Shown here: positions 1-4,752 of the stretch, piece by piece | Numbering within the stretch: position 1 is the first letter of the stretch | How the letters are laid out: every line of letters starts with the position of its first letter | Source of the DNA: a virus | Taxonomy: Duplodnaviria; Heunggongvirae; Uroviricota; Caudoviricetes | Strand: one strand, 5' to 3' | Virus record (IMG/VR): IMGVR_UViG_2579778921_000002 | Length of the DNA: 4,752 bases | Notes under the pieces: generated by a model | The model's input: only the letters and a program-made list of their open reading frames with translations | Told to the model about the DNA's origin: nothing | Databases searched by the model: none | Position numbers and translations under genes: made by a program

Positions 1-573
1 TTCTGGCATGTTTGCCGCAGGTCTGATCTTGTATATTGCAGTCAAACCAGACGTACATCTTGACCATATTCTTTTCGGCGACATGCTCGGGGTAACCATC
101 GGCGATATAATCCAGACGGTGATTATTGCCGGGCTGGTTACACTTGTTATTAGCGTAAAATGGCGGGATTTTTTGCTGTTCAGCTTTGATTATCAACAGG
201 CGCAGGCAAGCGGTTTGTAAGCGGTTTGCATACGAGATGTCTGCATTATGGGCTGCTGTGCATGGTCTCTCTGACCATTGTGGCGACGCTGAAAGCGGTA
301 GGTATCATTCTCTCCATTTCTCTGCTCATTGCGCCTGGCGCCATTGCGGTACTCCTGACACAACGCTTTCATATTGCGCTCCTACTGGCGATTGGCATAT
401 CGGTAATAGTGTCAATGACTGGTGTCTGGTTGTCCTTTTTTATCGACAGTGCACCAGCTCCGACGATTGTCGTCTTATTCGCGGTTGTGTTCATCATGAC
501 GTTCACCGTTACCAGCATCAACGCACGCACAAAGGGAAACACCCATACACAGGATTTGTCATCACCCAATTAG
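1..573 (+). pseudogene. sitD: 3' portion of an ABC-3 family metal (Mn/Fe-type) ABC transporter permease gene, SitD/YfeD/MntB-like, continuing upstream of the window. The reading frame is interrupted by an 11-bp insertion at 218-228: the upstream part is in frame 2 (2..220, ending at TAA 218-220) and the downstream part in frame 1 (229..573).
   Basis: The frame-2 translation (…LFGDMLGVTIGDIIQTVIIAGLVTLVISV…FDYQQAQASGL) and frame-1 translation (HTRCLHYGLLCMVSLTIVATLKAVGIILSISLLIAPGAIAVLLTQRF…) are both strongly hydrophobic, multi-helix and typical of ABC-3 permease C-terminal halves. Removing nt 218-228 joins them into one continuous protein. The symbol is a best guess from family resemblance and context, not a confirmed identity. 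Confidence 0.6.
208..228 (+). repeat. Imperfect tandem duplication: aagcggtttg (208-217), T (218), aagcggtttg (219-228). It is the cause of the frameshift and premature stop in the permease gene.
   Basis: Direct reading of the sequence; T218 with A219-A220 forms TAA in the upstream reading frame. Confidence 0.85.
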
Positions 574-710
574 CACAACATCCGAGGGCAGCATCGTCCG
601 CTGGCCCACAGAAGTCCGGAAAGTCATGGAAGGTCGTTGTTGGGAGGAGGTACAAATTCTCTCATGCAAAAAATACGTAAAATCGATAATAGCTGGAAAT
701 AATTCAATAC

Positions 711-771
711 ATGCACTCTCGAAAGTGCATCAGCCAACCGCAGAACGTTATTGCATACAACGTTTCTGCGG
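711..771. other. Two adjacent inverted repeats in the intergenic junction. Hairpin 1 is 711-730 (atgcact / ctcgaa loop / agtgcat, 7-bp stem). Hairpin 2 is 738-771 (ccgcagaacgtt / 9-nt loop / aacgtttctgcgg, about 12-bp stem with a 1-nt bulge). Function is unknown.
   Basis: Complementarity checked by eye. Neither hairpin is followed by a clear T-run on either strand, so they are not canonical intrinsic terminators. Confidence 0.35.
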
Positions 772-924
772 CATAATCCCAATGATTACTCCCTGACAGG
801 GTTCGTAGGCCACTCAATATCAGGTGCAGTTGATGTATCAACACGGTTCAGCAGCATCCGATACTTTTTCCAGGCTTCCAGCAACGGGGTTTCTTCCTCC
901 GTTGCATATACAGCTCACCTTTTT

Positions 925-1218
925 TCACCCACGATTAACCAACAGCCAGACCAGCAGACACGCCACCACCGGCACAGCAAAATCCATCAGGCTTGCCACA
1001 TCCCATGCACGTGTATCAAAACCGCCCCACCACGGCATATTCATTCGCTTGCCATGCCCGAACATTTCGATCCAGCGATATTCTGCCTGGGTGTGTTCAC
1101 GCGCAATGAAGAACGTACAACCGGCTATCGCCCCGTAAGCCCAGTTCCCGGTAAAAAGACCAATCAGTAGCTGCGCAGCCACAGCACAAAGCGCATGAAG
1201 GAAAGGTGTTATATCCAT
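925..1218 (-). CDS. Hypothetical small membrane protein of 97 aa with two hydrophobic segments (N-terminal ALCAVAAQLLIGLF and C-terminal FAVPVVACLLVWLLV). Possibly a prophage cargo (moron) gene.
   Basis: ATG at 1216-1218 is preceded on the minus strand by a strong Shine-Dalgarno, GAAGGAGGAG (plus-strand 1221-1230), at good spacing. The ORF is uninterrupted and the hydrophobic segments are flanked by charged residues. The overlapping plus-strand ORFs have implausible composition. Confidence 0.6.
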   Translation of the reverse strand: MDITPFLHALCAVAAQLLIGLFTGNWAYGAIAGCTFFIAREHTQAEYRWIEMFGHGKRMNMPWWGGFDTRAWDVASLMDFAVPVVACLLVWLLVNRG

Positions 1219-1239
1219 TACTCCTCCTTCATCCTACCC

Positions 1240-1262
1240 AATAAAACGGGGCGCTCGGCCCC
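1240..1262 (-). terminator. Putative Rho-independent terminator for the minus-strand tail-fibre operon. On the minus strand it reads GGGGC-CGAGC-GCCCC followed by GTTTTATT.
   Basis: 5-bp all-GC stem at plus 1248-1252 and 1258-1262 with a 5-nt loop and a U-rich tract, located 7 nt downstream of the orf346 stop (1269-1271). Confidence 0.5.
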
Positions 1263-1268
1263 TTAATA

Positions 1269-2309
1269 TTATTTAGACGCAAGCGCCGCCTCAATTACAG
1301 ATAATCTTTGTCTTAATTCTGCGTTTTCTTCTTCCAGTGCTGTTATTCTGTCGTCTGACTCTCTGGCTACCTGAACAAGCAAGCCAGTAACACCAGAATA
1401 ATCTACTGTGTAATAACGTTCACCTTCTTCACCTTCCGATCCGCTCGCACCGTCCTGATATTTCATTGCGGAACCTACAACTTCTGGGATTGCTTCCAGA
1501 GCTTCCTGTGCAATGACACCAGCATAGGGCATACCGTTTTCTTTAAGCGTGTATGTATAGCCGTTCATTTTACGGATGCGGTCGGTTGCATTATCGATCA
1601 CCTGAATGTTGTCTTTCAGATCCCGGTCGGAATGCTGGTTAAATGCGGTGGCATGACATGCACCATTAACGCTTAACATATAGGTGTTATCGGTATTTTT
1701 CTGCGCATAGAACATATAAGCGCCACCATCAACACCGACTTCATAAACAACAGGACGGCTGGAATTTCCCCATAATAACGTCGACACACCAGAATACGCC
1801 GTACCTTGCGTGTTTAGTGTCATGGTCGACCCGTGATTAGCATATTTGATCTGCAATGAGTCTGTATTATCAAACTTAATAAGCGCGTTACTTCCCCGCA
1901 CACCATACGACATGAGACAGTTCCCCATCTTAAGGTAACCATCACTGCCTGGAAAAATTAAAGTTCCTCCGTAAAGATCACTAAAGTCCCAAAAGATACC
2001 TTTTGTCCCGTTATGTGTGACGATCCTCGTCATTGTATCTTTAGTACCATCAATATTTTTTCTGGTATATATGTCACTATAAGCGTTTTCCGTTTCACCA
2101 GTCTTATTTGACAAATGCAGCTTACCGCTGAATATAGTTCCAGTTGTTGGCAATGTTTTTTGATCATAGATTACATTGCAATAACCATTCCATGTTGTTT
2201 TATTGTCTACATAAGATTTTGTTGCGTAGCTTCCTTGATCGTTTTTTAATTTGCTAACGTCGGATTTTAGCGTTTTGATGTCATCAGGAATTACTGTCGA
2301 TGTAGCCAT
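1269..2309 (-). CDS. Phage tail fibre / receptor-binding-type protein of 346 aa. The N-terminal ~226 aa is a Gly/Thr/Asn/Tyr-rich, probably beta-rich domain. The C-terminal ~120 aa resembles the intramolecular chaperone auto-processing domain (Peptidase S74-like) of phage fibres and tailspikes.
   Basis: The C-terminal segment begins HSDRDLKDNIQVIDNATDRIRKMNGYTYTLKENGMPYAGVIAQEALEAIPEVV and ends in a predicted coiled coil (RITALEEENAELRQRLSVIEAALASK), matching the S-D-x-R-x-K-x-N-I signature of intramolecular chaperone domains. A GAGGAAG Shine-Dalgarno overlaps the stop of the upstream 93-aa ORF. Confidence 0.8.
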   Translation of the reverse strand: MATSTVIPDDIKTLKSDVSKLKNDQGSYATKSYVDNKTTWNGYCNVIYDQKTLPTTGTIFSGKLHLSNKTGETENAYSDIYTRKNIDGTKDTMTRIVTHNGTKGIFWDFSDLYGGTLIFPGSDGYLKMGNCLMSYGVRGSNALIKFDNTDSLQIKYANHGSTMTLNTQGTAYSGVSTLLWGNSSRPVVYEVGVDGGAYMFYAQKNTDNTYMLSVNGACHATAFNQHSDRDLKDNIQVIDNATDRIRKMNGYTYTLKENGMPYAGVIAQEALEAIPEVVGSAMKYQDGASGSEGEEGERYYTVDYSGVTGLLVQVARESDDRITALEEENAELRQRLSVIEAALASK

Positions 2310-2318
2310 TTTTCTTCC

Positions 2319-2600
2319 TCACATCCAGCCACGAAGTTGATGCTCAACAGCAACCACGTATTCATCGAATAATGACGATATTTGCGAATCATTAATGATG
2401 CGCACGTTTACAAAATATCCGTCTTCCTTAACACATACCGGTTCGCCATCTTCAGTCAGTTCTCCGGTTTCTTTGTACACGTTACCTATCACGTCGATAA
2501 GAATATCATCCTGCATCGACTCGTCATCATAATAGCCAATACTCTCCATAAAGGCCGAAAAGTCGGCCCTGTCTTCAAATTTGAGTGTTAAATCTTTCAT
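2319..2600 (-). CDS. Hypothetical small, highly acidic protein of 93 aa (22 Asp+Glu against 7 Lys+Arg by direct count). Translationally coupled to stf; possibly a fibre assembly or adaptor factor, or an acidic anti-defence-type protein.
   Basis: Its ATG (2598-2600) overlaps the stf stop (2600-2602) as TAATG on the minus strand. The ORF is uninterrupted with coding-like composition. No family was recognised from memory. Confidence 0.7.
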   Translation of the reverse strand: MKDLTLKFEDRADFSAFMESIGYYDDESMQDDILIDVIGNVYKETGELTEDGEPVCVKEDGYFVNVRIINDSQISSLFDEYVVAVEHQLRGWM

Positions 2601-4752
2601 TAGATTGACTCCCCCACCTGAGCATCAGTCAATGCCTTGTGCCATATTCTGAAATTCCTGACATGACCAAATAAATGACGTAACCCGGCTGTAGTCTGGC
2701 CTCCAATACGGATAATTGCGGTGTTCTGAATACAGGACCATGTGGTTTTTGTTTCGCTGGATATATGCCCGTTACTTACTGAGCACGTAGACTGCTCTGA
2801 CTTTACACGCATCCCCATAACCATTTTTTCAAGCGATGCGTTTTCGTTTACCCGTCTGTTAGCCAAACCTATATCACAATAAGGAAATCCGTCGTAATCT
2901 GTTCCTCCAATATCGCAATAAGGAAATCCGTCGTAATCTGTTGAACGACCGAAGCCAAGAATAATAGCCGCTCCGGTTTGATGACCGCCGGTATCAAAAA
3001 CACGTGGCGCTGCATTTGGCGTTTTATACCAGTTCTTATGTACCTCACAAAGAACCGTAAAAGGAAGATTATAAAGATTATTCTTAATTGGAACTGTAAC
3101 TATATCGCTTGCGCGGGTCGCCGCCGTCGCTCCTGATATAATAAAAGATGATACACAAGGCCCATCTTCTACTTGTGGGGTGGCCAGATAAATATAGTCA
3201 CCAGATACGGTTGCCCCGCTCTGCTTAGGAGAATACTGTATCTGAGAGCCTATTTTTAACTCCCCATCAATTGCCTGAATTGTTGCCTCTGCAAAAATCC
3301 ATCCGGTAGCTTCGTCCTTTCTGACTCTCGCTGTAATCCTTGAGGCAGCACCGCCTGTCATATTAATTTCAAGCGTTTGTGTATCAATATACGCATCACC
3401 AAGAAAAGTTGTTGCGCTACCGTCATATTTATCAAACCGGATACGCAACCTTACCTGCAGTTCTGTTTTAAAACGACATGAGGTTGTCACGTGTTTATTA
3501 TCGCCTGAGACATCAACTGACTTTGTTGCAGCAATTGATGCCATATTAATGGCTGAGGTTTGCCCAATCAGAGAATCGTTGCAGACAAACTTTCCATAGG
3601 TAAAACCAAAATTATCCGTCCCTGTTTCGGGCACATCCATATTTGACGATCGCCCCCAACTGGCAGGGCTTTCCGAATTGAGCATGTAGTTTGTTCTTTG
3701 CCCCTCAATAAGCAGGCCATCACGTTCAAATCGTGGCTCGTCAATGGCAGCCTCTGTCAGCACACCAGATTTGTTAATATAGGTTGCTTTCGATGCACGT
3801 TTAAACTTAACAATCTTGTCGCCAGGCATCGTTATTTCATCGTCACCAATAACAATTTTTTTATATGACGGCGAAAAGCCCGTAATCATATCCAGCGAAT
3901 CGTTAAATGGTATCCACACATCAGGCAGCGGCTGTAAGACATATTTATACGGCTCCGCAGCCTGGCTTGCGTACTCTCTGGCTGCATCTTCGCTTGCTTT
4001 AGCTGCCGTCTGGCTTGCTGCCGATGCTTTCGCTGAGTTCGCAGCCGCTGTTTCGCTCACCTTTGCGTTGGTTTCACTGGTTTTTGCTGCTTTTTGACTG
4101 TTAGCTGATGCAGTGGCAGAAGCAGCCGCCGCGCTTGCAGAACTGGCTGCGGCACTCTCGCTTTGAGCCGCTGCATCCTGACTGCTTTTCGCCGCAGTTT
4201 CACTGGCTTTGGCATTCGTTTCGCTGGTCTTCGCTGCCGTCTGGCTGGACTTTGCGTTAGTTTCACTCGTCTTCGCAGCTTTCTGGCTGTTAGCCGCAGC
4301 AGTTGCTGATCCAGCTGCTGAAGTCGCAGAACCGGCTGCCGCGCTCTCGCTTTGGGCTGCTGCAACCTGGCTGTTTTTTGCCGCAGTTTCACTGGCTTTA
4401 GCATTCGTTTCGCTGGTTTTCGCTGCCGTCTGGCTGGACTTTGCGTTGGTTTCGCTCGTCTTTGCGGCTGTCTCACTGTTTTTCGCGTTGGTTTCTGATT
4501 TTTTGGCTGCTGTCGCGGAGTTTGCCGATGCAGTCTGTGAGGTCGCTGCCGCCTGTGCGCTGTTAGCTGCATTCGTTTCTGAGGTTTTCGCCGCGTTCTT
4601 CGATGATGCCGCTGCAGTTTCGGATTTCTTTGCCGCCGCTGCGCTCTGAGAGGCGGCTTCAGCGTTGCGTGCCGCTTCTTCCACCATTTCCTCAAAACGA
4701 CGCAATGCCTCCGGCATGACATCATCTTCCGTCATGGCACCGAGAAAATCAT
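2600..4752 (-). CDS. stf: Lambda Stf-type side tail fibre protein, 5'-partial (the N-terminus lies beyond the window end). It has a conserved Stf segment, an Ala/Ser/Thr-rich heptad-repeat shaft, and a divergent C-terminal region of about 450 aa ending in a concanavalin A-like (LamG-type) lectin-like domain.
   Basis: The frame stays open to the window edge (…DFLGA-MTEDDVMPEALRRFEEMVEEAARNA), which matches the lambda Stf segment …DFLCAMTEDD…LRR…MVEE…ARNA as recalled from memory. It is followed by about 235 aa of KTSETNA-type repeats. The C-terminus, LRHLFGHVRNFRIWHKALTDAQV, resembles the terminal strand motif of LamG/ConA-like domains. Confidence 0.9.
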   Translation of the reverse strand, partial: DFLGAMTEDDVMPEALRRFEEMVEEAARNAEAASQSAAAAKKSETAAASSKNAAKTSETNAANSAQAAATSQTASANSATAAKKSETNAKNSETAAKTSETNAKSSQTAAKTSETNAKASETAAKNSQVAAAQSESAAAGSATSAAGSATAAANSQKAAKTSETNAKSSQTAAKTSETNAKASETAAKSSQDAAAQSESAAASSASAAAASATASANSQKAAKTSETNAKVSETAAANSAKASAASQTAAKASEDAAREYASQAAEPYKYVLQPLPDVWIPFNDSLDMITGFSPSYKKIVIGDDEITMPGDKIVKFKRASKATYINKSGVLTEAAIDEPRFERDGLLIEGQRTNYMLNSESPASWGRSSNMDVPETGTDNFGFTYGKFVCNDSLIGQTSAINMASIAATKSVDVSGDNKHVTTSCRFKTELQVRLRIRFDKYDGSATTFLGDAYIDTQTLEINMTGGAASRITARVRKDEATGWIFAEATIQAIDGELKIGSQIQYSPKQSGATVSGDYIYLATPQVEDGPCVSSFIISGATAATRASDIVTVPIKNNLYNLPFTVLCEVHKNWYKTPNAAPRVFDTGGHQTGAAIILGFGRSTDYDGFPYCDIGGTDYDGFPYCDIGLANRRVNENASLEKMVMGMRVKSEQSTCSVSNGHISSETKTTWSCIQNTAIIRIGGQTTAGLRHLFGHVRNFRIWHKALTDAQVGESI
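2867..2948 (-). repeat. In-frame tandem duplication of about 39 bp inside the stf C-terminal domain, encoding (S/G)TDYDGFPYCDIG twice.
   Basis: Plus-strand 2871-2909 and 2910-2948 share 33 consecutive positions with one mismatch (a/g), which is synonymous (TGT/TGC Cys) on the coding strand. Confidence 0.9.
3956..4663 (-). repeat. Ala/Ser/Thr-rich repeat region of stf with 21-bp (7-aa) periodicity. It contains a higher-order 189-bp (63-aa) tandem duplication (two full units at about 4097..4474, plus a partial third toward 4040).
   Basis: The anchor gccgcagtttcactggcttt occurs at 4191 and 4380 (period 189 bp) with about 85-90% identity over the surrounding unit. The protein shows KAAKTSETNAKSSQTAAKTSETNAKASETAAK(N/S)SQ… twice. 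Confidence 0.85.

What the first reader, a model, noticed from the sequence alone, without database searches (positions are those of the whole stretch)
208..228. 11-bp insertion (imperfect tandem duplication) inactivates the SitD-like permease and creates an immediate in-frame TAA
aagcggtttg occurs at 208-217 and again at 219-228, separated by a single T (218). That T plus the first AA of the second copy form TAA in the upstream frame. Deleting 218-228 fuses …FDYQQAQASGL directly to HTRCLHYGLLCMVSLTIVATLKAVGIIL…, giving one continuous ABC-3-like permease C-terminus. The gene is therefore either a recent pseudogene, an assembly error, or a deliberate disruption; the way a stop codon and a frameshift are created together is striking.
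Basis: seen in the sequence. Interest (0 to 1): 0.5.

Follow-up and report, generated by a model that had tools for sequence, protein, structure and literature searches.

The report
Private 11-base frameshift insertion in sitD
An 11-base insertion cuts short the E. coli manganese/iron transporter gene sitD, but it is one of three odd insertions in this short stretch that each copy a duplicate gene elsewhere in the genome, so it is more likely a sequence-assembly error than a real mutation.

Summary
AAGCGGTTTG occurs at 208-217 and 219-228, separated by T218. TAA 218-220 ends the upstream frame, and the two frames are consecutive parts of one ABC-3 permease.

The gene is chromosomal E. coli sitD. 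With 11 bases removed, the window is 100% identical to intact sitD in several complete genomes.

- The native codon is GTA (Val), not GCA (Ala).
- The TAA is made of native bases brought into frame.
- The inserted block is 206-216 (GCAAGCGGTTT), because C207 is the only non-native base.

C207 is the base carried by the plasmid-borne sitD paralogue.

The window differs from its closest relatives by no substitutions and exactly three insertions: 206-216, 1220-1227 and 2864-2902. Each places a paralogue's version of a segment directly before the native version. The junction of each is absent from 5,426 complete E. coli genomes and from the GTDB-representative and IMG/VR sets. JGI metagenomes, plasmids and phages were each scanned for one or two of the junctions and also lack them.

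This pattern does not fit ordinary mutation. I judge it most likely (about 0.55) an artefact of contig joining or polishing at repeat branch points. A real paralogue-templated insertion is the main rival. Either way the finding is a null sitD allele or nothing at all, so interest is low.

The parts
1..217 (+). sitD, upstream part: codons for residues about 100-171, reading frame 2, ending ...FDYQQAQASGL
   Evidence: Pfam ABC-3 profile positions 91-163, E = 1.7e-15. Positions 1-205 are 100% identical to chromosomal sitD of strains 13TMH22, DETEC-P829 and FDAARGOS_497.
206..216 (+). The 11 extra bases, GCAAGCGGTTT (equivalently 207-217). They contain C207, the only base in 1-573 that is not the native chromosomal base.
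   Evidence: MAFFT alignments to intact sitD. The plasmid allele pSA186_2 reads GGCAAGCGGTTTG. 1,004 records match the plasmid 80-mer exactly, against 1,007 plasmid places.
208..228 (+).
218..220 (+). Premature TAA, made of native bases (the TA of Val codon GTA plus the A of AGC) brought into frame by the +11 shift
229..573 (+). sitD, downstream part: residues 172-285 plus the TAG stop at 571-573, reading frame 1
   Evidence: Pfam ABC-3 profile positions 165-257, E = 5.4e-20. 100% identical to intact chromosomal sitD.
1220..1227 (+). Second private insertion, ACTCCTCC (GGAGGAGT on the minus strand, directly upstream of the ATG of the 97-aa ORF 925-1218). The paralogous prophage loci carry the same 8 bases at this spot.
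   Evidence: No complete E. coli genome has this junction; the best hit is 89.7% identical, which is the 8-nt gap. Also absent from IMG/VR and the GTDB representatives.
2864..2902 (+). Third private insertion, 39 nt, in frame (13 aa, TDYDGFPYCDIGL) in the prophage tail-fibre gene. It is the allele of a paralogous tail-fibre gene, placed directly before the native allele at 2903-2941. The two copies differ at 6 of 39 bases.
   Evidence: Window 2843-2902 is 100% identical to a second prophage in 13TMH22 itself (at 928 kb) and in at least 144 genomes. The tandem junction is absent from the E. coli genomes, phages, IMG/VR and JGI metagenomes.
925..4752 (-). Lambdoid prophage remnant next to sitD: 97-aa ORF (925-1218), 346-aa tail-fibre-domain protein (1269-2309), 93-aa ORF (2319-2600), and the tail-fibre N-terminal-domain protein (2600 to the window end, N-terminus outside the window)
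   Evidence: ORF list. RefSeq annotation of the identical region in 13TMH22 and DETEC-P829.

Best explanation
The window covers the 3' two-thirds of chromosomal E. coli sitD, the last gene of the sitABCD Mn/Fe ABC importer operon, plus the adjacent prophage remnant. Eleven extra bases at 206-216 shift the frame by +2, so the native bases T-A-A at 218-220 become a stop codon after residue 171 of 285. As written, the sequence encodes a SitD that lacks its C-terminal 114 residues, which is a null allele. On origin, I think the insertion most likely never existed in the cell. It looks like one of three reconstruction artefacts in this window, each at a point where the locus and a second copy elsewhere in the genome stop being identical. 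The second copies are the plasmid-borne sitD and a second lambdoid prophage. In each case the sequence runs from a shared stretch into the paralogue's version of the next few bases, and the native version then follows from its own start. That is the result expected when a contig end, a gap-filling extension or a local re-assembly follows reads of the wrong copy and is then butted onto the native continuation without the overlap being recognised. Shown: the anatomy, that the inserted bases match the paralogues, that the insertions are private, and that there are no substitutions. Inferred: that the cause is computational, and which kind of software step produced it.
For: (1) With the three insertions removed, the window is identical at all 4,694 positions to 13TMH22 and DETEC-P829. 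Four further complete genomes give the same bit score. (2) The junction of each insertion is absent from all 5,426 complete E. coli genomes, from the GTDB species representatives and from IMG/VR. JGI metagenome contigs lack the sitD and tail-fibre junctions, PLSDB plasmids lack the sitD junction and phage genomes lack the tail-fibre junction. The predicted truncated SitD and the duplicated tail fibre are not among about 15 billion proteins. (3) The inserted bases are the paralogue's. All 6 differences of the 39-mer match the second prophage of the same genome. All 8 bases of ACTCCTCC match the paralogous loci. C207 is the plasmid-type base, while the window is chromosomal-type at every other distinguishing site: 64, 92, 133, 240, 270 and onward. 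(4) The two tandem insertions have the same layout and orientation: shared stretch, paralogue version, shared bases, native version. All three insertions sit at the right-hand end of a 68-96-nt stretch that is perfectly shared by native locus and paralogue. (5) Three indels with zero substitutions in 4.7 kb is far from ordinary mutation, where substitutions outnumber indels (general knowledge of E. coli mutation spectra). (6) sitD is often fragmented in draft assemblies, with contig ends and N gaps.
Against: No reads are available, so the artefact is not demonstrated. A plain de Bruijn graph assembler cannot invent junction k-mers that no read contains, so a specific later step has to be assumed (gap closing, contig merging, local re-assembly during polishing, or long-read consensus), and I could not identify it. 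For the sitD insertion alone, the paralogue signal is a single base, with a 1-in-3 chance of matching by accident. Short tandem duplications that frameshift genes are common real mutations. Not every long shared stretch in the window has such an insertion; for example there is none at 1006 or 2496. I do not know that the source strain carries a sit plasmid or the second prophage.
Confidence: 0.55

Rival explanations
1. A genuine mutation made by ectopic templating. A broken or stalled 3' end in chromosomal sitD copied a few bases from the plasmid-borne sitD and was rejoined to the native sequence without alignment. The same process acted at two prophage sites, using the second prophage as template. 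The result is a real, recent null allele of sitD.
For: The inserted bases match paralogues at all three sites. All three can be written as synthesis running left to right from a shared stretch into the paralogue, followed by a join with 0-2 nt of microhomology. Base-level quality of the window is otherwise perfect, which argues against a generally poor assembly.
Against: It needs three independent rare events from at least two donors within 4.7 kb in a lineage that has no substitution there. E. coli has no classical end-joining pathway, and ordinary homologous repair from a paralogue gives substitution tracts, not tandem copies (established knowledge). No such allele turns up anywhere else.
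Confidence: 0.2
2. An ordinary real pseudogene. Replication slippage duplicated the 11 nt GTAAGCGGTTT exactly, and a later T-to-C transition hit the first copy. The other two insertions are unrelated natural prophage variation.
For: Small tandem duplications are a common way for bacterial genes to be frameshifted. The two 11-mers differ at only one base. The accessory sit system is partly redundant with MntH (PMC13463694), so its loss is tolerable.
Against: The single substitution in 4,752 bases would have to fall within the 22-nt repeat (about 0.5%) and also produce the plasmid-type base. This model leaves the two other private insertions, both matching paralogues, unexplained. Only 1 nt of flanking microhomology (a G on each side) is available to prime slippage.
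Confidence: 0.1
3. A deliberate or in-silico edit: an engineered knock-out of sitD, or a sequence altered after assembly.
For: A frameshift with an immediate stop is what a designed knock-out aims for. All three changes are insertions and all are private.
Against: There is no selection-marker scar, recombinase site or all-frame stop cassette. The inserted bases are copies of local and paralogous sequence. Nobody would have a reason to add 13 residues to a cryptic tail fibre or 8 nt upstream of a prophage ORF.
Confidence: 0.06
4. The gene is still functional, either through programmed ribosomal frameshifting across the insertion or as two separately translated halves.
For: In frame 1 the reading frame is open from 190 onward, so a -1 shift between 190 and 217 would give a full-length protein. 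A TTG at 226 and an ATG at 262 are in the downstream frame.
Against: There is no X-XXY-YYZ slippery heptamer in the 0 frame before the TAA (C-GGT-TTG), and no Shine-Dalgarno-like sequence before 226 or 262 (read). No other sitD has this arrangement, so it is not a conserved recoding site.
Confidence: 0.01

Closest known systems
Chromosomal E. coli sitD (RefSeq WP_000968130.1, 'iron/manganese ABC transporter permease subunit SitD'), last gene of sitABCD, next to a lambdoid prophage remnant
   Same: With 206-216 removed, the window is 100% identical over 689 nt of sitD and over the whole 4.7 kb. The neighbouring genes are the same.
   Different: The window has 11 extra bases, a stop after residue 171, and Ala instead of Val at residue 168 in the truncated product.
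Plasmid-borne sitD (ColV/IncF-type plasmids, e.g. pSA186_2, WP_000968139.1)
   Same: It carries GCA (Ala) at the codon in question, so the inserted 11-mer GCAAGCGGTTT is an exact copy of the plasmid sequence.
   Different: The window carries the chromosomal base at all other distinguishing sites: 64, 92, 133, 240, 270 and onward. No plasmid has the duplication.
Other disrupted sitD alleles in public assemblies, e.g. the IS3-family insertion in OY856303.1 (L010)
   Same: sitD is interrupted within about 15 nt of this site and leaves the same 103-aa C-terminal ORF.
   Different: That is a 1.3-kb insertion sequence with a 3-nt target duplication (AGA), a well-understood real event. This one is an 11-nt copy of adjacent or paralogous sequence.
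Templated insertions at repaired breaks or switched replication forks (microhomology-mediated break-induced replication; polymerase-theta end joining in eukaryotes), recalled from general knowledge
   Same: A short stretch copied from an ectopic homologous template is inserted next to the native sequence, with little or no microhomology at the join.
   Different: This is not an established process between plasmid and chromosome, or between prophages, in E. coli. Membership cannot be tested from sequence alone.
Duplication artefacts at contig joins, gap closures or local re-assembly in repeats, recalled from general knowledge of assembly pipelines
   Same: The insertions lie exactly where two repeat copies diverge, carry the other copy's bases, are insertions only, and sit in otherwise error-free sequence.
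   Different: The specific software step is unknown, and there are no read data to show that the junctions lack support.

Membership tests
ABC-3 metal ABC-transporter permease (Pfam PF00950) / SitD | Match to PF00950 above the gathering score | tested here: met
   Scores are 57.7 bits (upstream frame), 72.4 bits (downstream frame) and 141.6 bits (joined), against a cut-off of 20.1.
ABC-3 metal ABC-transporter permease (Pfam PF00950) / SitD | The two frames are consecutive parts of one protein | tested here: met
   Profile positions 91-163 and 165-257 follow one another. The intact SitD of FDAARGOS_497 reads straight through.
ABC-3 metal ABC-transporter permease (Pfam PF00950) / SitD | Orthology to named SitD and a place in a sitABCD operon | tested here: met
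   100% nucleotide identity to RefSeq-annotated sitD once the 11 nt are removed. In those genomes sitA, sitB and sitC lie directly upstream. The window itself starts inside sitD, so its own sitABC cannot be seen.
ABC-3 metal ABC-transporter permease (Pfam PF00950) / SitD | A curated NCBIfam equivalog for SitD reached | tested here: inconclusive
   Only related models match (AztB, SloB-type, ZnuB), and all fall below their cut-offs. No SitD-specific model appears. The closest solved structure is the Mn permease PsaC (7KYO/7KYP), E = 1e-39 over residues 5-266.
ABC-3 metal ABC-transporter permease (Pfam PF00950) / SitD | Complete open reading frame (a functional member) | tested here: not met
   There is a stop at 218-220 after residue 171 of 285.
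Simple slipped-strand tandem duplication | The new copy is an exact copy of the adjacent native template | tested here: not met
   The 11-mers GCAAGCGGTTT and GTAAGCGGTTT differ at one base. The listed exact matches to the C-bearing 80-mer are plasmid-sized records, listed chromosomal copies differ from it by one or two bases, and the one sequenced (Ecol_732) reads GTA.
Transposon target-site duplication or excision footprint | Element ends, or a residual scar between the repeats | tested here: not met
   The copies are directly adjacent with nothing between them. The real IS insertion nearby (L010) has a 3-nt duplication at a different position.
Programmed ribosomal frameshift site | Slippery heptamer in the 0 frame, and conservation of the shifted arrangement among homologues | tested here: not met
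   There is no X-XXY-YYZ motif before the TAA. None of about 2,600 sitD records has the arrangement.
Assembly or polishing artefact at a repeat branch point | Located where two repeat copies diverge, and carrying the other copy's bases | tested here: met
   This holds for all three insertions.
Assembly or polishing artefact at a repeat branch point | Junction not supported by raw reads | not testable with these tools
   No read data or provenance for the window are available.

The most novel reading that the evidence does not exclude
The three insertions are real and record a process not described in E. coli. In it, 3' ends at breaks or stalled forks copy a few to a few dozen bases from a dispersed paralogue (plasmid to chromosome, prophage to prophage) and are rejoined without alignment. 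This leaves the paralogue version and the native version in tandem, and one such event has knocked out sitD.
Probability: 0.15. Interest if true: 0.55.

Novelty: not a real feature. Interest (0 to 1): 0.13.

Why it matters
If the insertion is an artefact, the lesson is practical: the apparent sitD pseudogene should not be counted as loss of a virulence-associated Mn/Fe importer. The signature seen here (paralogue version followed by native version, insertions only, at repeat divergence points) can also be used to flag similar false frameshifts in multi-copy genes.

If it is real, it is a private null allele of an accessory transporter that is partly redundant with MntH. Loss of Sit alone gives modest defects, and loss of Sit plus MntH gives strong oxidative-stress and infection defects (PMC13463694). 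Only the unlikely reading, a true paralogue-templated insertion process, would be of wider interest.

Tried and rejected
That 80-mer matches none of 2,610 sitD records exactly, whereas deleting 206-216 gives 100% identity.

(2) I tried to find the source genome or a second carrier of the insertion.
- Junction scans of the E. coli complete genomes, plasmids, phages, GTDB representatives, IMG/VR and JGI metagenomes found nothing.
- Exact-protein look-ups of the predicted truncated SitD and the duplicated tail fibre found nothing.

(3) Contigs that encode the same 115-aa or 103-aa C-terminal fragment looked promising. They turned out to be contig ends, runs of N, an IS3-family insertion, or chimeric Phocaeicola/E. 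coli contigs. Their clustering near this site comes from searching by identical product, so it is not evidence of a hotspot.

(4) A transposon footprint, programmed frameshifting and a split functional gene were considered and rejected (see the membership tests and rivals).

(5) I looked for a rule that predicts which shared stretches get an insertion, for example a k-mer length threshold. Stretches of 74, 97 and 69 nt precede the three sites, but stretches of 119 nt (before 1006) and 75 nt (before 2496) have none. This is inconclusive, partly because the source strain's own paralogues are unknown.

(6) A quasi-palindrome template for the 11-mer: I saw no nearby reverse-complement copy when reading the sequence.

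Full report
**What is in the sequence.** The window reads ...CAG GCG CAG GCA AGC GGT TTG TAA GCG GTT TGC ATA CG... TAA 218-220 ends the ORF that enters from the left edge. A comparable repeat (at least 10 nt exact, copies 0-3 nt apart) appears in 42 of 2,000 dinucleotide-preserving shuffles. The repeat is therefore unusual but not decisive on its own.

**What gene it is.**
- Pfam ABC-3 (PF00950) matches the upstream frame at profile positions 91-163 and the downstream frame at 165-257. The joined protein matches 91-257 at E = 4e-41.
- A megablast of 1-700 finds sitD in 2,348 of 5,426 complete E. coli genomes. The best hits align 700 window bases to 689 record bases at 98.4% identity, and the sole difference is an 11-base gap.
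- In those genomes sitD is the last gene of sitABCD and is followed by a lambdoid prophage remnant on the other strand.
- The closest solved structure is the Mn permease PsaC (7KYO/7KYP), E = 1e-39.
- No SitD-specific NCBIfam model reached its cut-off, so the name rests on identity to RefSeq-annotated sitD.
- SitABCD imports Mn and Fe and is partly redundant with MntH (PMC13463694). It occurs on chromosomes and on ColV-type plasmids (PMC10282060; searches show about 1,650 chromosomal and 1,007 plasmid places).

**Correcting the parse.** Intact chromosomal sitD reads CAG-GTA-AGC-GGT-TTG-CAT, which is Q-V-S-G-L-H.
- T218-A219-A220 are native bases that the +11 shift brings into frame.
- The base that does not belong is C207.
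- The extra block is therefore 206-216 (GCAAGCGGTTT) or 207-217, not 218-228.
- C207 is the base of the plasmid-borne sitD allele. 1,004 records match the plasmid 80-mer exactly, against 1,007 plasmid places. The listed exact matches are plasmid-sized records and the listed chromosomal copies differ.
- At every other site that separates the two alleles (64, 92, 133, 240, 270 and onward), the window has the chromosomal base.

**The wider context changes the picture.** Aligning the whole window to its closest relatives (13TMH22 and DETEC-P829) shows no substitution and exactly three differences, all insertions in the window: 206-216, 1220-1227 (ACTCCTCC) and 2864-2902 (39 nt). Four more complete genomes give the same score.
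- *The 39-mer.* It is an in-frame 13-residue addition to the prophage tail-fibre gene and differs from the native copy beside it at 6 of 39 bases. All six differences, together with the left flank, are 100% identical to a paralogous tail-fibre gene in a second prophage. That prophage is present in 13TMH22 itself and in at least 144 genomes.
- *The 8-mer.* It is what paralogous prophage loci carry at that same spot.
- *Common layout.* The two tandem insertions share one layout: a stretch shared by both copies, then the paralogue's version, then a few shared bases, then the native version. The 8-mer has no duplicated native counterpart, but like the other two it follows a 68-96-nt stretch shared perfectly with the paralogue.

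**The insertions are private.** The junction of each insertion is absent from:
- the 5,426 complete E. coli genomes;
- the GTDB species representatives;
- IMG/VR.

The remaining collections were scanned for one or two of the junctions and also lack them: JGI metagenome contigs for the sitD and tail-fibre junctions, PLSDB plasmids for the sitD junction and phage genomes for the tail-fibre junction.

The predicted truncated SitD and the duplicated tail fibre are not among about 15 billion proteins. This assumes the source has the reference N-termini. Contigs that encode the same C-terminal SitD fragment are contig ends, N gaps, an IS3-family insertion, or Phocaeicola/E. coli chimeras. None has the 11-nt insertion.

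**Interpretation.** Three private indels, zero substitutions, and inserted bases that reproduce paralogues do not fit independent ordinary mutations. For the sitD site alone, the route of exact slippage duplication followed by a later point mutation has two requirements. The only substitution in 4.7 kb must fall inside the 22-nt repeat (about 0.5%), and it must also yield the plasmid base. Homologous gene conversion from a paralogue would give substitution tracts, not tandem copies.

Two explanations remain.
- *Reconstruction artefact at repeat branch points.* A contig end, gap-filling extension or local re-assembly follows the wrong copy for a few bases and is then butted onto the native continuation.
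- *Real ectopic-templated insertions.* A 3' end copies briefly from the paralogue and is rejoined without alignment.

I favour the artefact (about 0.55) on prior grounds and because it explains three hits in one short repeat-rich stretch of otherwise perfect sequence. The biological version (about 0.2) needs three rare events of a kind not established in E. coli. I cannot name the software step. A plain de Bruijn assembler could not create these junctions, which is the main weakness of the artefact reading.

**Consequence if real.** SitD would end after residue 171 of 285 and lose the C-terminal 114 residues, which is the part aligned to the last third of PsaC. SitC and SitD are the two permease subunits named in the annotation, so the importer would be inactive. 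There would be no polar effect, because sitD is the last gene of the operon. I found no slippery site and no ribosome-binding sequence that would rescue expression.

**Verdict.**
- Observation: confirmed.
- Interpretation: partly supported.
- Most likely status: not a real feature of the organism.
- If real, it is an ordinary private null allele. Interest is low either way.

Noticed in passing
window 1220-1227: A private 8-nt insertion, ACTCCTCC (GGAGGAGT on the minus strand). It places a consensus ribosome-binding sequence directly upstream of the ATG of the 97-aa prophage ORF (925-1218, minus strand). Paralogous prophage loci carry these 8 nt; the closest relatives of this locus do not.
   Followed up: yes
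window 2864-2902 (native copy at 2903-2941): A private in-frame 39-nt insertion in the tail-fibre gene. It gives TDYDGFPYCDIGG-TDYDGFPYCDIGL. The extra copy is the exact allele of a second prophage's tail-fibre gene, which lies at 928 kb in 13TMH22.
   Followed up: yes
L008 1-50 and L009 1-50 (joined to window 227 onward): Two human-gut metagenome contigs (ERZ919813, ERZ27265656) join 50 nt that are 100% identical to Phocaeicola massiliensis DNA directly to E. coli sitD at TG|CATACG. This creates an ATG that yields the same 115-aa product. It is probably a chimeric assembly, but the same join appears in two deposited assemblies.
   Followed up: partly
L010 4655-5975 (E. coli OY856303.1), equivalent to window about 235: An independent, real-looking disruption of sitD by an IS3-family element with a 3-nt target duplication (AGA), 14 nt downstream of the window's repeat. 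In that genome sitA is also split into two ORFs.
   Followed up: partly
window 4061-4480 (minus-strand tail-fibre gene): About 2.2 copies of a 189-nt unit (83% matches) with nested 21- and 42-nt periodicity. It encodes the Ala/Ser/Thr-rich ...KTSETNAK... repeats of the tail-fibre N-terminal region. It is native, being identical in the reference genomes.
   Followed up: no
window 1419-1436: A perfect 9-nt x 2 tandem repeat (TTCACCTTC) inside the 346-aa tail-fibre-domain gene, encoding EGEEGE. It is also present in the reference genomes, so it is a native short tandem repeat, unlike the one at 208-228.
   Followed up: partly
window 735-778: A near-perfect inverted repeat (CCGCAGAACGTT ... AACGTTTCTGCGG) lies between the sitD stop codon and the remnant of a tail-fibre assembly gene (786-905, annotated as a pseudogene in the references). 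It could be a terminator or a recombination remnant.
   Followed up: no

What the first reader, a model, noticed from the sequence alone, without database searches (positions are those of the whole stretch)
925..1218. 97-aa two-segment membrane protein with a near-consensus RBS directly downstream of the fibre operon: candidate moron or superinfection-exclusion factor
The ORF has one of the strongest ribosome-binding sites in the window (GAAGGAGGAG then ATG) and encodes a small protein with two hydrophobic helices and a charged, Trp-rich middle segment (REHTQAEYRWIEMFGHGKRMNMPWWGGFDTRAWD). The position immediately distal to tail-fibre genes is where lambdoid prophages carry lysogenic-conversion or exclusion genes (cor, lom and bor are examples of that type). 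I could not assign it to a known family from memory.
Basis: partly seen in the sequence, partly recalled or inferred. Interest (0 to 1): 0.5.

Follow-up and report, generated by a model that had tools for sequence, protein, structure and literature searches.

The report
Conserved small membrane protein behind phage fibres
The 97-codon ORF is a real, selected gene for a small inner-membrane protein of an uncharacterised family that temperate phages carry right after their receptor-binding genes, but that also occurs as an ordinary chromosomal gene in some bacteria; its function is still unknown.

Summary

It occurs in 2068 of 5426 complete E. coli genomes and in phage 21. The wider family has 430 clusters at 50% identity. 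Near-invariant residues are H8, R40-E41, Q44-A45-E46, W72 and P83.

AlphaFold2 (pLDDT 90) gives three helices rather than two: a GxxxG-rich N-terminal hairpin, a juxtamembrane helix plus Trp-rich loop, and a C-terminal transmembrane helix.

In lambda-like, P22-like and P2-like temperate phages the gene lies directly after the fibre or tailspike genes, in known lysogenic-conversion slots. Virulent T1-like phages with the same fibre module lack it.

Three findings do not fit a simple moron or exclusion-factor reading. No promoter of its own was found, and here a terminator lies 17 nt upstream of the RBS. Intact copies exist in jumbo virulent phages. Non-phage chromosomal orthologues exist in Leclercia, Aeromonas and Sphingomonadales.

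Verdict: a host-derived accessory membrane-protein cassette. An envelope or exclusion role is plausible but untested.

The parts
925..1218 (-). CDS of the 97-aa membrane protein (family phrog_1443); stop codon at 925-927
   Evidence: ORF list. Full-length match to phrog_1443, E 2.8e-58. dN/dS 0.15-0.28. 100% identical protein in phage PhiR63_1 and 94.8% identical in phage 21.
1150..1209 (-). Helix 1 / TM1 (residues 4-23), with near-invariant H8, Q16 and G20xxxG24
   Evidence: AF2 model; conservation; hydropathy.
1063..1143 (-). Helix 2 (residues 26-52). The hydrophobic half is residues 27-39 with G29xxxG33 and C34. The amphipathic half is residues 40-52, carrying the invariant R40-E41 and Q44-A45-E46-Y47-R48-W49-I50 motif.
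   Evidence: AF2 model; alignments A1 and A2; hydrophobic moment 0.45 for residues 40-52.
1000..1062 (-). Structured Trp-rich loop (residues 53-73): FGxGKRxNMPWWGGFDxRAWD, with invariant R58 and W72
   Evidence: AF2 pLDDT of about 87-90 with short helical turns; conservation.
931..999 (-). Helix 3 / TM3 (residues 74-96), with conserved D79, P83 and C87
   Evidence: AF2 model; hydropathy; conservation.
1221..1230 (-). Shine-Dalgarno GAAGGAGGAG (AAGGAGG core at 1223-1229), 4 nt before the ATG
   Evidence: Sequence. It is the only AAGGAGG in the window. The RBS is polymorphic among homologous loci: a 9-nt indel removes it in L005 and in phage 611R6.
1240..1262 (-). Intrinsic-terminator-like hairpin GGGGCCGAGCGCCCC followed by GTTTTATT, between the stop of the 346-aa fibre gene and the RBS of the ORF
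   Evidence: Terminator scan. The same element precedes the ORF in L005 and 611R6. It is absent in phage 21 and in L074.
786..905 (-). C-terminal remnant of a tail fibre assembly (tfa) gene directly downstream of the ORF
   Evidence: RefSeq annotation of the identical locus. Translation ends ...[32 protein letters not shown].
739..772 (.). Long near-perfect palindrome (CCGCAGAACGTT...AACGTTTCTGCGG) between the sitD end and the tfa remnant. It is a possible bidirectional transcription stop, but has no clear U tract.
   Evidence: RNA fold of 700-930(-); sequence.
1269..2309 (-). 346-aa tail fibre protein with a C-terminal Peptidase_S74 intramolecular chaperone domain. This cassette lies between the 93-aa ORF and the membrane-protein ORF in this window only, not in phage 21.
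   Evidence: Pfam PF13884, E 6e-14; phrog_4563; comparison with phage 21 and L074.
2319..2600 (-). 93-aa acidic protein (phrog_1361, unknown function) that always follows this type of side tail fibre
   Evidence: phrog_1361, E 2.5e-46. Found in 181 phage records, including virulent Drexlerviridae.
2600..4752 (-). Side tail fibre (Stf), 5' end outside the window; the distal part has a GTA head-spike-fibre-like domain
   Evidence: phrog_1419, PF08400 and NF048003. 791 aa in the intact locus.

Best explanation
Shown. The ORF is a genuine, selected gene for a polytopic inner-membrane protein of about 95 aa. It belongs to an uncharacterised but widespread family (phrog_1443; no Pfam or NCBIfam model). 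The family has cellular members and has been captured repeatedly by phages as a compact cassette running from RBS to stop codon. In temperate phages of three tail types the cassette sits immediately after the receptor-binding protein genes, at the end of the late operon and in the known conversion-gene slots.

Inferred anatomy. Helices 1 and 2 form a tight GxxxG hairpin. H8 (helix 1), R40/E41/Q44/E46 (end of helix 2) and D79 (start of helix 3) all lie a few residues from the same membrane face. Together with the Trp-rich loop they would form one conserved polar pocket at the membrane interface. Such a pocket could be a catalytic, ion-binding or ligand-binding site.

Inferred function (my best guess). 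It is an accessory envelope-acting factor, not a virion or assembly component. It is made together with the fibres, by read-through of the late operon and possibly at low level in lysogens. It would change a conserved inner-membrane or envelope process that incoming phages depend on. That would reduce superinfection, or re-adsorption and ejection into infected or lysogenic cells, much as Cor does at the same genomic position. In this particular window the gene lies in a decayed prophage behind a terminator, so it may be poorly expressed here.

The confidence below refers to this inferred function. Confidence that it is a real gene for a membrane protein carried as an accessory cassette is about 0.9.
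For: Real gene: dN/dS 0.15-0.28; full-length phrog_1443 hit; 453 homologues and 430 clusters at 50% identity; present in 2068 of 5426 complete E. coli genomes.

Membrane protein with a conserved polar constellation.

Not needed for fibre function: 181 phages carry the fibre-linked 93-aa gene but only 72 carry this ORF. Virulent Drexlerviridae such as KarlJaspers lack it, and ST1UNAM keeps only a broken remnant.

Position after receptor-binding protein genes in different phage types:
- Lambdoid phages.
- P22-like phages: tailspike-ORF-int, and tailspike-OafA-ORF-int.
- P2-like phiHAP-1: tfa-ORF-sheath.
- Leclercia, Desulfovibrio, Comamonas, Halomonas and Chelativorans prophages.

Lambda itself lacks the ORF at this slot. 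The cassette boundaries lie at the RBS, with three different upstream junction types. GC is 53%, against 34-47% in the fibre genes. Lateral fibres of these siphoviruses are thought to target surface glycans (PMC8594841).
Against: No experiment or homology links the family to exclusion. There are no PADLOC, PHROG-annotated, Pfam or NCBIfam matches.

No promoter was found upstream in three contexts. In this window a terminator lies 17 nt upstream of the RBS. Expression in lysogens is therefore unproven.

Chromosomal orthologues sit at fixed non-phage positions. In Leclercia they lie between an M3 oligopeptidase gene and MetE-like/ABC transporter genes. In Aeromonas they lie next to pirin. In Sphingomonadales they lie next to ligA, pnp or ftsZ. 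This points to a cell-autonomous function.

Intact copies in virulent jumbo phages, and copies next to terminase genes, show that the link to fibre genes is not universal. The very high sequence conservation across different receptor-binding protein types argues against a receptor-specific mechanism.

Topology is unresolved. K+R counts put the conserved middle region in the cytoplasm. The phage 21 annotation (TMHMM) puts it in the periplasm.
Confidence: 0.35

Rival explanations
1. It is a cell-physiology factor unrelated to phage entry. The family would be a minimal integral-membrane enzyme or an ion/metal-binding or transport-associated subunit of cellular origin. Phage-borne copies would be fitness cargo, comparable to sitABCD or to an auxiliary metabolic gene, that benefits the lysogen or the infected cell.
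For: Orthologues in conserved non-phage chromosomal positions in Leclercia (5 loci), Aeromonas and Sphingomonadales. Near-invariant H/R/E/Q/E/W/P residues across alpha-, beta- and gamma-proteobacterial and Desulfovibrio members. Intact copies in virulent jumbo phages. In E. coli phages it sits among other fitness cargo such as sitABCD and a diguanylate cyclase (PMC6969025).
Against: It does not explain why phage copies are so often placed, or even translationally overlapped, directly after receptor-binding protein genes in unrelated phage types. No conserved chromosomal neighbour suggests a pathway. No fold or sequence similarity to any known enzyme or transporter was found.
Confidence: 0.25
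2. It is a surface-glycan conversion accessory. The protein would modulate an undecaprenyl-phosphate-linked pathway (O-antigen, capsule or ECA polymerisation, flipping or modification). It would resemble the small hydrophobic Iap inhibitors of O-antigen polymerase, or act as a helper to Gtr/Oac systems, changing the glycan that fibres and tailspikes bind.
For: It occupies the tailspike-int conversion locus of P22-like phages, once directly beside an OafA-type O-acetylase. The upstream receptor-binding proteins are glycan-binding types: a GTA head-spike-fibre domain, tailspikes, and fibres with an S74 chaperone domain. Lateral fibres of small siphoviruses are proposed to bind O-antigen (PMC8594841).
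Against: No GtrA, acyltransferase or glycosyltransferase signature was found. The sequence is nearly constant while the neighbouring receptor-binding proteins, and so the glycans they target, differ. Orthologues occur in Sphingomonadales, which lack classical LPS (this last point is from my own knowledge). Copies also occur in jumbo phages.
Confidence: 0.15
3. It has a late lytic-cycle function tied to production of the receptor-binding protein. Being co-translated with fibres or tailspikes, it could protect the producing cell's envelope, time or assist release, or hold or shield fibres at the membrane. On this reading it would have no role in lysogens.
For: No promoter of its own was found. 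There are 4-nt overlaps or gaps of 10-12 nt to upstream late genes in JEP4, phage 21, L014, L027, L031 and L046. It is present in virulent jumbo phages.
Against: It is absent from more than 100 virulent phages that have the same fibre plus 92-aa module. It is retained intact in decayed prophages such as this one. Cellular orthologues exist without any phage context.
Confidence: 0.12

Closest known systems
phrog_1443 (PHROGs v4, 'unknown function'); includes phage 21 CPT_21_24 'putative membrane protein'
   Same: Full-length HMM match (residues 1-96 against profile positions 1-96 of 97, E 2.8e-58). 94.8% identity to the phage 21 protein, in the same position after Stf and the 92-aa ORF.
   Different: Nothing differs; this ORF is a member. 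The family has no assigned function and no Pfam or NCBIfam model.
Cor (phi80, N15, HK022, T1): an exclusion lipoprotein encoded just downstream of the tail fibre / J genes
   Same: Same genomic logic: a small envelope protein encoded directly distal to receptor-binding genes, without an obvious promoter of its own. The description of Cor is from my own knowledge; it was not tested here.
   Different: Cor is an outer-membrane lipoprotein that blocks FhuA. This ORF is a polytopic inner-membrane protein with no lipobox. It shows no sequence or profile similarity to any annotated PHROG, and it has cellular orthologues.
Lambda Lom and Bor (lysogenic-conversion envelope proteins)
   Same: Accessory envelope proteins of lambdoid prophages. 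lom lies in the same late-operon region, and a Lom-family gene is present upstream of stf in the intact version of this locus.
   Different: Lom is an Ail/Lom outer-membrane beta-barrel and Bor is a lipoprotein. This protein is alpha-helical and sits in the inner membrane. No homology was found.
Inner-membrane superinfection-exclusion proteins (HK97 gp15, P22 SieA, T4 Imm)
   Same: Small phage-encoded inner-membrane proteins. gp15 also has a cellular relative, YebO (from my own knowledge).
   Different: No similarity was detected to any annotated PHROG or to any Pfam or PADLOC model. Exclusion activity is untested. This family has a strongly conserved polar motif that suggests a binding or catalytic site.
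O-antigen conversion modules next to tailspike genes (P22 gtrABC, Sf6 oac, D3 / epsilon15 Iap)
   Same: Same locus in P22-like phages (tailspike-ORF-int), adjacent to an OafA acetylase in phage 611R6.
   Different: No GtrA or acyltransferase domain. The sequence does not co-vary with the type of receptor-binding protein.

Membership tests
phrog_1443 (uncharacterised phage protein family) | Significant full-length match to the family HMM | tested here: met
   E 2.8e-58, residues 1-96 against profile positions 1-96 of 97.
Moron (Hendrix/Juhala sense) | Present or absent between genes that are adjacent in related phages | tested here: met
   Lambda has stf-tfa-ea47 without it. Phage 21 and other lambdoid phages have it. 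T1-like phages with the same fibre module lack it. Cassette junctions lie at the RBS.
Moron (Hendrix/Juhala sense) | Own promoter, giving expression from the repressed prophage | tested here: not met
   No sigma-70-like site was found between the upstream gene and the ORF in the window, in phage 21 or in JEP4. Upstream gaps are only -4 to +50 nt. A consensus scan cannot exclude weak promoters or promoters internal to the upstream gene.
Moron (Hendrix/Juhala sense) | Own downstream terminator | tested here: inconclusive
   No canonical terminator follows the stop codon. A strong palindrome at 739-772 lies beyond the tfa remnant but has no clear U tract.
Moron (Hendrix/Juhala sense) | Base composition different from the flanking phage genes | tested here: met
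   GC is about 0.53 over the ORF, against 0.34-0.47 in the adjacent fibre genes.
Known superinfection-exclusion / anti-phage defence proteins | Profile match to a described exclusion or defence family | tested here: not met
   PADLOC: none. PHROGs: only two families, both of unknown function. Pfam: only a sub-threshold PhoR transmembrane match, E 0.066.
Known superinfection-exclusion / anti-phage defence proteins | Reduces infection by other phages when expressed | not testable with these tools
   This needs plating, adsorption or DNA-entry assays.
O-antigen conversion proteins (GtrA / Oac type) | GtrA-like (PF04138) or acyltransferase domain | tested here: not met
   No such Pfam hit for the ORF or for 73 diverse family members.
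Tail fibre assembly / chaperone proteins | Obligatory co-occurrence with the fibre it serves; Tfa-type domain | tested here: not met
   The fibre plus 93-aa module occurs without the ORF in many virulent phages. No Tfa family hit. The real tfa remnant is a separate feature at 786-905.
Holins | Match to a holin family and location in a lysis cassette | tested here: not met
   Only 1 of 73 family members gave a sub-threshold Phage_holin_8 hit, E 0.0036. The lysis genes essD-rrrD lie elsewhere in the prophage.

The most novel reading that the evidence does not exclude
The ORF represents an unrecognised family of minimal (about 95 aa, three-helix) integral-membrane enzymes or ion/ligand-binding proteins. 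Their site would be built from H8, R40-E41, Q44, E46, W72, D79 and P83 at one membrane face. The family is of cellular origin (Leclercia, Aeromonas, Sphingomonadales). It has been captured independently by lambda-like, P22-like, P2-like and jumbo phages, usually coupled to receptor-binding protein genes. There it would remodel a conserved envelope component and so act as a new, receptor-independent type of phage-encoded exclusion or conversion function.
Probability: 0.2. Interest if true: 0.7.

Novelty: new member of a known kind. Interest (0 to 1): 0.42.

Why it matters
The gene is very common: 38% of complete E. coli genomes carry it, often in several copies. It is also present in phage 21 and in most wild infant-gut lambda-like phages. 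Yet it is annotated everywhere as hypothetical and has no Pfam or NCBIfam model.

Its invariant polar motif makes it an easy and well-defined target for experiments. So do its repeated placement behind receptor-binding genes in three phage architectures and its cellular orthologues. A positive result would add a new family to the short list of phage conversion and exclusion proteins that act from the inner membrane, or would define a new minimal membrane enzyme. A negative result would show that fibre-distal position alone is a poor predictor of exclusion function.

Tried and rejected
- Pfam, NCBIfam and PADLOC scans of the ORF, and Pfam and NCBIfam scans of 73 diverse family members, gave nothing above noise.
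- A profile search of PDB sequences gave no hit.
- Foldseek against BFVD gave no hit with E below 0.5, apart from a 42-aa fragment of the same family in a T1-like phage.
- The AFDB50 fold library was unavailable.
- Fibre chaperone role: rejected, because the fibre module exists without the ORF. In KarlJaspers the annotated 'chaperone' is a different, 225-aa gene, so I do not call the 93-aa ORF a chaperone either.
- Holin role: rejected (the lysis cassette is elsewhere).
- Receptor-specific masking co-evolving with one fibre type: weakened. The Stf-like fibre cluster C1 precedes the ORF in only 8 of 48 loci, and other receptor-binding protein types or non-phage genes precede it elsewhere.
- Promoter search upstream: nothing was found. 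By eye, a TTGAGG-17 nt-TAATAT match (8 of 12) sits upstream of the terminator. I rejected it, because transcripts from it would immediately run into the hairpin.
- Literature searches for the accessions and for fibre-adjacent exclusion proteins found no functional study.
- The search for related loci with the broad alignment A2 failed because the alignment had no conserved stretch; the search was repeated successfully with A1.

Full report
OBSERVATION. The window is the right end of a decayed lambdoid prophage in an Escherichia coli chromosome (99.5% identity over its full length to many E. coli genomes). In the intact version of the locus the gene order is sitABCD, then on the opposite strand a tfa remnant, the 97-aa ORF, a 346-aa fibre gene, a 93-aa ORF, stf, lom and a fragment of J, followed by trkG and other prophage remnants.

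GAAGGAGGAG lies at 1221-1230 (-), followed by TA and the ATG. AAGGAGG occurs once in the window, exactly there; 0.41 matches are expected by chance. Pairwise dN/dS against homologous copies is 0.15-0.28. The frame is therefore under purifying selection, and the two antisense ORFs are probably artefacts.

ANATOMY OF THE PROTEIN. Hydropathy shows two hydrophobic blocks, residues 3-39 and 74-95.

An AlphaFold2 model built on 54 homologues has mean pLDDT 90.4. It shows three helices (4-23, 26-52 and 74-96) and a structured loop at 53-73.

Among close relatives the core C34..F37.AREHTQAEYRWI..FG.GKR.NMPWWGGFD.RAW is almost invariant. So are D2, H8, Q16, D79, P83, C87 and four glycines that form G20xxxG24 and G29xxxG33. 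In a 73-sequence alignment with 31% mean identity, R40, E41 and W72 are invariant. H8, Q44, A45, E46 and P83 are at least 90% conserved.

H8, R40/E41 and D79 each lie a few residues from the same end of their helices. In any topology they would therefore cluster at one membrane face. This is an inference; I could not inspect the model coordinates.

K+R counts across 107 family members give 5.3 positive residues in region 40-73. The helix 1-2 turn has 0.07, and each terminus has about 0.6. By the positive-inside rule this favours N-in, C-out, with the conserved region cytoplasmic. The phage 21 record cites TMHMM as predicting two transmembrane segments, N-in and C-in. Topology is unresolved.

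WHAT FAMILY. The ORF is a full-length member of phrog_1443, whose function is unknown (E 2.8e-58).

Nothing else matched:
- Pfam, NCBIfam and PADLOC gave nothing for the ORF.
- Pfam and NCBIfam gave nothing for 73 diverse members.
- A PDB sequence-profile search found nothing.
- Foldseek against BFVD gave nothing significant.

A word-indexed search found 453 homologues, all named 'hypothetical protein' where a source gives any name. They come from Escherichia, Shigella, Salmonella, Enterobacter, Citrobacter, Leclercia, Aeromonas and Comamonas. An exhaustive profile search found 430 clusters at 50% identity, nearly all stand-alone proteins of 63-146 aa, mostly 90-120.

In E. coli the gene is present in 2068 of 5426 complete genomes. 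The median is 2 copies per genome and the maximum is 8.

GENOMIC CONTEXT IN PHAGES. Phage 21 has J, stf, a 92-aa ORF and then this ORF after a 12-nt gap. sitDCBA follows in convergent orientation. Wild lambda-like phages share this arrangement. A lambda-att prophage has stf, the 93-aa ORF, a 234-aa fibre, the ORF, a tfa remnant and then a diguanylate cyclase. Lambda itself has stf-tfa-ea47 and no such ORF.

P22-like Lederbergviruses place it between tailspike and int. In JEP4 it overlaps the tailspike stop codon by 4 nt. In phage 611R6 it lies beside an OafA O-acetylase. The P2-like phage phiHAP-1 places it between the tail fibre assembly gene and the sheath gene.

Among 68 loci recovered from one genome per species, the ORF follows tail fibre, tailspike or J-type genes in Leclercia L030, Desulfovibrio L068, Halomonas L066, Comamonas L014, L026, L032, L033 and L045, Pantoea L020 and Chelativorans L031. 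It often has 4-nt overlaps with the upstream gene. An Stf-like fibre cluster (GTA head-spike-fibre domain) precedes it in 8 loci from four genera.

The fibre-linked 93-aa protein (phrog_1361) occurs in 181 phage records, many of them virulent Drexlerviridae. The membrane-protein ORF occurs in only 72. KarlJaspers has the fibre and the 92-aa ORF but not this gene. Salmonella phage ST1UNAM retains only a broken 51-codon remnant after its tailspike. The ORF is therefore not part of the fibre machinery, and among coliphages it is essentially a temperate-phage gene.

Alignment of the upstream junctions shows three unrelated upstream sequences that converge on the RBS. A 9-nt indel removes the Shine-Dalgarno sequence in two loci. 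The ORF's GC (0.53) exceeds that of the neighbouring fibre genes (0.34-0.47). It behaves as a compact mobile cassette.

FINDINGS THAT DO NOT FIT A SIMPLE MORON OR EXCLUSION READING.

(1) No sigma-70-like promoter is found upstream in the window, in phage 21 or in JEP4. In this window an intrinsic-terminator-like hairpin with a U tract (stem 1248-1262, -) sits between the fibre stop codon and the RBS. Expression would therefore depend on read-through of late transcription. In lambdoid phages this is provided by Q antitermination (established knowledge). In this decayed prophage the gene may be nearly silent.

(2) Intact homologues exist in virulent jumbo Aeromonas phages, directly after the terminase gene. 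One also lies in a Desulfovibrio prophage between a terminase gene and two further large ORFs that were not annotated.

(3) Several homologues are plainly chromosomal and not phage-associated:
- Five Leclercia loci share the flanks of an M3 oligopeptidase and MetE-like plus ABC transporter genes.
- Aeromonas copies lie next to pirin.
- Sphingomonadales and other alphaproteobacterial copies lie next to ligA, pnp, ftsZ, an AMP nucleosidase or a HerA-family helicase gene.

The family is therefore of cellular origin, or at least in cellular use, and the invariant motif implies one conserved biochemical activity.

INTERPRETATION.

What is shown: a real, selected, very common gene for a small polytopic inner-membrane protein of an undescribed family, carried as an accessory cassette at the distal end of receptor-binding protein modules.

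What is inferred: it acts at one membrane face through the conserved polar pocket.

My preferred reading (about 0.35) is an envelope-acting accessory factor. It would be produced with the fibres and would lower superinfection or re-adsorption, analogous in genomic logic to Cor. The target would be receptor-independent and conserved.

Rival readings are:
- a cell-physiology factor carried as fitness cargo (about 0.25);
- a surface-glycan conversion accessory (about 0.15);
- a purely lytic, late-expressed function (about 0.12).

None of these can be separated further without experiments.

COMPARISON WITH KNOWN SYSTEMS. The ORF is a member of phrog_1443. It resembles Cor, Lom and Bor only in position, and HK97 gp15, SieA and Imm only in being a small phage-encoded inner-membrane protein. 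No homology to any of these was detected.

It meets the moron criteria of presence/absence polymorphism and deviant composition. It does not meet the criterion of an own promoter, and the terminator criterion is inconclusive.

Literature searches found no functional study. The phage 21 genome announcement (PMC9119081) and the infant-gut lambda study (PMC6969025) discuss morons such as sitABCD but not this gene.

VERDICT. However, it is an already catalogued hypothetical-protein family rather than something new in kind, and the exclusion idea remains a hypothesis weakened by the cellular and virulent-phage homologues. Interest is moderate (0.42). It rests on the gene's high prevalence, its striking invariant motif, its repeated capture by phages, and how easily it can be tested.

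Noticed in passing
window 208-228 (+), within sitD (1-573): An 11-bp tandem duplication (AAGCGGTTTG at 208-217 and again at 219-228) introduces a stop codon and a frameshift into sitD. The gene reads as two ORFs here (8-220 and 226-573), whereas it is intact in NZ_CP019256. In this strain the Sit Mn/Fe transporter permease is probably a pseudogene.
   Followed up: partly
window 786-905 (-): A C-terminal remnant of a tail fibre assembly gene (...[32 protein letters not shown]) lies directly downstream of the membrane-protein ORF. The same remnant follows the ORF in a lambda-att prophage (L074). This suggests the fibre-distal module replaced most of an ancestral stf-tfa pair.
   Followed up: partly
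window 739-772: A near-perfect 12-13-bp-stem palindrome (CCGCAGAACGTT...AACGTTTCTGCGG) lies between the end of sitD and the tfa remnant. It could be a bidirectional stop or a REP-like element; it has no clear U tract.
   Followed up: partly
window 2319-2600 (-): A 93-aa acidic protein (phrog_1361, unknown function) always follows this side-fibre type. It occurs in 181 phage records, including many virulent Drexlerviridae, Salmonella, Campylobacter and Listeria phages. It is likely a fibre-linked factor of unknown role. In KarlJaspers the annotated 'chaperone' is a different, neighbouring gene.
   Followed up: partly
window 1269-2309 (-) and 1240-1262 (-): A second fibre gene (346 aa, with a Peptidase_S74 intramolecular chaperone domain) and its own terminator are inserted between the 93-aa ORF and the membrane-protein ORF. 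Phage 21 lacks this cassette, and another prophage (L074) has a 234-aa variant. The fibre locus is mosaic.
   Followed up: partly
window 1219-1232 (-) compared with L005 and L078: A 9-nt indel (GGAGGAGTA) creates or removes the strong Shine-Dalgarno sequence in otherwise identical upstream sequence. The window looks like a recombinant between two junction types.
   Followed up: yes
window about 2870-2945 (-), inside stf: A tandem duplication in Stf gives the repeated peptide TDYDGFPYCDIG-GTDYDGFPYCDIG near the C-terminal domain.
   Followed up: no
window about 3960-4650 (-), inside stf: Long Ala/Ser/Thr-rich repeats of the KTSETNAK type make up the Stf shaft. The best genome matches align in 2-3 pieces and differ in length by 58 nt overall (11 nt are the sitD duplication; the rest was not located), and some strains carry IS3 or IS1 insertions in this locus.
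   Followed up: no
L076 3965-4120 (Salmonella phage vB_SenS_ST1UNAM); also phages HC6, PBM-2 and PBM-3: Unannotated, decayed remnants of the same membrane-protein gene (...ANIPWWGGFDWRAWDLPSLLD) lie directly after the tailspike in phages that appear to be virulent. This suggests past carriage of the gene followed by loss.
   Followed up: partly
L075 3917-4180 (Aeromonas jumbo phage AVP1): The 87-aa family member follows a 1122-aa 'helicase/terminase' ORF. That ORF looks as if it contains an intein-like insertion; I judged this by eye from the translation and did not test it.
   Followed up: no

What the first reader, a model, noticed from the sequence alone, without database searches (positions are those of the whole stretch)
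1269..2309. Second fibre-type gene with a C-terminal intramolecular-chaperone-like domain downstream of an apparently complete Stf: possible two-component (branched) receptor-binding module
The 346-aa product has a short N-terminal region (about 226 aa) followed by an SDRDLKDNI…coiled-coil domain of the type that assists trimer folding and is then auto-cleaved at the conserved Ser in endosialidase-type tailspikes and some tail fibres. Together with the 93-aa ORF it is tightly coupled to stf (TAATG overlap, then a 9-nt gap with an SD overlapping the stop). A lambda-type Stf followed by a small acidic protein and an S74-chaperone fibre, instead of a Tfa-type assembly protein, is not the textbook arrangement. 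By eye this module is also more AT-rich than the stf repeat shaft, which suggests modular acquisition.
Basis: partly seen in the sequence, partly recalled or inferred. Interest (0 to 1): 0.6.

Follow-up and report, generated by a model that had tools for sequence, protein, structure and literature searches.

The report
Second short fibre on prophage side-tail-fibre
The 346-residue gene is a real, common E. coli phage tail-fibre protein with a self-cleaving folding domain, probably docking onto the side tail fibre encoded just upstream; similar multi-part fibres are already described in other coliphages, so it is a solid but ordinary finding.

Summary
On the minus strand, orf346 (1269-2309) has a Pfam Peptidase_S74 intramolecular-chaperone domain from residue 227 (E 6e-14) with the Ser227/Lys232 dyad. 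It follows stf and an acidic 93-aa ORF, with the TAATG overlap and 9-nt spacer as described.

Comparative data support a multi-part receptor-binding module:
- The Stf C-terminal domain, which resembles the RcGTA head-spike fibre, plus orf93 travel together through lambdoid, Nonagvirus, Drexlerviridae, Dhillonvirus, T5-like and rV5-like phages.
- In 78 of 78 viral contigs, the gene 9 nt after orf93 starts MATSTVIP.DI.TLK. Its body then comes in swappable types (346 aa or 234 aa), each ending in S74.
- That is the signature of a fibre docking by a conserved N-terminal peptide.
- Phage 21 and others have stf-orf93 without the third gene, so orf93 serves the Stf head and the S74 fibre is an optional add-on.

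The triad is homologous to Gp22/23/24 of T5-like phage IrisVonRoten, already modelled as a proximal fibre with a protruding lectin domain plus a distal chaperone-bearing fibre. Branched LtfA/LtfB fibres are also known.

The orf93-orf346 pair occurs in about 10% of complete E. coli genomes. Here it probably sits in a degraded Rac-like prophage. Verdict: new member of a known kind, modest interest. Docking and cleavage remain untested.

The parts
2600..4752 (-). stf, side tail fibre gene. Its N-terminal ~92 codons are cut off by the window end. It has an Ala/Ser-rich repeat shaft (about 3920-4650) and a C-terminal domain of about 440 aa (2600-3919).
   Evidence: PF08400 phage_tail_N positions 93-131 match residues 1-39. 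PHROG 1419 positions 93-793. The C-domain matches NCBIfam NF048003 GTA_spike_fiber at E 2.7e-13 and PDB 6tb9 RcGTA head spike fibre Rcc01080 at E 1e-7. It is 51% identical over 757 aa to IrisVonRoten lateral tail fibre bas32_0022.
2864..2902 (-). Private 39-bp in-frame tandem duplication (13 aa, DYDGFPYCDIG repeated) inside the Stf C-terminal domain.
   Evidence: Alignment to strain 13TMH22. Absent from all other phage Stf homologues aligned and from 5,426 complete E. coli genomes.
2319..2600 (-). orf93: a small acidic protein (10.7 kDa, pI 4.05), translationally coupled to stf through the TAATG overlap. It is an accessory protein of the Stf C-terminal domain.
2310..2321 (-). orf93 stop codon (TGA), the Shine-Dalgarno overlapping it, and the 9-nt spacer before the orf346 ATG.
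   Evidence: Sequence. The same 9-nt spacing occurs in 78 of 78 IMG/VR loci, and also in L092, IrisVonRoten and Baret.
1269..2309 (-). orf346: short tail-fibre protein with a C-terminal S74 intramolecular chaperone. The precursor is 38.0 kDa; the predicted mature part 1-226 is 24.8 kDa.
2205..2309 (-). orf346 residues 1-35: conserved N-terminal docking peptide (MATSTVIPDDIKTLK) plus a short predicted helix.
   Evidence: Conserved while the body is swapped. The recombination breakpoint in E. coli genomes lies about 40 nt into the gene. The motif is shared with IrisVonRoten Gp24 and KarlJaspers bas06_0035. It is found in 60 phage records in tail-fibre or S74-type genes, and directly after the orf93 homologue where coordinates were compared. 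Lowest entropy in the protein.
1980..2219 (-). orf346 residues 31-110: hypervariable beta-rich domain, candidate receptor-contact region, with the lowest GC (0.35).
   Evidence: Entropy profile. Two allelic types (window/JenP1/R11 versus Tritos/ESCO3). pLDDT about 81. GC.
1632..1802 (-). orf346 residues 170-226: fibre shaft/tip motif (LWGNSSRPVVYEV...FYAQKN...VNG) immediately before the cleavage site.
   Evidence: A profile of 32 homologues matches the T4 gp34 C-terminal region (4uxe, 5nxf) at E 4e-8. Moderately variable.
1272..1631 (-). orf346 residues 227-346: S74 intramolecular chaperone domain, with the Ser227/Lys232 dyad, an acidic linker and the C-terminal helix 304-344.
   Evidence: PF13884 at E 6.3e-14. 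Profile match to the phage S16 gp37 C-terminus 6f45 at E 2e-7. Nearly invariant S227, D228, R229, D230, L231, K232. Helix.
1241..1262 (-). Intrinsic-terminator-like hairpin (GGGGCCGAGCGCCCC followed by GTTTTATT), 6 nt after the orf346 stop; the likely end of the fibre operon.
   Evidence: Conserved in Tritos, PhiR11_1 and 13TMH22.
925..1218 (-). orf97: small membrane protein that accompanies the 3' end of the fibre module, with or without the S74 fibre.
   Evidence: PHROG 1443, unknown function. 95% identical to the phage 21 putative membrane protein CPT_21_24. Present after the fibre genes in Tritos, PhiR11_1, PhiR49_1, IdasGreatGrand and Lambda_ev110.
786..905 (-). 3' remnant of a Tfa-type tail fibre assembly gene (...[39 protein letters not shown]).
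   Evidence: PGAP annotation in the matching genome. Translation.

Best explanation
orf346 encodes a short homotrimeric tail fibre, the third component of a mobile three-gene receptor-binding module: Stf C-terminal head, orf93 and the S74 fibre.

Proposed mechanism:
1. The C-terminal S74 domain (227-346) acts in cis to nucleate trimer folding of the preceding beta-structured fibre. It then removes itself by Ser227/Lys232-dependent autoproteolysis, leaving a mature subunit of about 25 kDa (residues 1-226).
2. [quoted passage not shown]
3. The Stf's own C-terminal domain resembles the GTA head-spike fibre, which binds capsular polysaccharide in RcGTA. It is inferred to project as a glycan-binding head.
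4. Each side fibre would then present two different binding elements: the Stf head, and the variable parts of orf346 (residues 31-110 and 171-226). This would broaden or sharpen recognition of surface glycans in the reversible first step of adsorption.
5. orf93 is an accessory protein (folding helper or small structural partner) of the Stf head, not of the S74 fibre.

Shown here: domain identities, gene coupling, co-transfer of the module between phage families, and the conserved anchor with swappable bodies.

Inferred: trimer state, cleavage, the docking site, receptor class and presence in virions.

In this particular genome the module probably lies in a degraded Rac-like prophage. There it is a reservoir allele rather than part of a working virion.
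For: - S74 domain and dyad.
- Fibre family membership: PHROG 4563 over the full length, and the T4 gp34-type shaft motif at E 4e-8.
- Same four genes in isolated temperate phages Tritos, 2G7b, PhiR63_1, HannyBb and PhiR11_1.
- Stf C-domain, orf93 and the fibre also occur in virulent Nonagvirus JenP1 and ESCO3.
- In 78 of 78 IMG/VR loci the gene 9 nt after orf93 begins MATSTVIP[DGE]DI[KT]TLK. The bodies fall into a 346-aa type (42 loci) and an unrelated 234-aa type (27 loci), and both carry S74.
- Of the 1,076 E. coli genomes with any match, 515 cover at least 80% of the query. In the sampled partial matches, homology stops about 40 nt into the fibre gene.
- The anchor motif is shared with IrisVonRoten Gp24 (MVTKTVIPTDITKLK). 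Its neighbours bas32_0022 and bas32_0023 are homologues of Stf (51% identity) and orf93 (39%).
- Humolli et al. (bioRxiv 10.1101/2024.09.12.612763) model Gp24 as a fibre attached to proximal fibre Gp22, whose galectin-like C-domain protrudes as a possible extra receptor-binding domain.
- The Stf C-domain matches the RcGTA head spike fibre, which binds capsular polysaccharide (PMC10218006).
- orf93 stays with the Stf head when no third fibre is present: phage 21, Lambda_ev110, L089, L090/91, L095.
- Variability is concentrated in residues 31-110 and 171-226.
Against: - There is no direct evidence of contact between orf346 and Stf or orf93. Multimer modelling was not available, and the monomer model of orf346 is poor (pLDDT 62) with no significant fold hits.
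- The published IrisVonRoten assembly is itself an AlphaFold-Multimer prediction, not an experimental structure.
- Divergence of the anchor peptide does not track orf93 divergence closely. PhiR11_1 has a much more divergent orf93 but a 92%-identical anchor, so the partner is not identified.
- A distant triad (L092) has a different N-terminus, MTLRQDTIKLG.
- BASEL annotators labelled the 226-aa homologue 'putative lateral tail fiber chaperone'.
- In the otherwise identical genome the prophage lacks head genes and most tail genes.
- The window's Stf head carries a private 13-aa duplication of unknown effect.
Confidence: 0.6

Rival explanations
1. orf346 is an independent short fibre that attaches directly to the tail tip or baseplate (for example to J or another tip protein) rather than to Stf. 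The three genes are merely co-inherited host-range cargo.
For: Phage 21, Lambda_ev110 and several distant loci do without the third gene, so it is separable. Anchor divergence does not follow orf93 divergence.
Against: The same anchor peptide occurs in phages with unrelated tail tips: lambdoid, Nonagvirus, Drexlerviridae and T5-like. The only shared neighbours in those phages are the Stf C-domain and orf93. In every locus examined the gene sits directly after orf93, with a 9-nt spacer in most.
Confidence: 0.12
2. orf346, and especially its 234-aa relatives, is not a virion fibre. It is a trans-acting assembly chaperone for the Stf head, replacing Tfa, and is discarded after assembly.
For: It takes the genomic place of Tfa. 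BASEL annotation calls the 226-aa homologue 'putative lateral tail fiber chaperone'. The mature part of the 234-aa type is only about 115 residues.
Against: S74 domains are known (established knowledge; endoNF, T5 pb1) to act in cis on the polypeptide N-terminal to them. Stf plus orf93 exist without this gene in phage 21 and others, so Stf does not need it. The mature part is mosaic and hypervariable, like a receptor-binding protein. It also contains a T4 gp34-type fibre motif.
Confidence: 0.1
3. In this genome the gene is inert cargo of a decaying cryptic prophage. It has no current function beyond serving as a recombination donor for incoming phages.
For: The otherwise identical strain 13TMH22 has a truncated J, no head genes, and trkG and pseudogenes in the prophage. 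The window shows private lesions: a sitD frameshift and an stf duplication. Lambda acquires stf-region DNA from defective Rac and Qin prophages (PMC3945230).
Against: orf93, orf346 and orf97 are intact and 100% identical to those of 13TMH22. orf346 is 95% identical to its closest homologue cluster. This rival concerns the local copy only and is compatible with the best explanation for the family.
Confidence: 0.55

Closest known systems
Lateral tail fibre module Gp22-Gp23-Gp24 of T5-like phage IrisVonRoten (Bas32), described in Humolli et al., bioRxiv 10.1101/2024.09.12.612763
   Same: Same three-gene order and coupling, with the same 9-nt spacer. The proximal fibre is homologous in shaft and C-terminal lectin-like domain (51% over 757 aa). 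The small middle protein is homologous (39%). The distal fibre shares the N-terminal MxTxTxIPxDIxxLK peptide and a C-terminal S74 domain.
   Different: Gp24 is 574 aa and is described as T-shaped, with a Gp12-like and a T5-like receptor-binding domain. orf346 is 346 aa, and outside the anchor and chaperone there is no significant similarity. The host phage is virulent and T5-like, attached through LtfC, whereas here the fibre has the lambda-type Stf N-terminus. That assembly is an AlphaFold-Multimer prediction.
Branched LtfA/LtfB lateral tail fibres of T5-like phages DT57C and DT571/2 (Golomidova et al. 2016, PMC4728585; Ayala et al. 2023, PMC10713586)
   Same: Two adjacent fibre genes. The second fibre has no virion-attachment domain of its own and docks through a short N-terminal segment on the first. 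Both have Pfam PF13884 autocleaving chaperone domains, and the two fibres confer different O-antigen specificities.
   Different: In DT57C both fibres carry S74 and no small gene lies between them (gp108 and gp107 are adjacent). Here only the second fibre has S74, the first ends in a GTA-spike-like head, and an extra 93-aa protein intervenes. Per Golomidova et al., the LtfB anchor is related to phiEco32 gp15; it was not compared here with MATSTVIP.
Lambda Stf/Tfa side tail fibre system
   Same: Stf N-terminal domain (PF08400) and position downstream of J and lom. Role in reversible primary adsorption (established knowledge).
   Different: The C-terminal receptor-binding part is unrelated, being GTA-spike-like instead of the T4 gp37-like tip. 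There is no Tfa/Caudo_TAP chaperone, only a 39-codon remnant. A second fibre gene is present.
C-terminal intramolecular chaperone (peptidase S74) of endosialidase K1F, T5 pb1 and phage S16 gp37
   Same: PF13884 match, Ser-x4-Lys dyad, C-terminal position and terminal helix.
   Different: There is no sialidase or other enzymatic domain upstream, so 'endosialidase' annotations in JenP1 and ESCO3 refer only to the chaperone. The mature part is unusually short at 226 aa.
RcGTA head spike fibre Rcc01080 (PDB 6tb9)
   Same: Stf residues about 311-557 align with Rcc01080 residues 45-286 at E 1e-7, and NCBIfam NF048003 matches. In RcGTA this is a polysaccharide-binding role (PMC10218006).
   Different: Here the domain is mounted at the end of a long tail fibre, not on the capsid. 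It is followed by a further LamG-like C-terminal segment and accompanied by orf93.

Membership tests
Peptidase S74 / C-terminal intramolecular chaperone domain | Significant match to the family HMM (PF13884) above the curated threshold | tested here: met
   52.4 bits against a cut-off of 22, E 6.3e-14, residues 227-278 covering profile positions 1-57 of 58.
Peptidase S74 / C-terminal intramolecular chaperone domain | Catalytic Ser and Lys five residues apart at the start of the domain (Ser911/Lys916 in endoNF, from established knowledge) | tested here: met
   S227-D-R-D-L-K232. All six positions are nearly invariant (at least 90%) in 32 homologues and are aligned with SSDRRIKKDI of phage S16 gp37.
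Peptidase S74 / C-terminal intramolecular chaperone domain | Located at the C-terminus of a trimeric fibre or spike and ending in helices that form a trimeric coiled coil | tested here: inconclusive
   The C-terminal position and a confident 40-residue terminal helix are seen, and a fibre shaft motif precedes the domain. The trimeric state could not be modelled.
Peptidase S74 / C-terminal intramolecular chaperone domain | Autoproteolytic release of the domain after folding | not testable with these tools
   Needs SDS-PAGE or mass spectrometry of expressed protein or virions, and an S227A mutant.
Multi-protein (branched or jointed) lateral tail fibres of siphoviruses (DT57C LtfA/LtfB; IrisVonRoten Gp22-24) | Two fibre genes adjacent and co-oriented in the tail operon | tested here: met
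   stf, orf93 and orf346 are translationally coupled, with a terminator only after orf346.
Multi-protein (branched or jointed) lateral tail fibres of siphoviruses (DT57C LtfA/LtfB; IrisVonRoten Gp22-24) | The second fibre has a short conserved N-terminal anchor while the rest is variable or exchangeable | tested here: met
   78 of 78 loci share the anchor and carry two unrelated body types. The breakpoint lies about 40 nt into the gene. Entropy profile.
Multi-protein (branched or jointed) lateral tail fibres of siphoviruses (DT57C LtfA/LtfB; IrisVonRoten Gp22-24) | Sequence homology of all three components to the IrisVonRoten module | tested here: met
   Stf versus bas32_0022: 51% identity, E 0. 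orf93 versus bas32_0023: 39%, E 1e-16. orf346 versus bas32_0024: anchor 10 of 17 identical and S74 region 30% identical at E 2e-6, with the middle not homologous.
Multi-protein (branched or jointed) lateral tail fibres of siphoviruses (DT57C LtfA/LtfB; IrisVonRoten Gp22-24) | Physical attachment of the second fibre to the first, and dependence of its incorporation on the first | not testable with these tools
   No multimer prediction was available. Needs pull-down, cryo-EM or virion proteomics of stf mutants.
Lambda-type Stf/Tfa side tail fibre | Stf N-terminal attachment domain (PF08400) | tested here: met
   Profile positions 93-131 of 134 match the first 39 residues in the window, and the rest lies beyond the window edge. 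Full-length homologues carry the complete domain.
Lambda-type Stf/Tfa side tail fibre | Tfa (Caudo_TAP) assembly chaperone encoded immediately downstream of stf | tested here: not met
   orf93 has no Pfam, NCBIfam or structural similarity to Tfa. Only a 39-codon tfa remnant lies at 786-905.
Endosialidase tailspike | Catalytic sialidase beta-propeller N-terminal to the chaperone | tested here: not met
   No domain other than S74 was detected in 1-226. The mature part is too short, and no fold match was found.

The most novel reading that the evidence does not exclude
orf93 would be a previously unrecognised class of fibre-joint protein. It is a small acidic alpha/beta subunit with no relatives of known function. 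In this reading it caps the GTA-spike-like head of the proximal fibre and creates the socket for the MxTxTxIPxDIxxLK peptide. Any S74 fibre carrying that 15-residue tag could then be plugged onto side fibres of lambdoid, T1-like, 9g-like and T5-like phages alike, giving a universal, portable plug-and-socket system for adding a second receptor specificity.
Probability: 0.2. Interest if true: 0.55.

Novelty: new member of a known kind. Interest (0 to 1): 0.3.

Why it matters
Side and lateral tail fibres decide which O-antigen or capsule types a coliphage can approach. They are also the parts most often re-engineered for phage therapy and for lambda-based DNA delivery.

This work shows that a widespread lambdoid prophage module is homologous to the multi-part fibres of T5-like and small virulent siphoviruses. 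It also shows that the third component carries a 15-residue conserved tag followed by exchangeable receptor-binding bodies. Together these give a concrete design rule for swapping specificities, and they point to an uncharacterised 93-aa partner that would have to be co-transferred with the Stf head.

The result also corrects misleading annotations: 'endosialidase', 'chaperone' and 'hypothetical'. It does not reveal a new principle, because branched and jointed fibres with autocleaving chaperones are already established.

Tried and rejected
- AF2 monomer model of orf346 with a 32-sequence alignment gave mean pLDDT 62. Foldseek against the PDB gave no hit below E 0.25, so no fold-based claim is made for residues 1-226.
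- Single-sequence search against the PDB gave only a marginal S16 gp37 hit. The profile search was needed.
- NCBIfam had nothing for orf346, orf93 or orf97.
- The hypothesis that orf93 is a dedicated adaptor for the S74 fibre was rejected as the primary reading. Six contexts keep orf93 without any S74 fibre.
- The idea that the GC drop marks the stf/orf93 junction was rejected. The break is inside stf, at the shaft/C-domain boundary.
- The idea that sitD marks the host flank was rejected. Phage 21 and Lambda_ev110 carry sitABCD as cargo next to orf97.
- Literature searches for Tritos, 2G7b, PhiR63_1 and HannyBb found no paper on these phages.
Full report
**What is in the window**

All the phage genes lie on the minus strand.
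- The stf frame runs from the window edge to 2600.
- orf93 occupies 2319-2600.
- orf346 occupies 1269-2309.
- A GC-rich hairpin with a T-run sits at 1241-1262.
- A 97-aa membrane-protein gene, orf97, occupies 925-1218.
- A 39-codon 3' remnant of a Tfa gene lies at 786-905.
- On the plus strand, 1-573 is the 3' part of sitD, broken by a frameshift.

The stf stop and orf93 start overlap as TAATG. The orf93 stop is followed by a 9-nt spacer before the orf346 ATG, with a GAGGA Shine-Dalgarno overlapping the stop codon.

stf is not complete here. Its first 39 residues in the window match positions 93-131 of the Pfam prophage tail fibre N-terminal domain. Full-length homologues have about 790 residues.

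**Where it comes from**

The window is identical to E. coli strain 13TMH22 except for three insertions:
- 11 bp in sitD, which causes the frameshift.
- 8 bp upstream of orf97, which creates a GGAGGAGT Shine-Dalgarno also seen in phages PhiR49_1 and IdasGreatGrand.
- A 39-bp in-frame tandem duplication in the stf C-terminal domain.

The sitD and stf insertions occur in none of 5,426 complete E. coli genomes.

In 13TMH22 the prophage is a Rac-like remnant. It keeps a lysis cassette, trkG, a truncated J, lom and the fibre genes, but no head genes.

The sit operon is not the host flank. Phage 21 and Lambda_ev110 carry stf-orf93-orf97-sitDCBA inside their genomes.

Yes. The evidence is as follows.
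- Pfam Peptidase_S74 matches residues 227-278 at E 6.3e-14.
- The S227-DRDL-K232 motif is nearly invariant in 32 homologues.
- The C-terminal 40 residues are a confidently predicted helix.
- A profile of the family matches the chaperone-bearing C-terminus of phage S16 gp37 at E 2e-7.
- Just upstream, residues about 170-226 match a shaft motif of the T4 proximal long tail fibre gp34 at E 4e-8.
- The whole protein matches PHROG 4563, 'tail fiber protein', end to end.
- No enzymatic domain is present, so the 'endosialidase' labels in some phage records refer only to the chaperone.
- The predicted mature product is 24.8 kDa and the released domain 13.2 kDa.

**The module and its mobility**

The same four genes are present in the isolated temperate phages Tritos, 2G7b, PhiR63_1, HannyBb and PhiR11_1.

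The Stf C-terminal domain (from QPLPDVWIP onward), orf93 and the S74 fibre are shared with virulent Nonagvirus phages JenP1 and ESCO3, on a different shaft.

The GC break lies at that same boundary inside stf: shaft 0.56, then C-domain 0.44, orf93 0.415 and orf346 0.417. The mobile unit is therefore 'Stf head + orf93 + short fibre', not 'orf93 + short fibre'.

The Stf head matches NCBIfam GTA_spike_fiber at E 2.7e-13. It also matches the solved RcGTA head spike fibre Rcc01080 at E 1e-7. That protein binds capsular polysaccharide (PMC10218006).

The head occurs in 219 phage records spanning lambdoids, Drexlerviridae, Dhillonvirus, Nonagvirus, T5-like and rV5-like phages.

**Evidence for docking through the N-terminus**

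- Of 80 IMG/VR loci with orf93, 78 have DNA downstream. In all 78, an ORF starts exactly 9 nt after orf93 with MATSTVIP[DGE]DI[KT]TLK.
- After about 15-30 residues the proteins fall into a 346-aa type (42 loci) and an unrelated 234-aa type (27 loci). Both have S74 domains.
- In complete E. coli genomes, 515 carry orf93 plus orf346. A further set, taking the total to 1,076, match only part of the query. In the sampled cases these match only orf93 plus the first ~40 nt of the fibre gene.
- Within the 346-aa type, residues 1-30 are the most conserved. Residues 31-110 are hypervariable with two allelic forms, 111-170 are conserved, 171-226 are moderately variable, and the chaperone is conserved.
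- A conserved N-terminal tag with exchangeable distal parts is the pattern described for second fibres that dock on a first fibre. Examples are DT57C LtfB (PMC4728585) and the distal subunits of siphovirus lateral fibres (PMC8594841).

**The role of orf93**

orf93 has no Pfam or NCBIfam family. It has only 51 representative clusters among 1.84 billion proteins, all small stand-alone proteins apart from two weak repeat-type hits in very large proteins.

Its genomic partner is the Stf head. Homologues at 27-58% identity always follow such a fibre. In phage 21, Lambda_ev110, L089, L090/91, L095 and rV5_ev146, no S74 fibre follows.

I therefore read orf93 as an accessory of the Stf head, either a folding helper or a small structural partner. 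I read the S74 fibre as an optional third component inserted between orf93 and orf97.

**Comparison with what is known**

T5-like phage IrisVonRoten has the homologous triad, with the same 9-nt spacer:
- bas32_0022 is 51% identical to Stf over 757 aa.
- bas32_0023 is 39% identical to orf93.
- bas32_0024 begins MVTKTVIPTDITKLK and carries an S74 domain at 464-516.

Humolli et al. (bioRxiv 10.1101/2024.09.12.612763) used AlphaFold-Multimer on this module. They describe Gp24 as a T-shaped fibre attached to the proximal fibre Gp22. Its galectin-like C-terminal domain protrudes and may act as an additional receptor-binding domain.

Branched LtfA/LtfB fibres were established genetically in DT57C (PMC4728585) and are consistent with its cryo-EM structure (PMC10713586). 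The BASEL papers state that lateral fibres of large and small siphoviruses can consist of one, two or more proteins.

The window's module is therefore a lambdoid-prophage member of a known kind. It differs from lambda's Stf/Tfa in three ways:
- the receptor-binding end is different;
- Tfa is absent;
- a second fibre is present.

**What remains uncertain**

Nothing here shows contact between orf346 and Stf or orf93. Cleavage and incorporation into virions are also not shown.

Anchor divergence does not track orf93 divergence, so the socket is not identified.

The 234-aa relatives have such a short mature part that a purely chaperone-like role cannot be excluded for them. BASEL annotators chose that label.

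The local copy is probably in a non-inducible remnant. There it could matter mainly as a donor for recombination with incoming lambdoid phages, a process demonstrated for the Rac and Qin fibre regions (PMC3945230).

**Verdict**

- Observation: confirmed.
- Interpretation: partly supported. The chaperone domain and the modular, multi-component nature are supported. The branching geometry is untested, and the claim of unusualness is overstated.
- Novelty: new member of a known kind.
- Interest: about 0.3. The open points are the function of orf93 and the docking site of the tagged fibres.

Noticed in passing
window 206-216: An 11-bp imperfect tandem insertion (GCAAGCGGTTT) frameshifts sitD into two ORFs (8-220 and 226-573). 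It is absent from all 2,343 complete E. coli genomes that carry this part of sitD.
   Followed up: yes
window 2864-2902: A 39-bp in-frame tandem duplication adds 13 residues (DYDGFPYCDIG repeated) inside the Stf C-terminal lectin-like domain. It is private to this sequence. Together with the sitD lesion, and with no substitutions relative to strain 13TMH22, the pattern of 'only insertions' is odd.
   Followed up: partly
window 1220-1227: An 8-bp insertion relative to 13TMH22, Tritos and PhiR11_1 creates a strong Shine-Dalgarno (AAGGAGGAGT) in front of orf97. The same allele exists in PhiR49_1 and IdasGreatGrand, so the window combines the terminator of one lineage with the ribosome-binding site of another.
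   Followed up: yes
window 925-1218 (-): orf97 is a conserved small membrane protein of unknown function (PHROG 1443; 2-3 predicted transmembrane segments). It always sits at the 3' end of this fibre module, with or without the S74 fibre: phage 21, Lambda_ev110, Tritos, and even next to a fibre remnant in P22-like phage 611R6. It lies behind a terminator and has its own ribosome-binding site, which suggests a moron expressed from the prophage, perhaps for exclusion or envelope modification.
   Followed up: partly
window 1-573 with L098 (phage 21) and L099 (Lambda_ev110): The sitABCD iron/manganese transporter operon is carried as cargo inside lambdoid phage genomes (phage 21, Lambda_ev110), directly next to the fibre module. 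The chromosomal sit locus here is therefore probably prophage-borne.
   Followed up: partly
window 786-905 (-): This is a 39-codon remnant of the conserved C-terminus of a Tfa tail-fibre assembly protein. It is a scar showing that a classical stf-tfa cassette was once here and was replaced.
   Followed up: yes
L094 (Logan SRR28248379 contig), 869-8516: A distant orf93 homologue (37% identity) follows a 1,711-aa LamG-type fibre. It is followed by a 314-aa glycine-rich protein without S74, a 53-aa ORF and a 351-aa ORF. This may be a different kind of add-on to the same Stf-head/orf93 core.
   Followed up: no
phage records MG065652 and others listed: Records named 'Campylobacter phage' (C11, C12, C13, C15, A12a) and 'Listeria phage LM 4-11-1 / 4-14-1' carry rV5-like or coliphage-like versions of this fibre head and orf93. 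The naming looks inconsistent with the sequence content and may reflect contamination or mislabelling.
   Followed up: no

What the first reader, a model, noticed from the sequence alone, without database searches (positions are those of the whole stretch)
2319..2600. Very acidic 93-aa protein translationally coupled between two fibre genes
Direct counting gives 22 Asp+Glu versus 7 Lys+Arg (net charge about -15), with acidic clusters such as YYDDESMQDDILID and GELTEDGEPVCVKEDG. Known tail-fibre assembly proteins are not typically this acidic. Small, strongly acidic phage proteins are often DNA mimics or anti-defence factors (Ocr-type and several anti-CRISPR proteins are established examples), but its position and coupling within the late fibre operon argue instead for an adaptor or chaperone for the downstream fibre. 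Either way it appears uncharacterised.
Basis: partly seen in the sequence, partly recalled or inferred. Interest (0 to 1): 0.55.

Follow-up and report, generated by a model that had tools for sequence, protein, structure and literature searches.

The report
Small acidic tail-fibre joint protein
This 93-residue, very acidic phage protein is real, has no known function, and is always encoded right after tail fibres that end in one particular sugar-binding-type module, so it is most likely an accessory or joint subunit of that fibre rather than an anti-defence factor.

Summary
Window 2319-2600 (minus strand) encodes a 93-aa protein with 22 Asp+Glu against 7 Lys+Arg (charge -15, pI 4.05). It is wedged between two fibre genes, with a TAATG overlap upstream and a 9-nt gap downstream. 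It belongs to PHROG 1361, whose function is unknown. It has no Pfam, NCBIfam, PADLOC or PDB relative. The AlphaFold model is confident (pLDDT 82.6) but matches no solved fold.

Homologues occur in lambdoid, T1-like, Dhillonvirus, Nonagvirus, T5-like, rV5-like and P1-like phages of enterobacteria. In every locus I examined where the upstream gene was visible, the gene directly follows a fibre gene ending in one conserved ~430-aa module (GTA head-spike-fibre-like plus LamG-like).

The downstream fibre is optional. Phage 21 lacks it yet keeps the small protein intact. When a downstream fibre is present, it always starts with the peptide M-x-T-x-T-x-IP-x-DI-x-x-LK, whatever its body, and it brings its own chaperone.

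I conclude that the protein partners the upstream fibre's end module. It probably forms the socket for an exchangeable distal fibre; a purely transient chaperone role is the main rival. A DNA-mimic or anti-defence role is not supported. This is a new family of a known kind of protein. Interest is moderate.

The parts
2319..2600 (-). orf93: the small acidic protein (93 aa; PHROG 1361). Predicted fold is b1-a1-a2-b2-b3-b4-b5-a3 followed by a conserved flexible C-terminal tail (L-R-x-W-x).
2609..2618 (-). Shine-Dalgarno-like GGTGGGGGAG, 8 nt before the orf93 ATG and inside the end of stf. The stf stop and the orf93 start overlap (TAATG).
   Evidence: read from sequence
2603..3934 (-). C-terminal ~443-aa module of the side tail fibre Stf. 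It begins at QPLPDVWIPFNDSL and ends at RHLFGHVRNFRIWHKALTD. It is GTA head-spike-fibre-like plus LamG-like, and is the invariable upstream partner of orf93.
3935..4752 (-). Ala/Ser/Thr-rich repetitive shaft of Stf. The gene runs off the window; it is 791 aa in the closest genome.
1269..2309 (-). orf346: the distal fibre, with a C-terminal Peptidase_S74 intramolecular chaperone (aa 227-278, nt 1476-1631).
2265..2309 (-). N-terminal 'peg' of orf346 (MATSTVIPDDIKTLK). This is the conserved motif M-x-T-x-T-x-IP-x-DI-x-x-LK, shared by otherwise unrelated distal fibres that follow the small gene.
1248..1262 (-). G+C-rich hairpin followed by a T run. This terminator-like site closes the stf-orf93-orf346 unit.

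Best explanation
orf93 is a late-expressed accessory subunit dedicated to one type of tail-fibre end: the ~430-aa GTA-spike-fibre-like/LamG-like module at the C-terminus of the upstream fibre (Stf here).

Proposed mechanism:
- It is made in step with Stf, through the overlapping stop and start codons.
- It binds conserved parts of the module through its conserved beta-sheet strands (b1, b4-b5) and its conserved C-terminal L-R-x-W tail.
- Its variable, strongly acidic helices and loop face the solvent.
- It stays on the fibre tip as a cap.
- Where a distal fibre gene follows (orf346 here), the capped module is the socket for that fibre's conserved N-terminal peg (M-x-T-x-T-x-IP-x-DI-x-x-LK). 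Together they form a three-piece, exchangeable fibre-to-fibre joint.

Shown here:
- The gene is real and conserved.
- It is strictly linked to the upstream module.
- The distal fibre is optional.
- The peg occurs only in these systems.
- The protein is unrelated to known chaperone families.

Inferred:
- Physical binding to the module.
- Presence in the virion.
- The socket role.
For: Linkage to the upstream module:
- In 94 of 95 loci the small gene directly follows (overlap or gap of 0-23 nt) a fibre gene carrying the module. The one exception is cut by a contig end.
- The same arrangement holds in lambdoid, Drexlerviridae, Dhillonvirus, Nonagvirus, T5-like, rV5-like and P1-like phages and in an unclassified siphovirus prophage.
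- The module occurs in 219 phage records and the small gene in 181. A 'missing' case, AKFV33, turned out to hold a divergent copy (HMM E 2.6e-15).
- Within rV5-like phages, the rV5 gp41 allele ends in an S74 chaperone and has neither the module nor the small gene. The nimi allele has both.

Independence from the distal fibre:
- Phage 21 has no peg-bearing protein anywhere in its genome. It still keeps a full-length copy with all invariant residues.

Specificity of the peg:
- The peg heads S74 fibres of 346-366 aa, 574-aa T-shaped fibres, 225-aa stubs, and a 365-aa Gp34_trimer fibre that has its own Tfa.
- All 60 tblastn hits to the peg come from phages that also carry the small gene, and wherever both coordinates were listed the peg lies just downstream of it.
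- Homologues of the IrisVonRoten distal fibre in phages without the small gene align only from residue 27-49 onward.

Structure:
- The AF2 model is confident (pLDDT 82.6, pTM 0.70) with a disordered but conserved tail; W92 is invariant.
- Conserved segments are b1, b4-b5 and the tail. The charge sits on variable segments.

Literature: the BASEL paper places the IrisVonRoten distal fibre Gp24 on the proximal fibre Gp22, which carries this module (PMC11990801).
Against: - There is no direct evidence of binding or of presence in virions. AKFV33 virion proteomics covered only four gel bands (PMC3326045).
- D-less phages keep the protein. That is just as well explained by a transient chaperone that never enters the virion.
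- rV5-like copies lack the R-x-W tail and several charged sheet residues. The conserved surfaces are therefore not universal.
- Nearly identical modules (88-100% identity across the alignment bins) pair with small proteins only 48% identical. No allele-specific co-evolution supports an interface.
- Beta-sandwich lectin domains usually need no partner.
Confidence: 0.45

Rival explanations
1. Transient assembly chaperone. orf93 helps the upstream fibre's C-terminal module fold or trimerise, occupying the tfa slot after the fibre gene. It is then released and is not in the virion. The distal fibre's peg docks directly on the module.
For: - Its position immediately after the fibre gene matches that of Tfa-type chaperones.
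- It is strictly linked to the module even where no distal fibre exists.
- In rV5-like phages, alleles alternate between a fibre end with an S74 intramolecular chaperone and a fibre end with the module plus the small gene.
- It is small, acidic and soluble-looking, with a conserved binding face.
- Different subfamilies of the small protein serve almost identical modules, as expected for a helper that recognises conserved features.
Against: - The module is built of globular beta-sandwich domains, one of them related to the RcGTA head spike fibre. From general knowledge, such domains usually fold unaided.
- This reading leaves unexplained why the peg is never found without the small gene.
Confidence: 0.3
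2. orf93 serves the downstream fibre (orf346) only, either as its adaptor to Stf or as its chaperone.
For: - Close coupling to orf346: a 9-nt gap, the same reading frame and an SD overlapping the stop codon.
- The peg-bearing fibres always sit directly after the small gene.
- In PhiR46_1 the small protein (95% identity) and the peg (97%) stay with each other, while the module is only 14-47% identical across most of its length.
Against: - Phage 21, ev243 and similar lambdoids, and the rV5-like phages, keep the small gene without any such fibre. The copies in phage 21 and ev243 also retain all invariant residues; the rV5-like copies do not.
- The downstream fibres carry their own folding devices: S74, or a separate Tfa.
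- The co-inheritance with the peg is what simple linkage predicts.
Confidence: 0.1
3. Charge-based shield or receptor mimic. The acidic protein masks the lectin-like module inside the producing cell, or keeps fibres from sticking to anionic envelope glycans and to one another. It has no assembly role.
For: - The negative charge is conserved while the sequence carrying it is not (a2, the b3-b4 loop, and the a3 region).
- The module is related to a capsule-binding head spike fibre (the function of that fibre is from my own knowledge of the RcGTA work).
Against: This is purely inferential, and no precedent was found in the searches made. It does not explain the conserved neutral strands and the tail.
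Confidence: 0.07
4. DNA mimic or anti-defence protein (Ocr-, ArdA- or Acr-like) carried in the late operon.
For: Only its size and its net charge of -15.
Against: - It holds a fixed position between fibre genes in at least seven unrelated phage lineages, both virulent and temperate.
- It sits in the late fibre gene cluster, with start and stop coupled to the neighbouring fibre genes.
- The fold is alpha/beta with no match to Ocr, Ard or any Acr structure in the PDB.
- There is no PADLOC hit.
- The conserved residues are not the acidic ones.
Confidence: 0.03

Closest known systems
Tail fibre assembly proteins of the Caudo_TAP family (lambda Tfa, Mu gpU, P2 gpG, P1 U)
   Same: Both are small proteins encoded directly after a fibre gene and specific for one type of fibre C-terminus. 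Some Tfa proteins stay bound to the fibre tip (own knowledge).
   Different: There is no sequence or profile similarity: no Pfam hit, and hhalign probability 0.3%. There is no fold match. orf93 is half the size. It serves a globular lectin-like module rather than a trimeric beta-helical tip. In the P1-like locus both kinds of protein occur side by side, each after its own fibre.
T4 long-tail-fibre joint proteins gp35 and gp36 (own knowledge)
   Same: In both cases, genes lying between the proximal and distal fibre genes encode the connection between two fibre segments.
   Different: The T4 proteins are larger, are not related in sequence, and are not known to be exchangeable across phage families. 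Here the joint would be the fibre's own end module, a 93-aa protein, and a 15-aa peg.
Peptidase_S74 intramolecular chaperone domains (K1F endosialidase, T5 pb1)
   Same: It is an alternative solution to finishing a fibre end. In rV5-like phages it is the allelic alternative to 'module + small gene'.
   Different: S74 acts in cis and is cleaved off. orf93 is a separate polypeptide without protease motifs. S74 is present in the neighbouring orf346, not in orf93.
Branched lateral tail fibres of T5-like phages DT57C and DT571/2 (LtfA/LtfB; PMC4728585, PMC10713586)
   Same: Both are two-protein fibres in which the second fibre is attached through the first. T5-like phages with the module (IrisVonRoten, AKFV33) have the same gene order with the small gene in between.
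   Different: DT57C LtfA ends in its own S74 domain. The DT57C papers searched mention no small gene between ltfA and ltfB. The attachment is therefore of another type.
Ocr, ArdA and acidic anti-CRISPR proteins
   Same: Small size and a strong net negative charge.
   Different: Fold, genomic position, expression class and conservation pattern all differ.

Membership tests
PHROG 1361 (unknown function; also FIG00639828 / VOG7707 in annotations) | Full-length match to the family profile | tested here: met
   E 2.5e-46, residues 1-93 on profile positions 1-92 of 92.
Caudo_TAP tail fibre assembly proteins (PF02413) | Match to the Pfam profile, or profile-profile similarity to a member | tested here: not met
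   No Pfam family at E <= 1. hhalign of the family alignment against a Caudo_TAP protein from L101 gave probability 0.3%.
Caudo_TAP tail fibre assembly proteins (PF02413) | Gene directly downstream of the fibre gene it serves | tested here: met
   1-nt overlap with stf. The same arrangement is seen in 94 of 95 loci.
Ocr/ArdA-type DNA mimics | High density of surface carboxylates | tested here: met
   22 D+E in 93 aa, charge -15.4.
Ocr/ArdA-type DNA mimics | Elongated helical fold that imitates B-DNA, with structural similarity to known mimics | tested here: not met
Ocr/ArdA-type DNA mimics | Early expression, separate from virion genes | tested here: not met
   It lies inside the late fibre gene cluster in every lineage.
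Anti-CRISPR proteins | Similarity to a described Acr family, or linkage to aca genes | tested here: inconclusive
   No Acr library was available. There is no PDB sequence or fold match, and no HTH gene is adjacent.
Virion structural fibre joint proteins (functional class, T4 gp35/gp36-like) | Presence in purified virions at the junction of two fibre segments | not testable with these tools
   No proteomic data for the protein were found; AKFV33 proteomics covered four bands only.
Peptidase_S74 intramolecular chaperone | Match to PF13884 | tested here: not met
   There is no hit for orf93. The neighbouring orf346 does match, E 6.3e-14.

The most novel reading that the evidence does not exclude
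The small protein is the key piece of a universal plug-and-socket joint. A lectin-tipped proximal fibre plus this 93-aa cap accepts any distal fibre that carries the 15-residue peg M-x-T-x-T-x-IP-x-DI-x-x-LK. Siphoviruses and myoviruses of enterobacteria would thereby swap or stack receptor-binding fibres. This includes a multiple-inversion fibre segment in P1-like phage-plasmids.
Probability: 0.35. Interest if true: 0.7.

Novelty: new variant of a known kind. Interest (0 to 1): 0.5.

Why it matters
Tail fibres decide which bacteria a phage or an engineered phage particle can reach. A compact joint made of one fibre-end module, a 93-aa protein and a 15-residue peg could be moved between phage families. 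That would be a practical handle for mounting new receptor-binding fibres on lambda-, T5- or P1-based particles.

It would also explain how two-part 'branched' fibres are held together in many coliphages. In addition, the finding gives a testable function to a gene annotated 'hypothetical' in about 18% of complete E. coli genomes (988 of 5426). If the protein is only a transient chaperone, it is still a new family of fibre helper, and it would have to be co-expressed when such fibres are transplanted.

Tried and rejected
- Modelling a complex failed. No natural fusion exists among the retrieved homologues; the longer ones are frameshifted copies or fusions with the membrane-protein gene.
- The afdb50 fold library was not available.
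The fibre module could only have been folded without an alignment.
- The profile search of 1.84 billion representatives found long proteins with 5-10 matched stretches. These are PKD-type repeat proteins rich in Asp and Gly, and I judged the matches compositional, not homologous.
- The mosaic comparison, meant to tell whether the small protein co-varies with the module or with the distal fibre, gave patterns explained by simple linkage. I did not use it as evidence of binding.
- Literature searches found no paper that discusses the small protein. They covered DT57C LtfA/LtfB, the two BASEL papers, AKFV33 proteomics, CRISPRi-ART, chimeric Stf engineering, and adaptor/proximal/distal fibre terms.
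- IMG/VR scans with divergent single queries returned few loci.
- The GTDB scan was limited by its peptide patterns.

Full report
**1. What is in the window**

The window is the end of a lambdoid (Rac/phage-21-like) prophage of E. coli. Apart from three short insertions it matches NZ_CP019256 exactly.

On the minus strand the gene order is:
- stf. The shaft runs off the window; the gene encodes 791 aa in the reference genome.
- orf93 (2319-2600).
- orf346 (1269-2309).
- A hairpin terminator (1248-1262).
- A 97-aa membrane-protein gene (925-1218).
- A tfa remnant.

On the plus strand lies sitD. Phage 21 carries the same junction with sitABCD inside its genome. The sit genes here are therefore likely phage cargo.

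**2. The observation**

orf93 encodes 93 aa with 12 D, 10 E, 4 K and 3 R, giving charge -15.4 and pI 4.05. The stf stop and the orf93 start overlap (TAATG), with a G-rich Shine-Dalgarno 8 nt upstream. Nine bases separate the orf93 stop from the orf346 start.

The ORF is a gene. It gives a full-length match to PHROG 1361, E 2.5e-46. Homologues occur in 181 phage records. There are 217 close clusters and 356 at profile level in the metagenome protein collection. Among 37 close alleles there are no internal stops, and variation is enriched at the third codon position. The window allele (>=80% DNA identity) is present in 988 of 5426 complete E. coli genomes, and the rows listed annotate it as hypothetical.

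**3. What it is not**

Pfam, NCBIfam, PADLOC and PDB sequence searches gave nothing.

Profile-profile comparison with a Caudo_TAP tail fibre assembly protein gives probability 0.3%. The protein is thus neither a Tfa-type chaperone nor a recognisable DNA mimic or anti-CRISPR.

**4. The synteny rule**

I inspected annotated loci in:
- lambdoid phages: phage 21, ev243, Tritos, PhiR46_1, 3W
- Drexlerviridae: KarlJaspers, tinuso
- Dhillonvirus: KarlBarth
- Nonagvirus: JenP2
- T5-like phages: IrisVonRoten, AKFV33, and metagenomic contigs
- rV5-like phages: nimi
- a P1-like phage-plasmid
- an unclassified siphovirus prophage

.

In all of them the small gene directly follows a large fibre gene. These fibres differ in their N-terminal attachment and shaft. 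All end in the same ~430-aa module, which starts at QPLPDVWIPFNDSL and ends at RHLFGH(I/V)RNFRIWHK.

With HMMs of the module and of the small protein, 94 of 95 loci show the pair. The exception is cut by a contig end.

The module matches three things:
- the NCBIfam GTA_spike_fiber domain
- the RcGTA head spike fibre Rcc01080, PDB 6TB9, E 1e-7
- weakly, Laminin_G_3

The BASEL authors describe it as a galectin-like domain protruding from the proximal fibre of IrisVonRoten (PMC11990801).

tblastn finds the module in 219 phage records and the small protein in 181. In AKFV33, which the small-protein tblastn appears to have missed, the 88-aa ORF in the expected place matches the family HMM at E 2.6e-15.

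There is a natural control inside one phage group. The rV5 gp41 allele ends in an S74 intramolecular chaperone and has neither the module nor the small gene. The nimi allele has both.

**5. The third gene**

A fibre gene follows the small gene after about 9 nt in most lineages. The bodies of these fibres are unrelated:
- 346-366-aa S74 fibres
- 574-aa T-shaped fibres
- 225-aa stubs annotated 'chaperone of endosialidase'
- in the P1-like element, a 365-aa Gp34_trimer fibre followed by its own Caudo_TAP Tfa

.

All begin with M-[AVT]-[TS]-x-T-x-IP-x-DI-x-x-LK. All 60 tblastn hits to this N-terminus are in phages that also carry the small gene, and where both coordinates were listed the hit lies just downstream of it.

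Homologues of the IrisVonRoten distal fibre in phages without the small gene (phiEco32-like phages, Sloth, DT571/2 LtfA) align only from residue 27-49 onward. Those in phages with it align from residue 1. The peg is therefore specific to 'module + small gene' systems.

The distal fibre is nevertheless dispensable. Phage 21, ev243 and relatives, and the rV5-like phages, lack it. A six-frame scan of the whole phage 21 genome finds no peg. Phage 21 and ev243 still keep every invariant residue of the small protein.

**6. Where conservation and charge lie**

The invariant residues are M1, D3, F17, D36, G39, E53, G61, N65, R67 and W92. Nearly invariant are T5, K7, F8, E27, Q30, V64, V83 and R90.

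The low-entropy segments are b1, b4-b5 and the C-terminal tail. The negative charge sits in the most variable segments: a2, the b3-b4 loop and the a3 region.

This is the pattern of a protein that binds a conserved partner through a sheet and a tail, and shows an acidic, freely evolving face to the solvent. It is not the pattern of a mimic whose function depends on the exact placement of carboxylates.

rV5-like copies lack the tail and several charged sheet residues. I cannot explain this beyond their deep divergence.

**7. Mechanism**

The shown facts tie the protein to the upstream module first and to the distal fibre second. I commit to the joint model:
- The protein binds and caps the module.
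- The capped module receives the peg of whatever distal fibre is encoded next.
- I put this at 0.45.

The main rival, at 0.30, is a transient chaperone for the module, with the peg docking on the module itself. That rival is favoured by the tfa-like gene position, by persistence in D-less phages, and by the alternation with S74 ends.

The two differ only in whether the protein stays in the virion and touches the peg. None of my tools could test that.

The mosaic comparisons do not discriminate. P1-like modules are 88-100% identical to the window's across the alignment bins, but their small proteins are 48% identical. In PhiR46_1 the small protein and the peg are 95-97% identical, while most of the module is 14-47% identical. 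This shows that subfamilies of the small protein are interchangeable among module alleles, and that recombination often breaks at the conserved 3' end of the fibre gene.

A charge shield gets 0.07, and anti-defence 0.03.

**8. Distribution**

All members with a named source come from phages or prophages of Escherichia, Shigella, Salmonella and Atlantibacter. Records named Campylobacter or Listeria phage are near-copies of the coliphage sequences. Several are short or unannotated, so the host labels are doubtful.

A scan of one genome per GTDB species found only Escherichia species, a mis-binned MAG and one weak hit.

**9. Verdict**

This is a new family within the known class of tail-fibre accessory proteins. 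It may be one part of an exchangeable three-piece fibre joint.

Noticed in passing
window 206-216, 1220-1227, 2864-2902: The window differs from the closest genome (NZ_CP019256) only by three insertions and no substitutions. Each insertion looks like two alternative alleles of a polymorphic site placed one after the other.
- 206-216: GCAAGCGGTTT next to GTAAGCGGTTT, which frameshifts sitD.
- 1220-1227: a chimera of the two known leaders upstream of orf97, creating GGAGGAGT before its ATG.
- 2864-2902: two 39-nt alleles in tandem, duplicating TDYDGFPYCDIG in Stf.

This pattern suggests an assembly or consensus artefact rather than biology. None of the insertions touches orf93.
   Followed up: partly
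window 925-1218 (minus strand): A 97-aa protein with predicted membrane segments (PHROG 1443, unknown function). It has its own Shine-Dalgarno and lies behind the terminator. In lambdoid phages it follows either the distal fibre or, as in phage 21 and ev243, the small acidic gene directly. It looks like a moron, perhaps for superinfection exclusion. It has no Pfam or PADLOC match.
   Followed up: partly
window 1-573 (plus strand) and L002/L109 (phage 21): sitD, and in the reference genome sitABCD, abuts the prophage end exactly as it does inside the genome of phage 21. The iron/manganese transporter is therefore probably phage-borne cargo rather than chromosomal flank.
   Followed up: partly
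L100-L102 (P1-like phage-plasmid contigs; small gene at 5001-5279): In P1-like elements the module, the small gene and a peg-bearing Gp34_trimer fibre lie inside the Cin-type invertible fibre segment. Three contigs show three different arrangements, which suggests several crossover sites. One orientation gives a single long S fibre. Another gives the jointed two-part fibre.
   Followed up: partly
window about 3970-4650 (minus strand, Stf shaft): The Ala/Ser/Thr/Lys-rich shaft (AAKTSETNAKSS...) contains internal direct repeats of about 231 nt at 84% identity (4061-4291 against 4250-4480). These also generate long spurious ORFs on both strands.
   Followed up: no
window about 786-905 (minus strand): A remnant of a tail fibre assembly (tfa) gene, annotated as a pseudogene in the reference genome, lies between orf97 and sitD. 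It suggests that an older Stf/Tfa-type fibre end was replaced here.
   Followed up: no
L003, L110 (Drexlerviridae), third gene: In T1-like phages the gene after the small protein encodes only about 225 aa: the peg, a short coiled coil, and an S74 chaperone domain. After self-cleavage little more than a stub would remain. Its role (cap, or minimal distal fibre) is unclear.
   Followed up: no
one search hits P0266, P0281, P0325 and others: Very long Asp/Gly-rich PKD-type repeat proteins score against the family profile in 5-10 stretches each. They resemble the strand-turn-strand 'DGYFVNVRIxDD' segment. I judged these matches compositional.
   Followed up: partly

What the first reader, a model, noticed from the sequence alone, without database searches (positions are those of the whole stretch)
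2867..2948. Near-perfect 39-bp in-frame tandem duplication inside the putative lectin domain
Two adjacent copies share 33 consecutive positions with one mismatch, and that mismatch is a synonymous Cys codon change. The result is (S/G)TDYDGFPYCDIG repeated twice, adding a 13-aa Cys-containing loop or strand copy to the receptor-binding domain. The low divergence implies a recent event. It could alter receptor specificity or be a site of length variation between strains.
Basis: seen in the sequence. Interest (0 to 1): 0.45.

Follow-up and report, generated by a model that had tools for sequence, protein, structure and literature searches.

The report
Chimeric 39-bp repeat, probably assembly artefact
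The 39-bp in-frame repeat in this prophage tail-fibre gene is real in the sequence, but its second copy comes from a different gene copy elsewhere in the genome and it occurs in no other public sequence, so it is most likely an assembly error and not a recent duplication that changes host range.

Summary
Window 2903-2941 and 2864-2902 (minus strand) are two adjacent 39-nt units inside a lambda-Stf-like side tail fibre gene. They encode TDYDGFPYCDIGG followed by TDYDGFPYCDIGL.

The repeat is not a simple duplication. All six nucleotide differences lie in the last 13 nt of the second unit. All six match a second natural allele ("Y") of the same gene, which sits in another prophage of the same E. 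coli lineage. The first unit and both flanks are the resident "X" allele.

All 120 listed protein homologues have a single copy of the motif or of its equivalent stretch, and the close DNA relatives I inspected are 39 nt shorter at this site. The two-copy junction is absent from 5,426 complete E. coli genomes, three phage, plasmid and viral-contig collections, 185,579 species-representative genomes and JGI metagenomes. An exact look-up in 15 billion proteins also failed.

The whole window differs from E. coli 13TMH22 by zero substitutions and only three insertions of 11, 8 and 39 nt. Each insertion carries paralogue-type sequence from plasmid sitD or the Y prophage, and the 11-nt one frameshifts sitD.

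My best reading (about 0.65) is an assembly or consensus artefact caused by cross-talk between gene copies. The main rival (about 0.25) is a genuine insertion templated by the paralogue, in a gene that in the nearest genome lies in a defective Rac-type prophage. Interest is low.

The parts
2903..2941 (-). Resident 39-nt unit, X-type allele: ACA GAT TAC GAC GGA TTT CCT TAT TGC GAT ATT GGA GGA (TDYDGFPYCDIGG).
   Evidence: It is identical to the single copy in E. coli 7/2, phage Tritos and E. coli 13TMH22.
2864..2902 (-). Extra 39-nt unit, absent from all relatives examined: ACA GAT TAC GAC GGA TTT CCT TAT TGT GAT ATA GGT TTG (TDYDGFPYCDIGL).
   Evidence: It forms the gap block in the alignment with 13TMH22 and with E. 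coli 7/2 and Tritos. The junction probe and the degenerate junction pattern found nothing in any collection. The pattern does find the window itself, which serves as a positive control.
2864..2878 (-). Y-allele-diagnostic tail of the extra unit: TGT GAT ATA GGT TTG, against the X-type TGC GAT ATT GGA GGA.
   Evidence: A 64-nt exact match that includes this stretch occurs as the single copy in 144 E. coli records (174 genomes match at 90% or more), among them EC958 and the second prophage of 13TMH22.
2600..4752 (-). Lambda-Stf-like side tail fibre gene, a homologue of Rac stfR. Its 5' end runs off the window. Reconstructed full lengths are 804 aa with the extra unit and 791 aa without it.
   Evidence: Pfam PF08400 N-terminal domain, NCBIfam NF048003 at aa 347-547 of the 716-aa fragment, phrog_1419 tail protein. 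The reading frame stays open to the window end.
2319..2600 (-). 93-aa ORF immediately downstream of stf (phrog_1361, function unknown).
1269..2309 (-). 346-aa second tail fibre protein with a C-terminal Peptidase_S74 intramolecular chaperone domain.
925..1218 (-). 97-aa ORF (phrog_1443, function unknown).
1220..1227 (-). Second insertion relative to 13TMH22. The 8 nt read GGAGGAGT on the minus strand, are identical to the Y-prophage sequence at the homologous spot, and create an SD-like AGGAGG just before the ATG of the 97-aa ORF.
   Evidence: No complete E. coli genome carries this composite; the best full-length match is 89%.
206..217 (+). Third insertion relative to 13TMH22. The 11 nt (CAAGCGGTTTG) sit directly before the resident TAAGCGGTTTG. 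The inserted copy carries the C of the plasmid-borne sitD allele. The insertion shifts the sitD frame and gives a stop at 218-220.
   Evidence: No genome has the tandem form.
1..573 (+). 3' part of chromosomal sitD (iron/manganese ABC transporter permease), disrupted in the window by the 11-nt insertion.

Best explanation
The 39-bp 'tandem duplication' is a chimeric junction. The resident X-type allele segment of the tail-fibre gene is directly followed by the same 39-nt segment in its Y-type form. The Y-type form belongs to a paralogous stf gene in a second prophage of the same E. coli lineage.

It is one of three such events in this 4.75-kb window. Each is a short patch (11, 8 or 39 nt) of paralogue-type sequence inserted next to the retained resident sequence. 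The background is otherwise base-for-base identical to known genomes.

The most economical cause is an error in how the sequence was built: assembly, contig joining, polishing or consensus in a multi-copy region where reads or contigs from the paralogue were spliced in beside the true allele. On this reading there was no biological duplication.

Shown by the data: the composite X+Y structure, its uniqueness, the two sister events, and the presence of the Y donor in the closest genome. Inferred: that the cause is technical. Which program or step produced it is unknown.
For: 1. Composite structure.
- The first 26 nt of the two units are identical. All six differences lie in the last 13 nt of the extra unit and equal the natural Y allele.
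- The chance that six random substitutions reproduce Y is about 4e-10.
- Both flanks are X-type at every X/Y diagnostic site. The window stays X-type at 57 mismatches in the three homologous blocks around these sites; the blastn comparison with the Y locus also lists weaker blocks.

2. Uniqueness.
- The 44-nt junction probe found nothing in 5,426 complete E. coli genomes, 50,697 phage records or 72,556 plasmids.
- A degenerate junction pattern found nothing in GTDB species genomes, IMG/VR or JGI metagenomes, with a positive control on the window.
- The reconstructed 804-aa protein is absent from a 15-billion-protein collection, while the 791-aa one-copy protein is recorded on 472 contigs.
- All 120 listed homologues have a single copy.

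3. Sister events.
- Against E. coli 13TMH22 the window has 0 substitutions in 4,694 nt and exactly three insertions. At least five other genomes score the same as 13TMH22 and several more span the same 4,694 nt.
- The 11-nt insertion carries the plasmid-sitD 'C' and frameshifts sitD.
- The 8-nt insertion equals the Y-prophage sequence. A Y-type SNP 3 nt away was not transferred.
- Neither composite exists in any complete E. coli genome.

4. The Y donor exists in the genome that is otherwise identical to the window. 13TMH22 carries both X (L007) and Y (L008).

5. Junction anatomy, read from the alignments.
- One side of each event is a long run of paralogue identity.
- The other side is a join with only 1 nt of microhomology that returns exactly to the first base at which the paralogues differ. 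This looks like a segment-replacement or concatenation operation and not like slippage.

6. Placement.
- The three events sit at the end of three of the nine longest (63 nt or more) runs of paralogue identity. None of the roughly 80 variants that follow shorter runs has an event. My estimate is P of about 7e-4.

7. Literature.
- Errors, including errors introduced by polishers, concentrate in repeats of bacterial assemblies (PMC8812927).
Against: - No reads are available, so the artefact is inferred and not observed.
- I could not name a specific program whose known behaviour gives exactly 'paralogue allele plus n bases of context, then resident allele'. The duplicated context differs between sites (10 nt and 26 nt), which does not fit a fixed k-1 overlap of a de Bruijn graph. 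A pure de Bruijn contig also cannot contain a junction k-mer that no read has. The spacing of the sites does not fit 500-nt polishing windows.
- The 39-nt insertion is in frame. That is expected one time in three by chance, but it is also what a tolerated real mutation would look like.
- A preference for long runs of identity is equally expected of real homologous recombination.
Confidence: 0.65

Rival explanations
1. A genuine, one-off insertion templated by the paralogue. In a cell carrying both prophages, a replication or repair intermediate in the Rac-type stf (X) switched to the paralogous stf (Y) as template or was joined to a fragment of it. It copied at least the 39 nt and returned by homology in the 68-nt identical stretch downstream. 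The left junction is illegitimate, with 1 nt of microhomology. The result is a real 13-aa insertion in the distal domain of the fibre.
For: - Both alleles co-reside in the closest genome.
- One junction lies in a 68-nt run of identity, enough for RecA- or RecET-type recombination.
- The Rac prophage that holds the gene encodes recET.
- The insertion keeps the reading frame.
Against: - The same unusual event would have to occur three times within 2.7 kb, from two different donors (plasmid sitD and the Y prophage), with no point substitution in 4.7 kb.
- The transferred patches are tiny. A donor SNP 3 nt from the 8-nt insertion was not transferred. Going by general knowledge, this is unlike normal conversion tracts.
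- The non-homologous junctions have only 1 nt of microhomology and land exactly on the first variant base.
- No second isolate carries any of the three events.
Confidence: 0.25
2. A clean 39-bp tandem duplication arose in the X allele first. The 3' end of the second copy was later overwritten by short-patch gene conversion from the Y allele.
For: The first 26 nt of the two units are identical, and the Y-type patch is contiguous with 68 nt of X/Y identity downstream.
Against: - It needs two rare events at one spot, and no intermediate (a clean X+X duplication) exists in any collection. The degenerate junction pattern would have found one.
- It does not explain the two sister insertions.
Confidence: 0.05
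3. One reading: a recent in situ tandem duplication by slipped-strand mispairing, with the few differences arising afterwards as point mutations.
For: The copies are adjacent, in frame and 34/36 identical.
Against: - All six differences cluster in 13 nt and reproduce the Y allele exactly. The chance of this is about 4e-10.
- The rest of the window shows zero substitutions relative to 13TMH22, so six mutations within 13 nt is not credible.
- There is only 1 nt of microhomology at the junction.
Confidence: 0.02

Closest known systems
Lambda Stf / Rac StfR side tail fibre genes of lambdoid prophages (Pfam PF08400 N-terminal domain)
   Same: - The gene has the PF08400 N-terminus.
- It has a long Ala/Ser/Thr-rich repetitive shaft.
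- It lies downstream of J and lom in a Rac-type prophage next to ttcA...sitABCD in the closest genome.
- Phage Tritos annotates its copy as a 'lambda phage stf protein homolog'.
   Different: - The C-terminal half is a different module: an NF048003 'GTA head spike fiber' domain followed by about 170 aa with a weak ConA-like signal.
- No intact tfa chaperone gene follows. Instead there is a 93-aa ORF and a second fibre with an S74 chaperone.
- The 13-aa repeat is found in this window only.
Slipped-strand or unequal-crossover tandem duplications inside coding repeats
   Same: Head-to-tail arrangement, in frame, near-identical units.
   Different: - The second unit is a different natural allele, not a copy of the first.
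- There is essentially no microhomology at the junction.
- There is no polymorphism for copy number in any population sample.
Assembly and polishing errors in repeated (multi-copy) regions of bacterial genomes (Wick & Holt 2022, PMC8812927)
   Same: - All three differences from otherwise identical genomes lie where a paralogue exists and contain paralogue-type sequence.
- The cited paper reports that most residual errors after polishing lie in genomic repeats and that several polishers introduce errors.
   Different: - The errors described there are mostly small substitutions or indels and large deletions.
- A 'paralogue segment placed in tandem with the resident segment' is not a documented signature that I could cite, and no reads were available to confirm it.
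Ectopic gene conversion / mosaicism between prophage tail-fibre alleles
   Same: - Donor and recipient are paralogous stf genes in co-resident prophages.
- Natural alleles are clearly mosaic. Y is about 95-96% identical to X over the last ~500 nt and diverges upstream.
   Different: - Conversion replaces the recipient tract. Here the recipient tract is retained and the donor tract is added.
- Neighbouring donor SNPs are not transferred.

Membership tests
Lambda-Stf-like side tail fibre (PF08400) | N-terminal 'prophage tail fibre N-terminal' domain above Pfam's gathering score | tested here: met
   PF08400 scores 38.4 bits against a cut-off of 26.6. It matches profile positions 93-131 because the window cuts off the gene's 5' end. 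Full-length relatives carry the domain.
Lambda-Stf-like side tail fibre (PF08400) | Position downstream of the tail tip gene J and lom in a lambdoid prophage | tested here: met
   The order gpJ, lom, stf is seen in E. coli 7/2, UTI89, 13TMH22 and phage Tritos.
Lambda-Stf-like side tail fibre (PF08400) | Followed by an intact Tfa tail fibre assembly chaperone gene | tested here: not met
   Only a truncated tfa pseudogene is annotated further downstream. The gene directly downstream is a 93-aa ORF of unknown function.
   The score is 19.1 bits against a cut-off of 27.6 (E = 0.0015). The match covers only the last ~50 residues, profile positions 98-150 of 151, downstream of the repeat.
   Both AlphaFold2 models have pLDDT below 50 from about residue 243 to the C-terminus, which includes the repeat. 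The Foldseek hits are generic beta-sandwiches with TM-scores of 0.33 or less.
Genuine in situ tandem duplication | The second copy derives from the first, so differences should be few and unrelated to other alleles | tested here: not met
   All 6 differences equal the paralogous Y allele and cluster in 13 nt.
Genuine in situ tandem duplication | Copy-number polymorphism, or the same junction, present in related genomes | tested here: not met
   No hits in six DNA collections and none in an exact protein look-up.
Assembly/consensus artefact from paralogue cross-talk | Inserted sequence matches another copy present in the same genome lineage | tested here: met
   The Y allele and the 8-nt patch are both in the second prophage of 13TMH22, L008. 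The 'C' of the 11-nt patch is the common plasmid sitD allele. Whether the source strain carries such a plasmid is unknown.
Assembly/consensus artefact from paralogue cross-talk | Several such events clustered in multi-copy regions, with no ordinary substitutions around them | tested here: met
   Three insertions and no substitutions in 4,694 nt. All three lie at the ends of long runs of paralogue identity.
Assembly/consensus artefact from paralogue cross-talk | No sequencing reads span the novel junction | not testable with these tools
   The source record and its reads could not be identified. The exact protein look-ups failed.
Ectopic gene conversion | A donor tract replaces the recipient tract and carries neighbouring donor SNPs with it | tested here: not met
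   The recipient tract is retained beside the donor tract. A donor SNP 3 nt from the 8-nt patch, and every other X/Y difference in the homologous blocks around the sites, remain recipient-type.

The most novel reading that the evidence does not exclude
The three events are real and reflect a recombination process not yet described: short patches copied from paralogous loci (a second prophage, a plasmid) are inserted next to the resident allele instead of replacing it. The process might depend on the recET genes of the same Rac prophage. In tail-fibre genes this would be a new way to create in-frame repeat expansions in receptor-binding domains from co-resident prophage alleles.
Probability: 0.15. 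Interest if true: 0.55.

Novelty: not a real feature. Interest (0 to 1): 0.12.

Why it matters
If this is an artefact, the value is practical. An in-frame, low-divergence repeat in a receptor-binding domain, which looks biologically meaningful, turns out to be a splice of two paralogous alleles. The same window also holds a false sitD frameshift and a false ribosome-binding-site insertion. Anyone annotating or comparing this assembly would draw wrong conclusions about host range, sitD pseudogenisation and copy-number variation.

If it is real, it would be a single-isolate mutation. In the nearest genome the gene belongs to a defective prophage, so the functional weight would be small. The mechanism, however, would interest people who study recombination between prophages.

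Tried and rejected
- Structure modelling of the one-copy and two-copy C-terminal halves. AlphaFold2 with 82-83 sequences was confident only for residues ~67-242. The region with the repeat has pLDDT below 50 in both models, so nothing can be said about a loop or a strand. The Foldseek search against PDB was uninformative, and the PDB sequence search gave only a weak hit to the RcGTA head spike fibre, upstream of the repeat.
- Looking for a two-copy allele elsewhere. I tried megablast junction probes, a degenerate codon-level junction pattern, 120 cluster-representative homologues and an exact protein look-up. All were negative.
- Finding the source record. I looked up the reconstructed 804-aa Stf and the truncated 171-aa SitD, and neither is in the collection. 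The C-terminal SitD fragments are in the collection but are not diagnostic.
- De Bruijn unitigs joined without trimming a k-1 overlap. Rejected because the duplicated context is 10 nt at one site and 26 nt at the other, and because the junction k-mer would not exist in any read.
- Duplications at 500-nt polishing-window boundaries. Rejected because the sites are about 1,003 and 1,636 nt apart in reference coordinates.
- An ancient, fixed two-copy feature. Rejected because homologues down to 67% identity have a single copy.
- Checking for a sitD-bearing plasmid in 13TMH22. The one plasmid I opened (36 kb) looks phage-like. I read only its first 2 kb and did not pursue this.
Full report
**Observation**

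The window contains one strong direct repeat at the stated place: 2868-2903 and 2907-2942, 36 nt, 34/36 identical, spacing 39. It lies on the minus strand inside a long ORF (2600 to beyond the window end). It is in frame and reads ...GFGR-S-TDYDGFPYCDIG-G-TDYDGFPYCDIG-L-ANRR....

In codon phase the two units are 2903-2941 (first in the protein) and 2864-2902 (second). They differ at six nucleotides, all within the last 13 nt:
- TGC/TGT, ATT/ATA and GGA/GGT, all synonymous;
- GGA/TTG, which changes Gly to Leu.

**What the gene is**

- The ORF has the Pfam 'prophage tail fibre N-terminal' domain (PF08400, 38.4 bits).
- It has a repetitive Ala/Ser/Thr-rich shaft (TRF period 189 at 4061-4480).
- It has an NCBIfam 'GTA head spike fiber' domain at aa 347-547 of the 716-aa fragment.
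- It matches phrog_1419, a tail protein family.
- The repeat lies at aa 603-628, in the last ~170 residues. The only family signal there is a sub-threshold Laminin_G_3 (ConA-like) match to the final ~50 residues (19.1 bits against a cut-off of 27.6).
- Downstream on the same strand are a 93-aa ORF, a 346-aa fibre with a Peptidase_S74 chaperone domain, and a 97-aa ORF. The 3' part of sitD lies on the other strand.

In the closest genome this is the right end of a Rac-type prophage (intR, recET, kilR, sieB, trkG). That prophage has lost its head genes and most tail genes, and J is truncated. The gene is therefore a homologue of stfR in a defective prophage.

**Comparison with relatives**

- Among 5,426 complete E. 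coli genomes, 673 records cover at least 80% of the 251 nt around the repeat. The 60 best listed all span 212 nt, 39 nt fewer than the query, and no record reaches 99% identity.
- The six closest phage records (HannyBb, Tritos, PhiR63_1, 2G7b in two records, ESCO3) span 762 nt for the 801-nt query, again 39 nt fewer.
- A 44-nt probe across the junction finds nothing in the E. coli, phage or plasmid collections.
- A degenerate codon-level junction pattern finds nothing in 185,579 species genomes, IMG/VR or JGI metagenomes, although it does find the window.
- Of 120 cluster-representative protein homologues (67-96% identical), 91 have exactly one PYCD motif. Of the other 29, 9 have one copy of a variant motif and 20 belong to a different sequence class with an unrelated stretch of similar length at that position.
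- The reconstructed 804-aa two-copy protein is not among 15 billion proteins. The 791-aa one-copy protein is recorded on 472 contigs.

The two-copy state is therefore derived and, as far as public data go, unique to this window.

**The second copy is a different allele**

The alignment with single-copy relatives shows two natural allele types at this spot:
- X: TGC GAT ATT GGA GGA (CDIGG), found in E. coli 7/2, Tritos and the sitD-side prophage of 13TMH22.
- Y: TGT GAT ATA GGT TTG (CDIGL), found as a 64-nt exact match in 144 records, including EC958, JJ1886, S88 and the second, Qin-like prophage of 13TMH22.

The window has the X unit followed by a unit whose variable tail is exactly Y. The flanks on both sides are X at every diagnostic site. 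Six random substitutions would reproduce Y with a probability of about 4e-10.

**The decisive context**

Aligned with E. coli 13TMH22, the whole window shows no substitution in 4,694 nt and only three differences, all insertions in the window:
- 11 nt at 206-216;
- 8 nt at 1220-1227;
- 39 nt at 2864-2902.

At least five other genomes score the same as 13TMH22, and several more span the same 4,694 nt.

The 11-nt insertion puts CAAGCGGTTTG directly before the resident TAAGCGGTTTG in sitD. The C is the allele of the plasmid-borne sitD paralogue (993 plasmid places; alignment). All other plasmid-type SNPs are absent. The insertion shifts the frame and truncates SitD.

The 8-nt insertion (GGAGGAGT on the minus strand) is the sequence that the Y prophage has at the homologous position. 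A Y-type SNP 3 nt away was not taken over.

Neither composite exists in any complete E. coli genome. The window keeps the resident state at 57 other X/Y differences in the three homologous blocks around these sites and at 33 chromosome/plasmid differences.

At sites 1 and 3 the architecture is the same on the plus strand. A long run of paralogue identity is followed by the paralogue's variant, then 10 or 26 nt of shared context, and then a join with only 1 nt of microhomology that returns exactly to the first base where the paralogues differ.

The three events sit at the end of three of the nine longest runs of identity (63 nt or more). They follow none of the roughly 80 variants that come after shorter runs.

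**Interpretation**

There are three insertions of paralogue-type patches and no point change. They come from two different donor loci, one of them destroys a conserved gene, and none has been seen in any other isolate. Ordinary evolution does not produce this pattern. A clean duplication followed by point mutation is excluded.

Real ectopic conversion would replace the resident tract and carry neighbouring donor SNPs with it. It does neither here.

The most economical explanation is a technical one. The sequence was built in a multi-copy region with reads or contigs of the paralogues spliced in beside the true allele. Repeats are where residual and introduced errors concentrate in bacterial assemblies (PMC8812927).

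I could not identify the program or step responsible. A fixed k-1 overlap and 500-nt polishing windows do not fit, and I had no reads. I therefore hold this at about 0.65.

The main rival, at about 0.25, is a genuine insertion templated by the paralogue. Both donor and recipient co-reside in the closest genome, one junction lies in 68 nt of identity, and recET is in the same prophage. It would have to have happened three times.

**Function**

The effect of a 13-aa repeat on the fibre could not be assessed. Both AlphaFold2 models are below pLDDT 50 over the last ~170 residues. The DGFPYCDIGG stretch is nearly invariant among homologues, so a second copy could easily be disruptive.

Lateral tail fibres of related siphoviruses are thought to bind surface glycans such as O-antigen (PMC8594841). 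The receptor of this module is not known. In the nearest genome the gene belongs to a prophage that cannot make virions on its own.

**Verdict**

The repeat is derived and single-lineage, but it is not an in situ duplication, it is not a polymorphic site, and a change in specificity is untested.
- Most likely it is not a real biological feature.
- Interest is low.

Noticed in passing
window 206-228 (+), inside sitD (1-573): An 11-nt imperfect tandem repeat (CAAGCGGTTTG then TAAGCGGTTTG) is absent from all complete E. coli genomes. It shifts the sitD frame and gives a stop at 218-220, so SitD is truncated to 171 aa. The extra copy carries the plasmid-type sitD allele.
   Followed up: yes
window 1220-1227 (minus strand GGAGGAGT): An 8-nt insertion relative to otherwise identical genomes creates an AGGAGG Shine-Dalgarno-like site just upstream of the ATG (1218) of the 97-aa ORF. 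It is identical to the sequence of the paralogous (Y, Qin-like) prophage at that spot. The composite is unique to the window.
   Followed up: yes
window 4061-4480 (and 4203-4495): The shaft part of the stf gene is built of long in-frame repeats (period 189 nt, 2.2 copies, 83% matches, with 42- and 21-nt sub-periods) that encode AAKTSETNAK-like Ala/Ser/Thr-rich units. In E. coli 7/2 RefSeq annotates the stf gene as two pieces, an N-terminal pseudogene fragment and a separate C-terminal CDS, with about 760 nt unannotated between them.
   Followed up: partly
window 925-2600 (-); L007, L001, L002: The stf gene is not followed by an intact tfa chaperone gene. Instead there is a 93-aa ORF (phrog_1361), a 346-aa second fibre with a Peptidase_S74 intramolecular chaperone, a 97-aa ORF (phrog_1443) and, in the relatives 13TMH22 and UTI89, a tfa remnant. 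This could be a two-protein or branched lateral fibre like those described for T5-like phages such as DT57C (paper listed). I did not test this.
   Followed up: no
window 2600-3120 (-); phage hits H47-H56: The last ~500 nt of stf are 80-88% identical to lateral tail fibre genes of unrelated virulent phages: the BASEL phages VogelGryff and KurtStettler, Dru_SM1, and large (~110-kb) Salmonella phages. This indicates horizontal exchange of the distal module.
   Followed up: no
phage collection hits H55 (OR848352.1) and H57 (MG065692.1): Records labelled 'Listeria phage LM 4-14-1' and 'Campylobacter phage C13' carry DNA about 80% identical to this E. coli tail-fibre gene. The host labels look doubtful, perhaps through contamination or mislabelling.
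   Followed up: no
window ~1240-1262 (-): A G+C-rich hairpin followed by a T run (GGGGCCGAGCGCCCCGTTTTATT) lies between the 346-aa fibre gene and the 97-aa ORF and looks like an intrinsic terminator. I saw it in the sequence and did not run the terminator scan.
   Followed up: no
L011 (E. coli 13TMH22 4243000-4275000): In the closest genome the prophage is a Rac-type remnant (intR, xisR, recET, racC, kilR, sieB, ydaT, trkG) at ttcA. Its tail-fibre end abuts sitABCD. J is truncated and the head genes are missing.
   Followed up: partly
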